This document shows, one piece after another, positions 1 to 64,000 of a stretch of 64,000 nt of DNA; position 1 is the stretch's first letter; each line of letters starts with the position of its first letter. The notes under the pieces were generated by a model. That model was given only the letters and a program-made list of their open reading frames with translations. It searched no databases and was not told the DNA's origin. The DNA comes from Candidatus Latescibacterota bacterium (GTDB taxonomy: Bacteria > Latescibacterota > UBA2968 > UBA8231): assembly GCA_965200315.1 (NCBI GenBank), contig OZ241362.1, forward strand, positions 3,616,001-3,680,000. The letters run 5' to 3'. Both the position numbers and the translations under genes were made by a program.

Positions 1-3
1 AGC

Positions 4-432
4 TCAGTCTGCCAGCCGGTGAACGACTAGCTCGGTGATCTGCTCAATTAAGGCTTCTGGATCGGTGGCTCGGCCCTGCTCGATTTGTTGCAAAAGCGTC
101 TTGTAGCGGTTGCAACCCTCGCAACTCGCCTCCGGGTCGCCCGCCTGCTTGCGCTCGTGGACGGCGCAATCGCCACAGTGCGCCGGCTCGACGTACCCCG
201 AGCCAAATTCCTCGTGCTGGCAGCCACAGGCGCGGTCGGGATGCTCGCACCGGCCCGCGTCCGCAACGGCCTCGCCGCGACTTAGCTGCAAGCGGTGCTG
301 GCGGATGTAATCCCAAGCCGTTGGCGTCAAGATGGCGCTGGGGGCTACGCTGAGCATCCGCTCGCCCTTGTGCTCGCGCCCGAGCAAATCGCCAGTGACG
401 ACCGGGGCACCAATGTGCAAAGCCTCAGCCAA
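4..432 (-). CDS. BMC-associated hypothetical protein: ILTPxAxD N-terminal domain, Cys-rich middle, C-terminal encapsulation-peptide-like helix
   Basis: In the BMC operon, overlapping the BMC-H gene; [12 protein letters not shown]-x6-C-x-C, CGDC, CEGC; ends [16 protein letters not shown]. Confidence 0.7.
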
Positions 433-688
433 TATGGTCTGTCAACCCCTCAACCGGGCGGGGAATCACGTGGACGCTGCGCAGCTCGCCGATGCGCTGG
501 GCGGCTTGCGCTCCTGCATCTACGGCCGCTTTGACAGCCGCTACGTCGCCTTCGACCAGCACGGCGATTAGGCCACTGCCCACGCGCTTTTGGCCCGCAT
601 AGCTCACGTCGGCGGTCTTCAACATGGCGTCGAGGGCTTCGACGACGCAGACCAGACCGCGGGTTTCGACCATGCCCAATGCTTTCAT
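425..688 (-). CDS. BMC-H hexameric shell protein (EutM/PduA family)
   Basis: ALGMVETRG...DAMLKTADV...VGSG...[13 protein letters not shown]...HVIPRP. Confidence 0.95.
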
Positions 689-704
689 TATTTATCTCCT
701 CTAC

Positions 705-1265
705 CTACAAGTACAGCGCGATGAGATCGTCGTGGGGGCGGGGAATCACGTGCTGCGACACGAGCTCGCCCACGCGCTCAGCCGACTCAGCGCCGGCACT
801 GACTGCAGCCTGCACCGAGCCGACGTCGCCGCTGACCATGGCGGTGATGTACCCGCCGCCGATGTCTTGGAGCTTGACGACCTCCACATCGGCGGCCTTG
901 CTCATGGCGTCGGCTGCTTCGATCACGCCGATGGATCCCTTCGTCTCAATGAAGCCCAAGGCGCGAGTGCGGCCATCGCGGTCGCCGCGGTCACCGCACT
1001 CGGGCACGACGGCCGTCAACTCGCTGTGCGGGCGGGGAATCACGTGGACCGAATGCACCTCTCCGACCTTGGCCGCCGCGGTCGAACCAGCATCCACGGC
1101 CGACTTGACGGCCGCCACATCGCCCGAGCAAAACACGGTCACCAAGCCGGAGCCAACTCTATCCCAGCCCAAAAGCTGTACGCTGGCGGCCTTGGCCATG
1201 GCGTCGCCGGCCTCGACGACCCCGACCAGCCCCACAGTTTCTACCATACCTATTGCATCCGACAT
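705..1265 (-). CDS. Shell protein with two fused BMC-H-like domains
   Basis: Two copies of G(M/F)(V/I)ET..G / DAM.KAA.V / GDV..V..AV.AG / HVIPRPH; AGGAGGT RBS. Confidence 0.92.
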   Translation of the reverse strand: MSDAIGMVETVGLVGVVEAGDAMAKAASVQLLGWDRVGSGLVTVFCSGDVAAVKSAVDAGSTAAAKVGEVHSVHVIPRPHSELTAVVPECGDRGDRDGRTRALGFIETKGSIGVIEAADAMSKAADVEVVKLQDIGGGYITAMVSGDVGSVQAAVSAGAESAERVGELVSQHVIPRPHDDLIALYL

Positions 1266-1302
1266 CCCTTACCTCCTGAAGTAATTGTGCGGATTTTTGC
1301 GT

Positions 1303-1974
1303 TCAACGCTCCAAATATACCTTGCGGGCGTGTACCAAATCAATCGCATTGCCCTCGTCCGTGTCGATGTGAACTTCTAGACGCTCGCGGTCGCTGACTC
1401 GGCAGATTAGGCCTTCCAGCACCCCGCCCTGATCGCCTTCTACTACCAGCCGCAGCAAGTCCCCCGGGCCGACCCCGTAGTACGCAGCCTCGGCCGGGTT
1501 TAGATGCACGTGGCGGGCGGCCCGAATCACCCCGCGATCCAATTCCAGCCCTCCGGCCGGCCCCACCAAGTAGCAGCCCGGCGTCCCCTCGACGTTGCCG
1601 CTGAGCCGCACCGGTGCGTCAATGCCCAAAAAGCGGGCCTCCGTAAAGGCCAGCTCCACTTGGTTGTAAGCGCGCAATGGGCCGAGGATGCGGACATTGG
1701 GAATCACCTGCTTGCGCGGGCCGAAAACCGCCACCGTCTGCTCGGCGGCAAAAGCCCCTTCTTGGTACAGGGCCTTCTGCACGGTTAGCTTGGCACCCGC
1801 GCCGAAGAGCGCGTCGAGGGCCTCTTGGTTGAGGTGGACGTGGCGGGCGGACATATTGACGACCAGCCTCGGGGCCGGGGGTGCCTGCTCTAGCTGAGCG
1901 TCGGGCAAATGATCGTACACCACCCGGCGCACCAACGCCTCAATCTGCTGGCGGTCCAATCTAGCCGCTTCCAT
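1303..1974 (-). CDS. pduL: Phosphate propanoyltransferase with N-terminal encapsulation peptide
   Basis: SARHVHL, VRILGPLR, RLSGNVEGTPG, ARHVHL, HIDTDEGNA. Confidence 0.93.
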   Translation of the reverse strand: MEAARLDRQQIEALVRRVVYDHLPDAQLEQAPPAPRLVVNMSARHVHLNQEALDALFGAGAKLTVQKALYQEGAFAAEQTVAVFGPRKQVIPNVRILGPLRAYNQVELAFTEARFLGIDAPVRLSGNVEGTPGCYLVGPAGGLELDRGVIRAARHVHLNPAEAAYYGVGPGDLLRLVVEGDQGGVLEGLICRVSDRERLEVHIDTDEGNAIDLVHARKVYLER

Positions 1975-1977
1975 TGC

Positions 1978-2292
1978 CTACCTCTCGCGGCTCAGTTGCC
2001 GACAGTCGAAGTCCTTGCCCATAGCCTGTAGCGAATCGACGATCCCGACGATTACCGCGTCGGTTGGCACATCACCCAAGTTCGGGGCGATCCGCGACGA
2101 GCTGCCCTGCACCAAAATCACCAACTCGCCCTTGCCAGCTTGCACCGCGTCGATGCAGACCATATCCCGCCCGGTCAGCACCAGACCATGCTCGCGCACC
2201 GACGCGATTTCGACCACTAAGAGTTTCTTGCCGTGCAGGCTCGGGACCTTGGCCGTGGAAACCAGATGCCCTTTGACTTGGCCCAAGAGCAT
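1978..2292 (-). CDS. eutN: BMC-P pentameric vertex protein (EutN/CcmL)
   Basis: G.V.G.LVSTAK..L.G.KLLVV; DAVQAG.GE.V; GSSSR; DAVIVGIVD. Confidence 0.92.
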   Translation of the reverse strand: MLLGQVKGHLVSTAKVPSLHGKKLLVVEIASVREHGLVLTGRDMVCIDAVQAGKGELVILVQGSSSRIAPNLGDVPTDAVIVGIVDSLQAMGKDFDCRQLSRER

Positions 2293-3698
2293 CAGGTGAT
2301 GCGGAAGTAGTCCACGAGGGCGCAGCGGCGCTGGCGGGTAAAGGTGCGCGGCGACGTCAGCCCCTCGCCCGTAGGCCCGGCGATGGAGTACGTCCCAAAG
2401 CCCTCGCCGCCCAAGCCAACCCCGGCGTAGGAAGGACCGTTCTTGACGAAAATGGTGGTATCCACGGCGCGGGCCATGTTGTGCATGTTTTCGATGTTGC
2501 GCGAATGGATCACGGCCGTGTGCCCGTAGCCGTGCTCGGAGATGACGGCCTCGCGGATGGCTTGGTCAATGCTGGGCACACGCACAATCGGCAGAAAGGG
2601 CATCATCTGCTCCTCGCGCACGAAGACATGGTTGGCGTCCGTCTCGCCAACGAGCATGCGCAGCGACGAGTCGAGCCGCAGGCCGATGCGCTCGCCCAGC
2701 ACGGCAGCGTCGCGCCCCACCAACTCGCGGTTCGCTGCGAGATGCCCGTCTGGCCCTGTGCCAAAGGCCACCTGCGCGAGGGCCTCGATCTGCCGCGCAT
2801 CGAGCTCGTACGCGTTGTATTGGACCATCTGCCGCTTGAGCTCGTCGGCAATGGAAGCGACGGCAAAGACTTGCTTCTCGCCGATGCAGAGGATGTTGTT
2901 GTCGAAGGCCCCCCCGTCGATGATGTCGCGTGCGGCCTTGGCCAAATCGGCCGTTTCATCGACGACCACGGGCGGATTGCCCGGCCCGGCGATGATGGCC
3001 TTTTTGGGGCTGCCCAGCGCGGCCTTGGCCACGCCCGGCCCGCCGGTGACCAGCAGGAGGCAGATGCCCGGGTGGTTGAACAGTTCGTTGGCCGTCTCAA
3101 TGGTCGGCGTTTCGACCGCGGTTACTAAGTTGGCCGGCCCGCCAGCCGCGCCGATGGCTTGATTGATCAAGCCCACCGCGAACATGGAGACCTTTCTACC
3201 CGCCGGATGTACGTTGAAGACGACTGAGTTGCCGGCGGCGACAATGCAAATGGCGTTGTTGACCATCGTCGGCACGGGATGCGTCGATGGAGTAACCGCG
3301 CCGATGACCCCGTAGGGAGCCATTTCGACTACGGTCAGCCCGTGATCGCCGGTCCACGAAATCGCCTCTAGGTCTTCGACGCCGGGCGTGGTGTCGGCCG
3401 CGACTTGGTGCTTGATGATCTTGTCGTCCAATCGCCCCATGCCCGTCTCGGCCAAGGCTCGCCGCGAAAACTCCTCGGCGTGGGCGTACGCTGTCTGCCG
3501 CAGGGCCTCGACGATCTTTTTGCGCTCCTCCAGCGACAAGGCGACCAACTGCTGCTGGGCGCGGGTCGCGCCTTGAACGGCCGCGTCAATCGTCGCGAAG
3601 ACCCCAGTGTCCCCGCCCTCGCTGCCACCGCTGACGACGCGCTGCACCACTTCTTCGACTATTTTGCGTACGTGTTCTTCGCTGACATTTTGGGACAC
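2292..3698 (-). CDS. CoA-acylating aldehyde dehydrogenase (EutE/PduP family) with N-terminal encapsulation peptide
   Basis: ETGMGR..DKIIK, GVIGAVTPSTHP, VTGGPGV, AGPGNPPVVVDETAD, FDNNILCIGEK, GPTGEGLTS. Confidence 0.95.
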   Translation of the reverse strand: MSQNVSEEHVRKIVEEVVQRVVSGGSEGGDTGVFATIDAAVQGATRAQQQLVALSLEERKKIVEALRQTAYAHAEEFSRRALAETGMGRLDDKIIKHQVAADTTPGVEDLEAISWTGDHGLTVVEMAPYGVIGAVTPSTHPVPTMVNNAICIVAAGNSVVFNVHPAGRKVSMFAVGLINQAIGAAGGPANLVTAVETPTIETANELFNHPGICLLLVTGGPGVAKAALGSPKKAIIAGPGNPPVVVDETADLAKAARDIIDGGAFDNNILCIGEKQVFAVASIADELKRQMVQYNAYELDARQIEALAQVAFGTGPDGHLAANRELVGRDAAVLGERIGLRLDSSLRMLVGETDANHVFVREEQMMPFLPIVRVPSIDQAIREAVISEHGYGHTAVIHSRNIENMHNMARAVDTTIFVKNGPSYAGVGLGGEGFGTYSIAGPTGEGLTSPRTFTRQRRCALVDYFRIT

Positions 3699-3838
3699 GC
3701 TTTTTTCCTCGCGTTGGATCTAAATATTTTAAGAATGGGGAAAATAGGCGGCCCCACTCTGAGCGTCAAGGTCATTTGACGGGCTGCTAGGCCTGCCTTA
3801 AGGTTTGTGCAAGTGCTGGAAAAACAAAGGAGAAAGAC

Positions 3839-4642
3839 ATGCGCATCATCCGCTTTATCGACGCTGACGACGCCGTCCGGTGGGGCCTCAAAGCCGAGGG
3901 CGGCCAAGCCTCCGTTCTCGCCGGCGATATCTTCGCCGAACTAGTGCCGACCGGCGAACAAGTGTCCGTCAAAAGACTGCTCGCTCCGCTGGCCCCGACC
4001 AACATTTTCTGCATTGGGCTAAACTACCGAGAGCACGCGGCCGAATCCGGCCTCGAACCGCCCGAGCAGCCCGTCGTCTTTGCCAAGCCCACGAGCGCGG
4101 TCTGCGGCCCGGGCGACCCGATTTTGCTGCCAGCCTGCTGCCGCCGCGGCCCGGAAGTTGACTACGAGTGCGAGCTCGCGGTGGTAATCGGCAAGGCCGC
4201 CCGCAATGTGGCGCGGGCCGACGCCCTCAGCTACGTGCTCGGATATACGTGCGCCAACGACGTCTCGGCCCGCAAGTGGCAGCTCCACGGCGGCGGCGGC
4301 CAGTGGATCCGCGGCAAGGGCTTTGACACCTTTTGCCCTTTGGGACCGGTGCTGGTCACAGCCGACGAAATCCCCGACCCGCAAACCCTCGGCATCCGCA
4401 CGATCCTCAACGGCGCGACCATGCAGGACCACACCACCGGCGACATGATCTTCACGGTCGCCGAACTGATCGAATTCCTCAGCCAAGATACGACCTTGCT
4501 GCCGGGCACGGTCATCCTCACCGGCACTCCGCAGGGCGTGGGTTTTGCGCGCAAACCTCCCGTGTGGCTCGCAGCCGGCGACGAGGTCATCGTCGAAATA
4601 GATCAGATCGGCCAATTGCAAAACCCGGTGGAAGCGGCCTAG
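3839..4642 (+). CDS. Fumarylacetoacetate hydrolase family protein
   Basis: CIGLNYREH, VDYECELAVVIG, NDVSAR, KGFDTFCPLGP, TGTPQGVG. Confidence 0.93.
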   Translation: MRIIRFIDADDAVRWGLKAEGGQASVLAGDIFAELVPTGEQVSVKRLLAPLAPTNIFCIGLNYREHAAESGLEPPEQPVVFAKPTSAVCGPGDPILLPACCRRGPEVDYECELAVVIGKAARNVARADALSYVLGYTCANDVSARKWQLHGGGGQWIRGKGFDTFCPLGPVLVTADEIPDPQTLGIRTILNGATMQDHTTGDMIFTVAELIEFLSQDTTLLPGTVILTGTPQGVGFARKPPVWLAAGDEVIVEIDQIGQLQNPVEAA

Positions 4643-4645
4643 CGC

Positions 4646-4966
4646 TCACGCTTCCTTGAACATTCCGAAGGCAAAGGCTTCGGGTAGCTCCTCAAAGATA
4701 ATCTCCCCCTCGTCGTCGGTCTCCAACAACTGGGCCATGTAGTCGTACCATTTTTCTAGGATGGGAACTTGGCGGCTCTTGAGCCAGTGTTCCTCGGTCG
4801 GGGCGACCGCGTGGATGACGAGGTGTTCGCCCAAGCGGTAGATAGCCATGCTGACCTCGTTGTCGGTCATGCTGTCGGCGATTTCGGGCCACAGGTCGTC
4901 GTGGGCCTGTTTGTACTCGGCGTACGCATTGGGGCGCAGCCGCATGGCCAAGCCAATTGAATACAT
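4646..4966 (-). CDS. rhaM: L-rhamnose mutarotase family protein
   Basis: M.LRP....EY...HD.LWPE and W..YM..L pattern; 106 aa. Confidence 0.75.
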   Translation of the reverse strand: MYSIGLAMRLRPNAYAEYKQAHDDLWPEIADSMTDNEVSMAIYRLGEHLVIHAVAPTEEHWLKSRQVPILEKWYDYMAQLLETDDEGEIIFEELPEAFAFGMFKEA

Positions 4967-5072
4967 GATGGTCTCCTTAATCGTTAGGGAATTGATAAAT
5001 ATGCGAATTAATTAAGAGATATTCAGAAAATGACGTAAAGTTCTTTTTTTCTATCTCTTAGCCATTTTTTCC

Positions 5073-5102
5073 TTGACAATATATCACCTTGAAAGTGAAA
5101 CT
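5073..5102 (+). promoter_or_regulatory. Putative sigma70 promoter (-35 TTGACA, weak -10 GAAACT)
   Basis: Exact TTGACA at 5073-5078 after an AT-rich tract; -10 imperfect. Confidence 0.5.
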
Positions 5103-5107
5103 AAAAG

Positions 5108-5522
5108 GCAGTCAAAAACCGTGCAAAGTAAATTGCACATCACCAAGGAGAGGAGGGCCTCATACAATGATTCTCTTCACACGTCAATCCTCGTGTAGTC
5201 TCAGGAGCCAGTTCCCCGATGGGAGCGGCCATAAGGTCCCAAACATGCGGGCTACGAACAGCATCCGACCGTTGCGCGTTCGTCCCAATCCCTAGGATAC
5301 ACGCACGACTCTTCAGGTTGTGTGCATCGGCTGGCTAAAACGCACAGCCGAATCGGGAACTCACCTCGCACTCGCATCGTCTTAGGCGATTGATTGCGTG
5401 TGCAAGGGCTTTCCCACAGGGTTTTCGGGACAGTGCTTTCGAGAAGGAGGGCACTTTTGCGTCCCGGAAACCGGCGATACATCGAATCGATTTCGATACA
5501 GCCGCTTTCCAGCGGCTTTTTT
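5108..5522 (+). ncRNA. Candidate large structured non-coding RNA, family not recognised
   Basis: Nested complementary segments (GTGCAA/TTGCAC, CACACG/CGTGTG, TCAATC/GATTGA, GTTCCCCGAT/ATCGGGAAC, ACGAAC/GTTCGT, CGGCTG/CAGCCG, GGTTTTCGGGAC/GTCCCGGAAACC) between a promoter and a terminator. Confidence 0.55.
5500..5522 (+). terminator. Rho-independent terminator
   Basis: AGCCGCT-TTCC-AGCGGCT followed by a T-tract. Confidence 0.8.
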
Positions 5523-5609
5523 GATGGCCGTGGCGCAAAAATGCTGCGGCTTTTTTCGTTGAATTTCGTCGAACTTCGCACCAATTGAAGATCTGGAGAG
5601 AAACAACTC

Positions 5610-5867
5610 ATGCGCAAAATCGAGCCAGAACGCATCAAGCGCGCGGCGCGCATCTACGCGAGCAACCAAGAAGCCAGCCGTGCGCTGGGTATCGCCCCGG
5701 GCAGTTTCAGCCGGCTCTGCCGGCTCTACAACATCGAAACCCCTTATGCGCGCAAGCGGCGGCGGCGCGAGGAGTTCGGTCGCCAGCGCGACAGCGATCT
5801 CTTAGAAGACATCGACATCGACATGCAAGATATCGAGATGCTAGAGGAAGTTCTCGACCTCAACTAA
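5610..5867 (+). CDS. Small HTH-like protein with Arg run and acidic tail
   Basis: GGAGAG RBS; SNQEASRALGIAPGSFSRLCR resembles an HTH; own terminator. Confidence 0.75.
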   Translation: MRKIEPERIKRAARIYASNQEASRALGIAPGSFSRLCRLYNIETPYARKRRRREEFGRQRDSDLLEDIDIDMQDIEMLEEVLDLN

Positions 5868-5892
5868 TAGGCATCACACACTGCGCTCGGCC

Positions 5893-5940
5893 AGCGGGGA
5901 GTTGGTGGACGTTTTCGTCCGCTAGCTCCCCGCTTTTTTT
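5893..5940 (+). terminator. Long-stem rho-independent terminator
   Basis: AGCGGGGAGTTGGTGGAC / GTCCGCTAGCTCCCCGCT followed by a T-tract. Confidence 0.85.
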
Positions 5941-6087
5941 AACAAGCGGTGCGCGACGAGTATTGTAAGGGCAGTTGAAGGGAAAGGGGTGGTGCGAATC
6001 TATGTTGAGGTGGTTCATTTTTGTATATTTTTTGCTGAAAGGAAATTCGCATATCGCGCAATCAAACGACAAGAGAAGAGGGTTGCC

Positions 6088-6203
6088 ATGCTCAGCCCTA
6101 CGCCGGCAGTCAAGTTCACCTATCTATGAGGATTATCAGCACACCCCGGATGACCGGCGCTACGAGTTATTGGCTGGATGGAGGTACTCTTGAGGTGGTG
6201 CCT
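6088..6203 (+). pseudogene. Uma2/DUF820 endonuclease 5' remnant
   Basis: Removing two 4-bp insertions gives MLSPTPAVKFTYEDYQHTPDDRRYELLDGGTLEVVP. Confidence 0.7.
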
Positions 6204-6328
6204 GTACGGCGAAAGACTGACGATGGTCTCGCCGTTGAATCTAAACGAGATTTTTGGGGTGTGAGGAGGCATTCAAAAGAGTGCCGCCATGCACAGCATA
6301 TAGTGATCACCCTACAAAGGAGGAAATC

Positions 6329-8971
6329 ATGCCTAGCCCAAAATCATTACAACAGATCTGCCGCAATACTTTGCCGCTGATGTTGCAGCAGGCAAATGGG
6401 CAGGAAATGATGGCGGCGGTGCGAGATGTGGCACAAACCGATCGCTGGAATTCGTTTGACCGCTTCGGCGAAACGACCGCCACGCTAACTAGCCGCTACG
6501 AGGCCACTGGCGCACGCGTGGAGGTCGAATCCATCCAGACCGGAGGGCGGCTGGGGTCGGGCCGGTGGATCATCCGCGAGGCCGCCGATGTCGCGGGTGC
6601 GACCGTGGATGTGGTACATCCGCTCGCCGAGCGGGTGCTGGATTGGCAGGAGAATCCCTGGCACGTCATTCAGTGGAGCGCGGCGACCCCGGCGAGCGGC
6701 TTGCGGCTGCGGCTCGTGATTCTCGACCAAATCGAAGACATCCAACGCCAGCCAACCGACGGACTCACCAGTGCGATTGTGCTGACCAAGCTAGATCCGC
6801 GTGCCCACCTAGGTCTTTTGGCCGCCAAGGGGGCCGCCGCCGTCATCACCGACCGTTTGGTTCCCAATCTGCCCAAGGCAGTGGCGTGGACCAAATTCGG
6901 ATGGGGTGCCATTCCCCTCGAACATGCGGCGGCGCGGTTGGTGGGTTTTGTGATCTCTGAGCAACAAGGGAAGCGGTTGCGCCGGCTAGCGCAGCAGCGC
7001 GGCCCCCTAACCCTGCACGTAAGAGCCGACATCCGCAAATACGTCGGCAGTCACGACGTGGTCAGCGGCATCATCGAGGGAGCAGGCGATCCGCAGGACG
7101 AAGTGTGGGCCATCGCGCACAGCGCCGAGCCGGGGGCCATAGACAACGCTTCGGGCGTGGCCACCACCTTGGAGATCGCCCGCGTGATCGAAGGGCTTAT
7201 CCGGGCGGGCAAACTCGTGCGCCCCAAGCGCACCATTCGCCTGCTCAATGCCTATGAGTGCTACGGGTTCTTCGCCTATCTAGAGAGGGTGCGGCGCTTG
7301 CAGACCCCTTTGGCCGGCGTGTGTATCGACACAGTCGGCTCCCAGCCCGCCATCTGCGATGGCCGGCTGGAGTGGCACGCGACCATCCCCATGTCGTCAG
7401 GTTTTGTCGATCGAGTCGGTGCGGCTATCTTACGGGCCGGAGTGCGGCAACACAAGCCTCGCTATCGAGTGCATCTAGAGCGATTCATGTCGACGGCTGA
7501 CACCTTGATCGGCGATCCCCAGTACGGATTTCCCTGCCCTTGGATCACCACGCATCACCTCAAGAGCGGGCGCGGCTTCGACGCCTACCACTCCTCGGCC
7601 GATGTGGAAGCACTGCTCAGTCCGCGGGGGCTGGAGACCTGCGCGGCCTCAATGGCAGCCTATCTGTACTACTTGGCCGACATGGGCAGCCGCGAAGTGG
7701 GGGAGTTGGTCCGCACTGAGACCCAGCATTTTCTCTCCGTATTACAACAGAAAAAGCGACCCCGAGCCGAGGCCGAGTACGTGCGCGAGGCACACAGCCG
7801 CAGCGTGCGACGATTGGTGCGCTGGCTCTGGGGAGGCAGTCGGCGCGAGGTCTTGGAGGCCATGGACGAAAGCGAGCGGCAAGTGGCGACCGCCGCAGCC
7901 GAAACCGCGCTACCGGACAAGCGAGCGCGGCGCACGGCCCAAGCGCGGCTAGTGCCACGGCGCACGGCCGTGCTCTCACCGACCAGCGAAAACACGCCAG
8001 CCGCGGTCAATGCGCGCATCTCGGCTGCACAGCTACCGCCGTGGGCGCTGTTTTGGGCCGATGGACGCCGGAATTTAGGCGAAATCGCCGAGTGCATTGC
8101 CTGCGAGGAAGCCGACTATCCGGCCGGGCCGCGGACGGAAGGGCCCGTCGCTGTTGATCGGGTTCACAAGTACTTTGCAGCACACGCTGAATTGGGCTAT
8201 GCCGAGTTGACCGACCCGGCTAACATGCTCGGCCGCAGGGAACTAGTGAAGGATTTGCGCCGCTTGGGCGTCACCCCAGGCATGGATCTGATGGTCCACA
8301 GTTCCCTGTCGGCCATCGGCTCTGTCGAGGGCGGCGCTGAGACCGTCGTCGATGCGCTCTTGCAGGCGGTTGGCAAGCGCGGGACCCTGCTGGCACCTTC
8401 GTTCAATCACCGCACGGCGAAAGTCTTCAACCGGCTGACCACGCCCACCACCAACGGCACCATCCCGGACGCGCTGTGGCGGCGCACCAAAGCCGAGCGC
8501 AGCATGCATCCCACTCACGCGGTAGCGGCGATTGGTCCGCGGGCCAGCGATTATTGCCGAGGGCACCTCGAAGCCGGCATCTGGGCTCCAGATAGCCCGA
8601 TCGGCAAATTGGTACACAGCGGCGGCTACATTCTCGCGCTGGGCACGACGCACGATACGAGCACGGCCTACCACGTGGCCGAGATGTCCGTGCCCTGCGG
8701 CTGCATTGAATCCTTTGCAATTCCAGACCGCATCGTGCGCGACGACGGGACCGTGGACGAGGTCTTGGGGCTGGCCTTTCGCAGCGGCCCCTGCCCGGTT
8801 CCAACCCACAAGCTAGACTCCACCCTCGACCGGAGGAAGTTGCAGCGGCGGGGCAAGGTCGGGCAGGCCGAATGCGAATTGGTAAAGGCCCACGACCTGT
8901 GGCAGGTGCGGCGCGAACATCTGCGGCGCGTCTGTCCCACTTGCGCCGTCAAGCCCCAGACCGCACGGTGA
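6329..8971 (+). CDS. M28/DUF4910-like aminopeptidase domain fused to a C-terminal AAC(3)-family acetyltransferase
   Basis: AGGAGG RBS before ATG 6329; AHSAEPGAIDNASG, YHSSAD; then LMVHSSLSAIG.VEGGAETVVDAL, RSMHPTHAVAAIG, TAYHVAE. Confidence 0.85.
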   Translation: MPSPKSLQQICRNTLPLMLQQANGQEMMAAVRDVAQTDRWNSFDRFGETTATLTSRYEATGARVEVESIQTGGRLGSGRWIIREAADVAGATVDVVHPLAERVLDWQENPWHVIQWSAATPASGLRLRLVILDQIEDIQRQPTDGLTSAIVLTKLDPRAHLGLLAAKGAAAVITDRLVPNLPKAVAWTKFGWGAIPLEHAAARLVGFVISEQQGKRLRRLAQQRGPLTLHVRADIRKYVGSHDVVSGIIEGAGDPQDEVWAIAHSAEPGAIDNASGVATTLEIARVIEGLIRAGKLVRPKRTIRLLNAYECYGFFAYLERVRRLQTPLAGVCIDTVGSQPAICDGRLEWHATIPMSSGFVDRVGAAILRAGVRQHKPRYRVHLERFMSTADTLIGDPQYGFPCPWITTHHLKSGRGFDAYHSSADVEALLSPRGLETCAASMAAYLYYLADMGSREVGELVRTETQHFLSVLQQKKRPRAEAEYVREAHSRSVRRLVRWLWGGSRREVLEAMDESERQVATAAAETALPDKRARRTAQARLVPRRTAVLSPTSENTPAAVNARISAAQLPPWALFWADGRRNLGEIAECIACEEADYPAGPRTEGPVAVDRVHKYFAAHAELGYAELTDPANMLGRRELVKDLRRLGVTPGMDLMVHSSLSAIGSVEGGAETVVDALLQAVGKRGTLLAPSFNHRTAKVFNRLTTPTTNGTIPDALWRRTKAERSMHPTHAVAAIGPRASDYCRGHLEAGIWAPDSPIGKLVHSGGYILALGTTHDTSTAYHVAEMSVPCGCIESFAIPDRIVRDDGTVDEVLGLAFRSGPCPVPTHKLDSTLDRRKLQRRGKVGQAECELVKAHDLWQVRREHLRRVCPTCAVKPQTAR

Positions 8972-11130
8972 ACAGATCGCTCCCCTCTCCCTATGGCCGG
9001 CACCTCCAAGGTAGCCAAGACGACAAACTCACCGATGCCGCAGGCCGTTCGCATCTGACGCTGCGCGGCTTTTGGGTCGGCGCGTTCCTCAGCTTTTTTC
9101 TGTCCATTGGCGCGCCCTACGCCAACATGGCGATGCGGGCGACCAATATGGCCTTCGATTTCAATACTCCGGGGGCCATTTTTCTATTTTTGGTGCTGGT
9201 CGGCTTGCTCAATACGCTCTTCAAGCTCGCCGCCCGCGACTTCCGCCTAGCGGTGGGGCTGGCCCTGCTCGCCACGGGCGGCTTCTGCGGCTATTGGACC
9301 AGCCGCGGCATGGTCGATTGGTACTCGCCTGGCTTTTGGTTTGGGGCCTTCCTCGCCCTCTTTTCACTGTGGAACGTACCGGTGGTACAGCGCGGCGGTA
9401 CGCTCGCGCTCAACCGCGCCGAACTCGTGCTGGTGTACGCGATGTTGCTGGTCGTCTCCGCCCTCTGCACCATGGGGCTGACCCAGCAACTTTTGCCAGC
9501 TCTCACCGGCATTTTCTACTACGCCTCTCCAGCCAACCAATGGGCCGAAAAGCTCTTTCCGCTCTTTCCCTCGCGGCGCATCCTCGTCGATGATGGCACC
9601 GGCAACCGCGGCTTTTACGAGGGCGGCGCGCTCGCCGACATTCCCTACGCCACTTGGGTCGAGCCCCTGTGCTGGTGGGCACTGCTACTCCTCTCGCTGT
9701 ACGTGGCTATGGTATCGACGGCCGTGATCTTGCGCCGACAGTGGGTCGAGCACGAGCGGCTGGCCTATCCGCTGACCCAGCTCGGGGTGGCCATCGTGCA
9801 AGGCGAACGCGGCACCGGGCTGTTCAACGGCTTTCTCAAGCACGGTATCCTGTGGTGGGGCGCAGCCTTGCCGCTCGCGTACGGCAGCCTCAAGGCTCTG
9901 CACCAATACTACCCGTCCTTGCCCGGCTTCGGCCTGATTTGGTTTCTGCCGTTTATCGGCCAGCAAAACCTGCAAATCTGGATCAGCTTCGCGCTCGTCG
10001 GCTTTTCCTATCTCATTAGCACTCAAATAGCGGCCGGCATCTGGATCTTCTATCTGCTCTCCAAAGTAGAAGCCGAATTCCTCGCCCTATCTGGCCTCAA
10101 ATCCACTAGCAAATTCGTCTATGGGGTCTCGTACGAGCCGCTCTTGGCCTATCAGGGCGGCGGCGCGCTCATCGCCATGGTGCTCTTGGGGCTGTGGACG
10201 GGGCGCGTCCACTTGGGGAACGTATGGCGCAAGGCCCTCGACCGCCATGCTAACATCGACGACAGCGATGAAATCACGTCCTATCGAGCGGCCGTGATCG
10301 GAGTACTCTTCGGCACCGGAGGCATCGTCGGCTGGCTGTGGCTGATGGGCACCCCGCTTTGGGTCGGCGCACTCTTTGCGGTGGTGGCCCTGTTGGTGTT
10401 TATCGGCATCTCGCGGGTCGTGTGCGAGGCGGGCCTAGCAGCCATCCGCTCGCCCATGATCGCCCCAGACCTCATCGTGCAGGGCATTGGCTCACAGACG
10501 ATCGGTGCCGCTGGCGTTTTCAACCTCTCCTTTGCCTATATCTGGTCGGCCGACATTCGCATCTTCCTGCTGGCCATGGTCGCCAATGGCTTGAAGCTGA
10601 TCCAAAACATGGACCGCCGCAGTCGGCGAGTCGTCTTCTGGGCGCTGGTGGCGGCCATCTTCATCGGCGTGACGGGCTCCTGCTGGATGGTCTTCCACCT
10701 CGCCTACAAGTACGGGGGCATCAACCTCGATGGCTGGCGTTTTCACGGCGGCCCATCGACCATCTACAACGCGGCGCGACGCGCACTAGAACCAGCCGGA
10801 GCCGACTGGTTGGGCTTGGGGTTTTTCGCTGGTGGAGCCGTGGTCATGGTCCTTTTGACTTGGGCGCGGCATCACGTCTTGTGGTGGCCCTTCCATCCAA
10901 TCGGATTCCCGATTGGCGCAAACTTCATGCTCGACAAAATCTGGGCTTGCGTACTCTTGGCTTGGGTACTGAAGAAGCTGATCTTGCGTTTTGGCGGAGC
11001 GGCGCACTATCGGACGAGCCAGCATTTCTTCATGGGTATGATTATGGGCGAGGCCCTGTGCAACGGGCTGTGGCTGGTCATCGACTACTTCACCGGCAGG
11101 GTCGGCAACGCCGTCTTCATTCTGGGGTAA
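8968..11130 (+). CDS. Polytopic membrane protein, DUF6785/DUF6784-like (possible transporter)
   Basis: GTGA overlap with the upstream gene; RRQWVEHERLAYPL, WWPFHPIGF, many TM segments. Confidence 0.8.
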   Translation: MNRSLPSPYGRHLQGSQDDKLTDAAGRSHLTLRGFWVGAFLSFFLSIGAPYANMAMRATNMAFDFNTPGAIFLFLVLVGLLNTLFKLAARDFRLAVGLALLATGGFCGYWTSRGMVDWYSPGFWFGAFLALFSLWNVPVVQRGGTLALNRAELVLVYAMLLVVSALCTMGLTQQLLPALTGIFYYASPANQWAEKLFPLFPSRRILVDDGTGNRGFYEGGALADIPYATWVEPLCWWALLLLSLYVAMVSTAVILRRQWVEHERLAYPLTQLGVAIVQGERGTGLFNGFLKHGILWWGAALPLAYGSLKALHQYYPSLPGFGLIWFLPFIGQQNLQIWISFALVGFSYLISTQIAAGIWIFYLLSKVEAEFLALSGLKSTSKFVYGVSYEPLLAYQGGGALIAMVLLGLWTGRVHLGNVWRKALDRHANIDDSDEITSYRAAVIGVLFGTGGIVGWLWLMGTPLWVGALFAVVALLVFIGISRVVCEAGLAAIRSPMIAPDLIVQGIGSQTIGAAGVFNLSFAYIWSADIRIFLLAMVANGLKLIQNMDRRSRRVVFWALVAAIFIGVTGSCWMVFHLAYKYGGINLDGWRFHGGPSTIYNAARRALEPAGADWLGLGFFAGGAVVMVLLTWARHHVLWWPFHPIGFPIGANFMLDKIWACVLLAWVLKKLILRFGGAAHYRTSQHFFMGMIMGEALCNGLWLVIDYFTGRVGNAVFILG

Positions 11131-11238
11131 TCCCATATTCCTTGACAGCCCTGTGCTAGTGGAACTACCAGCGCCAGTTCTGCGATTGACCCCGCATTCC
11201 TTGACATCGCGGGAGGGTGGGCCTATCTCTTTTGCGCT

Positions 11239-12528
11239 ATGAATCGACTTATCTTTTGTCTTGCCGCAGCGCTCGTCGCCTGCGTTGGTCCCTTCGCCGG
11301 CAAGAAGGTTCCGCCTTGGCTTGCGCCTCCTCCCGTGCTCAAAGCGACTTTCTCCAGCGAGGAGGCCGCCGCGCATCTGGTATGGCCCCCAGTGTCTTCA
11401 GCGAGCTTTCTCTACGGCGAAATCCAGCGCACCCTAGGAGGCGAGTTCGCGACCATAGCGCGTGTGGAATCCGCAACCGACACCACCTTTACAGACGTCG
11501 GCTTGTTGGCCAACAAGCAGTATAGCTACCGAGTCGTCAGCTTATTCGGCGCAGACGAAACCGCACACGAGTTGGTCAGCACGACGGTCGCGGGCGGGTT
11601 CCATCACCGCATCGCAAGCTGGTCCTTAGACAAGGGCACGGCCCCTACGCGACTGGCCATCAGCCGCAACGGCACGGTCTTTGTCGCCGGCGCGGGCACG
11701 GGGCGCATCGACCGTTTTGACCGCACGGGCCACGCTTTGGACTCATGGGTCTATGCCACGGAGCCGCTGGCCCGTATGGAAACGAGTGCGCTGGACGGGC
11801 CGGCCCTCGCCCTCGACAGCGAAGATCATCTCTACGTGGTGTACAACCTGCATCGCCCGGGCCAGAAGCCAGAGGCCTTTTGGGCGAAATTCGCCCCAGA
11901 CGGTCGGCTGTTGTGGACGCGCCCACTCGCCGGGCTGTTCGCCCGCCACATCGTCATCGACGGCGATGCCATCTACATCGAAAGCATCAGCCAATTGCAG
12001 CTATTCGACCACGCCGGCGAACAGCAAATTCAGTACGCCATCCCGGCCTTGTTGGTGGCTAGTCTGCGGCTTTGGCAAGGGCGCTTTGCCGCGCTGATCG
12101 AGCCGTTAGCCCTGCGCACCGACGACTGGCAGGCACCTCGGCTAGTCGTGTACGACGACCCACAGCGCGCCGCGGCCAGTCGCGTCATCGGCCGCGATCC
12201 CAAATCGCATCAGGACCGCGGCAACGGGCTTTTGCTGCGGCCCACTGACTTTGCCGTCGATGAAGCGGCCGACCGGGCTTTCGTGGTCAATGCCGGCCAC
12301 AGCCGCATCGAGGTATTCCAGCGAGGGCACTACCTGACGCACTGGGGAGAAAAGGGCGAAGAGGACGATCAGTTCCGCTTCACAGGCCGCCTCCAAGTTG
12401 TCGTCGATATAGCTACTGGCGAGGCGGCCGAGCGCGAAGTGGTGGCCGGCGGCATCGCCCGCGACGCCGAAGGGTTCATTTACGTGGCCGATACCTTCAA
12501 CGATCGAATTAAGAAGTTCCAACCATGA
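11239..12528 (+). CDS. Lipoprotein with FN3-like and NHL-repeat beta-propeller domains
   Basis: LAAALVAC lipobox; FTDVGL..NKQYSYRV; IYVADTFNDRIKKF. Confidence 0.8.
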   Translation: MNRLIFCLAAALVACVGPFAGKKVPPWLAPPPVLKATFSSEEAAAHLVWPPVSSASFLYGEIQRTLGGEFATIARVESATDTTFTDVGLLANKQYSYRVVSLFGADETAHELVSTTVAGGFHHRIASWSLDKGTAPTRLAISRNGTVFVAGAGTGRIDRFDRTGHALDSWVYATEPLARMETSALDGPALALDSEDHLYVVYNLHRPGQKPEAFWAKFAPDGRLLWTRPLAGLFARHIVIDGDAIYIESISQLQLFDHAGEQQIQYAIPALLVASLRLWQGRFAALIEPLALRTDDWQAPRLVVYDDPQRAAASRVIGRDPKSHQDRGNGLLLRPTDFAVDEAADRAFVVNAGHSRIEVFQRGHYLTHWGEKGEEDDQFRFTGRLQVVVDIATGEAAEREVVAGGIARDAEGFIYVADTFNDRIKKFQP

Positions 12529-13460
12529 AGGCCGTGCTCGCGTTTCTATTGCTGGCCTTGCCGTGTAGCGAGGTCCAAGCCCAGCGCCAAGACAAGCGGG
12601 CGTACAACCTCTGGGCTAAGGAGAAGATCCGCTATCTCAACTCCAAGGTCACCCTCAACCCTTACAACCCGCAACTGCGCGTCCTCCTCGCCAACGCATA
12701 TTTTGACGACGGGCAAAAGTACGAAGCCAAAAGGCTGTTGCTTGGGGCATTGGAGCTCGACCCCGACTACGCCGAGGCGCATTGCAATCTCGCAGTCATG
12801 CTCCACGGCCAAGGATACGACCGCGAGGCCAAGCACCACTACGAAGAAGCCCTGCGGCTGGATTCGCTGATGGTCGAAGCCATGGCCGGACTAGGGACCT
12901 TGCTCTGCCGCACCGAGCGCCAAGCCGAGGGCTTTGAATACCTCGAAAAAGTCATCGCGGTCCAGCCCGATCACGTCAACGCTCGCTTCAACATGGCCGT
13001 GGCGTATCACAAGGTCGGCGACTTTAAAAAATCCATCGAACACCTAGAGACCTTGCTGAGGGTCGATTTCAATTATCGCGGTGCGCGCCGCGCGCTGGCC
13101 CGCGCTTATTACAGCCTCGGAATTTTGCGACTGCAAGCCCAACAGTCCGAGTTGGCACTCCCCGTGCTGACCAAGGCCGTCGAGTACGAGCAAGACAACG
13201 AAAGCATGTTCTTTGCCAAGGGCCTCGCCCACCTCAACAGCGGCGACTTCGCCGGAGCCGAAGCGGCCTTCAAGCAGGTCATCGCATTGTCCGGCGATCA
13301 CATCCCCGCCCTGCACAACCTCGGCGTGATCTGCGAAAAAACCGAGCGATATGCAGAAGCCGTCCAATACTACGGCAAAGTCCAGCAGCTAGCCCCGCAT
13401 CTGGCGACGATCGATGCGGTTAAACACGCCTCGTACGACGTGAATTACCTGACCGAATGA
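12525..13460 (+). CDS. Exported TPR-repeat protein
   Basis: Signal peptide; ALELDPDYAEAHCNLA-type repeats. Confidence 0.88.
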   Translation: MKAVLAFLLLALPCSEVQAQRQDKRAYNLWAKEKIRYLNSKVTLNPYNPQLRVLLANAYFDDGQKYEAKRLLLGALELDPDYAEAHCNLAVMLHGQGYDREAKHHYEEALRLDSLMVEAMAGLGTLLCRTERQAEGFEYLEKVIAVQPDHVNARFNMAVAYHKVGDFKKSIEHLETLLRVDFNYRGARRALARAYYSLGILRLQAQQSELALPVLTKAVEYEQDNESMFFAKGLAHLNSGDFAGAEAAFKQVIALSGDHIPALHNLGVICEKTERYAEAVQYYGKVQQLAPHLATIDAVKHASYDVNYLTE

Positions 13461-13462
13461 GT

Positions 13463-13491
13463 TTGACTTTTGTTTAGCTAACGCGTACTAT
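13463..13491 (+). promoter_or_regulatory. Putative sigma70 promoter of infA
   Basis: TTGACT-N17-TACTAT. Confidence 0.55.
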
Positions 13492-13583
13492 TTGAACTTT
13501 TTGCGAGTCGCTTTAGCGGCTGTTTTTTTTCGTGTGTGGCGCGAAAAACCACACCACCATCCCCTCTCCTTTAGGCGAGAGCA

Positions 13584-13802
13584 ATGGCCAAAGAAGAAGC
13601 AATCGAAGTCCAAGCAGTGGTCAAAGAGGCCCTGCCCAACGGCTACTTCAAGTGCGAAATGGAAAATAGCCACGAGATTATGGCCCATGTCTCCGGCAAG
13701 ATGCGCAAATACTACATTCGCGTACTGCCGGGCGACCAAGTCACTGTGGCCCTTTCGCCCTATGATTTGAGCCGCGGACGCATCACGTTCCGCAACCGCT
13801 GA
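13584..13802 (+). CDS. infA: Translation initiation factor IF-1
   Basis: MAKEEAIEV...EALPN...[33 protein letters not shown]. Confidence 0.98.
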
Positions 13803-13860
13803 GACGCCGCACGATCACCCAAGCGCCGTCTCGACGAGCCTCACACCCGACGAAGGTCAC

Positions 13861-15435
13861 ATGGAGAGGAACCAGACCAGTACGCATCGGGCTTGGCCCT
13901 TCCAAGAGGCGGCACAGATCGTCAAGCAGCGCCAGCCCAGCGGAGATCGCCCGGTACTATTCGAGACCGGCTTTGGCCCCAGCGGGTTTCCCCATCTAGG
14001 CCACTTTTCAGAAGGCATCCGCACCTCTTGGGTGCGCAACGCCTGCGAATACCTCTACGGATTAAAGACCCGCCTACTCTGTTTCAGCGACGACATGGAC
14101 GCCCTGCGCAAGGTGCCTAGCAACTTTCCGCAGCCCGACATGCTCGCCGCCCACCTCGGCAAACCCGTACACGCCATCCCCGATCCTTTTGGTTGCTGGA
14201 CGAGTTTTGGCGACCACATGAACGCCAAGCTGTGCGAGTTTTTCGACGCGTCCGGCTTCGACTACGAGTTTCAAAGCTCACGCGAAGCCTACGTGCGCGG
14301 CGACTTCGACGAAGGGCTGTCGATTCTCCTAGCCAAAGCCGAGGAGGTCCGCCAGATTATCGTGCCGACGCTGCGGGAACAAAATCGCCAGCACTGGTCG
14401 CCCTTCTTTCCGATTTGTCCCAACTGTGGCTCGATCATGGCCACGCGCGTCACCGCCTATCACCCCAGCCGGGGCACCGTGAGCTTCACTTGCGACCTCG
14501 ACCCCGGCCACTACGCTGGGTGTGGCGCAAGCGGCGAACAGTCGGTGCTCGGCGGCAACGCCAAAGTGGGCTGGAAAGTCGATTGGGCACTGCGCTGGTA
14601 CACCTACGAGGTCGATTACGAAATGTATGGCAAAGACCTCGTCGACTCCGTGCGCCAGTCCTCTCGCATCGTGCGCCTGATGGGCAAGCAGCCGCCGGTC
14701 GGCTTGTGCTACGAGTTTTTTCTCGACGAGGAAGGGCGCAAGGTGGCAAGCAGCACCGGCCGCATGGGAGTGACAGTAGATGCGTGGAAGAAGTACGCAC
14801 CGATAGAATCTCTGCTCTTTTTCCTGTTCCAAAATCCTAAGCGGGCCAAGCGGCTGCACTGGGATATAGTGCCCAAGTGCGTTGATGACTATCTCGATGC
14901 GCTGCGGTGCTATCCCGAGGTAGCAGAAGCAGAGCGCCCCGAACAGGCCCTGTGGCACATTGGCGACCGCGGTAAAGACGTGCCCGAGTACGCATCTCGG
15001 GTCAACTTCTCGACGGTAAATAACCTGATCGCAGCCCTAGGCGTGGATTCGGTCGAAGTGTTGAAGGAATATCTGGCGCGCTACGACGCCCAAGCTGCTA
15101 CTTATCCGCAGGTGACGCAGGCGTTGGTGGAAAAGGGGCTCAACTACTACCGAGACGTGGTGCTGCCGAACAAGCAATTTCGCCCGCCTACGGACGAGGA
15201 ACGGGCGCTTCTAGGCCAGTTGGCCGAGCGGCTTAGCGCGGCCAATGGGGCCACCGAAGAGGAGTTGCAGGCCATTCCATTCGACTTGGCCCGCGAGGCC
15301 GAAATCCTCCCCAAGGAGTTGTTTCGGATGTTTTACGAAGTGGTGCTCGGGCAGGAGCGAGGGCCGCGATTTGGGTCGCTTGTGCAGTTAGTGGGAAAGG
15401 AACAGGTGGTGAACATGATGAGGGAAAAGGCATAG
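13861..15435 (+). CDS. lysS: Class I lysyl-tRNA synthetase
   Basis: FETGFGPSG.PH.G, FSDDMDALRKVP, WKVDWALRW, YEMYGKDL, GQERGPRFG. Confidence 0.9.
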   Translation: MERNQTSTHRAWPFQEAAQIVKQRQPSGDRPVLFETGFGPSGFPHLGHFSEGIRTSWVRNACEYLYGLKTRLLCFSDDMDALRKVPSNFPQPDMLAAHLGKPVHAIPDPFGCWTSFGDHMNAKLCEFFDASGFDYEFQSSREAYVRGDFDEGLSILLAKAEEVRQIIVPTLREQNRQHWSPFFPICPNCGSIMATRVTAYHPSRGTVSFTCDLDPGHYAGCGASGEQSVLGGNAKVGWKVDWALRWYTYEVDYEMYGKDLVDSVRQSSRIVRLMGKQPPVGLCYEFFLDEEGRKVASSTGRMGVTVDAWKKYAPIESLLFFLFQNPKRAKRLHWDIVPKCVDDYLDALRCYPEVAEAERPEQALWHIGDRGKDVPEYASRVNFSTVNNLIAALGVDSVEVLKEYLARYDAQAATYPQVTQALVEKGLNYYRDVVLPNKQFRPPTDEERALLGQLAERLSAANGATEEELQAIPFDLAREAEILPKELFRMFYEVVLGQERGPRFGSLVQLVGKEQVVNMMREKA

Positions 15436-15506
15436 CGCATACAGAATTTTTGCCGATAATTGCGAGGGTGCGGCAGGTCCGCGCCCTCTTTTTTATGGAG
15501 TAAATC

Positions 15507-16442
15507 GTGGCAGAACAACAAGACCTTTTTTCAGAAATCATGCCGCCGCCCCAGCCTCGGCACGTCGAGCGGATGCAGCAGGTGCAGGAGGGGCTACCCG
15601 CGCAGCTTTTTTTGGGGACGACGAGTTGGTCGAATGAGGATTGGGAAGGGCTAATCTATCCAGAGGGCTGCGCCGCGGCCGACTACATTGAGCACTATGC
15701 CAAGGTCTTCAGGAGTGTGGAGATCGACTCGACTTGGTACCGAGTGCCAACGCCAAAAACAATAGAAGGATGGCGGCGGCGGACGCCTCTGCACTTTCGC
15801 TTTACCGCCAAAATTCCCCGAGTGATCAGCCACGAAAAAATGCTCGTGGACTGCATGGGGGAAATGGAGGAATTCCTCGACGCGATGGCCCCACTCGGCG
15901 AGCGGTTGGGACCGCTGCTGATGCAGTTTCCATACATTGCGCGGGGACAGGACGCGCACGAAAACGAGTACGGCAGCGCGTTCACCGAGCGCCTAGCGGA
16001 GTTTTTGCCGCAGCTACCTACGGGCGAGTTCCACTTTGCGGTAGAGGTGCGCAACGGGAGTTGGCTGCGGGCGGAACTGTTAGACCTGCTGCGCGCCCAC
16101 GGAGTGGCGCTGGCGCTGAACAACTACTACACCATGCCCAGCTTAGCGGAGACCCTCAACCGCGCCAATCCTGTAACGGCCGACTTCCTCTATGTCCGCT
16201 TTTTAGGCGACCGCAAAAAGATGGACGCCTATGTCGAAGAGCGGATTCGCCGCGGCGAGCAGGAGCGGCATTGGGACCGCCTCGTCTGGGACCGCGCCGC
16301 CGAGACCCAGCAGTGGGCGCAGCAGGTGCGAGAGCTAGCGGAGGCCGCGCCGGAACAGCCCGCGTACGTGTTTTTCAACAATCACTACGCTGGGTACGCG
16401 CCCGGTTCACTAGGCCTTTTTGCTCAGGCGTGGAGGGGGTGA
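15507..16442 (+). CDS. DUF72 family protein
   Basis: LGTTSWS..DW, VEIDSTWY, GPLLMQFP, AVEVRN.SW, FFNNHYAG. Confidence 0.9.
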   Translation: MAEQQDLFSEIMPPPQPRHVERMQQVQEGLPAQLFLGTTSWSNEDWEGLIYPEGCAAADYIEHYAKVFRSVEIDSTWYRVPTPKTIEGWRRRTPLHFRFTAKIPRVISHEKMLVDCMGEMEEFLDAMAPLGERLGPLLMQFPYIARGQDAHENEYGSAFTERLAEFLPQLPTGEFHFAVEVRNGSWLRAELLDLLRAHGVALALNNYYTMPSLAETLNRANPVTADFLYVRFLGDRKKMDAYVEERIRRGEQERHWDRLVWDRAAETQQWAQQVRELAEAAPEQPAYVFFNNHYAGYAPGSLGLFAQAWRG

Positions 16443-16558
16443 CATGTCCTGTTCACTTGATTGACCTAGACGCCCTGCACGAATGAATTATAGTACTTGA
16501 AGCTTGTGTCTGAAATAAGAGGAGAAACTCAAACCAATCAACGCAAAGGACGATAGAC

Positions 16559-17071
16559 ATGCGTTATGCTTGCTATGCCGTACTACTTTTTTCTCTTCTG
16601 TCCTGTCAAGTAATACCAGGAATCGTACCAGCCCCTATAGGGAACTACGACTTGAATGCCCTTGAAGTCATAGTCGAGCCTGAAAAGATCGAAGTGGGTG
16701 ACACGGTGATCCTTACGGCTTTCTTCGACAACAGAGGGCGTACTGCTATTCCGAAGAAATCATTTCGTGCTGAACTGCTCATCAACGGAGAGAGAGAATT
16801 TATTGATTACGAACCGGGTCCTGTTAAGGTTAAGGTTTACCAAGCGGATCCTGCCAAGGTTTACCAAGAGCCCCCTTCTCCCGAGATGCTTCATTATAAG
16901 AACATGGATTCTACTTTGTGGTATGAAATAGGTTTCACGCCTCCCGAACCGGGTACCTATCGCTACGAGTTCGTTCTCGATCGGGCTGACGATCTTCGTG
17001 AGACCAATGAGACGAACAATGTGGTGGAAAGTACGTTCGTCGTGGTTGCCAGCGGCGATGGGAGCAACTGA
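16559..17071 (+). CDS. Lipoprotein with CARDB-like Ig domain; lower GC than its flanks
   Basis: LLSC lipobox; PGTY....VLD..DDLRETNETNN. Confidence 0.75.
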   Translation: MRYACYAVLLFSLLSCQVIPGIVPAPIGNYDLNALEVIVEPEKIEVGDTVILTAFFDNRGRTAIPKKSFRAELLINGEREFIDYEPGPVKVKVYQADPAKVYQEPPSPEMLHYKNMDSTLWYEIGFTPPEPGTYRYEFVLDRADDLRETNETNNVVESTFVVVASGDGSN

Positions 17072-17084
17072 GAAGTCCTCGAAA

Positions 17085-17345
17085 AATCGCCTCAGCAACA
17101 ATTTATTATTTACGGTAAGTTCAGTACGACTTTCTAAATGGATGGTGTAAGCCATCGCATCTATCAAAGTTTCCCTTCTCTTTTTATTTCTGCCCGTATT
17201 TCAGTGTATTCCCGAAAATCGGTTGCCGATCCAACTCTAAGGCATCTTCTAAATCCTGAAGTCGTTGCATTAGAGAGCGATAATCTTCCATTGCTGTTTC
17301 TCGCCCTTTTTTATTTACGACATATCTCGGCTTGATATTGAGCAT
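17085..17345 (-). pseudogene. Decayed RelBE-like toxin-antitoxin pair
   Basis: MLNIKPRYVVNKKGRETAMEDYRSLMQRLQDLEDALELDR / frameshift / ATDFREYTEIRAEIKREGKL*, then a RelE-like start MAYTIHLE at 17155 that is truncated. Confidence 0.6.
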
Positions 17346-17394
17346 AGTCGTCTTTCTGTTGCGAGATTTTACGACTCAACGAAAGTCTGCACCT

Positions 17395-17706
17395 CTATTC
17401 GGGCAGCGCGATTTGGGGGTCGTCGGGGTCGGGGCGGTAGAGGAGCAGCGTGTGGCCCAAGACCTGCACTAGGTGTGACTCGGTAGCAGCGGCAAGCTGC
17501 TCGCCGGCTTCGCGGCGGTCGAGGGGGCTGTTGCGCTCGCAGCGCACCTTAACCAACTCGCTGTTGGCATAGGCTTCGTTGAGCGAGCGGATAACGGCAG
17601 CGGAAAGTCCCTCTTTGCCCAAATACACGGTCGGGCGCAGCGCGTTGCCTAGGCCACGCAAGTAGCGGCGGTCTTTGCCGCGCAGCATAGATGGGAAGTC
17701 TGTCAT
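17395..17706 (-). CDS. yhbY: CRM-domain RNA-binding protein YhbY
   Basis: RRYLRGLG..L.P.V.LGKEG, ELVKV, LVQVLGHTLLLYR. Confidence 0.92.
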   Translation of the reverse strand: MTDFPSMLRGKDRRYLRGLGNALRPTVYLGKEGLSAAVIRSLNEAYANSELVKVRCERNSPLDRREAGEQLAAATESHLVQVLGHTLLLYRPDPDDPQIALPE

Positions 17707-17725
17707 GATTTATAAGGCTCCATAC

Positions 17726-17902
17726 TCATAGATAGGCGACGGCTTGCTCACGTGATACCGTGGGAAAATCTTCAAGGAATTTGTCGAGCAAATCCCCTGC
17801 GACAATATGCTAAATCAAAATTTCAACGGGAACGCGGTTTTCGGCAAAAACTAAGACACCATTCATAACCGCCGGATTACGAGAGACAATTGCCTTCTTC
17901 AT
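17726..17902 (-). pseudogene. DUF433 antitoxin pseudogene
   Basis: GGAGG RBS; MKKAIVSRNPAVMNGVLVFAENRVPVEILI*HIVAGDLLDKFLEDFPTVSREQAVAYL*; in-frame TAG at 17812-17810. Confidence 0.8.
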
Positions 17903-18018
17903 AGGTTGAACCTCCGTTTCCTAAGGCTGAAGTGCAAATTGCGATAGCCTTAGCCTAGGTATTGAATATAGACGTGCCGTCCTGTCGAGTTGGAACGCTT
18001 TTTGCCGTTAGACTTGGT

Positions 18019-20418
18019 ATGTCTGCGAGCAAAAAGACGCTTCGGCGGCCCGCGCTGTGGACGGCCCTCGGATTCGGAATCGGCATTTTCTTAGGGCGGA
18101 CTGTGGAAATGGGCTTGGTTGCATCGGCAGCCCTGAGCAAGTTGGCACTTGTCGGCGCGGCCACAGGCTTCTATCGCAAGGCGCGTTGGACGGGGTGGAT
18201 GCTGTGGGTGGTCGTCGTCCTGTTAGGCGTTATGCGTTACCACATCGACACAGCTCTGTCCCCTTTGCCGCACTTAGTCGCGCTCGAGGTCTTTGGCCAG
18301 CGCGGCGTGGTCACCGGGCGCATCGTCCAAGAGCCAGAGCGCAGCGACGAGCGAATGCGCTTTGTCTTAGAATTGGAACAGGTGGTCGCCGACAGCGCCA
18401 TCTACCACTTGAGTGGGCGGGTGCTAGTCGCGGTAAAAGACGTGTACTTGCCGGCCGATTACGGCGACCGCGTATCCCTGCGCGGAAGGCTGCAACAGCC
18501 CCGTGCAATGCGAAATCCTGGTACATTCGACTACCGAGCCTTTTTGGCCCAGCAAGACATCTACGGTACGCTCTTCGTCGGCAAACCCGAGCAAGTCGTA
18601 TCCGTAGAGCGCTTGCCCGGGCACTGGCTGTACGAAGACGTGGTGTTGCCCCTTAGACGCTCGGTGCGCCAGAGCATTGAACGCAACCTCTCAGGAGCAC
18701 CGGCCGGACTGTTGCTGGGCGTTCTCTTGGGAGAGAAGCAACGGATTCCCGAACAGGTGCGCACTGCGTTTCGCAGCACCGGGCTGGCCCACGCGCTCGT
18801 AGTCAGTGGCCTCCACGTCGGGATGGTAGGCGGGTTCTTCTTCTTCGGCTTCCGGCTCCTGCGGCTCGCCGACCGACCGAGCTCCGCAGCCACCATCGCC
18901 GCACTGGTGCTCTATGCCCTCGCAACCGGGGCACAGGTGCCAGTGGTGAGAGCGGTACTGATGGGAGCGGTGGTGCTGTTGGGACGGGTGCTCCGGCGGC
19001 AGGGCGACATCTATAACACCCTTGGGCTGGCGGCGCTAGCGATCTTGGTGATATGGCCGGAGAGTCCGTGGAGCCTGAGCTTTCAACTATCCTTTGGCGC
19101 GACGTGGGCCATCGTCGCCTTGCACGGGCCGCTCGCCTCGCTTTTCCCCGCAGCCTTTCAACGCGCTGATAGCCGGGTCGGCCGCTGGGTCATAAGCCCC
19201 CTGTGCGCCTCGCTAGCGGCCCAGCTCGGCACGGGGCCTTTGATCGCCTATTCCTTTCAGCAGCTAGCACTCGGGGCCGTGGTGGTCAATATAGTGGTAG
19301 TGCCGATTTTGGCGCTCGCCGTAGGCTTGGGCCTGCTAGCCGCGTTGACGGGGTGGATTTTGCCCTCGATCGCCACCGCGTTCAACGCCGCCAATTACTT
19401 GGTCCTCGTGGGGCTGATCGAACTGGTCTCGTGGTGGGCCGCGCTACCCTTTGCATCTGTGGCCGTGCCGCGGCCGGGGGTGCTCTTTATCGCCGTGGCG
19501 GCCGCACTCTGCCTGCTCGGCCCGCTTCTGCTCCATAGGCCATGGGCGCGTAAAGCCGCCATTTTCGCGGCGCTCATCTATCTCAATGTCTCAGTATGGA
19601 CCTACGCGCTCCGCTCCCGCGACTTGGAGATCGTCTTTTTAGACGTGGGCCAAGGCGACGCGGCGTTTGTGCGCTTCCCCAACGGCAAAACCATGGTCGT
19701 CGATGGCGGCGAGCGCAGCGAATACTTCGACTGCGGAGAACAGGTGCTGTTGCCTTTCTTGCGCTACATGGGCGTCTGGCGGGTCGATGTCGTCCTGGCC
19801 TCGCATCCGCACAACGACCACATCGGCGGGCTGGTAGCCCTGTTGGAGCAAATGGAAGTCGGCCACTTTCTCGACAGCGGACAGGTCTATGACTCGTGGA
19901 CGGCGCGGCGGCTGCGGGAACTCATTGCCGAGCGGAATGTACGCTACCACCGGGTCGCAGCGGGCGACAGCTTGGCGGGTTTGGGCGGAGTCGCGGGACT
20001 GGTCCTGCATCCGACTGCGGACTTTGTCGATGCAGACGGCAACACTCCTTTGGGCCTCAACAACGGTTCAGTGGTCTTTAGCTTACAGCACGGAGCCGTG
20101 CGAGTGCTCTTTACCGGCGATGTAGAGCAAGAGACCGATCCGGCGATCCTCGCTTGGGGGGCGCGGCTACAGGCGCACTTGCTCAAGGTGGCTCACCACG
20201 GCTCGCACACCTCGTCGCAGCCGCTTTTTGTCTCAGCGGTTGCGCCGGCAGTGGCGGTGATGTCGCTGGGAGAGGGCAACAAGTTCAAGCACCCGGCCCC
20301 AGAAGTCGTCGCACGCTACGCAGCGCACGGGGCGCGGGTGCTGCGCACCGACCGCAGCGGTGCGGTGCAAGTGAGGATTGACGGCGCGAACACGGCCGTG
20401 CAGACGCTGCTGGAGTGA
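18019..20418 (+). CDS. comEC: DNA uptake protein ComEC/Rec2
   Basis: RNPGTFDY, GLAHALVVSGLHVG, SFQLSF, FLDVGQGDA, SHPHNDHIGG, KVAHHGS. Confidence 0.95.
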   Translation: MSASKKTLRRPALWTALGFGIGIFLGRTVEMGLVASAALSKLALVGAATGFYRKARWTGWMLWVVVVLLGVMRYHIDTALSPLPHLVALEVFGQRGVVTGRIVQEPERSDERMRFVLELEQVVADSAIYHLSGRVLVAVKDVYLPADYGDRVSLRGRLQQPRAMRNPGTFDYRAFLAQQDIYGTLFVGKPEQVVSVERLPGHWLYEDVVLPLRRSVRQSIERNLSGAPAGLLLGVLLGEKQRIPEQVRTAFRSTGLAHALVVSGLHVGMVGGFFFFGFRLLRLADRPSSAATIAALVLYALATGAQVPVVRAVLMGAVVLLGRVLRRQGDIYNTLGLAALAILVIWPESPWSLSFQLSFGATWAIVALHGPLASLFPAAFQRADSRVGRWVISPLCASLAAQLGTGPLIAYSFQQLALGAVVVNIVVVPILALAVGLGLLAALTGWILPSIATAFNAANYLVLVGLIELVSWWAALPFASVAVPRPGVLFIAVAAALCLLGPLLLHRPWARKAAIFAALIYLNVSVWTYALRSRDLEIVFLDVGQGDAAFVRFPNGKTMVVDGGERSEYFDCGEQVLLPFLRYMGVWRVDVVLASHPHNDHIGGLVALLEQMEVGHFLDSGQVYDSWTARRLRELIAERNVRYHRVAAGDSLAGLGGVAGLVLHPTADFVDADGNTPLGLNNGSVVFSLQHGAVRVLFTGDVEQETDPAILAWGARLQAHLLKVAHHGSHTSSQPLFVSAVAPAVAVMSLGEGNKFKHPAPEVVARYAAHGARVLRTDRSGAVQVRIDGANTAVQTLLE

Positions 20419-20581
20419 GAGCTATTTTGCCCCCTCTTAAAGTTTGGCACGGCGAGAGGCCCACCAGTAATCTTGGTAACTCAGGAGCACGACGCATGAA
20501 GCTTTTGGCAGGAGGAGACAAATGGTAAAGGTTGCTACTATTCGGCGTCCATCGGCGGATTATCTTATGAATGTATGAATG

Positions 20582-20609
20582 ATGTAGGGTTGCTATAGCA
20601 ATCCTACAT
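20582..20609. repeat. 28-bp near-perfect palindrome, possibly two MITE-like ends back to back around TA
   Basis: ATGTAGGGTTGCTA|TAGCAATCCTACAT; the left arm resembles 47750-47772. Confidence 0.65.
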
Positions 20610-20695
20610 GACTTGCGGTGCTTGCCGGGTTGTGCTCTCAGCGAACTTAGCCCGGCCGGTGCCTAATGTGTGTGCGTACCGGCTGTTGCCGGCCG

Positions 20696-20768
20696 GCGGG
20701 CGAGACGCCCGCGCACCCAGACACCCGCGCACCCAGACGCCCGCGCACCCAGACGCCCGCGCACCCAG
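20696..20768 (+). repeat. REP-like hairpin GCGGGCGAGACGCCCGC extended by a 4 x 16-bp tandem repeat
   Basis: AGAC(G/A)CCCGCGCACCC at 20703, 20719, 20735, 20751. Confidence 0.85.
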
Positions 20769-20808
20769 CGAGTAGAACGAATCAAAAACGACCCGTAACT
20801 GAAGTCCC

Positions 20809-21897
20809 CTACTCTCCCAACCCCAATTCGGGCCGCTCAATCAAGGCCCGCAGGCGGTCGAGGAAGCGGGCCGCCGCGCCGTTTTCGAGTAGCCGACTCT
20901 CAACCGTCAGACTCAAAGCGATCAACGCCCGCGGCACCACGCGGCCCTCGCGCACGGCCGGGCGCTCGACAATGCGCCCTAGTCCCAAAGCAGCGCGGTG
21001 GGGAGGGCGGAGGATCGGGGTAAAGGCATCGATGCCGTACATGCCGAGGTTGGCGATGGCAAAGGTGCCGCCCTGCACGACCTCCGGCTCCAAGGTGCGT
21101 CGCCGCGCCTGAAGCGCTAGGGAGCGGGCCGCGGCCGCGAGTTCGGCCCAGCTTTTGGTATGCGCGTCGCGGATGACCGGAGTCGTCAAGCCATCGCCCG
21201 TATCTACGGCGAGGCTGAGATGGACGGCCTCTGTCTCTGCGGCATTCAACTGAGGATGCTCGGCCAAGGCCACGACCGCTAGCTTGGCAATCAGGTGGTG
21301 ATACGCAGGGGCCGGCGCGTCTTCTGCTTTGAGCTGCGACCACAACGTCACCAGCTCGGTAGCATCTGCTTCGGTCGTCAGGATCGCCGGGAGCGTTTGG
21401 CCGCTGCGGGCGGCGACCGCACGAACGTCGCGCTCGACGATCCGGCCCGTGCGTCCACTGCCGGTGAGTACGCGCCATTCCACCCCGAGTGCCGAGGCCA
21501 CGCGCCGGGCGCGAGGGCTGATGGTCGGTCCTGCGGAGCGAGCTGGCGCAGACGTTGGGGCTGGCTCTGGCTTTGCTACGGACGCCGGTTCTGCAGGCGT
21601 TGGAACCGGTTCTGCGGCGGGAGTTGGAGCCGGCGCAGTCGGCATTTCCTCGCCGGGCTGCAACAGATAGCCCAACAGGGTGCCCACCGGCACGGTATCG
21701 CCGGGTTGGGGCGCGTCCGGGGGGATGCGCAGGATACCGCCGGAAAAGGTCTCGATCTCGTTGAGGGCCTTGTCGCTTTCTACCGTAAAGAGGATTTCGC
21801 CAGCCTCAACCGCGTCGCCATCGGCTTTGAGCCACTCGACGAGCGTACCCTCCTCCATGGTCCACCCCAAGCGGGGCATTGCGATTGCCTCGGCCAT
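20809..21897 (-). CDS. 2-oxoacid/acetoin dehydrogenase E2-like protein with degenerate acyltransferase active site
   Basis: Lipoyl domain (VESDKA), Pro/Ala linker, ISPRARR binding domain, GGTFAIANLG; SLTVESRLLENG where DHRxxDG is expected. Confidence 0.85.
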   Translation of the reverse strand: MAEAIAMPRLGWTMEEGTLVEWLKADGDAVEAGEILFTVESDKALNEIETFSGGILRIPPDAPQPGDTVPVGTLLGYLLQPGEEMPTAPAPTPAAEPVPTPAEPASVAKPEPAPTSAPARSAGPTISPRARRVASALGVEWRVLTGSGRTGRIVERDVRAVAARSGQTLPAILTTEADATELVTLWSQLKAEDAPAPAYHHLIAKLAVVALAEHPQLNAAETEAVHLSLAVDTGDGLTTPVIRDAHTKSWAELAAAARSLALQARRRTLEPEVVQGGTFAIANLGMYGIDAFTPILRPPHRAALGLGRIVERPAVREGRVVPRALIALSLTVESRLLENGAAARFLDRLRALIERPELGLGE

Positions 21898-21907
21898 GCG
21901 CTTGATC

Positions 21908-22885
21908 CTACTCGGCCATCAGGTCGCGGATGGCCCGTTCTAGGTCCTTCCTGTTGGGCGCGACCGCGGCCTCTAAGGACGCGCTGTACGGCGTGGGTAC
22001 ATGCGCGCCGTTGAGGCGGCGCACCGGCGCGTCGAGGTCGTCGAAGGCCCGGTCAACCACTTCGGCGGCGATTTCCGCACCCATGCCACAGGGAGCAAAG
22101 GTCTCATCGGCGATCAGCAGGCGGCCCGTCCGGTGTACGGATTCGAGTACCGTATCAATGTCGAGGGGAGACGTAGTGCGGGGGTCGATGACTTCGACCG
22201 AGATGCCCTCGCCGGATAGGGCCTCGGCGACTTGGAGCGTCTCGGGCACCATGGTCGTCAGGGCCACGACGGTCAGGTGCTCGCCGCGGCGGCACACGGC
22301 CGCTTGGCCAAAGGGAATAGAGTACGCCTCTGCTGGGACTTCGCCTCGGGTGTTGAGCAAGGACTTGTGTTCGAGGAAGAGCACCGGGTCGTCGCCGCGC
22401 AGGGCTGTCTTGAGCAGGCCCTTGGCGTCGTACGGGTTGGACGGCACCGCGACCTTAAAGCCGGGCAGATGCGTAAAGATCGGATAGTAATTGCCCGAGT
22501 GATGGGTAGCGGCCGCGCCGCCGACGCCAATGCAGCCGCGCAGGACGATGGGCATTTTCAGGCGGCCGCTGCTCATGTATTGCATCTTGGCGATCTGGTT
22601 GACCAGTTCACCGAACGCATCGAGGATGAAGTCCAAGAACATGAAATCCACTACGGGCCGCGTACCGGTCATGGCTGCGCCGGCGCACAAACCGACGAAG
22701 CCGCGCTCGCATATCGGGGTGTCGCGCAGACGCTGCGGGCCGTACAGATCGAAGAGGCCGGTGGTGGTGTTGAAGTTGCCGCCGCGCGGACCAATGCCTT
22801 CGCCGACGACGAAAATGGTCTCGTCACGCGCCATCTCCTCGGCCAGGGCTTGGTGCGCCGCTTCTACATACGTGAGTTCGGGCAT
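21908..22885 (-). CDS. TPP-dependent dehydrogenase E1 beta subunit
   Basis: RDTPICERGFVG, NPYDAKGLL, DPVLFLEHK, EVIDPRT. Confidence 0.95.
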   Translation of the reverse strand: MPELTYVEAAHQALAEEMARDETIFVVGEGIGPRGGNFNTTTGLFDLYGPQRLRDTPICERGFVGLCAGAAMTGTRPVVDFMFLDFILDAFGELVNQIAKMQYMSSGRLKMPIVLRGCIGVGGAAATHHSGNYYPIFTHLPGFKVAVPSNPYDAKGLLKTALRGDDPVLFLEHKSLLNTRGEVPAEAYSIPFGQAAVCRRGEHLTVVALTTMVPETLQVAEALSGEGISVEVIDPRTTSPLDIDTVLESVHRTGRLLIADETFAPCGMGAEIAAEVVDRAFDDLDAPVRRLNGAHVPTPYSASLEAAVAPNRKDLERAIRDLMAE

Positions 22886-23883
22886 TACGCGCCGCCCCTT
22901 TGGCTAAAGACGTGGTCGGCCACGGTGGCCGGGTCGGGCCACGGGCTGTCGTGGGCAAATTGCAGGGCCTCGGCGATCAGCGCGGAGACGTCCGCTGTGA
23001 TCGCGTCGAGTTCTTCTTGGCGGGCGTGGCCTGCATCTAGCAGCCGCTGGGCAAAGGCCGGGATGGGATCGCGCTTTTTCCACGCGTCGATTTCCTCGGT
23101 GGAGCGATAGCCCCCGTCGCGCATTCCCTCGGCGTGGGGCCGGGTGCGGTAGGTCTTGCACTCCATGAGAGTTGGGCCGCCGCCTTGGCGGGCGCGCGTT
23201 ATCGCTTCGCCAGCCGTCGCGTACACCTCCGCTAAGTCGTTGCCGTCGACGGCGATGCCGGGCAGTCCGTAGGCTGCGGCGCGGTTGGCCACCCGTGGAT
23301 TGCGAGTGGTATCGACAAAAGCCACTTCCGTGGCGTAGAGGTTGTTTTCGCAGACGAAGAGCACCGGCAACTGCCAGTTGGTCGCTAGGTTGATGCCTTC
23401 GTGGAAGGCACCGTTGGCTACCGCTCCGTCGCCAAAGAACGCCACGCCGACCTTGGGGACCCCCAAGAGCTTAAAGGAGTAGCCAGCCCCGGCGGCTTGG
23501 AGGATGCAGGGGCCGACGATGCCGCTGGTGCCCATCATCCCCACTTGCGGCGAGAAAAGGTGCATGGAGCCGCCGCGCCCCTGCGAGCAGCCGGTGGCTT
23601 TGCCAAAAAGCTCGGCGATCAGCTCCTTGGGCGGTACGCCTTTGGCGAGGGCGTGGCCGTGGCCGCGATGTGTGCTAAAGACCGCGTCGTCGTCGTTGAG
23701 GTGGGCGCAAACGCCGGTGGCAATGGCTTCCTCGCCGACATACGTGTGGCAGGCACCGGGAATCAAGCCGGCTTGGTAGGACCGGGCGAGTTGCTCTTCG
23801 CAGCGGCGGATGACCAGCATCTGGCGATAGAGTGCCAGACAGGTATCCTTATCGGGCAGAACTGCTTCGGTTGAGGTAGGCAT
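22885..23883 (-). CDS. TPP-dependent dehydrogenase E1 alpha subunit
   Basis: HRGHGH, GRGGSMH, FFGDGA...ENNLY TPP motif. Confidence 0.95.
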   Translation of the reverse strand: MPTSTEAVLPDKDTCLALYRQMLVIRRCEEQLARSYQAGLIPGACHTYVGEEAIATGVCAHLNDDDAVFSTHRGHGHALAKGVPPKELIAELFGKATGCSQGRGGSMHLFSPQVGMMGTSGIVGPCILQAAGAGYSFKLLGVPKVGVAFFGDGAVANGAFHEGINLATNWQLPVLFVCENNLYATEVAFVDTTRNPRVANRAAAYGLPGIAVDGNDLAEVYATAGEAITRARQGGGPTLMECKTYRTRPHAEGMRDGGYRSTEEIDAWKKRDPIPAFAQRLLDAGHARQEELDAITADVSALIAEALQFAHDSPWPDPATVADHVFSQRGGA

Positions 23884-23949
23884 GGCGGCGAATATAGCGA
23901 TTTTTTTGTCTTTGAAAAACTACCCGCGTGGCTCGCGGCCATTGTCGTC

Positions 23950-24100
23950 TTCTCCCCCGGATTCTGTCAAGGAAAGCTAGCGGTTCAACGGTCTCAATTC
24001 CGCGTTCAAAATGGGGCTTGTCTGCGGGGGTCATCTAAGAAGTCTTTATCATACGACACCAAGAATGGAGGAAATGTTATTGACGTAGGATCGGATGTCG
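23950..24100 (-). pseudogene. PIN_3-like toxin C-terminal remnant
   Basis: SDPT...FLVSYDKDFLDDP / frameshift / FERGIETVEPLAFLDRIR. Confidence 0.5.
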
Positions 24101-24162
24101 CGTCTCAATCCGAGGAATTGAGCGTTATCGAATTGGCCACCGCCCCACCAATTACGGCCCAA

Positions 24163-24729
24163 TCACAGATCGATCCAGTAGCGCAATTTCTCAATGCACT
24201 GCGCGGGTTTGCGGCCCTCGGCGCGAAATGTTTGGCTGGGCATGGGCATCGCGCTCTCGAATTGGCCGCCGTTGTGCTCGATGATCTTGCGCGAGCCAAT
24301 GTTGTCTGAGTCGCAGGTGACCAGCACGCGGCGCAGTCCGATTTCCCGCGATACCACCAGCGTCAGGGCGAGGATGGCCTTGCCGTAACCGCGGCACCGC
24401 CGCGAGGGTCGGATGCTGTAGCCAATGTGCCCTCCGTAGGTGAGCAAATACGGAGTGCAGAGCTCGGGCCTTATGGAAGTTTGGCCGATGTACTCGCCGT
24501 CGTGTACGAGCCAGAGTACTTGGTCTGGGTACCGCGTCCGCGAGCGCGTCGCGTCGGCGAGGGCCTTGAGGTCGCGCACAAATTGCGGGAACTGGTCGGC
24601 GAGGGAATCGCTCTCGTAGCCGAGGAATCGGGCGTACGTCGAATCGAAACGGCCTTCGGCTGAGAACTCGGCCGCGCCCTCTAGGAAGCTATCCCGGTAC
24701 AGGAGGGAGGGAGGGACGAGGCATTGCAT
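24163..24729 (-). CDS. GNAT family acetyltransferase
   Basis: GGHIGYSIRPSRR.RGYGK, LVTCDSDNIGSRKIIE.NGG. Confidence 0.9.
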   Translation of the reverse strand: MQCLVPPSLLYRDSFLEGAAEFSAEGRFDSTYARFLGYESDSLADQFPQFVRDLKALADATRSRTRYPDQVLWLVHDGEYIGQTSIRPELCTPYLLTYGGHIGYSIRPSRRCRGYGKAILALTLVVSREIGLRRVLVTCDSDNIGSRKIIEHNGGQFESAMPMPSQTFRAEGRKPAQCIEKLRYWIDL

Positions 24730-24857
24730 GAGTTAGATATAACATGGTAGGCAGAATTGTGCAGATGAGGGGCAAGGATAGGGTGTGGCGGCTAGACCGT
24801 CAACTTGGCGAGGCGCACTTGCCCATTCGCAGGCACGGGTCTTAATTGCCTACATAG

Positions 24858-24940
24858 TATGGAGCGGCCCACTGGCCAACTCGCCGAGCTGTTCAAGGCG
24901 AATTTCGCCGCTTTTGCAGACGAGGCTCCAACGACCGTAA
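24858..24940 (+). promoter_or_regulatory. Candidate SAH-riboswitch-like leader of ahcY
   Basis: TGGAG...AGGCTCCA-ACGACCG layout directly upstream of ahcY; only a partial match to the consensus. Confidence 0.35.
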
Positions 24941-25009
24941 AGCAAGCCGGACCGGCGTGAAGAATTTGCCACCTAACAAAAGCACTCATCACCTACCAAG
25001 GAGAACTCA

Positions 25010-26332
25010 ATGGAAATCGCGGCGCAAAAGACCGCTGACCTAGACTACAAGGTCGCCGACCTCGCGCTGGCCGAATGGGGCCGGCAGGAAATCATTCTCG
25101 CCGAGCAAGAGATGCCCGGGCTGATGGCTCTGCGCGAAGAGTATGAGGCGACCCAACCGCTCGCGGGTGCGCGGATCGCCGGCTCCTTGCATGCGACAAT
25201 TCAGACCGCCGTACTCGTCGAGACGCTTACCGCACTCGGGGCGCAAGTGCGCTGGTGCTCGTGCAACATCTTCTCGACCCAAGATCACGCGGCCGCGGCC
25301 CTCGCTGCCACCGGCATCCCGATCTTCGCTTGGAAGGGCGAGACCGAAGACGAGTACTGGTGGTGTACCGAGCAAACCCTGCGCTGGCCCGACGGCGCTG
25401 GCCCCAACCTTATCCTCGACGACGGCGGCGACCTGACCAAGTGGATCCACGAAAAGCACCCAGAGCTTTTGCCGGGCCTGCGCGGCATCTCCGAGGAGAC
25501 GACTACTGGCGTCCATCACCTCTACCAGATGCTCGAAGCCGGGACGCTCGCCGTGCCGGCGATCAATGTCAACGACAGCGTCACCAAGTCGAAGTTCGAC
25601 AACCTCTACGGCTGCCGCGAGTCCCTCGCCGACGGCATCAAGCGCGCTACCGACATAATGATCGCCGGCAAGGTCGTAGTGGTCGCTGGCTATGGCGATG
25701 TTGGCAAGGGATGCGCCGACGCCATGCGAGGCTTGGGGGCGCGGGTGATCGTCACCGAGATCGATCCGATCTGCGCGTTGCAAGCGGCCATGGAAGGATA
25801 CGAGGTCAAGAAGATGGACGACGCCATCGCCGAAGGCGATATCTTCGTCACGGCCACCGGGTGCCGCGACATCATTCGCATCGACCATATCGAGCGGATG
25901 AAAGACGGAGCCATCATCTGCAACATCGGCCACTTTGACGTCGAAATCCAAGTGGCCGAACTAGTGGGCTATCTCGGGATCGAGCGCGTTGAGATCAAAC
26001 CGCAAGTCGATAAGTTCACCTTTCCCGATGGACGCAGCGTCATCCTGTTGGCCGAGGGCCGCTTGGTCAATTTAGGCTGCGCCACCGGGCACCCCTCTTT
26101 TGTCATGTCCAATTCGTTTACCAACCAAGTCTTGGCACAGATTGAGTTGCACATCCGCCACGAACAATACCCGGTCGGCGTGTACATGTTGCCCAAGCAC
26201 CTCGACGAGAAGGTGGCGCGGCTCCATCTGCAAAAGCTAGGAGTCGAAATCGACTCACTAGACGACGACCAAGCCGCGTATTTGGGAATCCCGGTGGAAG
26301 GCCCGTACAAGCCGGAGCACTATCGCTACTAG
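25010..26332 (+). CDS. ahcY: S-adenosylhomocysteine hydrolase
   Basis: [48 protein letters not shown]. Confidence 0.98.
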
Positions 26333-26345
26333 CAACTAGCATCCC

Positions 26346-27398
26346 ATGAACGTCGCCGTCCTGCTATCCGGCGGGGTCGATAGCTCGTTGGGCCTCGCGC
26401 TACTCCAGCGCGAAAAGCGGTTCACCCTCAAAGCCTACTACCTCAAAATCTGGCTAGAGGACGAGCTGTTCTCGCTCGGCGACTGCCCGTGGGAAACGGA
26501 TTTGACCTACGCCAGCGCCACCTGCGAACAGCTCGGGGTGCCGCTCGAAGTCGTGCCGCTGCAAAGCGAGTATCGGCAGCGGATCGTCGAGTACGCGTTG
26601 GCCGAGCTGCGCTTGGGGCGCACGCCCAGCCCGGACATCTGGTGCAACCAGCGCGTCAAATTCGGAGCCTTTTATCAGCGGGTGGCTGGCGAGTGCGAGC
26701 AAATTGCCTCCGGGCACTACGCCCGCGTCGAGCAGGTCGCGGGCAGCTATCGGCTCCGGCGCGCGGCCGATCCGGTCAAAGACCAGACCTATTTCCTCTC
26801 CAGCCTGAGTCAAGCGCAACTCGCTCGGCTCTGCTTGCCCATCGGCCACCTGCACAAGCACCAAGTGCGCGCACTCGCCGCAGAATTCGACCTGCCAGCC
26901 AAGGATCGCCCCGACAGCCAGGGTATATGCTTCTTGGGCAAGATCAACTACCGGGATTTCGTCCGCTTTCACTTGGGAGAGGTCCAAGGCGACATCGTCG
27001 AGCAAGCGAGCGGAAAAAAGAAGGGCCAGCACCCCGGCTATTGGTTCTATACCATTGGCCAGCGGCACGGCCTGCAACTCGGCGGCGGTCCCTGGTATGT
27101 GGTTGACAAAGACATCGCCAACAACATCGTGTACATCGCCCACGGCAGCGCGCCGACGCGAGCCGGACGTCGCGAGCTGATCGCCGAACAAATCCATTGG
27201 ATCGCCGGCGCACCGGAGCACGGTGCGCTCCACGTCAAGCTCCGGCACGGGCCAGCCCTAGTGCCCTGTCAGGTGCAAATGCTCGCGCCGGATCGCGCCC
27301 ACGTCGCTTTGGCCACGCCCGACCCCGGCATTGCTCCGGGCCAGCACGCCGTGTTCTACGACGGTGAAGTTTGCCTTGGCGGCGGCGTCATCGCCTAG
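26346..27398 (+). CDS. mnmA: tRNA 2-thiouridylase
   Basis: SGGVDSS, GRTPSPD..CN..VKF, SGHYA, KDQTYFL, DSQGICF. Confidence 0.97.
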   Translation: MNVAVLLSGGVDSSLGLALLQREKRFTLKAYYLKIWLEDELFSLGDCPWETDLTYASATCEQLGVPLEVVPLQSEYRQRIVEYALAELRLGRTPSPDIWCNQRVKFGAFYQRVAGECEQIASGHYARVEQVAGSYRLRRAADPVKDQTYFLSSLSQAQLARLCLPIGHLHKHQVRALAAEFDLPAKDRPDSQGICFLGKINYRDFVRFHLGEVQGDIVEQASGKKKGQHPGYWFYTIGQRHGLQLGGGPWYVVDKDIANNIVYIAHGSAPTRAGRRELIAEQIHWIAGAPEHGALHVKLRHGPALVPCQVQMLAPDRAHVALATPDPGIAPGQHAVFYDGEVCLGGGVIA

Positions 27399-28359
27399 GG
27401 CTAGCTCTAGCTCGACATCGCAGCCGACGATCATCCACATCCCTCGCCACCTCAACCATCACCTTAAGCGCCTCGTGCTCATCGGGCTTCTGTTTCAATC
27501 CCCACGATGAACCCATGATCTTGTCGCAAAAGGCACCCGCAAACATCCGCTCCTCGTTTTCCCCCAGCACATCGCTAAAAATCGCTACCGCCTCAAGCAG
27601 GAGCTCCCGCTTCTCCGCCGCGGTCTCGCCAAATCCCATCGCGTTGTTGATAAACCGGCCAACGTCCAGACACGAGGCCCCGATAACGCCCTTCGGATCA
27701 ATCGCCATCCAGCCGCGGTCTGCGTCGGACAGAATGTTCCAGTGATGAAGGTCGCCGTGCAGCAGTATCTGGGGTTCATCCGGTTCCATCAGGATTCCCA
27801 TCATGGACTCCACGCGCGGAATCTGCTCGATATAGCCCTGCGCTCGCGCGAAATTTTTGCAGCTTCTAGCGTCCGCAAATGCACTGTGCATCCAATCCAT
27901 AAAGTGCGGCAGTGCGTGATTCGACGGCGGCGGGGTCGCGTGTAAATCCCGAAGGATACGCGCCGCAATCTCGCTTTGCTCGTGCGCGTCCTCAACAGAA
28001 TCTAGCATCCTGCCCGGACGCAGTCGTTCGAGCAGCACGGCGTTGAGCACTTTGTCGCAGTCGATGAGCCGATTGATCCCACGGCCCTCGTAGATTGCCA
28101 ACGCTTCCATCTCCGCGCTGAAATCGCCGTGTGGGACGCCCACCTTGAGCACGGCCTCTGCTCCATTTTCCATCTCGACGTAGGCGATATAGTTGACCTT
28201 AATCTCCTCAGTCGGTCGGCCGAGTGTCAGGCCCCACTTGTCGCAGCACCGCACGAGAATGGACGGCAATTCCCCAAGCCATGCTTCGCCTTCTCTGCCA
28301 AATTCTCGGGTCGCGTATCGCAGGAATCGCTCGGGAAACTGCGGAGCATCGATCGGCAT
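27388..28359 (-). CDS. APH(6)/hydroxyurea phosphotransferase-like kinase
   Basis: AVLKV, LLERL.PG, LLHGDLHHWNIL, AIDPKG. Confidence 0.85.
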   Translation of the reverse strand: MPIDAPQFPERFLRYATREFGREGEAWLGELPSILVRCCDKWGLTLGRPTEEIKVNYIAYVEMENGAEAVLKVGVPHGDFSAEMEALAIYEGRGINRLIDCDKVLNAVLLERLRPGRMLDSVEDAHEQSEIAARILRDLHATPPPSNHALPHFMDWMHSAFADARSCKNFARAQGYIEQIPRVESMMGILMEPDEPQILLHGDLHHWNILSDADRGWMAIDPKGVIGASCLDVGRFINNAMGFGETAAEKRELLLEAVAIFSDVLGENEERMFAGAFCDKIMGSSWGLKQKPDEHEALKVMVEVARDVDDRRLRCRARASPRR

Positions 28360-28391
28360 CTATCGCGTTTCTTTACAAAGCAATCAACGCG

Positions 28392-29249
28392 CTACCTGAG
28401 AAACATCTCGCCGGTGAAGGGCAAAGGCTTGTTTGGACGCTCGTAGTGAATCTGTTTAGGCGTCTTTTCGAGCGCGGCGGCCCATTGGTCGCGCCAGTCT
28501 TCATAGACGGTCTCCGAGGCGGGCTCGCGCCGGCTGCGGGCGATGAGACTAGGCCACTCTGGCCGTGGAGAAGGCTCGCCCGTTTTCTGGTAGCGCAGAT
28601 CCATGCTCCAACGCACGACGTTGGTGTTGTTCGGCCCTGAGCCGTGGGGCGTCAGTTTGTGGACGAACAGAACGTCTCCCTTCTGCATGGGTAGGCTAAC
28701 CCGCTCGGTCTGGGGCAAGTCCTGTCCGTACCTCCAATAGACCATGCGCCGCTGGTGGACCCGAGGCTGGACCTGCAAGCAGCCATTTTCTTCGGTTGAC
28801 TCGACTAGGGGAATCCAAACGGTCACCTGTAGAATACCCTGTGCTTGTTGGGTGGTAAACACGGCATCCTGATGAAAAACTACATCTGTTGACGGCATCT
28901 TGGGCCGGACGTGCGACACAGCATTGCAGGTAATCTCTGGGCCGACAAACGGCTCAATCAGATCGACGAGGTTCTGATTGCGCAAAAACTCAAAGGTGCC
29001 GCGGCGGCGGGTTTCCCCTATATCGGGACAGCCATCAACCTCGTCGCACTCTTCGGCGAGGCAGGCTAAGCGGCGCGCAAAAGGCTCGGCTTCGTAGAGA
29101 TTGGCGACCTTGCCTTGGCCGTGTAGATCGCGGGCGATTTCATCGACGATGATAATGTGATCCTCGATGAGCGGCGCGAGATCGGCGTCGGTAAGCCCTC
29201 CTTTGATAATGACATACCCTTCTTCCTCAAAAAAGTCGAGCTCTTTCAC
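28392..29249 (-). CDS. Phytanoyl-CoA dioxygenase (PhyH) family protein
   Basis: AGGAGG RBS before GTG 29249; FHQD, WIPL...ENGCL, HGSGPN, RWSMDLRY. Confidence 0.88.
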   Translation of the reverse strand: MKELDFFEEEGYVIIKGGLTDADLAPLIEDHIIIVDEIARDLHGQGKVANLYEAEPFARRLACLAEECDEVDGCPDIGETRRRGTFEFLRNQNLVDLIEPFVGPEITCNAVSHVRPKMPSTDVVFHQDAVFTTQQAQGILQVTVWIPLVESTEENGCLQVQPRVHQRRMVYWRYGQDLPQTERVSLPMQKGDVLFVHKLTPHGSGPNNTNVVRWSMDLRYQKTGEPSPRPEWPSLIARSRREPASETVYEDWRDQWAAALEKTPKQIHYERPNKPLPFTGEMFLR

Positions 29250-29397
29250 GGTTGACCTCCTGTTGTCCAAATTTCCCTTGTTATAACGACCTGACTGCCG
29301 AGAAACAAGGCCCGGCGGCCGGCGCACCTCGACTTGTAAAGGTCTTGGATTGCCGCTAGAATAAAAGCCACACTTCCTCTCTAACAAAGACCACGGC

Positions 29398-30525
29398 ATG
29401 TTTGCGCTGATTTTTTTATTCCTGCTCGGCTCGGTCTACGGCTATTCGGGCTGGCGGCTCATCCCCCATCTCCCTCCACCCGCACAGGTCGGTGCCTCAC
29501 TGGCGTTGGTGCTCCTACTGTTGACGCCCTTATTGCTCTTTCGCCTGCGCTCCCATCCGCATCTCGCTTGGCTGACGGATCCCCTCGCTTGGGTCGCTTA
29601 TCTCGGCATGGGCTTTTTCACCGTTTGCTCGACGCTGCTGGTCCTGCGCGATATCGGAGGACTGCTCCTGGGCCTAGTCTATCCCATCGGCGCGACGCTC
29701 AACGCCCGCATCGACTTGGCAACCTTCGCCCTCGCCTTGGTCGCGGCGAGCTACGGCTACTACCAAGCACACCGCACGCCAGCGGTCTGCCGAGTCGAGG
29801 TCCCTATTGCGAACCTTCCGCCCTCGCTAGTCGGACTGCGCATCGTCCAGCTCAGCGATCTCCACATCGGCCCGACCATCAAGGCCCCTTTTGTGGAGCG
29901 CGTTGTCGCCCGCGTCAACGAACTGCAACCCGACCTAATCGCCTTCACCGGCGACCTCGCCGACGGGCCGGTTGAACGACTCGCCCCCCATACAGCCGCC
30001 CTAGCCGAACTCACCGCGCCGCTCGGAGTTTATTTTTGCACTGGCAACCACGAATACTATTCGGGCGTGGAAAGCTGGACCGAGCAGGCGCGCCGCCTCG
30101 GCTTCGACGTCTTGCTCAACGAGGTGCGCCAAATCAACCGCGGAGGTGGGCGAATAGCCTTAGCCGGCGCGACCGACTTCAGCGCCGGCGAGCTAGTCCC
30201 CGACCACGCATCGGACCCGGCCAAAGCTCTTGCCGACAGCGACGGAGCCGATGTGCGCATCCTGCTCGCGCACCAGCCGCGCAGCATCGAGGCTGCCAGC
30301 CAAGCCGACTGCCACCTGCAACTGTCGGGCCACACCCACGGCGGCCAGTTCGTGCCGTGGAAGTACGCCATTCCCCTGCAACAGCCCTATGTCGCGGGCC
30401 TACACAAATTTCGCGACACTTGGATCTACGTCCACCGAGGCACCGGCTATTGGGGGCCGCCGCTGCGGCTCGGTGCCCCTTCCGAAATCGCGCTCCTCAC
30501 CCTGAGCCGGGCCGCGTCGGCATGA
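29398..30525 (+). CDS. Membrane-anchored metallophosphoesterase (YkuE-like)
   Basis: SDLH, GDLAD, GNHE, LAHQP, SGHTHGGQ. Confidence 0.92.
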   Translation: MFALIFLFLLGSVYGYSGWRLIPHLPPPAQVGASLALVLLLLTPLLLFRLRSHPHLAWLTDPLAWVAYLGMGFFTVCSTLLVLRDIGGLLLGLVYPIGATLNARIDLATFALALVAASYGYYQAHRTPAVCRVEVPIANLPPSLVGLRIVQLSDLHIGPTIKAPFVERVVARVNELQPDLIAFTGDLADGPVERLAPHTAALAELTAPLGVYFCTGNHEYYSGVESWTEQARRLGFDVLLNEVRQINRGGGRIALAGATDFSAGELVPDHASDPAKALADSDGADVRILLAHQPRSIEAASQADCHLQLSGHTHGGQFVPWKYAIPLQQPYVAGLHKFRDTWIYVHRGTGYWGPPLRLGAPSEIALLTLSRAASA

Positions 30526-30622
30526 AACCGCTAATTTTCTGCCGACAATCATCCCCTTGACACACTACAGATGCCACTTTTTATCCACCCTATCCGTCCG
30601 CGTCCATCCTTGGAGATGATCC

Positions 30623-31293
30623 ATGACTGCCAATGCCCAAGCTGTCTCGGCCGCAAACGGCCGCACGACCACCCCATTGCGCCTCATCGACTGCGACGAC
30701 ATCACACGCTGCCCAACGACAAAGCCCTCTTTCCCTATTTGCCGCGTCACTATGTCGAGCGCATTGAGGACTTCGGCCTGCCATTGAGCATCCACTTTGG
30801 GGGTGAAGGGTCCGGCATTGCCGCGCCGCCCACGGCCGCGGGATACCCCTCGCACTATCTGGAGATGCGCATGGCCCGGCCGCAGATCGCCATGGCGCAT
30901 ACGGTCAGCTTCATCTGCGAGGGCGTCTTTGAAAAATTCCCCGATTTTCGCGTCCTCTTCATCGAGCACGATGTGTTCTGGGTCCCGGGGTTGATGTGGC
31001 ACATGGATTCCGACTGGAAGGGCCTGCGCGATTATACGCCATGGGTCAAGCGCCTGCCCAGCGAGTATTTGCGGCAGCACATCCGCTTTGGCACCCAGCC
31101 CATGATCCAGCCGCCCACGCGCGACGACATGAAGCGCTTTTTGGAGTGGCTGCACGCCGATGAGGTCCTAATTTTCGCCAGCGATTATCCGCACTGGGAC
31201 TGGGACGAGCCAACGGGTTTTCTCGCCGATTTTGACGCGGCCTATCGCCACCGCATCATGGCGCAAAACGCCGCGGAACTCTATGGCTTCTAA
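30623..31293 (+). pseudogene. Amidohydrolase_2-fold gene with frameshift and large internal deletion
   Basis: RBS and ATG 30623 read ...LIDCD, then the frame shifts to HHTLP; EDFG joins directly to LPLSIHFGG; C-terminal FASDYPHWD intact. Confidence 0.7.
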
Positions 31294-31642
31294 ACGCTAT
31301 GTGGTCGCCCGGGCCGAGGACCTGCCCGCTGGAGCACGCAAGATCGTCAGCGTAGGCAATAGAGAGATCGGCGTCTTTAATATCGAGGGCCGCTACTACG
31401 CCCTGCGCAACAGCTGTCCGCACAAAAGCGGTCCCTTGTGCCAAGGCCGGTTGCGGCCCTTGGTCGTGTCGCTGGGCGTGTACCAAATCGACTATCAGCA
31501 AGAGAGCCTAGTGCTCAAGTGCCCTTGGCACCAGTGGGAATTCGACTTGGCCACCGGGCAGGCGCTGTACGACGAGACCATGCGGGTGAAGACGTACGAG
31601 GTAGGGCGCGAGGGGGAGGAAGTGGTCGTGTACGTGGGGTAA
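31283..31642 (+). CDS. Rieske [2Fe-2S] ferredoxin
   Basis: CPHKSGPL and CPWHQWEFDL. Confidence 0.92.
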   Translation: MASKRYVVARAEDLPAGARKIVSVGNREIGVFNIEGRYYALRNSCPHKSGPLCQGRLRPLVVSLGVYQIDYQQESLVLKCPWHQWEFDLATGQALYDETMRVKTYEVGREGEEVVVYVG

Positions 31643-31737
31643 CGCCGGGGATTGGGCTCGGATGAGGGCGGCCTATTAGCCGGTTGTGAGCCGTCGCCGC
31701 CCTTGTTAATTTGCACGCCTCAAACAGGAGGACACAG

Positions 31738-32529
31738 ATGACCACAGCCCCACCCGCTACCCAACTCCACAAAGCACTGGACCAAGAACAGATCGACCAA
31801 TTCCGCCGGCGCGGCTTCATCGTCATCGGCAAGCTGCTAGACGACCCTCTCATCGCCTTGCTACGCGATGAATACGACCGCCTCTTTGCCGCGGCGCGCC
31901 AGAACGGGCGCTTCCGCAACCTGTCCATCAGCGACACCGACGACCTCCGCGAAAAGAACAACGCCGACGAGCAGATGTTGCAGATCATGCAGATGTGCGA
32001 GCGCAGCATTCTATTCCGGCAACTGCTCTACGACACCCGCATCCTCGACATTGCCGAAGACCTCATCGGCCCGAATATCCAGCTCTTCCACGACCAAGCC
32101 CTCTACAAACCCGCCCATCACGGCGGCCCCGTCTTTTGGCACCAAGACAACGCCTACTGGAAATGTATGCCAGCCAACTTGGTTAGCTGCTGGATGACGC
32201 TCGACGACGTCGATGCGACCAACGGTGCCATGCACTTGTTGCCCGGCTCGCACCTGACGCCCGTCGGGCACGACCGCTCGGAGCAGACCAGTGCCTTGCT
32301 CGACTACGGCGACCAAGCCGATGCAGCTCAAGCCGCCGTCATAGACCTGCCCGCGGGCGGCGCACTCTTCCACCACTGCCAAACCCTCCACTACACTCCG
32401 CCGAACCAAACCGCTCGCCAGCGCCGCGCCTTTGTCATCCACTTCATGCCCCCTGGCACGCGCTCGGCGCACACCGGGCAATTTCTCGAAGTGTCTTTTG
32501 GGCGCCCCATGCTGAGGATGCGGGTCTGA
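31738..32529 (+). CDS. Phytanoyl-CoA dioxygenase (PhyH) family protein
   Basis: FWHQDNAYW, NGAM..LPGSH, HHCQTLH...N, RRA. Confidence 0.9.
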   Translation: MTTAPPATQLHKALDQEQIDQFRRRGFIVIGKLLDDPLIALLRDEYDRLFAAARQNGRFRNLSISDTDDLREKNNADEQMLQIMQMCERSILFRQLLYDTRILDIAEDLIGPNIQLFHDQALYKPAHHGGPVFWHQDNAYWKCMPANLVSCWMTLDDVDATNGAMHLLPGSHLTPVGHDRSEQTSALLDYGDQADAAQAAVIDLPAGGALFHHCQTLHYTPPNQTARQRRAFVIHFMPPGTRSAHTGQFLEVSFGRPMLRMRV

Positions 32530-32657
32530 TCGTTTGACGGAAGCGAGGCCGCACGGTTTCGTTGACTAGATCATAGACGATTCCGAAATTTAAGAACGTA
32601 CACGACGAGGGTATAAGCGGGCCATCCAGCATCCGCTATCACGCTTTGGAGACCACG

Positions 32658-33485
32658 ATGACGCTCATCCACACCACCGACGACCTGATCCGCCTGCTGA
32701 ACGAAAACGACGAGTTCCGTCAGGCCGTCCGCCGCCACGTCCTGAGCGATGAGCTGATTCAGCTACCCGAGCGGCTTGCCAAGTTTGAAACTCGCGTCGA
32801 GAGCTTTATTGACGAGCAGCAGCAGTTCAATAAAGAGCAGCGGCAGTTTAACCAGCGAATGGAGAGTTCCATCGGCGAATTGCGCGATACCGTAGCCCAA
32901 CATACAGACACCATCGGCGAACTGCGCGATACCGTAGCCCAACATACAGACGCCATCGGCGAACTGCGCGATACCGTAGCCCAACATACAGACACCATCG
33001 GCGAACTGCGCGATACCGTAGCCCAGCAAGGAAAAGCCATCAACCGGCAGACAGACGCCATCGGCGAACTGCGTGGCAAAGTAGCCCGGCAGGTGGTTGG
33101 TGTGCATTTCCTAGAGATCGCCGACGGTATGGGCTTCCTGTTTAAGGGGTTTTTGTCAAGGCTGGACCTCGGCCAATTGATTTTCCAACGCGAGACCGAC
33201 ATTCCCCAAAACGACCGGCGCAGCTTCTTTCGCGCCGATCTGGTCATAGAGGTCACGGACTCTGATGACGCTATCCACTACATCGCTGTCGAGGCTTCCT
33301 ATACGGCCGACGAACGCGATACGAGCCGGGCCCAACGCAACGCCACCATACTCACTCAGCTCACTGGGCACCCAGCCCACGCCGCTATTGCCAGCGTCCG
33401 CAACGTCCACGAAATCCAGGTGCTGATCGACGACGGCACCGTGTACTGGTACGCACTCGAACCCAACGATTTCACACCTGAGTAG
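32658..33485 (+). CDS. Coiled-coil repeat protein with C-terminal PD-(D/E)XK-like domain
   Basis: IGELRDTVAQHTD repeats; ADLVIE...AVEASYT..ERD..RA. Confidence 0.75.
   Translation: MTLIHTTDDLIRLLNENDEFRQAVRRHVLSDELIQLPERLAKFETRVESFIDEQQQFNKEQRQFNQRMESSIGELRDTVAQHTDTIGELRDTVAQHTDAIGELRDTVAQHTDTIGELRDTVAQQGKAINRQTDAIGELRGKVARQVVGVHFLEIADGMGFLFKGFLSRLDLGQLIFQRETDIPQNDRRSFFRADLVIEVTDSDDAIHYIAVEASYTADERDTSRAQRNATILTQLTGHPAHAAIASVRNVHEIQVLIDDGTVYWYALEPNDFTPE
32869..33024 (+). repeat. 42-bp coding tandem repeat, about 3.7 copies
   Basis: CCATCGGCGAA(T/C)TGCGCGATACCGTAGCCCAACATACAGAC(A/G) at 32869, 32911, 32953; partial copy at 32995. Confidence 0.92.
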
Positions 33486-33652
33486 CGGTCTAAACATTCC
33501 GGGTTGGGTCTCTCCAACCGCTGGGATCGAAGGCGTCTCGTCCGCGAAAAACGCGGGATGCTAAGGCCCTCGGCCGCGCCGCAAAGCAGCCCAACGAGGG
33601 TCTTCAGGCCGCTTCTGAGTAGGGCTATTCCCACCGCTAGACAGCGGCAGCG

Positions 33653-34378
33653 TCAGGCCAAATAGCGCTCGGGGCTTGCCACGACCTCAGCCAGCAGGGT
33701 ATCGACGTAGGCGTCTATGGCAAAAAGCCGGCACGGAGACGCGCCGACGAGGCCCCGTGTCAGCGGACCAGTAGCGTCCCAAAATTTTCCCAGACGCGGT
33801 CGGTCCAAGGCGGGATAAGCGGCTTGGGAATCGGTTCGGCGCAGGTGATGCCAGTAGAGCACTTCGACCAGATGGACGTAGGTAGAAGTCTGGTAATCAA
33901 CGCCCAGCATGAGGATTTTGCCACCGCGTCGATAGGCTCGGAACATGGGCGAATGGGTGCCATAGGTCCGTCCCCAAGGAGCCAGATCCCAAGACGACGT
34001 ATGGCCTTCTTGGCGCAAGTGATCCGCGACAAAATCCGCCGCGCCGCGCCCTCGGGCCGCCACCGAGTGAGAGTAGTGATCCGAACGATAGGTATCGGGC
34101 AAGCGGCGAAAGAACTCGGTCAGCCAGCCCACGGTCGAAGGAGTAGTAGCCCAGTCCCAGCGGTGCGCTCGTTCGCTCCGCTCTATCAGGTGAAACGAGG
34201 GCATCAGGATAAGCCCGTCGGGACCGACCGCCGCTTGCAGGGCATCAATCACAGTCTGCGCTCCGCCGGCGACAGGTCCCAAGCTTTTGAACGAGGAATG
34301 GACAAAGAGCATATTCCCGGCTTCGACGCCGAGGGCCTCTAAGTGATTCTGTAAGTCGGCTTGGGTATAGGCGTCCAT
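33653..34378 (-). CDS. Stand-alone AAC(3)-family N-acetyltransferase
   Basis: LFVHSSFKSLG.V.GGAQTVIDAL, VGWLTEFFR, RSDH.SHSVAARG, STYVHLVE. Confidence 0.88.
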   Translation of the reverse strand: MDAYTQADLQNHLEALGVEAGNMLFVHSSFKSLGPVAGGAQTVIDALQAAVGPDGLILMPSFHLIERSERAHRWDWATTPSTVGWLTEFFRRLPDTYRSDHYSHSVAARGRGAADFVADHLRQEGHTSSWDLAPWGRTYGTHSPMFRAYRRGGKILMLGVDYQTSTYVHLVEVLYWHHLRRTDSQAAYPALDRPRLGKFWDATGPLTRGLVGASPCRLFAIDAYVDTLLAEVVASPERYLA

Positions 34379-34431
34379 CGCAGTGCGCGGTTAGGCTTTG
34401 TCCAGACGTAGTCGAGGATAGCCGTTGCGGG

Positions 34432-34806
34432 TCACGAGCGGTCTTCTTCTAGGACGAATTGGCGGTCGCCTTCCGAGTAGGCCACGATCATATCCGCGTC
34501 TTCGGGACCGAGGCTAATTCCGTTGTGGAAGACGCCGGCTGGGATGGCGAGGGTATCGCCAGCTTTTAGCGTAAAAAACTCGTCGCCCAAGGTGTGCTCT
34601 ACGCGGCCGGCGAGCACATAGAGCACTTCTTCGCAATTGGGGTGGGCGTGGCGCGGATTGGCTTGACCGGCCTTGAGGACGACGCGGCCCAAGGTGAGGC
34701 CCTCGACATTGCCCTGCGGACGGCCCGCCAACCAAGTTAGATGTCCCCACGATTCGTCGATGCGATTCTGGCGGCTCTCGGCGGCGCTGAGAAGGGGGTT
34801 CGACAT
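34432..34806 (-). CDS. Cupin domain protein
   Basis: HAHPNCEE.LYVL.G and IPAGVFH. Confidence 0.9.
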   Translation of the reverse strand: MSNPLLSAAESRQNRIDESWGHLTWLAGRPQGNVEGLTLGRVVLKAGQANPRHAHPNCEEVLYVLAGRVEHTLGDEFFTLKAGDTLAIPAGVFHNGISLGPEDADMIVAYSEGDRQFVLEEDRS

Positions 34807-34985
34807 TTTGTTTAGGCTCCGGTTAGAGATGGGAAACGATAATGCGAAAAAGGCACCGAGCCGTCCAGAAGCAACCGCTGATCGGGAGCTATTCCTCGGC
34901 CCTATAATCGGCGTACCGTACTCACCTGAGTATCAATAATCGCCTTCTTTGACGGCCCTCCAGCCGTTGGGCATATTACCGCTCC

Positions 34986-36371
34986 ATGAAACCCATAGAC
35001 CCCCAAGCTCTGTCGGCACTGACCGCTCTCCTCGGCCCGCGTCTGAATGCGACATCTGAGGTGCGCCACGCCCACGCCGCCGACGCCTCCTACCACGCCC
35101 CGCAACCGCCGCAAGCCGTAGCCTTTCCCACAAGCGTGGAAGAAGTAGCCCAAATCGCCCGGATCTGCACCGCGCACCAAGTGCCGATCGTGCCCTTTGG
35201 CACTGGCACGGCCGTCGAAGGCGGTATTGTCGCAGTGCGCGGCGGCTTGTGCGTCAACCTCTCGCGCATGAACCACATCCTCCGCGTCAGCACCGCCGAC
35301 ATGGACGCCACCGTTGAAGCCGGCGTCACCCGCCAGCAACTCAACGAACACCTCCGAGCACAAGATACCGGCCTGCACTTCCCAGTCGATCCCGGTGCCG
35401 ACGCTTCCTTAGGCGGCATGGCCGCCACCCGCGCCTCGGGCAGCTCGGCAGTGGGCTATGGCACCATGCGCGACAACGTCTTGGGCCTCAAGGCCGTCTT
35501 TGCCGACGGCGCGATTGTCGAAGTGGGCGGACGAGCGCGCAAATCCTCGGCGGGCTACGACCTAACCGCCCTGCTCGTCGGCACCGAAGGCACCCTAGTC
35601 CTTATCACCGAAGTAACCCTGCGCCTAGCCAAGCTGCCAGCGGCCATCTCCGCAGCTGTCTGCCCTTTCGCCGACCTCGACACCGCCGTCGCCGCAGCCA
35701 TCGACGTCCTGAGCGCGGGGCTCCCGGTCGCACGGCTCGAATTGCTCGACGAAGTGCAAATGCAGGCCTGCAACCAATACGCAGGTCTTGATTACGAAGT
35801 GGCACCAACGCTCTTTTTTGAATTTCACGGCACGGAAAAGGGAGTCGTCGAACAAGCGGAAACCGCTGGCGAGTACGTAGCCCGGCGCGGCGGCGGTCCA
35901 TTCCGCTGGGCCACGGCCGAGGGCGAGCGCGACCGCTTGTGGCAGGCGCGCTACGATGCCTACTACGCCTCGCGTGCGCTCCGCCCCGGCTCAGTCGGCT
36001 ATGTAACCGATGTCTGCGTACCGATCACAGCCCTCGCCCGCTGCATCCACCAGACGAGAGCCGCGCTGGCCGACCTCGACTTTCCCGCGCCGCTCTTCGG
36101 CCACGTCGGCGACGGCAACTTCCACGTCGTCTGCCTCATCGAACCGGGCAACGCCTCAGAACTCGCGCAGGTTCAACGGCTAGGCGAGCAAATCGTCGAA
36201 TGGGCGCTCCAAGCCGGAGGAACCTGCACCGGCGAACACGGCATCGGCCTGGGCAAAATCGACGCGCTCGAAGCCGAGTGCGGTCCAGGCGTTGAGATCA
36301 TGCGCCGCATCAAAAAAGCACTCGACCCGGACAACTTGATGAACCCAAGCAAGGTTCTGAATGGCTTGTAG
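34986..36371 (+). CDS. FAD-linked oxidase (D-lactate dehydrogenase/GlcD family)
   Basis: FPVDPGADASLGGM, GYDL..L.VG.EGTL, GHVGDGNFH, TGEHGIG. Confidence 0.93.
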   Translation: MKPIDPQALSALTALLGPRLNATSEVRHAHAADASYHAPQPPQAVAFPTSVEEVAQIARICTAHQVPIVPFGTGTAVEGGIVAVRGGLCVNLSRMNHILRVSTADMDATVEAGVTRQQLNEHLRAQDTGLHFPVDPGADASLGGMAATRASGSSAVGYGTMRDNVLGLKAVFADGAIVEVGGRARKSSAGYDLTALLVGTEGTLVLITEVTLRLAKLPAAISAAVCPFADLDTAVAAAIDVLSAGLPVARLELLDEVQMQACNQYAGLDYEVAPTLFFEFHGTEKGVVEQAETAGEYVARRGGGPFRWATAEGERDRLWQARYDAYYASRALRPGSVGYVTDVCVPITALARCIHQTRAALADLDFPAPLFGHVGDGNFHVVCLIEPGNASELAQVQRLGEQIVEWALQAGGTCTGEHGIGLGKIDALEAECGPGVEIMRRIKKALDPDNLMNPSKVLNGL

Positions 36372-36380
36372 CCGCCAAAC

Positions 36381-36824
36381 ATGAGAGTTTATCTAGATAC
36401 TTGCAGCCTTCAGCACCCACTTGACGACAAATCGCCACTGCGCAATCGTCTTGAGGCCGAAGCAGTTTTGAGCATTCTCGACCTTGTTAGAGCCGGTCAC
36501 GTTGAAATTATGTCGTCTGATGTGCTCACTTTTGAAATTGTGCACAATCCGCACCCAGTGCGTCGGGCATTTGCCTTGGAAACTATTTTGGCTGCATCAA
36601 TCTGTGTTCAACACTCGAAAACTGTAACAAGGCGCACTAAAGAGCTATGCCAAACAGGGATTGAGGCTTTGGATAGTCTGCATCTTGTATCGGCTGAAGC
36701 TGGTGAGGCAGACTTTTCTGCACCTGCGACGATTCGCTTCTGCGGAAAGCAAAGTAAGCGGTCAAAGGTAAAATCAGAACTTGCGGAGGAAATAGAAAAA
36801 TGGCAGTCCCAGCTAGGCCATTAA
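36381..36824 (+). pseudogene. PIN-domain toxin with frameshifted 3' end
   Basis: VYLDTC, LDSLHL; adding one T at 36714-36717 restores ADFFCTCDDSLLRKAK. Confidence 0.7.
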
Positions 36825-36964
36825 GCGAAATTAACGAGCAGGCTATTAGGCTCTTAGTGCGGGAAATGGGGCCAGCAGATGCCGTGCGCTTCTGCGGCCA
36901 ATTCACAACGGGCTACGGCGACTACACTAAAGAGCGCAAGAGACAATTAAGAAAGATGCAATAA
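36800..36964 (+). CDS. Small antitoxin-like partner of the PIN gene (not in the ORF track)
   Basis: MAVPARPLSEINEQAIRLLVREMGPADAVRFCGQFTTGYGDYTKERKRQLRKMQ. Confidence 0.65.
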   Translation: MAVPARPLSEINEQAIRLLVREMGPADAVRFCGQFTTGYGDYTKERKRQLRKMQ

Positions 36965-37166
36965 TTTGCCGCTTTTCTTTTGTTAGATGGATCTAACAAA
37001 AAACAACCCATTCGGCATGACGACAAGGCAAGCGGTCAATCTCAGGAAGTCCAAGCTAAAAGTGGTGTTGCCGATGGGGTAAGGCTTGGGTGTGGCATGT
37101 TTATTGTCTTGTCCTTGATTATACTTGGACCTATAAGCTACTAGTGATAGTGAAAGGACTTGCAAA

Positions 37167-38381
37167 ATGAAAATCACCAACGTCGAATTCTTCCACCTCA
37201 ATCCGCGTCTCTGCGACCGCTATCAAGGTCACGAGGTCCGCTTGTCCGGCATCGATACCCAGACCGTCTTCCGCGTAACCCTCGACAACGGCGTCGTCGG
37301 CTACGGCGACGAACGCTGCCACACCTCGCTGTCCGAGGGACAGATCGCGGGCATGATCGACCAATCGCCGTTCAACTACGTCGCCGGTGCGCTCAGCACT
37401 GGCCTGATAGGCGCGCTGTACGATGCTATGGGCAAAGCCATCGAAGAGCCAGCGTACAAACTGATGGGCCAAAAGGTCCGCGACCGCGTACCCGTGGCGG
37501 CATGGACCCGACCCGCGGCCCCCGAGGACTTTGCCAGCGAAATCCAGCGCGCCGCCCAAGAGGGCTACACCATCTTCAAGATGCACTCGGCCGCACAGCA
37601 CGACGTGATCGAACAGACGTGCGCCGCCCAGGAAGTCGCGCCGGATGGCTTTAAGGTCCACTGGGACTTCAACCACAATCGGCCCGCTACAGCCGTGCTG
37701 CGCCTCGTCGATGAGCTGGAAAAATTTCCGGTCGTCGGCTTCTTGGAAGACCCGCTCTATCCCTACGACATCGAGGGCTGGCGCCTGTTGCGCTCCAAGA
37801 CGAGCCTGCCGCTCTTGATGCACGTGCCGCAGCTCGGGGGCGGCCCGGAGATTCAGCGGGATGTGGCCGATCTCTACATGATCGGCGAAATGGGCCTTGG
37901 CCACTCCATCCGCCGGGGCTTGGCAGCAGCGGCCGCCGGTCTTTCGACCGTGGTCCAGCTCACCGGCGGCACCCTGTGCAAGGCTATGGCTATGCACTTG
38001 GGCGCGGTCATTCCCAATGTCTCGCACTCGACCAACCTCGACGACCAATACGCCGAGGATGTGACCGGCGGCCGCCTCGAAGTCAGCGAGGGCAGCACGC
38101 CGGTGCCCGAAGGCCCGGGGCTGGGCGTGGAGGTCGATGAACAGATATTGGCAGAGCTAGCCGCACGGCCCAAGAGCGAACTGCCGCGCCACGTCGGTGT
38201 CTTGCACCTGCCCGGCGGCACTACGTACTACACCCCGAGCATCCCGGCGGTCGAGCGGCTGACCGGATTTGTCGAGGGCAATGTGCGCGGCGTGCGGAGC
38301 GAAGTCTGGAACGACGACGGGTCCGAGGAGTTCGCCCGGCTCTACGAACAAGTGCAAAAAGAAGGCCAAGCCAAGGCTTAG
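37167..38381 (+). CDS. Mandelate racemase/enolase superfamily enzyme
   Basis: ALYDAMGK, VRDRVPV, HWDFN, LEDP, PEGPGLGVEVDE. Confidence 0.88.
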   Translation: MKITNVEFFHLNPRLCDRYQGHEVRLSGIDTQTVFRVTLDNGVVGYGDERCHTSLSEGQIAGMIDQSPFNYVAGALSTGLIGALYDAMGKAIEEPAYKLMGQKVRDRVPVAAWTRPAAPEDFASEIQRAAQEGYTIFKMHSAAQHDVIEQTCAAQEVAPDGFKVHWDFNHNRPATAVLRLVDELEKFPVVGFLEDPLYPYDIEGWRLLRSKTSLPLLMHVPQLGGGPEIQRDVADLYMIGEMGLGHSIRRGLAAAAAGLSTVVQLTGGTLCKAMAMHLGAVIPNVSHSTNLDDQYAEDVTGGRLEVSEGSTPVPEGPGLGVEVDEQILAELAARPKSELPRHVGVLHLPGGTTYYTPSIPAVERLTGFVEGNVRGVRSEVWNDDGSEEFARLYEQVQKEGQAKA

Positions 38382-38394
38382 AAAGGATCACCTC

Positions 38395-39522
38395 ATGCTC
38401 GACCGACTCGCCTACATCCGCGACGCCCAGACCGGGCGCGCCTCGTCTTGGGACGAAACCGGCCGCAATAGCGACGCTTGGTGGATCGAACCCGGCGAGC
38501 GTGCAGTCCTCGCCGACATCAAAGGCCCCGGCCGCATCACTCACCTGTGGCTGACCCAATCCAACCACTACCGAGAGTGCTTGCTCAAGATCACTTGGGA
38601 CGACGCAGACCACCCCAGCGTGGTGTGCCCTTTGGGTGATTTCTTCGGCCTCGGCCACGGCATCGTCAACTCCTACCAGTCCCTGCTCTTTTCCGCTTCG
38701 ACGCGCAGCAACAATTGCTTTAACACCGGCTGTGCCCTCAATGCCTACGCGCAAATGCCCTTCCGCCAGCGAGCGGTCGTCGAGTTGGTCAACGAGAGCA
38801 GCGAACGGCACCGCCAGTACTTCTATGTGGATTACGAGGCCGGCGACGTACCGAGCGAGGCCGGGTATTTCCACGCAGAATTTCGCCGCGAAAACCCCTT
38901 TGGCGGCTGGGGCCACGAGATCCGCGTCAACTCGCCGGAGGCCAACATCGTCAACAAGGAACAAACGGCTTGGGCCAACAACTACGTCGTCTTGGAAACC
39001 CAAGGCCGCGGTCACTACATCGGCTGCAACATCAGCGTCACCAACTTCCAAGGCACTTGGTGGGGCGAGGGCGACGACATGATCTGGGTCGATGGCTACA
39101 AGTGGCCGCCCGAGCTGCACGGCACCGGCAGCGAAGATTATCTCAACCAAGCATGGGGCATGCAGGACAACGCCTTTTTGCGCAACGGCTCCTCCATCCA
39201 CGAAAACAACACCAACGGCTACCAAACTTCGTACGTCCACCACCTAGAAAACCCCGTCCATTTCCAGCGGGAAATCAAGGCCACCATCGAACACGGCCAT
39301 GGCAATCACCTCTGCAACGAGATGAGCAGCGTTGCCTACTGGTACGCAGCCGAACCCACCCGCGTAGCCGCCCCCCCCGCCGTCGCCCAGCGCATGCCCG
39401 TCCTCCGCGACGACCAAGGCCAGTGGTTGGGCGATCCAGAGAATCAAATCACCAGTCGGAAAATCCGTCCCAACGCAGAAATGGAGCAGATGAAAACGCA
39501 ATGGGCGGCCAGAAACCAGTAA
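38395..39522 (+). CDS. DUF2961 / GH172-like glycoside hydrolase
   Basis: GPGRITHLWLT, PLGDFFG, WWGEGDDMIWVDG, GTGSEDY, IEHGHGN, SSVAYWY. Confidence 0.88.
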   Translation: MLDRLAYIRDAQTGRASSWDETGRNSDAWWIEPGERAVLADIKGPGRITHLWLTQSNHYRECLLKITWDDADHPSVVCPLGDFFGLGHGIVNSYQSLLFSASTRSNNCFNTGCALNAYAQMPFRQRAVVELVNESSERHRQYFYVDYEAGDVPSEAGYFHAEFRRENPFGGWGHEIRVNSPEANIVNKEQTAWANNYVVLETQGRGHYIGCNISVTNFQGTWWGEGDDMIWVDGYKWPPELHGTGSEDYLNQAWGMQDNAFLRNGSSIHENNTNGYQTSYVHHLENPVHFQREIKATIEHGHGNHLCNEMSSVAYWYAAEPTRVAAPPAVAQRMPVLRDDQGQWLGDPENQITSRKIRPNAEMEQMKTQWAARNQ

Positions 39523-40166
39523 GTGCCACCCTAACAACCACGGCCAAAGTTCAGATCGTCCTCGACGTACTCCAGCGGCTCTATCCCAATCCCTCGGTGC
39601 CGCTCAAACGTCGAGACCCGTACACGCATCTGATTGCCGTGTTGCTCTCGGCGCAGTGTACGGATGTGCGCGTCAACCAAGTAACGCCCGCGCTCTTTGC
39701 CCGCGCCGCCCAGCCCGAGCGCATGGTCGAACTGGACGTGGACGAGATCGAGCAGATCATTCGCCCTTGCGGGCTAGCCCCGCGCAAGTCCAAGGCCATC
39801 TGGGAACTGTCGCACATTCTGCTCGCCGAACACGGCGGCCAAGTCCCGCCCGATCTGGCCGCACTCGAACGCCTGCCCGGAGTGGGGCACAAAACCGCGC
39901 AAGTCGTGCTCGCTCAGAACTTCGGTGTGCCGACCTTTCCCGTGGACACCCACATCCATCGGCTGATCTACCGTTGGGGGCTGTCCAACGGCAAGAGCGT
40001 CGAGCAAACGGAACGGGACTGCAAGCGCCTCTTTCCCCAAGAGTGCTGGAACGACCTACACCTGCAAATCATCTATTTTGGCCGCGAGCACTGCCCAGCG
40101 CGTGGGCATCAACCGACCGAGTGCCTGCTGTGCAGCAGGATAGGCCGCAAAAGCCTGTTCAAGTGA
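39501..40166 (+). CDS. nth: Endonuclease III (start approximate)
   Basis: LLSAQCTDVRVNQVT, LPGVGHKTA, FPVDTHIHR. Confidence 0.93.
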   Translation: MGGQKPVSATLTTTAKVQIVLDVLQRLYPNPSVPLKRRDPYTHLIAVLLSAQCTDVRVNQVTPALFARAAQPERMVELDVDEIEQIIRPCGLAPRKSKAIWELSHILLAEHGGQVPPDLAALERLPGVGHKTAQVVLAQNFGVPTFPVDTHIHRLIYRWGLSNGKSVEQTERDCKRLFPQECWNDLHLQIIYFGREHCPARGHQPTECLLCSRIGRKSLFK

Positions 40167-40329
40167 GGAAGTCATAGACCGGAGAAATTATCTATGCCTG
40201 AATCGAAGCGGGCAATGCCCAGCCTTTCCGCCAGCCTTGGAACCCCAAAAGCTACCGCGGCAACGTCATTCACCGAGTGCCAATCGTGGTCTCAGCGTCA
40301 ATGCAGACCAAACGCGAAAGGAACCAAAC

Positions 40330-41193
40330 ATGAGCGATAATCTGCGGCTGTTGTCCATCGGCGCACATCCAGCCGATATTTTTGATCAATCGGGCGGCAC
40401 CATGGCCCATCACGTTGCCCGCGGCGACTGGGTCGGCTGCGTGGTGCTGACCCACGGAGCGAGGGTCCACGACAAGGTTATTAGCGACGAGATGTTCCAC
40501 CGGGCAGAAGTCCCGCAAGCCGACCAACTAACGGCACTGATGGCCGAGCGCGCCGACGTCAAGGCCGACGAGGTGCGGCGAGCCTGTGCCCTGCTCGGCG
40601 TCGAGGAAATCCACTTTTTGGGGGCCGACGATGCGGTGTTGCGAGTTACCGAGGAGGCCGTGCGCCGCTTGGCGCGGCTAGTGCGCCAATTGCGGCCGGA
40701 TGTGGTGCTGACGCACTTTCCCAAGGAGGGCGACGGGCTGACCAACGCCCATGCTATATGCGGTCAAATCGTCCTTTACGCGCTCGCGCTGGCCAATGGG
40801 GTGGATCCCGGCGACAGCCGCCCGCCGCATCGAGTCGCCCAAGTTTTCTATTTTGGCACGGGGGCTGCGGCGGTTCCGCGTAGTGTGTGGGATTCGGAGG
40901 GCGGCTACTACAACGATGTCTTTATCGACATTACCGACGTGGTCACCAAGAAGCTGGCGGCGCTGGATTGCCTAGCAAGCCAAGGCTACGGCGGGGCGTA
41001 TGCGCGCAAGCGGATCGAGACCAGCGACGGGGCCTTTGGCGCCGCCGCCGGGTGCGCTTATGCCGAGGGCTTTATCAAAACCAACGCCGAGACCCATTAC
41101 TACCTGCCGCTGACCGAGCACGCGATAAAGAAAGCGCGGACATCAGATCACGAGCACATCGCCGAACAGTCGTTCAAGGTCCAAATCGATTGA
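40330..41193 (+). CDS. PIG-L/LmbE deacetylase-like protein
   Basis: IGAHPAD..D..GGT, RPDVVLTH, IDIT....KKLAAL, AEGF. Confidence 0.8.
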   Translation: MSDNLRLLSIGAHPADIFDQSGGTMAHHVARGDWVGCVVLTHGARVHDKVISDEMFHRAEVPQADQLTALMAERADVKADEVRRACALLGVEEIHFLGADDAVLRVTEEAVRRLARLVRQLRPDVVLTHFPKEGDGLTNAHAICGQIVLYALALANGVDPGDSRPPHRVAQVFYFGTGAAAVPRSVWDSEGGYYNDVFIDITDVVTKKLAALDCLASQGYGGAYARKRIETSDGAFGAAAGCAYAEGFIKTNAETHYYLPLTEHAIKKARTSDHEHIAEQSFKVQID

Positions 41194-41197
41194 TCTC

Positions 41198-41266
41198 CGT
41201 GGACATATTCCGAAAACGCGTCGATTTTTCGGTCTTTTTTAGACGTGTCCGCCGAATATGTCCACG
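41198..41266. repeat. Intergenic inverted repeat between convergent genes
   Basis: CGTGGACATATTC / GAATATGTCCACG, perfect 13 bp, with inner ACGCGTC/GACGTGT. Confidence 0.7.
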
Positions 41267-41311
41267 TCGTGGATACGTTGCCCACTCCGTAGGGGCTTCC
41301 TTGTGGGTGCC

Positions 41312-42502
41312 TTACTGCATCTCGGCTAGTCGCTCCGCCAAGGCCTCCTGCGTCGTCCCAATGTCGAGGGAACCAATATCCCGTCCATCCAAGCTGCTGG
41401 CTAATCCACTCGGATCGGTGGGCGTCGGCTTAGCCACTACACCCACATCGTCAAGCACCTCGTGAATTTTGTCGGCGCGAATGCCGAATCCGAGGGCCGC
41501 TTGTGAGATGCGCGCAGGTACGCCGCCTATGCTGAGAACCAGATTTTCAATACCCGCGTTGTTGATGGCCACCACCTGACCCGAAGCGTCGAAAATGGGG
41601 CTGCCGCTGGTGCCGCCGGACAGGTCGAGATTGTGCTGAACGATGTAGGTGTTGGCCACGGAGTACGGCTCATTTTGGAAGGACGGACGCAAGGCACTGA
41701 TCGTGCCATTCTTAAAGGTGGCAATCGGGAAAAGGGCGGACAGTTCGCCGCCTTGGAGTTCGCCGGGAAATCCCAACGTCGCTATCGGCGCACCGACTCT
41801 CAATCGACGAGCCTCTCTGCTCGTCGCCAAACGGGCGCGACGCCCAATGAAGCCTTCGGAGATGTGCAGCGTACCCACGTCGGGCGAACTCAGATCCTCG
41901 GGGTCCCATTGCGGATGCGACCAATAACCACCAATAAAGAAATAATTTCCTTGGTATGAGAGGCTGGTCGTCAGGTTTCTCACTACTATCCAATCGCTCG
42001 ATAGATCGGTTCCATACCTGTTGTTAAATGCCGCTACTTGGCCGTCCAATTCAATCAGTCCATCTATGATATGTCCATTGGTAACAAGCGTACCGCTTGC
42101 CACGGCAAAGCTCGTGCCGATGAATGTAATAGTCCAATCCTCTATGTTTTCGTTGTACACGCCGTGGAGCACGGCGTAAACGGAGTACTGCCGAGAATGG
42201 ACAATCCCGCTCCAATCCCCAATTTGACCTTCCAACTCCTCCACGCGCTCTTGAAGGTCCTCAAATTCCGACCGCGTAATACCCGTCTGGTTCAGCTTGG
42301 CGCGCACTTGGCCGATCTCCTCGGCGTTGGCGGACGTCACCGCGAGGGCGTCGAGCCGCGCCAGCAGGCGCATCCTATCCTCCTCTCGCTCGGCTTCAAC
42401 TTCGTCGAGCCGCTGCTCTAATTCGTCTACTCGCTCCGCGAGCGGATTATCCGCGCAGGCGAAAAAGGCCGCGCTTAGCAGGACGAACAGAAACAGATGC
42501 AT
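41312..42502 (-). CDS. Lipoprotein with coiled coil and trypsin-like serine protease domain
   Basis: FFAC lipobox; TNGH, PDVG, GGTSGSP triad motifs. Confidence 0.88.
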   Translation of the reverse strand: MHLFLFVLLSAAFFACADNPLAERVDELEQRLDEVEAEREEDRMRLLARLDALAVTSANAEEIGQVRAKLNQTGITRSEFEDLQERVEELEGQIGDWSGIVHSRQYSVYAVLHGVYNENIEDWTITFIGTSFAVASGTLVTNGHIIDGLIELDGQVAAFNNRYGTDLSSDWIVVRNLTTSLSYQGNYFFIGGYWSHPQWDPEDLSSPDVGTLHISEGFIGRRARLATSREARRLRVGAPIATLGFPGELQGGELSALFPIATFKNGTISALRPSFQNEPYSVANTYIVQHNLDLSGGTSGSPIFDASGQVVAINNAGIENLVLSIGGVPARISQAALGFGIRADKIHEVLDDVGVVAKPTPTDPSGLASSLDGRDIGSLDIGTTQEALAERLAEMQ

Positions 42503-42625
42503 GAAAAGCTCCTTTCGGGATTGGCGCATTGCTTGCGAACGTGCTTAAACGTAGTTTGGTCAACCGAATGTGCCGTGCAATAATGACCAATTCTATACCA
42601 TGCGGACAAATCAACTCCTCCCCAT

Positions 42626-42745
42626 TAGCAATGCGTACCTGACGTTATGCGGCCGGCCCTCATGGAATCACTCGGTCCTTTCAGCAGCGGTTTGCCAATC
42701 TCCGGCCGCGTTGCGTTGCGGGCGAGACGGCCGCGCACCCTAGCA
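42626..42745 (+). repeat. Dispersed repeat copy (TAGCAAT end plus REP-like motif)
   Basis: GCGGGCGAGACGGCCGCGCACCC at 42718-42740 matches 20696-20718 at 22 of 23 positions. Confidence 0.6.
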
Positions 42746-42803
42746 CCAAGGCCCTATACCCCTCTATGCACTCCGCTCTTTCACCCCCAATTCGCCATTC
42801 CCA

Positions 42804-44057
42804 ATGCCCTTAGCCTTTTCGCTCCTCCTCGCCCTTTCCTCCTGCAGCCCTGAGCCGCGCCAAGACGCGACCGTCACCCTCGAATTCTGGACCATTGCCC
42901 TCGGCGATGCCTTCGCCGACTACATCTTAGGCATGATCGCCGAGTACGAGCAGGCGCATCCCGGCGTACAAGTCAAATGGGTCGATGTCAGCGGCGGCGA
43001 GGTGGCCGAGAAGTTCCTCGCCGCCTTGGTCGGCGACGCGCCGCCAGACTTGGCCAATATCTATGATCTGCCCCGCTTTTTACAATACGACATCCTCGTC
43101 AACATGGACGAAGCGGTCGCCCCCGCCGAAAAGGCCAAACGGCTCGAAAATTTTTGGCGCGGCGTCGGTTACTTCCAAGGCAGCAACTACGCCATCCCTT
43201 GGTACGTCGGCGTCACCATGCTCTGGTACAACAAGGACCTTTTCGCCCGAGCCGGCCTCGACCCGGAGCGGCCGCCCGCCACCGTCGACGAGATGCTCGC
43301 CATGGGCCGCCAAATCCGCGAGCGCACCGGCAAATACGGCATCTCTTGGCGGCTGCATCCCTCACTGGTGGCTCCCCCTTGGGCCCTGTTGCGCCTAGAC
43401 GGATTCTGGCCGCTCTTCGTCCCCAACGCCCGCCGCACCCGCATCAATCACCCCGAAGCCAAGGCCATCTTGCAGCAGTGGATTGACGCCTATCAGCAAG
43501 GGATCGTGCCGCCCGAGGCCCTCGCCGCCTCCCACCGCGACGAGGTCAATTGGTTCATCGAGGGGCGCGCCGCCATGCTGCCCTTTTCCGGCGGGTGGAT
43601 CACCCGCTACTTCGACGACTCCTTTGCCAAAAAGGCGGTCCCAGCGCCCATGCCGCGCGGCCGCCTCGGCCAAGTGCCAGCCACCAGCCAAGTCTTGGTC
43701 GTGCCCAAAGCCTCGCCCCACGTAGAGCAAGCCGTTGACTTCGGGCTGTTTGTCACCAACGACGCCAACCAACTCGAATTCTGCCGCCGCGTCGCTATCT
43801 TGCCCTCGACTGTGGAAGCCGCCGCCGATCCCTACTTCCGCCGCCCACCCGCCACGCTGGCCGCCGCCGCCAACCAGCTTTCCGCGGCCGACATCGCTCA
43901 CTCCTTTGTCATGGCCCCGCCCGACGTCAAGGGCTGGAGCCGGATGGAGGACATCCTCCACGAGGAATTCGCCAAGGCCCTAGCCGGCCAGCAGAGCGCG
44001 GACGCGGCCCTCAGCCGCATCGAATCCAAGTGGAACCACCTAGCGCGCTTCCGTTGA
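42804..44057 (+). CDS. Sugar ABC transporter substrate-binding lipoprotein
   Basis: Lipobox-like LSSC; LEFWT, HPGVQVKW, YAIPWY....LWYNKDLF..AGLDP. Confidence 0.9.
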   Translation: MPLAFSLLLALSSCSPEPRQDATVTLEFWTIALGDAFADYILGMIAEYEQAHPGVQVKWVDVSGGEVAEKFLAALVGDAPPDLANIYDLPRFLQYDILVNMDEAVAPAEKAKRLENFWRGVGYFQGSNYAIPWYVGVTMLWYNKDLFARAGLDPERPPATVDEMLAMGRQIRERTGKYGISWRLHPSLVAPPWALLRLDGFWPLFVPNARRTRINHPEAKAILQQWIDAYQQGIVPPEALAASHRDEVNWFIEGRAAMLPFSGGWITRYFDDSFAKKAVPAPMPRGRLGQVPATSQVLVVPKASPHVEQAVDFGLFVTNDANQLEFCRRVAILPSTVEAAADPYFRRPPATLAAAANQLSAADIAHSFVMAPPDVKGWSRMEDILHEEFAKALAGQQSADAALSRIESKWNHLARFR

Positions 44058-44098
44058 GACCCAATCATGCACTTATTACCGAGGCGCCCAACCAATCC

Positions 44099-44123
44099 AA
44101 TTCCTAATTCCTAATTCGCAATT
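44099..44123 (+). repeat. Heptamer tandem repeat AATTC(C/G)(T/C)
   Basis: AATTCCT AATTCCT AATTCGC AATT; related to 62952-63019. Confidence 0.6.
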
Positions 44124-44127
44124 GACC

Positions 44128-45048
44128 ATGTACGGACGCTACACTCCTTACTTTTTTGTCGCTCCCGGACTGTTACTCCTAGTCGTGTTCTTCGCCTATC
44201 CCTTGCTCGACACGCTCTATCTCAGCCTGCACCGCTACAACATCTTCTCGCCGCCCACCTTTGTCGGCTTCGACAATTTTCGCCGCGCTTGGGGCGACGA
44301 GCTGTTTTGGCGCGTCTTGGCCAACACCCTGCTCTACGCGATCATCGTGGTGCCCGCGCTCGTCGTACTCTCGTTTTTCATGGCGCTCCTGCTCGACAAC
44401 TCCCTGCGGCTGATCAAAGTGTTTCGCACCCTGTACTACATTCCGGTCGTCACCTCCATCGTCGTCGCCGGCATCGTCTGGAAGTGGCTGTACAATGCCG
44501 ATGGCCTGCTCAACGCCTTTCTCAAGGGGCTGGGCGTCAGCGGCCCGTCGTGGCTGGCCGATGTGCGCGGCGTCCCCGAGGCGTTCTTGGGCCTGCTCGG
44601 CGTGGAGACTCAAGCCGCGTGGTTGACCGAGCCGGCGATTGCCCTGTTTGCCGTGGCCATGGTAACCGTGTGGAAGGCAGCGCCTTACTACATGATCATC
44701 TATCTGGCCGGCTTGCAGGGCATCCCGGCCCAGCTCAAAGAAGCGGCCCGCGTCGATGGAGCCGGTTGGTGGCAGGTCGTGCGCCACGTCATCGTCCCGA
44801 CGATCAAGCCCTACACGCTCGTGGTCTCCATCATCGCCACCATCGCCGCCTTGCGCACCTTTGGCGAAGTGTACGTGATGACCGGCGGCGGTCCTTTCCA
44901 CCGCACCAACCTGTTGGCTTACTACATCTACACGCTCGGGTTCAAATACCTCGAAGTAGGGTACGCCGCGGCTGTTTCGCTCTGCTTGCTGGTCGTCATA
45001 CTGATCTTTGCCCTGCTCAACTTTCGCCTCGCCGGCCGAGGAGACTGA
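44128..45048 (+). CDS. Sugar ABC transporter permease
   Basis: FVGFDNF, AGLQGIP..L.EAARVDGA, MTGGGP. Confidence 0.93.
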   Translation: MYGRYTPYFFVAPGLLLLVVFFAYPLLDTLYLSLHRYNIFSPPTFVGFDNFRRAWGDELFWRVLANTLLYAIIVVPALVVLSFFMALLLDNSLRLIKVFRTLYYIPVVTSIVVAGIVWKWLYNADGLLNAFLKGLGVSGPSWLADVRGVPEAFLGLLGVETQAAWLTEPAIALFAVAMVTVWKAAPYYMIIYLAGLQGIPAQLKEAARVDGAGWWQVVRHVIVPTIKPYTLVVSIIATIAALRTFGEVYVMTGGGPFHRTNLLAYYIYTLGFKYLEVGYAAAVSLCLLVVILIFALLNFRLAGRGD

Positions 45049-45049
45049 G

Positions 45050-45865
45050 ATGGTCAAGCGCATTCTACTCTACGCAGTCCTGTGCGCGGTCGGCGCGGTC
45101 TTGCTCGTTCCTTTCGCCTGGCTGCTATCCACCGCGCTCAAGGCCGAGTCGGCCGATCTGTTCGCCCATCCTCCGCAGTGGATTCCCGATCCCATCGTCT
45201 GGAGCAACTTCGCCAAGGCTTGGAACATCCTCCCGTTTATGCGCTACCTCTTCAATACCTTCTACATTGCCATCGCCACCGTCCTGCTCAACTTGGCGTG
45301 CTGCTCGCTGGCCGGCTACGCCCTCGCCCGCATGCGCTTTCGCGGCCGCCAAGCCATCTTCTACTGCATATTGGCCACGACCATGGTGCCGTTCCAAGTC
45401 CTCTTAATCCCGCTCTTCATCGTCACCTTGAAGCTCGGCCTCGTGGATTCGTACGCCGGTGTCATCCTGCCGGTGGCCGTCAATGCCTTCGGCATCTTCC
45501 TCCTGCGCCAAGCCTTCGCCACCATTCCCACCGACTTAGAAGACGCCGCGCACATCGACGGCTGCGGCCCGTGGACCATCTATGCGCGCATTATGATGCC
45601 CCTCGTCAAACCGGCCCTCGCCGCGCAGGCCGCGTTCACGTTCGTGGCCCAGTGGAACGACTTCCTGTGGCCGCTGGTGGTGCTCAAAAGCCGCGAGCTG
45701 TACACCCTGCAATTGGGACTGGCCAGCCTCCAAGGCGTCTTTGGCGTCAACTGGCGCTACATCTCGGCGGCCTCAATCATCGCCTTGGTGCCGACGGTGC
45801 TGTTCTTTCTCTTCACCCAGCGATTCTTCACTCAGGGGCTGACGGCTGGCGCGGTGAAGGAATAG
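45050..45865 (+). CDS. Sugar ABC transporter permease
   Basis: IPTDLEDAAHIDG, QWNDFLWPL, GAVKE. Confidence 0.93.
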   Translation: MVKRILLYAVLCAVGAVLLVPFAWLLSTALKAESADLFAHPPQWIPDPIVWSNFAKAWNILPFMRYLFNTFYIAIATVLLNLACCSLAGYALARMRFRGRQAIFYCILATTMVPFQVLLIPLFIVTLKLGLVDSYAGVILPVAVNAFGIFLLRQAFATIPTDLEDAAHIDGCGPWTIYARIMMPLVKPALAAQAAFTFVAQWNDFLWPLVVLKSRELYTLQLGLASLQGVFGVNWRYISAASIIALVPTVLFFLFTQRFFTQGLTAGAVKE

Positions 45866-46012
45866 CGGGAGGTATGTCGCCTGTTAGCTCGGCCGATCTG
45901 CCCAGCGATTATTCCTAGCGAATCAAGAGCATGCGAGACACCCAAGGGCCCAAGGGCTAAGGCACAGGTTGCCCGACAGCCGGCAGGCCCCTCGCTAGCA
46001 AGGAGTCGCAAC

Positions 46013-47617
46013 ATGACGACAACGACCATGCGTTTTTTCAACACCGCCGGTCCCATCAAGACGGATATTCACTATCAAGTCCCGCTCCTGTCGCGGCTCG
46101 ATATCGAGGACCTCCTCCTGCTTATCCGGCAGGAAAAGTACTTCGTCCTGCACGCACCGCGCCAGACGGGCAAAACATCGGTGTTGTTCGCCTTGCGGGA
46201 CCAACTGAACGCCAGCGGCGAGTTCCGCTGTGTGTATGTCAACGTCGAGGTCGGCCAGTCGGCGCGGGAGGATGTGGCCGCGGCCATGCGGGCAATTCTC
46301 AGCGCATTGGCTCGTGCGGCGCGCCACACGCTCGACGATCTGTTCGTCGCGGACATTTGGCCCGGCATTCTCGACGACGCGGGGCCCAATGACGCGCTGG
46401 GGGAGACCCTATCCCGTTGGTCGCAAGCCGACGCCAAACCGCTGGTGCTGATCGTCGACGAGATTGACGCCCTGATCGGCGACACCCTACTGGCCGTGCT
46501 GCGGCAACTGCGTGCGGGCTACCCAGACCGCCCACGCCGGTTTCCTCAGAGCGCGATCCTCTGCGGGGTGCGCGATGTGCGCGACTACCGCATCCGCTCG
46601 TCCGCCGAAAACGCCATCATCGCCGGGGGCAGTGCGTTCAACATCCGCGCCGAATCCCTGCGCTTGGACGACTTCTCGTCCGCCGAGGTTGAATCCCTGC
46701 TGTTACAGCACACCGAGGAGACCGGCCAAGCGTTCGCCGAGGAAGCGCGGGGGGCGATATGGGAATTGACGCAGGGCCAGCCGTGGCTAGTCAACGCCTT
46801 GGCCTACGAAGCCTGCTTCAAGAACAAGGCCGGCCGCGACCGCAGCCGAGCCATCACCGCCGACGCCATCCAAGACGCCCGCGAGCAGTTGATCCTCCGC
46901 CGCGAGACGCACTTGGACCAGCTCACCGACAAGCTGCAAGAGGAGCGGGTGCGCCGCGTAGTCGAACCGCTGCTGAGCAGTGCTGACGCCGTGGAATCAT
47001 TCGCCGACGATGATCTGCAGTACGTGCGCGACTTGGGCTTGGTGGCGCAGGGCAGCCCGGTTGCCATCGCCAACCCGATCTACCGAGAGGTAATCCCGCG
47101 CGCCCTCACCTATACCACTCAGGAGATGTCGATCCACCACGACCCCGCTTGGTACGTCAATGCGGACGGCACCTTGGAGATGGGCAAGCTGCTGGCCGCG
47201 TTCCAAGCATTCTTCCGCGAGCTGTCTGAACATTGGGTGGAGCGATTCCAGTACAAGGAAGCGGGGCCGCAGTTGCTACTCCAAGCGTTCTTGCAGCGGG
47301 TCGTCAACAGCGGCGGGCGGATCGAGCGCGAGTATGGTTTGGGTCGGGGGCGCACGGACTTGCTGTTGACATGGCCAGTGGGCGGGGATCGCGGCAAGAT
47401 GCAGAAGGTCGTCATCGAATGCAAGGTGCTGCATCGGGGGCTGGAGCGGACGCTGCGCGAAGGGCTGGAGCAGACGCGGGCCTACATGGACCGCTGCGCG
47501 GCGGCGGAAGGGCATCTCGTGCTCTTCGACCGCACCGAGGGCACGTTGTGGGACGACAAGGTGTATCGCCGCGAGGAAACCGAAGAGGGTGCGCCCGTCG
47601 CGGTATGGGGCATGTAA
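46013..47617 (+). CDS. AAA ATPase with C-terminal PD-(D/E)XK nuclease domain
   Basis: FFNTAGP, APRQTGKTS Walker A, LIVDEID Walker B, REYGLGRGRTDL...VIECK. Confidence 0.9.
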   Translation: MTTTTMRFFNTAGPIKTDIHYQVPLLSRLDIEDLLLLIRQEKYFVLHAPRQTGKTSVLFALRDQLNASGEFRCVYVNVEVGQSAREDVAAAMRAILSALARAARHTLDDLFVADIWPGILDDAGPNDALGETLSRWSQADAKPLVLIVDEIDALIGDTLLAVLRQLRAGYPDRPRRFPQSAILCGVRDVRDYRIRSSAENAIIAGGSAFNIRAESLRLDDFSSAEVESLLLQHTEETGQAFAEEARGAIWELTQGQPWLVNALAYEACFKNKAGRDRSRAITADAIQDAREQLILRRETHLDQLTDKLQEERVRRVVEPLLSSADAVESFADDDLQYVRDLGLVAQGSPVAIANPIYREVIPRALTYTTQEMSIHHDPAWYVNADGTLEMGKLLAAFQAFFRELSEHWVERFQYKEAGPQLLLQAFLQRVVNSGGRIEREYGLGRGRTDLLLTWPVGGDRGKMQKVVIECKVLHRGLERTLREGLEQTRAYMDRCAAAEGHLVLFDRTEGTLWDDKVYRREETEEGAPVAVWGM

Positions 47618-47652
47618 GATGTCGCTTGCGCCCTGCGGGAAAGACGATTGCA

Positions 47653-47772
47653 TATAGCGAGTTGCAAGCACGGAACGTTCAGCGGCACCTTCTTCGCCGT
47701 GTTCCCTGCCCGCAGGCCAGCGGGCCAAACGCCCGCGCATCCAGCTATCATGAATGACTTAGGATTGCTATA
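47653..47772. mobile_element. MITE-like element bounded by TATAGC...GCTATA and carrying a REP-like motif
   Basis: Right end ATGAATGACTTAGGATTGCTATA resembles 20575-20597; internal GCGGGCCAAACGCCCGCGCATCCAG. Confidence 0.55.
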
Positions 47773-47789
47773 ACAAGGAGACCACGCCC

Positions 47790-48932
47790 ATGCGAGCGAC
47801 CATATACACGTACCCCTGGGACTTGACGGACGAGGGCATTGACTCGGCCCTAGAGACCATCGCCCACACAGCCGGCCTCAACAGCGTCAGCCTAGCCCAG
47901 AGCTACCATGTATCGACGTATTTTTTGCCGCACAATCCCCGGCGGCCCCTCTACTGGGGAGAAGAAGGCGCACTCTATTTCCAGCCATCCGCCACCTTTT
48001 ACGACGAAAGCCCCATCGCGCCCCTGATCAGCAACATTGTCGATGGCCCGGATTACATGCGCCGGATCGCGGATAAAATCAGGGCGCGCGGCCTCGACTT
48101 GACGAGTTGGCTGGTCTTCAACTACAACCACTACCTGCCCCAGCGCTATCCAGACGCAGCCAAGCACGATCCCTTTGGGCACATCAACTTCGCCCAGCTA
48201 TGCCCGGCCAGCCCCTTGGTGCGCGGCTATGCTCGTGCGCTCTGCCGCGATATCGCCGCGCAGTTTCAGCCCGACGAGTTCCACCTCGAATCGCTGGGCT
48301 ACCTGCACTTCAGCTACGGGTTCCGCAATCCCAAAGTCGGCGTACAGATCACACCATTCTGCGAGCTGCTGATGGGGTTGTGCTACTGCCGGCACTGCTT
48401 GCAGCGGGCCGGTGAAGGCGAGTGCTTCCGCGCAGAGGTCGCCGCATTCCTCGCCAGCGAACTCGCTGCTGAGCCTGCCCCGGAAGACATGCAGCCCCCG
48501 AGTGCCGAATGCCTCGCCGCCGCCTTTTCCGGCCGCTTGCAGACCTTTCTCGCTGCCCGCGTCGAAACGGCAACTTCGCTGGTGGAGGAAGCCATTGCCA
48601 TCGCCAACCAAGCCGGGGCACGCGCCTCGTTTTTCGGGGGCCGCGACCAGACAGTCAATGGGCTTGACTCGGATCGCGTCCTCCGCAACGTGTACATGGT
48701 CAACGCCGGCATGGGCGGCGAGCGCGTCCGCGCCCTGCGCGGCGAACTCCCGGCGGGTACCGGCCTAAGTGCCATCGTCAACCCTGGGGAATTCGCCGAC
48801 CGCGACGCGCTCGGGGCGCACCTGATCGCGCTGCGCCAAGCGGGCGTTGATGGCTATGCTTTCTACAACTACGGACTCATCCGCCGCGCCCATCTCGAAT
48901 GGATTGGCGCACACCGCCACTTGTGGCAGTAG
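47790..48932 (+). CDS. TIM-barrel glycoside-hydrolase-like protein
   Basis: YTYPWDL.DEG, LCPASP.VR.Y, FHLES, FYNYG. Confidence 0.65.
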   Translation: MRATIYTYPWDLTDEGIDSALETIAHTAGLNSVSLAQSYHVSTYFLPHNPRRPLYWGEEGALYFQPSATFYDESPIAPLISNIVDGPDYMRRIADKIRARGLDLTSWLVFNYNHYLPQRYPDAAKHDPFGHINFAQLCPASPLVRGYARALCRDIAAQFQPDEFHLESLGYLHFSYGFRNPKVGVQITPFCELLMGLCYCRHCLQRAGEGECFRAEVAAFLASELAAEPAPEDMQPPSAECLAAAFSGRLQTFLAARVETATSLVEEAIAIANQAGARASFFGGRDQTVNGLDSDRVLRNVYMVNAGMGGERVRALRGELPAGTGLSAIVNPGEFADRDALGAHLIALRQAGVDGYAFYNYGLIRRAHLEWIGAHRHLWQ

Positions 48933-48961
48933 GGTGCTGTCTAACCAAAGGAGCTAACTAC

Positions 48962-49993
48962 ATGGACGTCCAAGCAATCCAACGCGCCATCGACGCGCTG
49001 CCCCGCCACCACCTGACGCATTTGCCAACGCCCTTACAGCCCTGTCCGCGGCTGTCGGACGCGCTCGGGGGGCCGCAGATATGGATCAAGCGCGACGATC
49101 TGACCGGTCTGGCCTTGGGCGGCAACAAGTCCCGCTACCTCGAATTCACCCTCGCCGAGGCCACGGCCCAAGGGTGCGATGCGGCCGTGCTGAGCGCCGT
49201 CGTCCAGTCCAATCACTGCCGCCAGTTCGCCGCCGCCTGCGCCCAGCTCGGCCTCAAGGGCGTCGTCGTCCTGCGCGAGAACGATTCCATCATGGGGCGC
49301 AAGTCGCCAGCCCAAGGCAACTACCTTTTAGATCAGCTATGTGGCGCACACATCCGCTTTGCTCCACCCGAGAGCGTCGGCGCAACCATAGCCGAAGAAG
49401 TGGAGCGGCTCAAAGAAGAGGGGTACAAACCTTTCACCGGCCTGTCCGGCCTGTTGTCGCGCGTTGCCTACATCCAATGTGCGTTGGAAATCGAAACCCA
49501 ACTGTGCGCCGCCGGTATCCAAGCCGACGACTTGGTAATCGGGTCCGGGGGGACCAGCTTGGCTGGGCTAGTGGCCGGCTTTGCCCTCTTAGGGCGTTCG
49601 GCCCGCTTCCTCGGCACGCCCCAGAGCAAGCTGAGCCAGCGCGAAGGAGTGTCTGAGCGCATCGCGCAATCTGCTGCGGAAGCCGCGGCCCACCTCGGCC
49701 TCGAATGCGCACCCAACCCAGAGCGCATCGCCGTGACCGATGAGTACGTCGGCCCGGGCTTCGGCCATTTGGACCGCGCCACGCTCGACAGCATCCGCCT
49801 CCTCGCCCAAAGCGAGGGCATCTTCGTCGATCCCACCTATTCGGGCAAGGGATTATCCTGCCTAATTGATCAGGTGCGCCAAGGGCGTTTCCGCGACAGC
49901 GAAAATGTCGTCTTTGTCCACACCGGCGGAACGCCGCTGCTATTTGCCTACGGGGAAGAATTGGTAGGACTAGGTACAACCGAAAACGCTTGA
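48962..49993 (+). CDS. D-cysteine desulfhydrase/ACC deaminase family PLP enzyme
   Basis: IKRDDLTGLALGGNK.R.LE, QSNHCR, EGIFVDPTYSGK, FVHTGG. Confidence 0.92.
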   Translation: MDVQAIQRAIDALPRHHLTHLPTPLQPCPRLSDALGGPQIWIKRDDLTGLALGGNKSRYLEFTLAEATAQGCDAAVLSAVVQSNHCRQFAAACAQLGLKGVVVLRENDSIMGRKSPAQGNYLLDQLCGAHIRFAPPESVGATIAEEVERLKEEGYKPFTGLSGLLSRVAYIQCALEIETQLCAAGIQADDLVIGSGGTSLAGLVAGFALLGRSARFLGTPQSKLSQREGVSERIAQSAAEAAAHLGLECAPNPERIAVTDEYVGPGFGHLDRATLDSIRLLAQSEGIFVDPTYSGKGLSCLIDQVRQGRFRDSENVVFVHTGGTPLLFAYGEELVGLGTTENA

Positions 49994-50357
49994 ATCTGCT
50001 TTAGATGTTTGGCGAATATCGGCGAATTTTTTTCTTTGAGGGTGCAAAACCGACTCATTCTCATTTTCAAAGAGGATCCCATCATGTGGCCCATGATTGC
50101 CGAACCCGGCCTGCGCTGCACAGAATGCCGACACACCATTTTGCTGCCGCCTACAGCGTCGATGGAACCCACAAGTGCCTTGTATTTAACCAAGCTGGAC
50201 AATTTTACGTCGAGGACCAGCCAACCGAAATCATACCTAGCAAGGAATACTTATTCTACTTTGAAACCGACGGAGAATGGAATATAAACTTCACGGAAGG
50301 GTACTAATCAAGCATTCCCTCATTATGACATGCTGTGGATTGGCCATGTCTCTTTTT

Positions 50358-50768
50358 TTATTTTCCAGAACATTCCTCAATACCCAAGGCCCCGACGACT
50401 TCCTTGATTCGAGCGAGCCGGGCTGAAGCATAGTCCGTGGCCTCGTACCGCTGAATCTGTTGCTCCTTCAGTCCGAGTCGTTCCGCCAGCTCTTTTTGGC
50501 TCAGTCCTTGGGCGATTCGCGCTTTGATTAGAAGGGTCGGCAGCTCGGCGACGGTCTTGAGCTGATCAAATTGAAACAGGCCGACCTTTAGAGATTCATA
50601 TTCGCGCAACTCCTCTTTCAGGTCGGCGATCTGACTGCTCAAGGCATCGCGCTGGGCTTTGACAATAAGCGGATGCACTCCGTCGGCCTCGCCGAGGCTC
50701 TGCAAGGCCTGCGAGAACCGATTCGCTTGCGCTTTGGTGAGTCGGTATTGCCTTTCGTTTTTGATCAT
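50358..50768 (-). CDS. XRE-family HTH protein (antitoxin-like)
   Basis: MIKNERQYR.TK; LIKARIAQGLSQKELAERLGLKEQQIQRYEAT. Confidence 0.88.
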   Translation of the reverse strand: MIKNERQYRLTKAQANRFSQALQSLGEADGVHPLIVKAQRDALSSQIADLKEELREYESLKVGLFQFDQLKTVAELPTLLIKARIAQGLSQKELAERLGLKEQQIQRYEATDYASARLARIKEVVGALGIEECSGK

Positions 50769-50840
50769 GGAAAACCTCTCAAGTCTATGGCAACAATTCC
50801 TTGTGGAAGAGTTCCGACTGTATTGAACCGAGGGGACCAC
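50765..50840 (-). pseudogene. Internally deleted DUF6932-like nucleotidyltransferase remnant
   Basis: (M)VP-RFNTVGTLPQ|GIVAIDLRGFP*, overlapping the HTH start by ATGA. Confidence 0.6.
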
Positions 50841-50871
50841 AACACAATTTTATCGTTGTGTTGGCGCGTTG

Positions 50872-52425
50872 TCAAGGGGGTACGCCGGGCGCCAACCCCA
50901 ACGGCCCCACTAGCTCGTCCAGCGCATCAGATAGCGGCTGCGGGTCCGCGAGGTCGGCGATGACAGCCGCCAAGAAAGCCACGCCGCCGCGACGAGCAAA
51001 ATCCGCAATCTGCGCGTAGCTCAGCTTGGGCAGGTCGGCTAGCTGCTCGCCGACTAAGTGCGCGAGCCGCTGCTCTAAAATCGGCGGTCGCTCGGCGTAC
51101 GGCATGTTCTTCAACAGCAGGATTAAGTCGTTGCGCGCTAGCACGCGCTCGCGGACTCCGTAGCCCAAGCGGCGGCAATAGCCGGCAAAATCGTCTAAGG
51201 CATCCTCGCGGCCTCCCGCTAAACCCAACGCATCCTCCCGCGCAAACAGGGTCGTCATTATGGTCTGCGCGATCAGATAGTGGCCCCGCACCGTGGGGTG
51301 CAGATACTCGGTGATGAGCGCGTCGCCGACCAAACCAGCCGGTGCTTGGGCGGCAAACGCCTGCTCCACATCGATCAAAATCGCCCCCGACTCAGCGGCC
51401 AAGGCGCGAAGGGCGAGGTTGAAGGGCGAACAGGCCCGCAGGTGAATGCCGTCTAAATCGCGGGCGCGCACAAACGCGGCTAGCGCCTGCGCTGAGTCCC
51501 CAGCCGCCTGGTGAGCCAAGCCCGCCTCAAAGTGCCAGGCCGCATGCTGCGGATGATCCGCCAGCGCAGCGTCCGGCGGCGGGACTGGCCCTTGCGAGCG
51601 CAGAGGATAAAATCCGGCCAAATTGGAAACCAGCGTACAGAGCGCGACCGGCACCTCGCGGGCGCGCAGCACTTTGAGCATCGCGGCCATATTGCGCTGA
51701 TAATGGGCCTCGGTCTGGCGGTGCGCCTCGTCCTCCAAGTAAATCGCGCGCTGCACCAAGTGTACGCCAAAAGACTCAACGGGTGCGGCCGGCCGCAGCG
51801 CGGCCGCAGCGTAGTGCAGCAGGCTGTCGAGCAAGTAGTAGGTCTTTGTCCTCTGTAGGAACATCTGCAACTGGATGAAGTACCAGTTGCCGCTCAGACG
51901 CGCAAACGGGGTCGCGGCCCCGTACGGCCCTACGAACTCGTTGTGGCCAGCGTAGATGAGCACCAAATCCGGCTCGTGCGCGACCACTTCCTCGACAAAT
52001 TCTCGCATGACAAAGGAATTGATGGCCGTGACGCCGCAGTTGACGACCTCGATCTGGCGCGCTGGATACGCATCGGCGAGCATCTGTTGCAAGAAGTTGG
52101 GAAACGAGGTATAGGCGGGGTTGGGGAAGCCGAGCAGGGTCGAAGCTCCCAGCGCGAACACGCGGAACGTACGTGCGTCTTTGTCGCGGGCAAAGCGATC
52201 TTGCCCTGGGGCCAAGCGCACGTACTGGCGGGGGAAGAAGCGCCGCGCAGCTTGTGGGTTGATGCGGTAGGACGAGTCGCTGGCCGCAAAAAGGGCGTCG
52301 TCCGGCCCGACGCCCACCAGCCACAAGGCGGCCTCAAAGAGCGCGACCAACGACAAACCAATTAGGAAGGCTACGGCCCGACCTTTTGCTCTATTGGCCC
52401 TTTTTGCTTTGTTTGTCGCCTTCAT
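50872..52425 (-). CDS. Membrane-anchored SGNH/GDSL hydrolase-like protein with TPR-like segment
   Basis: FALGAST..GFP, EVVNCG, YAGHNEFVG, EYLHPT.RGH. Confidence 0.8.
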   Translation of the reverse strand: MKATNKAKRANRAKGRAVAFLIGLSLVALFEAALWLVGVGPDDALFAASDSSYRINPQAARRFFPRQYVRLAPGQDRFARDKDARTFRVFALGASTLLGFPNPAYTSFPNFLQQMLADAYPARQIEVVNCGVTAINSFVMREFVEEVVAHEPDLVLIYAGHNEFVGPYGAATPFARLSGNWYFIQLQMFLQRTKTYYLLDSLLHYAAAALRPAAPVESFGVHLVQRAIYLEDEAHRQTEAHYQRNMAAMLKVLRAREVPVALCTLVSNLAGFYPLRSQGPVPPPDAALADHPQHAAWHFEAGLAHQAAGDSAQALAAFVRARDLDGIHLRACSPFNLALRALAAESGAILIDVEQAFAAQAPAGLVGDALITEYLHPTVRGHYLIAQTIMTTLFAREDALGLAGGREDALDDFAGYCRRLGYGVRERVLARNDLILLLKNMPYAERPPILEQRLAHLVGEQLADLPKLSYAQIADFARRGGVAFLAAVIADLADPQPLSDALDELVGPLGLAPGVPP

Positions 52426-52440
52426 TAATCGTTAAAAAAC

Positions 52441-54390
52441 ATGGCTGAAATCGATTCTTCTCACAATGCGCCGGCCGCCGCCATTACGGGCCGGAGCATC
52501 CTCGTTGGCGCGGCACTGAGCTTGGTCATTGCCATCGGCGTTCCCTACGGCAGCATGGTCGTGCAAGGCTCGCGCCTTGGGCTGAGTTCGGCTACGCCAG
52601 CCGCGTTCTTTTTGCTGTTCGTCCTGCTGCTGACTGTCCAAGTCGCCTTGGGACGCTGGGGTTTTCGGCGCGGCGAGCTGGTCGTCATCTTCGCCATGAT
52701 GGCCGTCGCCACGGCCATCCCCACGCGCGGCGTGGTGGGGATGCTGCTGCCCATGATCACCGGCACCTTCTACTACGCCACGCCTGAAAACCAATGGGCC
52801 GACTTAGTCCACCCGTTTCTCTCCGATTGGATGGTGGTGTACGATCCGGCTGCGGTAAAGGCATTTTACGAGGGCACCAAAGGCTCGGCCATTCCCTACG
52901 AAGTCTGGCTCAAGCCGCTCGGGCGCTGGTTTGCGTTCTACGCGGCGTTTTACGCAACCATTATCGCGGCCATAAGCATCTTGCGCCGCCAGTGGGTTGA
53001 CAACGAGCGGCTCGTTTTTCCGCTGGCCCAAGTTCCGCTCGCCATGATCCAAGACGACGACGGCGAGCAAAAAAGCCTCAAACCCTTTTTTCGCAACCCC
53101 ATCATGTGGTGCGGCTTGCTGCTGCCCTTCTTGTTCAACAGCACCAACGCCCTGCATAACTACTTCAACTTCGTCCCCTCCCTCGCCCTCCAAACCAGCG
53201 TCGAGCTGTTCAGCCGCACGACCTCGCTCAACATCCGCATCAATTTCCTGATGTTCGGCTTTGCCTACTTTATCAACTCCAATATCGCCTTCAGCCTGTG
53301 GTTTTTCTACCTGCTGCACGTGATACAAGAAAGCATCTTCCGCTACATCGGCATCTTCAGCCCCGAGGAATTGGGGCCTTGGACCGGGTCGGGGCCAGTG
53401 GGCGCGATCATGGGGCATCAGATGATGGGTGCGCTCATCGTGTTGGTATTCTATGGGCTGTGGACGGCGCGGCCCCACCTCAAAAACGTCCTGCGCAAGG
53501 CCCTGTGGGGCGACGAGCGGATCGACGACTCTGCGGAGATTCTCTCCTATCGGGCCGCGTTTTGGCTCTTCGTCGGCGGCACCTGCGCGATGGGCTTCTG
53601 GCTGTGGAAGAGCGGGATACCGGCTTGGATCGTACCCTTTTTCCTGTTCTCGTCGCTGGTCATATTCATCGGCCTAGCGCGCGTCATCGCCGAGGCGGGG
53701 ATGCCCACCGTAACCCCGGAAATGGTCCCGGCCGGCTTTGTCGTCTCCGGCGTTGGGGTCCCGGCTCTCGGCGCACCGGGCATGGTCGCCACGGGCTACT
53801 CCTTCGTCTGGGCGGGCGACCTGCTGGTCTTTATGACCGCGCCCCTCGCCAACAGCCTGCGCTTGGGCAGCGCGATCAGCGGCACCCGGCGGCTTTTTTG
53901 GGCTATTGTCGCGGCCATACTCATCAGCCTCGTAGTCTCCTGCTGGTTCATGCTCTACCTCGCCTATCGCGACGGCGCACTCAACCTGCATCCCCAGTAC
54001 TTCACGGGCTTTGCCAGATACCCTTCGGACTTTGCCGCGCAAAAGCTCGCCAATCCCACGGAGCCGAGCCTCGTCGGGTGGCTGTGGACGGGTTTTGGTG
54101 CCCTGATCATGGGCGGTTTGATGACCGCCCGCCACTTCTTCGTGTGGTGGCCCTTTCACCCGCTCGGCTTTGCGGTGAGCGCCGGCTGGGTAATGAACAG
54201 CATCTGGTTTTCGATCTTTCTCGCCTGGCTCATCAAGATCACCGTCCTCAAATACGGCGGGCCCCGCACGTACCTCCTCACCCGCCCCTTTTTCGTCGGG
54301 GTCGTGCTCGGCCAGTTCGTCGCCGCCGGCCTGTGGCTAGTGGTGGACGGCTTCACCGGTATGGTTGGCAACCGAACACCTGTATATTAG
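52441..54390 (+). CDS. Polytopic membrane protein, DUF6785/DUF6784-like (second paralog)
   Basis: RRQWVDNERLVFPL, WWPFHPLGF; colinear with 8968-11130. Confidence 0.82.
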   Translation: MAEIDSSHNAPAAAITGRSILVGAALSLVIAIGVPYGSMVVQGSRLGLSSATPAAFFLLFVLLLTVQVALGRWGFRRGELVVIFAMMAVATAIPTRGVVGMLLPMITGTFYYATPENQWADLVHPFLSDWMVVYDPAAVKAFYEGTKGSAIPYEVWLKPLGRWFAFYAAFYATIIAAISILRRQWVDNERLVFPLAQVPLAMIQDDDGEQKSLKPFFRNPIMWCGLLLPFLFNSTNALHNYFNFVPSLALQTSVELFSRTTSLNIRINFLMFGFAYFINSNIAFSLWFFYLLHVIQESIFRYIGIFSPEELGPWTGSGPVGAIMGHQMMGALIVLVFYGLWTARPHLKNVLRKALWGDERIDDSAEILSYRAAFWLFVGGTCAMGFWLWKSGIPAWIVPFFLFSSLVIFIGLARVIAEAGMPTVTPEMVPAGFVVSGVGVPALGAPGMVATGYSFVWAGDLLVFMTAPLANSLRLGSAISGTRRLFWAIVAAILISLVVSCWFMLYLAYRDGALNLHPQYFTGFARYPSDFAAQKLANPTEPSLVGWLWTGFGALIMGGLMTARHFFVWWPFHPLGFAVSAGWVMNSIWFSIFLAWLIKITVLKYGGPRTYLLTRPFFVGVVLGQFVAAGLWLVVDGFTGMVGNRTPVY

Positions 54391-54402
54391 AAGGAAAAAT
54401 CT

Positions 54403-56046
54403 ATGCGCTCTCTGTACCCCCTCGCTATCACTATCGCCCTCGTGGCCTGCTCGCAGGAAAAAAATGCGCCCGTAGCGCGAGTCGATGAAGTGCCTATCTC
54501 AGGAGAGAGCCTGCGCTCTTTTGTCGAAAAGATGCCCGTAGGTTTGCGCCACCCCGAAGGCGGCGACGCGGCCCGGCGTCAGTACGTGCAATCGCTCATC
54601 GATCGCCAGCTAATCCTCAAAGAGGCCATAGCCCACGGGCTGGACACGCTGCGCTCGGTAAAACGCGCCGTTGATGAGGCTGTGGATGCGCGCGTCATCG
54701 CCCTGTACCGGGCACGCAACATAACCTCTCAGGTGCAAGTACCCGAAGAGGATGTGCGCCGCGTCTTTACCGAGGAAGGCTACCACCGCGAGCGCAAGCT
54801 CAACGCAATTTTGGTCCACACCCGCGCTGAAATCGAAGCGGCTGTGGCCGCGCTCGACGCCGGTCAACCCTTTACCGAGGTGGCCCGCTCCCACTCGCTC
54901 GACAAACGCTCGGCTGAACAGGGCGGCGAGTTGGGCTTTATTGGCCGCGAGGCCGCGCCCAGCCTGCATATCCCGGCCGAGGTCTTCAACACGCTGCCCT
55001 TGGCGGAAATATCTGCTCCTTTGCGCGCTGGCCGCAGTTGGCACATCGTCCGCTTCACCGAAGACCGCGACACGCCCTACGAGCGCTACCGGCCCCTCAT
55101 CGAGGAGCAGCTATTCAGAGAGCGTCTAGCCCAAGTTGAAGCCGAGCACTTTGAATCGCTCCGTGCGGCCGCCGAGGCAGCCCTCGACCGCGATGGACTG
55201 CAACTCATGCTCAGCGCGGCCCAGCGAGAAGACGGCGCACTGCTCGACACCTGTACTGCGCCGCTCTACACCTTTGCTGAGGGGCAAGCCACAGTCGCCG
55301 CGGCTTACAAGGCCCTGCGGCGGCTCAATGCCCAGCGCAGCCTCAAAGACAGTGCGCGTGCGAGCACCTCGCTAGACCGGCTGGTATTGCGGCCCCTCCT
55401 CCAGCGGCGCGCCGCCCGCGAACAGGACCTATACGACGACCTGGATGTCCAACGGCTGGCCAAGAGGGCCTACCAAGACGCGCTGCTCAACGCCGTGCGC
55501 AAGCGCTTCGCAGCCATCGAAATGCTCTCCGACGCCGAGGTATGGTCCTACTACGACAGCCATCCCGACATGTTTTATCACGAAGAATCCGTCGAGGTCG
55601 AAGAGCTGCTCGCGTCCAGCCCGGCCGAGGCCCAAGGGCTGAGCGATCAACTTGCTGCTGGCGCGAGTTTTGCCGATCTCGCCGACCGCAGTGTGCGCGC
55701 CCAAGCCGTCCAATCGCAAGCGCGCTTCCACTTCCATCCGCGCGACGAAAAGCTCTATCCGCGCCTAGTCCCGGCCATCTATGAGGCGGAACCCGGCCAG
55801 CTCGTCGGGCCGATTCGGGTGCGCGACGGGTACTCTATTTTCCGCGTCCAAGGACGCAATCCCGGCCGGGTCGAACCGTACGAGCAGGTCCAGCGCCGCG
55901 CCCGCGCTCTGCTGAGACGCGAGCGGGAAAACGCGGCCTTCACCAGCTTCGTCCAAGACTTGCGCCAGCGCTATCAGAGCCGAGTCGAGATCGACGAGCG
56001 CGCCCTCAAGGCCGCCCTGCCGGATTCGCTGGTCCAAGGCACCTGA
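54403..56046 (+). CDS. Lipoprotein PpiC-type peptidyl-prolyl isomerase/chaperone, two rotamase-like domains
   Basis: LVAC lipobox; F.EVAR.HSLD..SAEQGGELG; second AGASFADLA...GPI...GYSIFRV. Confidence 0.85.
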   Translation: MRSLYPLAITIALVACSQEKNAPVARVDEVPISGESLRSFVEKMPVGLRHPEGGDAARRQYVQSLIDRQLILKEAIAHGLDTLRSVKRAVDEAVDARVIALYRARNITSQVQVPEEDVRRVFTEEGYHRERKLNAILVHTRAEIEAAVAALDAGQPFTEVARSHSLDKRSAEQGGELGFIGREAAPSLHIPAEVFNTLPLAEISAPLRAGRSWHIVRFTEDRDTPYERYRPLIEEQLFRERLAQVEAEHFESLRAAAEAALDRDGLQLMLSAAQREDGALLDTCTAPLYTFAEGQATVAAAYKALRRLNAQRSLKDSARASTSLDRLVLRPLLQRRAAREQDLYDDLDVQRLAKRAYQDALLNAVRKRFAAIEMLSDAEVWSYYDSHPDMFYHEESVEVEELLASSPAEAQGLSDQLAAGASFADLADRSVRAQAVQSQARFHFHPRDEKLYPRLVPAIYEAEPGQLVGPIRVRDGYSIFRVQGRNPGRVEPYEQVQRRARALLRRERENAAFTSFVQDLRQRYQSRVEIDERALKAALPDSLVQGT

Positions 56047-56049
56047 GTG

Positions 56050-57618
56050 ATGACCGCCCGCCTGCTTCGACTTGAGCTCAGCCGAAAATTGCTGATTCTG
56101 GGCGCAATCGCCTGCGCCGACCAACCTTCGGCTGAGCTCAGGTCGAAGCCCGACCCGCAAGACGCGGCGCGCCCCGAAGAAGCCCGCCGCTTGCTCCAGC
56201 GCGGTACGCTCTTCTTACAACAAGATCGGCCTGAACGCGCCTTAGCGGCACTTGAGCAAGCCGTAGCGCTCGATTCCGCGTCGAGCACCGCCCATTTTCA
56301 GAAGGGGCTAGCCCACGTGCGGCTCGACCAGCCCGCACTCGCCATTGCGGTTTTTGAACGCGCTTTGGCCCTGACGCCCGACGACTCGACTGAGCTCGCC
56401 GAAGTCCGGCCCCGCGCTCACTTTGCCCTTGCCGCGGTGCTGCGCGACCAGCACCGCTACCTAGAGGCCGCAAGCCATCTAGAGCAGGCCATCGCCCTCG
56501 CGCCCGAGCGCGCCAAATACCACTTCTATCTAGGCGAGGTGCGCCGCGCCACGGGTGATTTTGCGGGCGCGCTCGCGGCCTTCAACCGCACCATCGAACT
56601 CGCACCCGACGGCTCGACTGAGCTCGCCGAAGTCCACCTTGAAGCCCGCTACTACCACAGCGACCTGCTCGTGCGCAATCAGCAATTGTCCCAAGCGCGC
56701 ACGGGTTTTGCCGACCTGCTCGCCCGCGACCCCAACCACATTCAAGGCGGCTTAGGTCTAGGCGGCTTACTCATCCGCCTCGGCGAACCCACAGCAGCCA
56801 TTCCCGTGCTCCAGCGCGTCGCCGCGACCGACCCTCACAACCCCGCTCCCCACTACCTGCTGGCCCAAGCCTACGCCGAGTGCGACCGACCCGCCGATGC
56901 CCGCGATGCACAGGGCCGCTTCCAGCAGTTGAGCGCAGCCGAACGCCACCTCAATCAGGGCAACATCTACATTCGCCAACGCGCGTGGGACAAGGCGATC
57001 GACTCCCTGAAGCGCGCCCTCTCCAGCGACTCTACTTCGGTGGAAATTCGCCTGCGCCTCGCCACCGTGTACGCACAGCAAAAGCGCTTCGCCGACGCCC
57101 GCGCCATGCTGGAGCAAGTCCTCGCCCGCAACCCCGACGGCTCGACTGAGCTCGCCGAAGTCCACCGCGACGCCTACATCATGCTGGGCGACCTGTACTT
57201 GTACGAGGGTGTGCTCAAAGAAGCCAACGCGCACTTCGTCCGCGCCGTGGCGATTGATCCCGACTCCTTTGCCGCCGCCTATGGCTTGGGCCGCACGAAC
57301 TTCAAAAGCGGTGACTTTGCCGGAGCCGTTGCCGCGTTGCGCCAAGCCCTCGCCCGCAATCCCGACCACCGCGACGCCCACTACGTCCTCGGGCTGGCCT
57401 ATGTCCGCCGAGCTAACTACCGAGATGCCCACACCCATTTCGCCCGTAGCATTGCCCTCGACCCAGACCACGCGGAATCGCACTACGGGCTGGCGCTGAT
57501 CCTCCTGCAGCAAGGACAACGGGAAAAAGCGCGGCAAGCCCTGCAAAAGGTGCTTGCCCTCGCCCCGGATCACCAACGCGCCCGGGCCAAGCTAGGCGAG
57601 CTGGACCAAGCACCGTGA
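56050..57618 (+). CDS. TPR-repeat lipoprotein carrying five in-frame 24-bp insertions
   Basis: TPR repeats; STELAEV three times; AIAC lipobox. Confidence 0.88.
   Translation: MTARLLRLELSRKLLILGAIACADQPSAELRSKPDPQDAARPEEARRLLQRGTLFLQQDRPERALAALEQAVALDSASSTAHFQKGLAHVRLDQPALAIAVFERALALTPDDSTELAEVRPRAHFALAAVLRDQHRYLEAASHLEQAIALAPERAKYHFYLGEVRRATGDFAGALAAFNRTIELAPDGSTELAEVHLEARYYHSDLLVRNQQLSQARTGFADLLARDPNHIQGGLGLGGLLIRLGEPTAAIPVLQRVAATDPHNPAPHYLLAQAYAECDRPADARDAQGRFQQLSAAERHLNQGNIYIRQRAWDKAIDSLKRALSSDSTSVEIRLRLATVYAQQKRFADARAMLEQVLARNPDGSTELAEVHRDAYIMLGDLYLYEGVLKEANAHFVRAVAIDPDSFAAAYGLGRTNFKSGDFAGAVAALRQALARNPDHRDAHYVLGLAYVRRANYRDAHTHFARSIALDPDHAESHYGLALILLQQGQREKARQALQKVLALAPDHQRARAKLGELDQAP
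56064..56087. repeat. 24-bp palindromic element, subtype B
   Basis: GCTTCGACTTGAGCTCAGCCGAAA. Confidence 0.75.
56126..56149. repeat. 24-bp palindromic element, subtype B, opposite orientation
   Basis: CTTCGGCTGAGCTCAGGTCGAAGC; its reverse complement matches 56064-56087 at 22 of 24 positions. Confidence 0.75.
56383..56406 (+). repeat. 24-bp element, subtype A (DSTELAEV)
   Basis: GACTCGACTGAGCTCGCCGAAGTC after CCCGAC. Confidence 0.88.
56611..56634 (+). repeat. 24-bp element, subtype A (GSTELAEV)
   Basis: GGCTCGACTGAGCTCGCCGAAGTC after CCCGAC. Confidence 0.9.
57139..57162 (+). repeat. 24-bp element, subtype A (GSTELAEV)
   Basis: GGCTCGACTGAGCTCGCCGAAGTC after CCCGAC; empty counterpart at 57351-57378. 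Confidence 0.9.
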
Positions 57619-59906
57619 GCCGCCGCTTCCGCGTCCTGTACTTGGCCAGCCTTTGCATCGGCTGCCAAGCCCCGCCCGAAGCCGAAAGCGATCGCGTCTA
57701 TGCCAAGGCCCTGAGCCTGCTGCACCAAGGGCAGTTCTCAGATTCCGAGGCCCTCTTCCGGCGCGTCGTCAGCTTGGCACCCGACAGCACGATTGCCCAG
57801 ATCCGCCTTGGCGAAGCCCTGCTCCGCCAAGGCCGGCGGCAGCGTGCGGCCCGCCTCCTCGACGAGCTGCCCGCGCCAGCGCACCAGCGGCCAGAAGCCC
57901 GCCTCCTCGAAGCGCGGCTCCTCGCCTTTGGCGGTTTTGCCCGCGAGGCCGAACTCGCCGTCAATGAAATCCTCGACCAACACCCCAACTCGCTCGATGG
58001 CCGCCTGCTGCTGGCTGAATTGTATTTGCAGGCCGCTGCCACCATGAACCTCGAGCGCGCCACGGCCCTGTGCAGCGAAGCACTATCCGCCCAACCCCAG
58101 CGCCGCGACGCACATTACCTGTTGCTCCAAGCCACGCTGCGCCTCGGCCGCTTTCCCGCAGCCTTGGAACGCAGCCGCTCGTTACTCGACGCCTATCCAA
58201 ACGATGGCCATGCCTATCTCTTGGCCGGTACCGCGGCCTTCTGGGCAGGAGACGACCGCGCCCGGCCTTGGCTCGAAGAAGCGGTCGATCTGTTGGAGTC
58301 AATAGATCGCCTAGAGGCCCTGTGGCTGCTCAAGCTGACCCACGAGCGGCAGGGCGAAGATGCACCGGCATTGCTGCCGCGCTATCGCTTTCCCCGGCGC
58401 GCCTCAGTGCCTGCAACAACCGACTTGCGCTTTGTCGATGTGGCCACGCACGTCGGCGTGGCCAAGAAAGATCGCGGCCGCGGCAGTGCTTGGCTCGACT
58501 TTGACGGCGATGGCGACTTCGATCTCTTCAGCGTGGGCATCCAAGCCGAACATTCGCTCTACCGCAACGATGGCGGCCAATTTCGCGATGTCGCCCAAGC
58601 AACCGGGCTAGCCGACGCGCGCGGCGGTTGGGCGGCGGCGAGCGCGGACTTTGACAACGACGGGGACGACGACCTGTTTGTCAGCCGCGACGCCTGGGAG
58701 GGCCGGGCACCCAACTCACTGTACCGCAACGACTCGGGTGCCTTCATCGACAGCGGGCGCGCGGGCGGCGTGGCCGACTCCAGCGACAGCTTTACGGCGG
58801 CTTGGCTCGACTTCGACGCCGACGGGTACCTCGATTTGTATGTGGCCAACGGCGTCACCGGTACGGGCGCGGCAAACGCCCTTCTGCACAACCAGCAAAA
58901 CGGCGCGTTCCGCAACGTGGCGGCGGCCGCTGCGGTCGCCGACTCAGGCCAGACCATTGGCACGGCCGCTGGCGACTTCGACGGCGATGGCCGCACCGAC
59001 CTGTACGCGGTCAACATCGGCCAGCGCAACCGCCTCTTTCGCAACCTCGGCGACGGCACCTTTGCCGATGTGGCCGAGCGCGCCGGCGTCCTTTTCCCGG
59101 TGGAAGGCGGGTATGTGGCGTTCTTCTTCGACCTTGACAACGACGGGCATCTCGACCTATTTGCTTCAACTATGAGTGCCTTTCCCGATGTCCTCAACAG
59201 CATGGTCACCGGTGAGGCTATTGAGCCCAACCGGCCCTTTCTCTATCTCAACATGGGCGACGGCACGTTTGCCGACATCGCGGTCGCTGCGGGACTCAAG
59301 CGTTCTTTCGGCAGCATGGGCGCGGGTCTCGGCGACATAGACAACGACGGTTTCATCGATATCTACCTCGCCAACGGCGGCCCGCAAATGGCCCGGCTCG
59401 AACCCAACGCGCTCTTCCGCAACATGGGCGACGGCACGTTTGCCGACATTACGGCCACCGCGGGCACCGGCAGCCTTGGCAAGGGCCACGGGGCCACCTT
59501 CGCCGACTTCGACCAAGACGGCGACTTGGATCTTTACGCTGGTTTGGGCGGCCACTACGACGCCGACACTTGGGACAACGCGCTCTATCGCAACGACGGC
59601 CCGGTGCAGCACTACCTGTCCATTGATCTTGTGGGCACACAGGCCAACCGCAGCGGGCTGGGTGCGCACGTTGCAGCCTTTGCCGCCGGCCGCGCCATCC
59701 GCGCCCAGCGCCAGAGCGGCTTTGGGTTCGGCAGCAGCAACGAGCCGCTCCTGCACCTCGGGTTGGGGTCGGCCACCCGCGTCGATAGCCTGCACGTACT
59801 CTGGCCCGGCCAGCCCCCACAACGCTTCTTTGACCTGCCCGTCGATTGCCGCATCCGCATCGCACAAAGCGCGGCGCACTACCAGATTCTCAGGAGGGCA
59901 CCATGA
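57615..59906 (+). CDS. TPR + FG-GAP/VCBS + ASPIC/UnbV (CRTAC1-like) lipoprotein
   Basis: CIGC lipobox-like; repeated DFDNDGDxDL; LHLGLG.ATRVD.L.V.WP. Confidence 0.9.
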   Translation: MSRRFRVLYLASLCIGCQAPPEAESDRVYAKALSLLHQGQFSDSEALFRRVVSLAPDSTIAQIRLGEALLRQGRRQRAARLLDELPAPAHQRPEARLLEARLLAFGGFAREAELAVNEILDQHPNSLDGRLLLAELYLQAAATMNLERATALCSEALSAQPQRRDAHYLLLQATLRLGRFPAALERSRSLLDAYPNDGHAYLLAGTAAFWAGDDRARPWLEEAVDLLESIDRLEALWLLKLTHERQGEDAPALLPRYRFPRRASVPATTDLRFVDVATHVGVAKKDRGRGSAWLDFDGDGDFDLFSVGIQAEHSLYRNDGGQFRDVAQATGLADARGGWAAASADFDNDGDDDLFVSRDAWEGRAPNSLYRNDSGAFIDSGRAGGVADSSDSFTAAWLDFDADGYLDLYVANGVTGTGAANALLHNQQNGAFRNVAAAAAVADSGQTIGTAAGDFDGDGRTDLYAVNIGQRNRLFRNLGDGTFADVAERAGVLFPVEGGYVAFFFDLDNDGHLDLFASTMSAFPDVLNSMVTGEAIEPNRPFLYLNMGDGTFADIAVAAGLKRSFGSMGAGLGDIDNDGFIDIYLANGGPQMARLEPNALFRNMGDGTFADITATAGTGSLGKGHGATFADFDQDGDLDLYAGLGGHYDADTWDNALYRNDGPVQHYLSIDLVGTQANRSGLGAHVAAFAAGRAIRAQRQSGFGFGSSNEPLLHLGLGSATRVDSLHVLWPGQPPQRFFDLPVDCRIRIAQSAAHYQILRRAP

Positions 59907-62900
59907 GGCTCTTAGCGTTTCTCGTCATCTGCTTGGCACCCTTGGCCGCAGCCCACGCTCAAAAGGGCCATCGCGTCACCAGTCGCTCCGTAGTGGTCAA
60001 TAGGGCCGCGCACTGGCACAATTGGCAGCTACCTATCCACGCGGTGAAGGTGTCGCCGGACGGCGTGGTCGAGCCGCACTTTTTCCGCGCACACTTCAAC
60101 TTGCTCGACGACTTGCAGACCTTCACCCGCCCCATCCCCGAGCTGCGTCGCCGCCGCAACCAGACCGCCATCCTCAACATCGACAGCACCCAGACCCGCG
60201 ACGTGAAAGGCGAGATCATCGCCGACCGCAAGGGCAATCCCATCTACTCCTATTTCTTTCGCCCGGGCATTAGCCGCGTCGGCTCGAATGCAGCCGCGGC
60301 CGCCAACATCCTCGACGCCGACCCAACCACCTTCTGGGAGCCCGACCCGCAGGCACCGATCGACGACTGGTGGATCGAAATAGACTTGGGCCGCGTCGTG
60401 GCGGTTGATTCCCTCGTCATCCACTTCGTCGAGGAAGAGTTGGGCGACCCCTTCTTCCAGTTCCGCGTCCTCGCCGCACCCGACCAAGAGCCGGTGCAGG
60501 AAAACGCCGACAAAATCACCTTTGAACGCATCGCCCACACCAAGGCCCCTAATCGCGACCAGCGCACCTTCCGCATTGGCCTCGAACAGCTCAATGCCGA
60601 CTCCGACTGGCAGGGCAAGATGGTGCAGACCATCCGCATCGTGGCCAGCGATACGCGCGGCGAGCACGGCGAGCGCATCGGCGAAGCGGAATGGCAGGCT
60701 TTGCCAGCCGACGAGCGCGGCGCAATCGTTCATTTCATCCGCGACGAACAGGGTTTTGAAGAGCCGGTGGAGCGCGCAGTCTATGAAAGCCTCGACCCCC
60801 AGCGCCAAGGCCGTTTGGATTACTACCGGCGCGAGCGGCCGCGCCTAGCCGGGATTGAGGTGTACGGGTTTGGCGACAACATCAGCAGCGGCTTGGTGGC
60901 CGGCGGCGGCCATCTCGACTTAACCGGCGATGGCTTTCTGCCGGGGCCGGCTTTTGACGCGGATTTCAACACCAGCTTCCTGCACCTCGTTTGGTCGCCA
61001 ACCATTGACCGCGGCGTACTCACCGTCGACATGGGCGCGTCGTTTTGGCTCGACGCCATGCGCATTTCCTCGGCCCGGCCCCAGCCCTTTATCGACGGCT
61101 ACTTGATCCGCGGATCCGATGGCTCGCGCGACACCCGCGGCAAGATCAAGTGGGTGCGCCTCAGCCCCCGCGCCCGCGAGGACAATAGCTCGGACCGCTT
61201 TGAACATATCGTCGATACCTATGCGCCTAGCCCCAAGCTCCGCTTTCTCGAAATGAGCATCATCTCGTCGGACCCGCGCCGCCGAGGCGGGTACAACACC
61301 GGGCCGACCATTGCCGAGTACCAGCTTTTTTCCACCGGCTATCCAGCGCAAGTGGAGCTGACTTCCGATCTGATCGCGCTGCCTGGAGTGCGCAACTTCG
61401 GGGCCATCACCTATGAGGCCGAGACCCCCCCGGGCACGACCGTCGCAATTCGCACCCGCACCGGCGACTTGCTGGGCAAGGCCATTCGCTACTTCGACAA
61501 AACGGGCAACGAAATCACTTATGACGCTTGGAAAAACCTGTTGGGCAGCTTCAAGGGGCCAGCCGACACCACCTTCGTGCCCACCAGCGGCTGGAGTCCT
61601 TGGAGCCGCGCCTACCAGCAACCCGGCGACATCGTCACCTCCCCCGGCCTGCGCAAATTCATGCAGTTCCAAGTCGAGATGATTACCACCGACCGCGAGG
61701 CCGCGGCCTCGATCCGCTCGCTCGCAGTTGAGTTGCTCAATCCCGTGGCCGAGCGCATCGCGGCCGAGCTGTGGCCGGCCTCGGTGGAGGTCGCCGGTGA
61801 GCGGGAGACCTTTGATGTCTTTGCTCAGCCCTACTTTATCGAGTCGCCTGCGGCCTCGCGCAGTGCTGGCTTCAACGAAATCCTGCTGACCATGCCGGCC
61901 TCGGAAGCCCTCGAGCTTTTGGAATTTGGCCTCGGTAGCCCAGACGGCGAAAAGGTCTTTCGCCCCGGGGCCGAGCGCGGCGTGTTCACGGCCAGCGACC
62001 AGACGCAGGCCGCGCTTTTGGCCAACGGCGGCGACTCGATCTGGGTGCGCCTAGACGATGCGCTCAACATCCTGCCCGCGGCCAGCCGCACGTACAATCG
62101 CATTACCCTTGAGGGCGAAGAGGTCCCCGTGACTCAAGACGGTTTGCCGCTTACGGCCGCGGCGTACGGCACCCTCGACGAAGACGAACGAGGAGCCATC
62201 CGCTACTTCCGCCGCAACGGCGAGCAAATCAGCGAGATCGACCAAACTAGCTACCGCGACCTGCCCGGCGAGGAGCAAGGCCCCGTCCGCTACTTCCGCA
62301 TTCTGCGCGGCGACGGAGCGCAGTTTCCTTTTGACGCGCACGGCGACTCGCTCGACTCGCGTACGTACAATCGCCTCTCGGCGAGCTTGCGCGGCATTGT
62401 CACCGGGCCGGGCCAGCGCTTCCGCTTGCGCCTTTCTGCGCCGGTCTTTCTCAACGGCACGACCTTGCGCCTGTTCGTGCGCCACGCCGCAAGCGCCGAC
62501 GCCGAGGTGGCGTGGCAGGCTGTTGAAGAAGGCAACGCCGATGAGGGCGTCGCCAGCAACACGCTGTCGGTCAACGTCCCCATCGACGGCGACCTCCTCC
62601 ATGGTCTCGCAGTCGGCCCCAATCCTTTTACCCCCAACGGCGACGGGATCAACGACGCGGCGGAAATCTCGCTGGATATCTTCAAGCTCACTTCCAGCCG
62701 TCGCCTCCAAGTGCGAATTTACACGCTCGATGGGCGACGGGTTTGGCAGCGCGAGGAAATGGTGCTGAGCGGCCGCACCACCGTGCGCTGGGACGGCGTT
62801 GATGACCGCGATCGCCGAGTGCCGCCCGGGCTGTATCTGTGCCAAGTCCAACTCGACGCCGACGCCGCACAACAGGCGACAACCCAAGCGCGGATTATCG

Positions 62901-62914
62901 CTGTGGCCTACTAG
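59903..62914 (+). CDS. Large secreted protein with discoidin-like modules and C-terminal FlgD-Ig/CTD-like domain
   Basis: AGGAGG RBS, signal peptide; NILDADPTTFW, IDLGR; PNPFTPNGDGIND...RIYTLDGRRV...WDG......VPPGLY. Confidence 0.82.
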   Translation: MRLLAFLVICLAPLAAAHAQKGHRVTSRSVVVNRAAHWHNWQLPIHAVKVSPDGVVEPHFFRAHFNLLDDLQTFTRPIPELRRRRNQTAILNIDSTQTRDVKGEIIADRKGNPIYSYFFRPGISRVGSNAAAAANILDADPTTFWEPDPQAPIDDWWIEIDLGRVVAVDSLVIHFVEEELGDPFFQFRVLAAPDQEPVQENADKITFERIAHTKAPNRDQRTFRIGLEQLNADSDWQGKMVQTIRIVASDTRGEHGERIGEAEWQALPADERGAIVHFIRDEQGFEEPVERAVYESLDPQRQGRLDYYRRERPRLAGIEVYGFGDNISSGLVAGGGHLDLTGDGFLPGPAFDADFNTSFLHLVWSPTIDRGVLTVDMGASFWLDAMRISSARPQPFIDGYLIRGSDGSRDTRGKIKWVRLSPRAREDNSSDRFEHIVDTYAPSPKLRFLEMSIISSDPRRRGGYNTGPTIAEYQLFSTGYPAQVELTSDLIALPGVRNFGAITYEAETPPGTTVAIRTRTGDLLGKAIRYFDKTGNEITYDAWKNLLGSFKGPADTTFVPTSGWSPWSRAYQQPGDIVTSPGLRKFMQFQVEMITTDREAAASIRSLAVELLNPVAERIAAELWPASVEVAGERETFDVFAQPYFIESPAASRSAGFNEILLTMPASEALELLEFGLGSPDGEKVFRPGAERGVFTASDQTQAALLANGGDSIWVRLDDALNILPAASRTYNRITLEGEEVPVTQDGLPLTAAAYGTLDEDERGAIRYFRRNGEQISEIDQTSYRDLPGEEQGPVRYFRILRGDGAQFPFDAHGDSLDSRTYNRLSASLRGIVTGPGQRFRLRLSAPVFLNGTTLRLFVRHAASADAEVAWQAVEEGNADEGVASNTLSVNVPIDGDLLHGLAVGPNPFTPNGDGINDAAEISLDIFKLTSSRRLQVRIYTLDGRRVWQREEMVLSGRTTVRWDGVDDRDRRVPPGLYLCQVQLDADAAQQATTQARIIAVAY

Positions 62915-62951
62915 TTATTGCTGGAACACCTAGGGCCGATTACCATTGAGC

Positions 62952-63019
62952 ATTAGGAATTAGAGTTTGCCAATCAGCATGAATTAGGAGACGGTTGGGT
63001 ACATTCGTAATTCCTAATT
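62952..63019. repeat. Inverted heptamer-derived repeat
   Basis: ATTAGGAATTA (62952-62962) / TAATTCCTAAT (63008-63018). Confidence 0.55.
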
Positions 63020-63034
63020 GAAGGAGGGATTGCA

Positions 63035-64000
63035 GTGAACCGGAAATGGATGTTCTGGACGGCAATAGCCGTTTTGTGGCTCGGCAGTGCTGCTGCCGAA
63101 GCCCAAGAATACGGAGCGCGCATCGGCACCGTCAAAAAGGGCGGGGTGGTTTCCTTTGAGCCGCAGGGGCCGGGCGTCCTGTTCGGTGCCCTCGACCCGG
63201 CCAAGCGCCGGTGGTACGTGCCGCAGGAGCTTTTTAACGAATACCAGTGGCGTCAGTGGGAATACTCCAACTATGCCCGCGATCACTACCAGCGCTACGT
63301 CAGCGCCATCCGCGAAGGCGATTACTACTACGACCTCTACGGCAACCTCATCACCCGAGGCTGGCTGGTTTTCAACAACTCACAGACCCAACCCCGGCAG
63401 TTTGGCTCTTCGGTGCTGAAGTCCAGCAATTTCGATCGCTGGTTTAGCGGCGTGGTCATCTCGGCCGACTCCAAGGGCCAGCACCACTACGCCCTGACGG
63501 CCGGCACCAAGATTCGCTCGACCCTGACGCCGATGACCTTTTCCAAGCCGCGCTGGGACGGCATTCAATTCGACTACGCGGCCGACAAATACCAAGGCAC
63601 CCTGATCTACTCGCGCATCAGCCGCCCCGGCGGCACGTCGACCAACGATCAAGAGAGCTTGGTCACCAACGCCACATCCATGTTCGGCAGCCGCGCCACC
63701 GCGCAGGTGGGCGATTTCGCCACCGTGGGGCTGACCATGGTCAACGCCCACCAGTCCAACACCCTCATTGACGGCTTTACCGGCAACCCCTTCACCGGCG
63801 AGCTATCGGTCGATCAAAACCAGACCGTCTCGATCATCGAAGTCGTCTTGCGCGACGACAGCCCCGAGGACGGCGTCGGCGGCGCGGCCTTCTTCAGCGC
63901 CGGTTCGGACATCATCATCACTTATCTCGACGGCACGCAAGACAACGGCAAGGCCATTCGCTTTGAGCCGATCGTCGAGGGCGGCCTCGTGGGAGAAGGC
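63035..64000 (+). CDS. Large secreted protein, 5' part only (not in the ORF track)
   Basis: AGGAGG RBS, GTG; MNRKWMFWTAIAVLWLGSAAAEAQEYGARIG...WYVPQELFNEYQWRQWEYSNYARDHYQRYV...YDLYGNLITRGW; no stop noticed before the window end. Confidence 0.8.
   Translation, partial: MNRKWMFWTAIAVLWLGSAAAEAQEYGARIGTVKKGGVVSFEPQGPGVLFGALDPAKRRWYVPQELFNEYQWRQWEYSNYARDHYQRYVSAIREGDYYYDLYGNLITRGWLVFNNSQTQPRQFGSSVLKSSNFDRWFSGVVISADSKGQHHYALTAGTKIRSTLTPMTFSKPRWDGIQFDYAADKYQGTLIYSRISRPGGTSTNDQESLVTNATSMFGSRATAQVGDFATVGLTMVNAHQSNTLIDGFTGNPFTGELSVDQNQTVSIIEVVLRDDSPEDGVGGAAFFSAGSDIIITYLDGTQDNGKAIRFEPIVEGGLVGEG

Follow-up and report, generated by a model that had tools for sequence, protein, structure and literature searches.

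The trp and his leaders of enterobacteria are the classical leader-peptide, or ribosome-mediated, transcription attenuators, and the his leader contains several alternating hairpins. In transcriptional riboswitches, the P1 helix alternates with the expression platform. Arrest peptides of the TnaC and SecM type are regulatory nascent peptides that act at or near a stop codon. To our knowledge, every genome of the Latescibacterota has been assembled from metagenomes, so that RNA regulation in this phylum has never been experimentally tested, and a full-text literature search found, in the text accessible to it, no paper on such an element in Latescibacterota.

The locus described here lies in a window of 64,000 nucleotides from a Candidatus Latescibacterota genome (the window is the whole stretch analysed, and its coordinates are used throughout). 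We propose, with a probability of roughly 60%, that positions 5073-5557 are the promoter and the long 5′ leader of the HTH gene at 5610-5867, and that this leader is a ribosome-linked transcription attenuator. It is composed of conserved parts that are linked to the gene and carry complementarities competing with one another; the polarity of the switch and its physiological signal are what we infer. As in the trp and his leaders, a short ORF is preceded by an SD sequence, and its position relative to overlapping, mutually exclusive helices would decide the fate of an intrinsic terminator before the gene. The present leader departs from trp and his in that it is about 450 nt long (against ~150 nt), has no run of regulatory codons, places a four-way junction of 112-136 nt between the stop codon of the leader ORF (uORF) and the switching strand, holds this stop codon inside the basal helix of the junction and, in the window's genus, ends in two tandem terminators. 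Furthermore, the regulated gene encodes a small HTH protein and is not a biosynthetic operon, a ribosome at the end of the uORF is predicted to favour termination, and no Rfam leader family matches. The leader is similar to riboswitches in that the 3′ strand of the helix closing the junction is shared with an alternative hairpin that would decide between terminator and antiterminator. Unlike riboswitches, it shows no junction or loop nucleotides conserved across genera, its middle domain being conserved in architecture only, and its P1-like helix contains the end of an ORF that is presumably translated. As a principle, ribosome-mediated attenuation is known; the size of the leader, the junction at the stop codon, the missing codon run and the nature of the regulated gene are unfamiliar.

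The intergenic stretch 4967-5609 separates a rhaM-like gene on the − strand (4646-4966; PF05336, E 1.2e-14) from the ORF of 85 aa on the + strand that constitutes the HTH gene. The promoter-like region (5073-5101, + strand) consists of a −35 box, TTGACA, at 5073-5078 with a T-rich tract upstream of it, and a weak −10-like TGAAAC at 5096-5101, after a spacer of 17 nt; judging from the sequence, transcription of the leader would start near 5109. The DNA upstream of the box carries an inverted repeat (5013-5021/5052-5060). The box had been noted by the first-pass annotation and is conserved in relatives: the sequence CCTTGACA of the promoter-like region does not vary in any of the 25 genus copies, and CTTGACA is found at the matching place in 10 of the 10 loci read from other genera. 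The same annotation had credited the RNA with a promoter of its own; the conserved box speaks for this, but a consensus promoter scan calls no sigma-70-type site at 5073, because the −10 element is poor. Shortly downstream, the 5′ leader hairpin (5121-5138, + strand), also proposed earlier, is found in the sequence and in the MFE fold; RNAalifold gives it five pairs, which are invariant in 24-25 of the 25 copies.

A terminator scan of 4600-6300 detected three + strand terminators. T1 (5500-5523) is formed by a 7-bp stem at 5500-5517 with a loop of 4 nt, followed by T6, and corresponds to the terminator of the first-pass annotation, which overlooked both the second terminator (5526-5551) and the SD sequence with its ORF of 42 codons. 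T1 is invariant within the genus and occurs in the window's genus (g1) and in loci G078 and G034, being absent from genus g24 and from G061. T2 (5526-5557), with a 10-bp stem at 5526-5551 and then T6, is the terminator common to all five genera and stands directly before the regulated gene; 95.0% of the cells in its helix are paired, and 3 of its 10 pairs are changed on both sides. The third, the terminator of the HTH gene itself (5893-5941, with a 19-bp stem at 5893-5934 and then T7), closes the conserved module. From the end of the T2 T-tract to the HTH start codon there are 52 nt in the window's genus, a gap that might hold a second promoter. The same distance is only 21 nt in g24, which leaves no room for a separate HTH promoter, so that in this genus the gene would be transcribed only by read-through.

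Contigs from RNA libraries (four runs of one study, spanning 3000-9000 and including the flanking genes) bridge T1 and T2 into the HTH gene at 5126-5992, 3728-5894, 4485-5886 and 3693-5893. The ends of three of them fall at 5886-5894, and there is a break in one assembly at 5126-5150. These contigs also cover the flanking genes, so that start, end and level of the transcript cannot be read from them, and their crossing of T1 and T2 is only a weak hint of read-through.

The + strand of 5100-5525 folds with an MFE of −170.5 kcal/mol, against a mean of −130.0 and a standard deviation of 6.3 for shuffled sequences (z −6.46), and none of 100 shuffles folds as well; the z-score of the − strand is −4.97. 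Many invariant G-U pairs fit the + strand only, in agreement with the first-pass annotation, which had read them on that strand. The 64-kb window has no match to Rfam 15 at gathering score, the best E-value in 4900-6300 is 1.2, and no hit at E ≤ 0.1 came from nine orthologous loci. The genome encodes its RNase P RNA (302.7 bits) and its tmRNA (204.4 bits) at other places, and a genome search for 6S RNA gave no match; these three identities were rejected on such grounds, consistent with the earlier remark that hallmarks of RNase P and tmRNA are missing. The comparison with shuffles and the search of Rfam had both been suggested as checks, and their outcome bears out the claim of a large, conserved, structured RNA without a known family, encoded on the + strand and ending at intrinsic terminators.

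Several of the helices proposed in the first-pass annotation are present both in the sequence and in the MFE fold: the local hairpins GGCC/GGTC (5228-5239), ACGAAC/GTTCGT (5254-5284), GCACGAC/GTTGTGT (5302-5324) and CGGCTG/CAGCCG (5327-5351), and the long hairpin at 5420-5472 with its inner stem. ATCGAA/TTCGAT is likewise found, at 5481-5497. The long closing helices that were said to enclose a multibranch domain (5178-5189 with 5388-5402, and 5211-5220 with 5352-5360) do not hold. In the 25 genus copies, 83.9% of their cells are paired, with no compensatory pair, 485 of 500 shuffles do as well, and three of their pairs are broken in 15, 19 and 21 of the 25 copies; we have therefore rejected them.

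The leader RNA is single-copy in its own genome. BLASTN detects it at full length, with 88-93% identity, in 25 of 30 other genomes of the same genus, and finds no copy in 30 genomes of other genera; copies outside the genus were recovered with a profile and with a covariance model. The neighbourhood is syntenic throughout the 25 genus genomes, so that identity of the leader alone means little. Column majority identity is 0.95-0.98 over 5010-5940, compared with ~0.87 in the flanking coding regions, and conservation collapses beyond ~5940. The conserved unit therefore comprises the promoter region, the leader, the HTH gene and its terminator. Covariation had been proposed as a test of the structure. 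Within the genus it is uninformative, with compensatory changes in 2 of 125 RNAalifold pairs, because the copies are 88-93% alike; across genera, some compensatory pairs do occur.

For the search beyond the genus, a covariance model of the long hairpin (R1) was used, which scores 83 bits in the window. Strong matches (34.7-83 bits) are found in 34 of the 76 genomes of the family, a set identical to that of the order, and are distributed over five genera: 26 of 31 genomes in g1 (including that of the window), 5 of 5 in g24, 1 of 2 in g7, 1 of 1 in g5 and 1 of 8 in g22. In the rest of the class, R1 matches none of 31 genomes in family f2 and none of 3 in f3, and gives one weak match of 26 bits among the 22 genomes of f4. 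Five weak matches within the family (L111-L115, 22-26 bits) have no HTH gene within ~1 kb and were for this reason taken as chance.

All copies read in sequence lie between a CTTGACA box and an orthologue of the HTH gene, which follows the leader in every case. The order of parts in other genera begins with a T-rich tract and CTTGACA, continues with ~80-110 nt of leader and an SD sequence with a uORF of 31-41 codons ending in TAG, passes through 112-136 nt of GC-rich hairpins and a long hairpin whose 3′ strand is conserved, and finishes with one or two intrinsic terminators before the HTH gene with its SD sequence and start codon. In G064 and G071, the HTH gene likewise stands behind a long leader, which contains two terminators and an ORF with the C-terminus DPGG*, but R1 does not match there. 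The five genus genomes that lack the leader RNA also lack the orthologous HTH gene, and other genes stand beside rhaM in them; their best HTH match is 71-72% identical over a stretch running from residue 1 or 2 to residue 54 or 62 and resembles the ssb-linked paralogue, whose context among these five was checked in G017.

The HTH gene (5610-5867, + strand) encodes a protein of 85 aa that matches PF13518 (HTH_28) weakly, with an E-value of 0.0028, below the curated cut-off, and contains a basic RKRRRR stretch and an acidic tail. Nothing in NCBIfam matches it, its matches in PHROG are all weak, and the PDB offers no useful relative. Its family is multi-copy, with three members in the window's genome and 1-11 matches in 71 of the 76 family genomes. 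The paralogous context consists of a promoter, an ORF of 47 aa that is membrane-like, the HTH gene and then ssb, and has no long leader.

The uORF (5167-5295, + strand) starts with ATG at 5167, has 42 codons and stops with TAG at 5293-5295. An SD-like purine tract, GGAGAGGAGGG, is located at 5147-5157, 9 nt upstream of the start codon, and is predicted to pair with the first uORF codons in a hairpin present in both the MFE fold and RNAalifold. A GAGG-type tract precedes the ATG by 6-10 nt in 9 of 9 lineage representatives. The frame is open in all 25 genus copies despite 53 variable columns; these uORFs have 41-44 codons, 23 of them stopping at TAG and two at TAA. Indels inside the uORF are all multiples of 3, one of them a 3-nt deletion that preserves the stop codon, whereas the indels elsewhere in the leader measure 1, 2, 5, 6 and 18 nt. 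The 8 copies read from four other genera all have a corresponding uORF, 31-41 codons long and closed by TAG, and its stop codon is always in or beside a GTCCYGG motif. The variable columns are distributed over the three codon phases as 16/16/21, without periodicity, as opposed to 13/7/61 in the HTH gene, whose variation is codon-periodic. A frame kept open in the absence of codon periodicity indicates that the open frame has been selected and not the sequence of the peptide. The SD sequence and the preserved frame suggest that the uORF is translated; the missing codon periodicity speaks against this. An ORF on the − strand (5252-5653) was discarded, as its frame is interrupted in relatives by 1-nt and 5-nt indels.

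The uORF peptide is not conserved between genera, and a Pfam search with it found nothing. Neither the nine lineage peptides nor the 25 from the genus contain codon runs, and an amino-acid-sensing attenuator was rejected for that reason. The tails of the peptides are similar in g24, g5 and g7 (TRSGPGR*, TRGSPGR* and LRGSPG*), with synonymous changes at third bases. A short leader ORF with a similar tail, R-x-x-P-G-(R)-stop, in three genera, and the TAG stop in 8 of 8 copies from other genera and 23 of 25 from the genus, recall the TnaC and SecM type of arrest peptide. The tail is, however, not conserved in the window's genus, where the uORF ends in RVRPNP*, or in G078, where it ends in SDSSRT*, and pairing can explain the conserved bases.

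This pairing involves four regions, all on the + strand. Region 1 (5274-5293; GCGC, GUCCC and CCCU) is the 5′ strand of the basal helix and includes the first base of the stop codon. It is followed by the middle domain (5302-5415), with three hairpins at 5302-5324, 5327-5351 and 5355-5415, and by region 2 (5418-5436), which is the 3′ strand of the basal helix and, at the same time, the 5′ strand of the long hairpin. The latter (5420-5472, regions 2:3) is the most conserved block of the RNA and the basis of R1. Region 3 (5447-5472) is its 3′ strand and contains the segment GCACUUUUGCGUC (5451-5463), the proposed antiterminator, which is complementary to region 4 (5532-5544), the 5′ half and loop of T2.

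Taken in isolation, the segment that reaches from the end of the uORF to region 2 has an MFE structure in which the basal helix 1:2 and the three hairpins make up a four-way junction. This applies to all nine sequences, which come from five genera, and the architecture is the same although their sequences differ. Within 1:2, 5282-5286 faces 5427-5431, and within 3:4, 5455-5463 faces 5532-5540. Between the uORF stop codon and region 2 there are 112-136 nt. In g24, compensatory changes affect 8 of the 53 consensus pairs of the junction segment. In the 25 genus copies, 99.6% of the cells of the basal helix are paired, and the changes in it are one-sided and preserve the pairs. When region 1 was shuffled in its context (100 shuffles, leaving out G082, which is nearly identical to G086), the window gave z −2.24, a level that 2 of 100 shuffles reached, and z lay between −2.2 and −3.0 in 6 of 8 sequences, the signal being weak in G034 (24/100) and G085 (16/100). 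A cruder test, in which 1:2 duplexes were shuffled within rough windows, was null in three of seven sequences (the window, G078 and G034).

In an alignment of 16 sequences, pairing holds in 92.6% of the cells of the 2:3 core together with T2, where both partners have changed in 7 of 22 pairs. For 3:4 it holds in 91.1% of the cells, against 28-51% in slid controls, and both partners have changed in 3 of 12 pairs; this covariation is drawn from about five lineages, and relatedness inflates shuffle controls. One of the covarying 3:4 pairs, for example, is C-G in 10 sequences and U-A in the other 6. The 5′ half of T2 ranks first, or second after region 2, as partner of region 3 in 5 of 9 sequences (the window, G078, G034, G061 and G084). 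Swapping cognate for non-cognate duplexes did not discriminate between them, the mean for 3:4 being −18.4 for cognate pairs and −15.0 for the others.

Folding from region 3 through T2 in the window gives −42.3 kcal/mol with the antiterminator, versus −31.3 kcal/mol when region 3 is blocked. In folds of the nascent RNA, region 2 pairs with the neighbourhood of the stop codon in 6 of 9 sequences; the MFE of the window's nascent RNA lacks 1:2, and the fold containing it is 3.5 kcal/mol worse. The 3:4 complementarity is conserved and covarying, yet the equilibrium folds of the full leader keep the terminator, and thus the OFF (terminated) state, in 9 of 9 sequences, and T2 is still predicted in 9 of 9 when 2:3 is forbidden. 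As equilibrium never gives the ON state, reaching it would require kinetic trapping or a stabilising factor. With region 3 free, the predicted probability is 0.87 for T1 and 0.72 for T2, and that of T1 is 0.87-1.0 in either state. Since T1 forms at 0.87 even with region 3 free, control of T1 by the switch is unsupported, and according to these folds T1 may be where most transcripts of the window's genus stop, in ON and OFF alike.

The attenuator model proposes the following sequence of events. Transcription would begin near 5109, and a ribosome would translate the 42-codon leader ORF at 5167-5295. As region 1, the last codons of the uORF and its stop would provide the 5′ side of the helix at the base of the four-way junction, and region 2 would provide the 3′ side. 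Alternatively, region 2 would pair with region 3 and form the long hairpin at 5420-5472. When free of this hairpin, region 3 would pair with region 4, the 5′ half and loop of T2. In the ON state, 1:2 and 3:4 would form, T2 would be blocked, and the polymerase would read through into the HTH gene. In the OFF state, 2:3 and T2 would form, plus T1 in the window's genus, and a leader RNA of ~415-450 nt would be released. Unwinding of region 1 by a ribosome that has reached the uORF end would favour OFF, while low ribosome occupancy, or a factor stabilising the junction, would favour ON. The terminated leader RNA of ~415-450 nt may accumulate. In Sinorhizobium meliloti, rnTrpL has been described as a small RNA derived from an attenuator (PMC6614838). 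Like it, the leader released at T1 or T2 (~415-450 nt) could itself be a functional product.

The dependence of ON on a stabiliser also fits a different, rather unlikely, explanation, in which the locus is a riboswitch-like or protein-binding switch whose junction senses either a metabolite or a protein, for which the HTH protein is itself a candidate, the uORF being secondary or incidental. Binding would, on this doubtful account, stabilise the P1-like basal helix, free region 3 and stop termination at T2. The same junction architecture closes on the switching strand in all nine sequences from five genera, its g24 version carries compensatory changes, and stop codon and region 2 are kept 112-136 nt apart, all of which speaks for this explanation. 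Aptamers, however, keep invariant core nucleotides, whereas here the loops of the middle domain and the sequences of the junction are what is least conserved between genera. No Rfam family was found here or in the nine orthologous loci, and the SD-preceded ORF that ends in the basal helix of every copy would be left unexplained.

It is equally conceivable, though improbable, that both kinds of control are combined in a hybrid of riboswitch and leader-peptide attenuator that would represent an undescribed class. The junction would then sense a metabolite or the HTH protein, and a terminating ribosome and the ligand would compete for the stop-codon helix, which could integrate the status of translation with a second signal, improbable as this scheme is as a whole. 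In such a hybrid, the released leader of ~415-450 nt may persist as a stable RNA.

The first-pass annotation had taken the element for a standalone ncRNA. On this view, a free-standing structured RNA of ~415-450 nt with its own promoter would end at T1 or T2 and act in trans, the HTH gene being a separate neighbour. The conserved promoter-like box and the two strong tandem terminators would suit such an RNA, as would its very good fold (z −6.46), its conservation above that of the flanking genes, the predicted formation of T1 at 0.87-1.0 in either state, and the gap of 52 nt from the T2 T-tract to the HTH start codon in the window's genus. This view is probably wrong and ranks as a distinctly unlikely one, because the SD sequence and uORF are conserved, the RNA and the HTH orthologue strictly co-occur and are absent together, g24 has no room for a promoter of the gene, and the conserved helices, the terminator among them, exclude one another; the RNA-library contigs that cross T1 and T2 are a weak point in the same direction. 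Even less probable is a two-gene operon in which a small-protein gene (5167-5295) and the HTH gene lie on either side of a structured intercistronic spacer, and leaky terminators hold their products at a fixed ratio with no conditional switch. In its favour, the ORF is open in every copy, its C-terminus is alike in g24, g5 and g7 with synonymous third-base changes, and a small ORF (47 aa, membrane-like) also precedes a paralogous HTH gene in the window's genome. Against it, the peptide outside the tail is completely different between genera and ends differently here and in G078, it shows no codon-periodic constraint and nothing in Pfam, and pairing with region 2 explains the conserved nucleotides at the end of the ORF.

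If the attenuator reading holds, the leader would represent a new and unusually large family of cis-regulatory RNA that is absent from Rfam. Three features of its design are uncommon: the helix at the base of the four-way junction contains the uORF stop codon, three helices compete in a chain, and the terminators stand in tandem. The model names concrete helices, and it is testable in a heterologous host or in vitro without culturing the organism. Should the reading hold, a lineage-specific family of small HTH proteins would also be singled out as a tightly controlled regulator.

Orthologues of the HTH gene (window 5610-5867, + strand), which encodes an 85-aa protein proposed to be regulated by the leader, occur in two additional genera, at loci L070 (genome G071) and L077 (genome G064), where they are preceded by leaders of about 450-500 nt. 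These leaders carry an identical CTTGACA box and two tandem terminators, and a long ORF with the end DPGG* lies immediately 5' of the first terminator. The long-hairpin model R1, a covariance model of the leader hairpin at 5420-5472, found no match in either of them. Both may represent a divergent version of the same leader device.

A paralogue of the HTH gene lies outside the window in the same genome (G000:C1:3830703-3830873, locus L073), and loci L074-L076 also carry one, with 68-71% identity to the HTH gene across ~57 residues. It belongs to a conserved operon, represented by loci from 3 genera and distinct from the leader-linked context, in which a promoter is followed by a membrane-like small ORF of 40-50 aa with the C-terminal end YL[AT]*, the HTH gene and ssb.

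RNA-library contigs from three runs of one study end at 5886-5894, coinciding with the start of the HTH-terminator stem (terminator, 5893-5941), and a fourth run of the same study has an assembly break at 5126-5150, near the inferred transcription start (~5109), with flanking contig depths of 5.2 and 9.65. These ends and this break are hints only.

Past the HTH terminator, most of the 25 genus genomes either lack window 5940-6330 or cannot be aligned to it (gaps in 16-24 of the 25 alignment rows); the stretch is a variable insertion point directly 3' of the conserved module. The ORF at 6254-8971 (905 aa) has a peptidase M28/DUF4910-like region at residues ~277-471 and an aminoglycoside 3-N-acetyltransferase-type C-terminal domain (PF02522, E 4.3e-44), a predicted combination that is an unusual fusion.

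Immediately 5' of the leader -35 box (TTGACA, 5073-5078) lies a perfect 9-nt inverted repeat, TAAGAGATA / TATCTCTTA (5013-5021 and 5052-5060, spacing 30 nt), within the divergent promoter region common to the leader and the rhaM-like gene (4646-4966, - strand). The block that holds it shows a within-genus conservation of 0.94-0.97, and the repeat could be an operator, for instance for the HTH protein.

Follow-up and report, generated by a model that had tools for sequence, protein, structure and literature searches.

A TPR lipoprotein-like gene lies on the forward strand at positions 56050–57618 of the window (the whole 64-kb stretch of DNA that was analysed), within an open reading frame that runs from 56047 to 57618 and has its ATG at 56050. 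Its product, of 522–523 aa, has a predicted lipoprotein-like signal peptide and matches Pfam TPR_2 over 8 stretches (E 1e-65); the 34-residue repeats fit the Pfam models, and the protein is the single member of its exact-sequence cluster. The bacterium that carries the gene is sponge-associated. Five inserts of 8 aa interrupt the protein, and among 22 genomes of the genus the orthologues measure 483 aa when empty versus 523 aa in the source genome (G000), a difference of 5 × 8 aa.

Three of the inserts are near-identical 24-mers of the form G(G/A)CTCGACTGAGCTCGCCGAAGTC, all on the forward strand and here designated type 2. S1 (GACTCGACTGAGCTCGCCGAAGTC, 56383–56406) begins GAC and encodes DSTELAEV after TPR residues P32-D33, whereas S2 (56611–56634) and S3 (57139–57162) share the GGC form GGCTCGACTGAGCTCGCCGAAGTC and are both read as GSTELAEV. 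A sequence-only reading of the window had reported these three copies, at 56383, 56611, and 57139, and a search of the 64-kb window that allowed up to 3 mismatches yielded these and no other matches to the 24-mer, versus none in 100 shuffles. As that reading also held, each copy follows CCCGAC and precedes a C in the turn between TPR repeats. The position within the repeat, taken from the Pfam register together with the orthologue alignment, is between positions 33 and 34: the TPR unit at residues 476–509 corresponds to model positions 1–34 and ends in P-D-H, with PD^H falling between positions 33 and 34.

A paralogous site of the same kind is unoccupied. At 57351–57378, on the forward strand, cgcccgcaatcccgac runs directly into caccgcgacgcc (CCCGAC^CAC), with the insertion point between 57366 and 57367; its flanks nearly match those of S3, and the claim that it is empty is borne out in 22 of 22 aligned orthologues. 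The two further inserts in the gene belong to a related sister 24-nt type. N1 (type-1-like, CTTCGACTTGAGCTCAGCCGAAAA, 56065–56088, forward strand) encodes LRLELSRK inside the signal peptide, and N2 (type 1, CCTTCGGCTGAGCTCAGGTCGAAG, 56125–56148, forward strand) encodes PSAELRSK, with a junction that is ambiguous by 2 nt.

Occupancy varies among the 22 orthologues in the codon alignment. N1 is filled in G000 alone and is a 24-nt gap in the other 21, its variant being seen again elsewhere in G000 and in relatives; N2 is filled in G000 and G002, takes a variant form in G007, and is empty in the remainder. Six of the 22 have S1, which is doubly nested in G020, and 16 lack it; S2 is filled in 5 of 22, nested twice in G021 and three times (24 + 24 + 27 nt) in G020. 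S3 is filled in G000 and G002 only, the latter with an extra nested 15 nt. Altogether, six sites of the gene are each filled in 1–6 of the 22 genomes and precisely empty in the others. The alignments of filled and empty alleles uphold the absence of a target duplication, except that a C on both sides leaves a 1-base ambiguity at the junction. The unit had also been described as stop-free on both strands: five of its six frames are open (STELAEV, RLSSPKS, DFGELSR, TSASSVE, and LRRAQSS), and the sixth contains a stop (CTC GAC TGA).

Element types and dispersal in the genome

The 24-mer is dispersed in G000 and is not limited to the TPR gene; nor is it an internal duplication common to all orthologues, most of which lack it. 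In this genome of 5.36 Mb there are 4 exact 24-mers and 18 at up to 3 mismatches (a reversed control gives 0). Inside Pfam-supported ORFs of unrelated families lie 16 of 19 copies; across ORFs the copies are read in five different frames, and some are intergenic. Type 2 consists of a conserved 23-nt core with a C on both sides, the net gain being exactly 24 nt, and it falls in a superfamily around CTGAGCTC that in the genus also includes the 24-nt type 1 and a 27-nt type 3. With up to 2 mismatches allowed, G000 has about 24 copies of the type-1 core. Copy numbers of types 1 and 2 co-vary strongly across 25 genus genomes (rho 0.94, a value that kinship overstates), which is consistent with a trans factor or a history in common.

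Two unrelated genes also exist in filled and empty forms: 24 nt are present in PurL in 9 of 29 genomes, with precisely empty sites in the others, and the PQQ dehydrogenase gene has a 24-nt insertion in 1 of 25 genomes, unique to G000. Orthologous PurL copies are 0–3 bases off the consensus, whereas exact copies make up 16 of 30 in G014, as in G020, and 47 of 68 in G051. This contrast between drifted orthologous copies and exact dispersed copies indicates recent activity.

Target site, fold, and nesting

Seamless empty sites and no duplication beyond one ambiguous C are common to the TPR gene, PurL, and PQQ dehydrogenase. Over 132 distinct contexts, the base at −1 is C in 129, that at −2 is G or A in 107, and that at +1 is C in 71. 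CCCGAC^C, which had been put forward as the target, gives way on these contexts to a C, usually after a purine. Perfect flanking stems of at least 6 bp occur in 13.6% of contexts versus 2.8% with shuffled partners, and host palindromes—REP-like and terminator hairpins among them—carry copies, often at their centre. The ssDNA fold of the 24-mer itself is weak (−1.2 to −3.3 kcal/mol, z not significant versus shuffles), and thus a hairpin-recognising enzyme is not obviously served. With respect to the replication strand, where IS200/IS605-type insertion is biased to the lagging-strand template, 13 copies in G000 have one orientation and 6 the other, a count that includes three in one gene and depends on a doubtful GC-skew origin and terminus.

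The 24-mers also nest within one another, after position 8, 13, or 17, and within type-1 copies. Nested stacks reach three levels, nesting takes place in both orientations, and the partial nested copy at S3 of G002 (15 nt) retains the 3′ end. Copies in G000 are single or nested, not dimers. In a half-site search for truncated copies, the matches were swamped by ordinary coding sequence.

Distribution across bacteria and phages

Among 41 relatives, 22 carry the element; its occurrence within the genus is patchy, and congeners hold from 0 to 30 copies. Its exact 22-mer core occurs, among the matches listed, in at least 120 contigs from about 94 assemblies, which represent at least 17 named bacterial phyla and one archaeal bin; the four genomes of other phyla that were checked hold 68–158 copies each. 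The exact 22-mer is present in 9 viral (phage) contigs as well. Four ORFs on the phage contigs have Pfam matches, all to ordinary genes of tailed phages—a portal, a terminase, a capsid, and a Mu F-like head protein—and no Rep or HUH gene is among these four. The range of the element thus extends from one lineage to many phyla.

Search for a mobilising enzyme

RAYT/HUH and IS110-type enzymes had been suggested as partners. Matches to RAYT/Y1_Tnp, IS110, TnpB, and RVT_1 were tallied across the same 41 relatives as the copy counts, and neither suggested partner co-occurs with the element among them. Y1_Tnp/RAYT (PF01797) has matches in 6 of 12 genus genomes with at least 5 copies versus 5 of 12 with 0–1, and there is no Y1_Tnp match in G003, G006, G010, G012, G014, or G022, all with at least 5 copies; in G000 the match is just a partial Y1-like domain within a DUF1156 methyltransferase. 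IS110 is matched in 5 of 12 genomes with many copies versus 3 of 12 with few. TnpB correlates with copy number (rho 0.63, again overstated by kinship), mostly on account of an outgroup clade and two small genomes that lack both. As a required partner TnpB was rejected: G000 has one weak match and G029 none, while G001 and G023 have 7–8 matches with 0–1 copies. Six genomes that carry copies, G000, G010, G020, G008, G013, and G029, have no RVT_1 match. None of RAYT/Y1, IS110, TnpB, and RVT_1 is required by the element. A recurrent neighbour is likewise absent within 8 kb of 129 copies, where all-against-all clustering of 4,136 ORFs returned ubiquitous families only (sigma-54 activators/response regulators, ABC ATPases, and TPR proteins).

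These tallies bear on whether a RAYT (Y1 HUH) moves the 24-mer as a classical REP/REPIN, as in gamma-proteobacterial REPtrons, which appears unlikely. The unit is short, partly palindromic, and abundant, leaves no target duplication, and sits beside a fixed base; Y1_Tnp is matched in five of five checked genomes of other phyla, and intragenic REPs are recorded in the literature (PMC3733652). Against this, half of the 12 genus genomes rich in copies have no Y1_Tnp match, the 24-mer is absent from the 1.5 kb around each of 14 Y1 loci, and it has neither the GTAG or CGTC tag nor the 5–13-bp stem of the families set out there (PMC3733652).

A templated origin, in which a host or accessory polymerase or reverse transcriptase would fill C-adjacent nicks by copying a short, conserved template of RNA or DNA, is also improbable. 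Target-primed synthesis would explain one constant sequence across phyla, and the constant unit with sharp ends, the lack of a gene linked in cis, and the 3′ end kept by the partial copy at S3 of G002 are all in keeping with it. It is, however, at odds with the six carriers that have no RVT_1 match, with the absence of a template locus among 39 genome matches at up to 5 mismatches, and with nesting in both orientations, and no series of 5′-truncated copies has been demonstrated.

History of the filled and empty sites

On the TPR gene's own tree, the minimum number of changes is at least 5 for S1, 4 for S2, 3 for N2, and 2 for S3, and monophyly of the S1-filled genomes is rejected by an AU test (p 0.001). 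The sequence around S2 in G000 is mosaic: the S2 region is closest to that of G014, which is also filled, and S2 in G000 may have come by recombination. Part of the patchiness would then reflect allele exchange and not transposition. Of the two routes originally envisaged, movement in trans or gene conversion, conversion and recombination thus contribute, as the mosaic at S2 suggests, but they cannot explain new sites.

It is quite improbable that transposition played no part and that a single ancient insertion spread through the TPR repeats of the gene by gene conversion or unequal exchange, filled alleles passing between species by homologous recombination. The GGC variant common to the second and third sites of G000, the near identity of the S3 flanks to those of the empty paralogue, and the affinity of the S2 segment with filled G014 all speak for such a history. 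As a sole explanation it is already contradicted by sixteen more copies in unrelated genes and intergenic DNA, by the PQQ dehydrogenase insertion unique to G000 among 25 genomes, by nesting in other repeat types, and by the same 22-mer in at least 17 phyla; furthermore, the S1 and S3 flanks of G000 are closest to G010, which is empty there.

That the 24-mer is a selected functional motif—a protein binding site, an RNA signal, or a useful peptide—and not selfish DNA is highly improbable. Conserved operators and partition sites are precedents for functional short motifs, and the extreme cross-phylum conservation of the 22-mer would suit one. Orthologous copies drift, however, and copies occur in five reading frames and in intergenic DNA; nesting would destroy a binding site, copy number runs from 0 to 30 among congeners, and an Rfam scan of 55000–58500 matched no family at E up to 10.

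Although an identical short string in many metagenome assemblies might recall an adapter, chimera, or assembly artefact, the chance of one is negligible, for the 24-mer occupies, in frame, the same codons of orthologues in species assembled independently (as single contigs and as fragments), is seen in raw reads and in contigs of other runs, shows point changes in old copies, and is not specific to any one technology of sequencing or assembly. The contigs of those other runs stop at copies. Polymorphic empty alleles were looked for in reads, and none lacking an insert reached 5% in at least 3 reads, at a depth of about 5–12x that gives low power. A contig from an RNA library runs gaplessly through inserts 1 and 2 and hence does not suggest that they are removed from the RNA, with the reservation that the library may carry DNA.

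Proposed mode of insertion and its significance

Presence and absence at orthologous sites, homoplasy, nesting, dispersal, cross-phylum identity, and drift of old copies against exactness of dispersed ones are all matters of observation, and the 24-mers are probably copies of an ultra-short, non-autonomous insertion element moved in trans. The original proposal of a sequence-targeted, loop-adding element mobilised in this way gains support from self-nesting and from three unrelated genes whose orthologous sites are filled in some genomes and empty in others. A copy would insert next to a C, usually as R-C^, without duplication beyond the ambiguous C, and insertion would favour palindrome centres, including the centre of earlier copies, which would give rise to nesting. 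The movement itself would fall to a trans-acting DNA breakage-and-joining activity on unpaired DNA; an HUH-like single-strand 'peel and paste' is a possible, rather doubtful form of such trans-mobilisation. Because the unit comprises 8 codons and is stop-free in 5 of 6 frames, insertions into genes would survive as 8-residue additions wherever the fold tolerates them. Here the tolerated places would be the inter-TPR turn after P32-D33 and before position 34 (CCC GAC^CAC) and the signal peptide and linker region. Allelic exchange between co-occurring species would then redistribute filled and empty alleles.

A broader suggestion can be made more tentatively than that of a trans-mobilised element: the 24-mer might be the most successful member of an undescribed class of mobile DNA. 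Such a class would be gene-less and present in at least 17 phyla and in phages, would insert seamlessly at a C that is unpaired or at a palindrome centre (its own centre included), and would be moved by an unrecognised enzyme family or by a shared housekeeping activity, adding 8-residue loops to proteins, core enzymes such as PurL among them. Neither the element sequence nor its peptides had a match in the main texts of the openly accessible papers searched.

If truly mobile, the unit would lie close to the smallest size possible for transposable DNA, and it is a candidate for the smallest mobile DNA on record; its 24 nt of recognition sequence plus cargo would define the minimal substrate of the enzyme that moves it. 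With one sequence across phyla and no gene linked to it, which shared activity copies the 24-mer becomes a sharp, testable question. The element also provides housekeeping and repeat proteins with a natural supply of small in-frame insertions, a mode of protein evolution documented so far mainly in Rickettsia. In practical terms, such units create spurious differences between orthologues and break short-read assemblies, as the contigs seen to end at copies attest.

Comparison with known systems

Rickettsia palindromic elements (RPEs) are described as non-coding repeats lying in frame within functional genes, with no dedicated transposase known (PMC10969869, PMC3733652). The 24-mer likewise lies in frame and adds a peptide, and for the TPR gene, PurL, and PQQ dehydrogenase there are orthologues without it. 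RPEs, however, are roughly 100–150 bp and confined to Rickettsia, whereas this unit is 24 nt long and occurs in Latescibacterota and at least 16 other phyla. The small RPE-4 and RPE-6 are CGTC-tagged stem-loops, in contrast to the untagged, weakly folding, self-nesting 24-mer, and RPEs encode a conserved peptide, whereas the 24-mer is read in five frames.

REPs resemble the element in size class (20–40 bp), partial dyad symmetry, high copy number, and a sometimes intragenic position, and those tagged with CGTC have no associated transposase gene (PMC3733652). The 24-mer differs in having neither the GTAG/CGTC tag nor the stem of 8–9 bp with a 4–5-nt loop. REPs are mostly extragenic and often inverted dimers, whereas 16 of 19 24-mers are in genes and copies are single or nested; the 24-mer has no REPtron arrangement and does not co-occur with RAYT.

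IS200/IS605 elements insert on the 3′ side of a short, fixed motif, duplicate no target sequence, leave seamless empty sites, and prefer DNA that can be unpaired. The 24-mer behaves in the same manner (C at −1 in 129 of 132 contexts, seamless empty sites), a resemblance in working only: IS200/IS605 elements are much larger, with a subterminal hairpin at either end, and depend on the Y1 TnpA, whereas the 24-mer has one weak fold and half of its carrier genomes have no Y1 match.

MITEs are non-autonomous, undergo copy-number bursts, and are sometimes intragenic (PMC10969869), and the 24-mer is their equal in all three respects. They nevertheless span tens to hundreds of bp and possess terminal inverted repeats and target-site duplications, whereas the 24-mer has 24 nt and no duplication beyond one ambiguous C. 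The best reading is that the element is REP- or RPE-like in effect and belongs to no described family, published descriptions of those families setting it apart.

Inserts in a TPR gene

The 24-nt unit G(G/A)CTCGACTGAGCTCGCCGAAGTC, here type 2, has exactly three matches in the window at up to 3 mismatches (56383, 56611, and 57139, + strand) and none in 100 shuffles. All three are enclosed by a single gene (ORF 56047..57618, + strand; ATG at 56050; 522 aa), the product of which carries a lipoprotein-like signal peptide and at least eight TPR repeats (Pfam TPR_2, E 1e-65). In the Pfam register, the repeat unit 476-509 corresponds to model positions 1-34 and ends in P-D-H; hence, each type-2 insert of the gene lies between TPR positions 33 and 34, the inter-repeat turn. 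The sequence-only reading, which had placed three copies in TPR loops of one gene together with an empty site, is therefore borne out; the unoccupied paralogous site (57351-57378, + strand) has flanks almost identical to those of the third insert.

No allele lacking an insert turned up in two runs of raw DNA reads (depth about 5-12x) or in two contig sets from RNA libraries, a result that carries little weight on polymorphism. Contigs break off at the copies. Removal at the RNA level had also been raised as a possibility: one RNA-library contig runs through inserts 1 and 2 without a gap, which lends weak support to their retention in the transcript.

Copies across the genome

G000, the genome holding the window (at 3616001-3680000), is a single contig of 5.36 Mb. 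There, the 22-nt core of type 2 has 4 exact copies; allowing 1, 2, or 3 mismatches raises the count to 12, 15, and 18, and one further copy has 5 mismatches (19 in total). A reversed control gave no matches at up to 4 mismatches. Pfam-supported ORFs hold 16 of the 19: the TPR gene (three copies), two more TPR proteins, an MlrC-type peptidase, a PQQ dehydrogenase, PurL (FGAR amidotransferase), a GFO/IDH/MocA oxidoreductase, a C39-like peptidase, a DUF6785 protein, a MacB/FtsX permease, an S58 peptidase, an oligopeptide ABC ATPase, a TMEM260-like protein, and a DUF255 thioredoxin-like protein. Copies lie on both strands and are read in five different frames, the sixth containing TGA. The unit is thus dispersed genome-wide, and these copies in unrelated genes rule out a duplication private to the TPR gene.

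A sister 24-nt unit (type 1, core CTTCGGCTGAGCTCAGGTCGAAGC) has 24 copies in G000 at up to 2 mismatches, 10 of them exact (regex and pattern search), and a 27-nt unit (type 3) has 3. Outside the window, the copy at 3883366, within the ORF of a TPR protein, is preceded by short tandem repeats with a 16-nt unit related to the 5′ half of the element (gcttgctcgactgctc...). In G000, cumulative GC skew bottoms out near 4.16 Mb and peaks near 0.41 Mb; the replichores would then be very unequal (about 1.6 and 3.75 Mb), unless the skew signal is atypical.

Filled and empty sites in relatives

The TPR protein was searched in 41 genomes (G000, 24 of its genus, and 16 others of the class), and the best match from each of 22 genus genomes was aligned, with matches of 40% identity or less dropped. 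G008 and G022 (no match at E 1e-30) and G006 (a 38% paralogue only) were left out. The open frame is 483 aa in nine genomes, 485-487 aa in six, 491 aa in G003 and G014, 499 in G012, 507 in G021, 520 in G002, 523 in G000, and 524 in G020. The 22 orthologues differ in length by blocks of exactly 24 nt, located at six sites, and the G000 protein therefore equals 483 + 5 x 8 residues. Near the 5′ end, N1 (type-1-like) is filled in G000 only and N2 (type 1) in G000 and G002, with a variant in G007. The first type-2 site, S1, is filled in G000, G002, G003, G012, G021, and G020; S2 in G000, G012, G014, G021, and G020; S3 in G000 and G002; and a C-terminal site in G002 only.

On the TPR gene tree, the sister of G000 is G010, which has no insert. 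The fewest changes required are five for S1, four for S2, three for N2, and two for S3. An AU test rejects a single clade of S1-filled genomes (p 0.001), a result that is indicative only, the group having been chosen after the tree was seen. Sliding comparison places G000 nearest to G010 over most of the gene; over kept columns 480-660, which start at S2, it is nearest to G014, itself filled at S2, and homologous exchange therefore appears to explain some of the pattern. At S1 and S3, the G000 flanks are nearest to those of G010, which is empty there.

Two further genes show the same pattern. In PurL, 9 of 29 genomes have the unit, in reverse orientation. A seamless empty site is found in 16 ingroup genomes and in G024, and three outgroup genomes have four unrelated residues at the site; in G012 and G022 a type-3 unit is nested within the copy. 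The unit in the PQQ dehydrogenase is found in G000 alone among the best matches of 25 genomes.

Target site, nesting, and age

Of 132 distinct contexts, 129 have C immediately before the unit and 107 have G or A one base further out; C follows in 71 and G next in 77. The conserved object is thus C-23 nt-C, each insertion having a net gain of 24 nt and a junction ambiguous by one base. Of the target CCCGAC^C first proposed, the specific base holds, and the general context is usually R-C rather than CCCGAC. Often the unit lies at the tip of a palindrome in the host sequence, examples being GTAG-tagged REP-like hairpins and a terminator-like hairpin, and perfect flanking stems of at least 6 bp occur in 13.6% of contexts versus 2.8% with shuffled partners. 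This excess may reflect either targeting of palindrome centres or better survival of insertions there.

Copies also enter one another, and every nesting point in forward units (after bases 8, 13, and 17) is R-C. The stack GACTCGAC-24-mer-TGAGCTCGCCGAAGTC occurs at S2 of G021 and S1 of G020, and at S2 of G020 it contains a third level of 27 nt. In relatives, the 24-mer is nested after CTGAGC^ of another 24-mer or type-1 unit, and after TTCGAC^ of a reverse-oriented type-1 unit. Other phyla show nesting after CTCGC^, up to three deep, as well as in reverse orientation.

Across PurL orthologues, the copy departs from the consensus at 0-3 positions, as would be expected of an old, drifting insert. 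Exact copies make up 16 of 30 in both G014 and G020, and 47 of 68 in G051 (Acidobacteriota/Terriglobia). Since PurL orthologues drift while many dispersed copies are exact, exactness reflects recent copying rather than constraint on fixed copies.

Distribution across phyla and phages

At up to 3 mismatches, the type-2 core is found in 22 of the 41 genomes (G000, genus, and class), with 0 to 30 copies per genome within the genus. G029, of another family, has 8 type-2 copies and no type 1. Type-1 and type-2 counts are correlated (Spearman 0.94) over 25 genus genomes that are not independent. The smallest ingroup genomes, G004 and G009 (4.2 and 4.6 Mb), have no type-1, type-2, or TnpB matches, although both fall amid carrier genomes in the tree of the TPR gene.

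When Bacteria and Archaea were scanned with one genome per species, the exact 22-mer appeared, among the matches listed, in at least 120 contigs from about 94 assemblies and 17 named bacterial phyla. Loci among these matches number 46 in Planctomycetota, 17 in Chloroflexota, 8 each in Thermodesulfobacteriota and Verrucomicrobiota, 7 in Nitrospirota, and 6 each in Bdellovibrionota and Latescibacterota, with fewer in other phyla and one in an archaeal bin. Single matches may be binning errors. Two contigs assigned to MAGs of different phyla (Bryobacteraceae, L097; Tepidisphaeraceae, L135) have identical flanks around the copy, which suggests such an error in one of them. Five genomes reached via these loci hold 158, 111, 72, 68, and 4 copies at up to 2 mismatches. 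In G051, a palindromic repeat of about 230 nt (at least seven occurrences; L281-L287) has one 24-mer in each arm, in inverted orientation and 139 nt apart; thus, the unit also travels within larger repeats.

Nine viral contigs contain the exact 22-mer. Four ORFs on two of them have Pfam matches to ordinary proteins of tailed phages (portal, large terminase, capsid, and, weakly, Mu F-like). On an IMG/VR contig (L212), the copy at 4323-4344 falls within a large-terminase ORF (2757..4472, - strand), close to its 5′ end; in-frame copies are thus present in phages, which could carry the unit from host to host.

Search for a mover

The suggested co-occurrence with RAYT/HUH genes fails: PF01797 (Y1/RAYT) matches occur in 6 of 12 genus genomes with at least 5 copies (absent from G003, G006, G010, G012, G014, and G022) and in 5 of 12 with 0-1 copies. 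The sole match in G000 is a partial domain within a DUF1156 methyltransferase. Besides its N-terminal DUF1156, this 1228-aa protein (705399-709082, + strand, outside the window; L290:1900-5583) shows a match to D12-type methyltransferases, and a Y1_Tnp-like (HUH) domain is embedded at residues 581-656; long ORFs resembling it occur in G008, G013, G026, and G040. Y1 genes are present in high-copy genomes of other phyla, and no copy lies within 1.5 kb of any of 14 Y1 loci examined.

IS110, likewise put forward, is absent from G000, G010, G012, G020, G021, G022, and G029. TnpB correlates with copy number (rho 0.63); G000 has a weak match and G029 none, and matches are abundant in both G001 and G023 (0-1 copies). 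RVT_1 is absent from G000, G010, G020, G008, G013, and G029, and no protein family recurs near 129 copies. The type-2 unit alone folds weakly, and its region has no Rfam family match.

Comparison with known systems

Across many phyla, the data document repeated insertions of exactly 24 nt at C, into unrelated genes, other repeats, and the unit itself, with fixed copies drifting afterwards. The unit is best described as an ultra-short, non-autonomous insertion element. Single-strand HUH transposition inserts DNA seamlessly beside a fixed base, has empty sites that are likewise seamless, and favours DNA able to unpair. Movement of the unit would resemble this process in all three respects, yet the expected enzyme is missing from half of the carriers; the mover may be an unrecognised enzyme or some housekeeping activity that the hosts share. 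In the open-access article texts searched, no description of the element was found by words, and neither its sequence nor its peptides appear. The chance that the unit represents a new class of mobile DNA is substantial. Compared with REP-RAYT systems, Rickettsia palindromic elements (RPEs), MITEs, and IS200/IS605 mini-elements, it fails those defining features that were tested. RPEs and intragenic REPs are similar to it in effect (PMC3733652, PMC10969869), and in kind it is placed with the small palindromic intragenic repeats.
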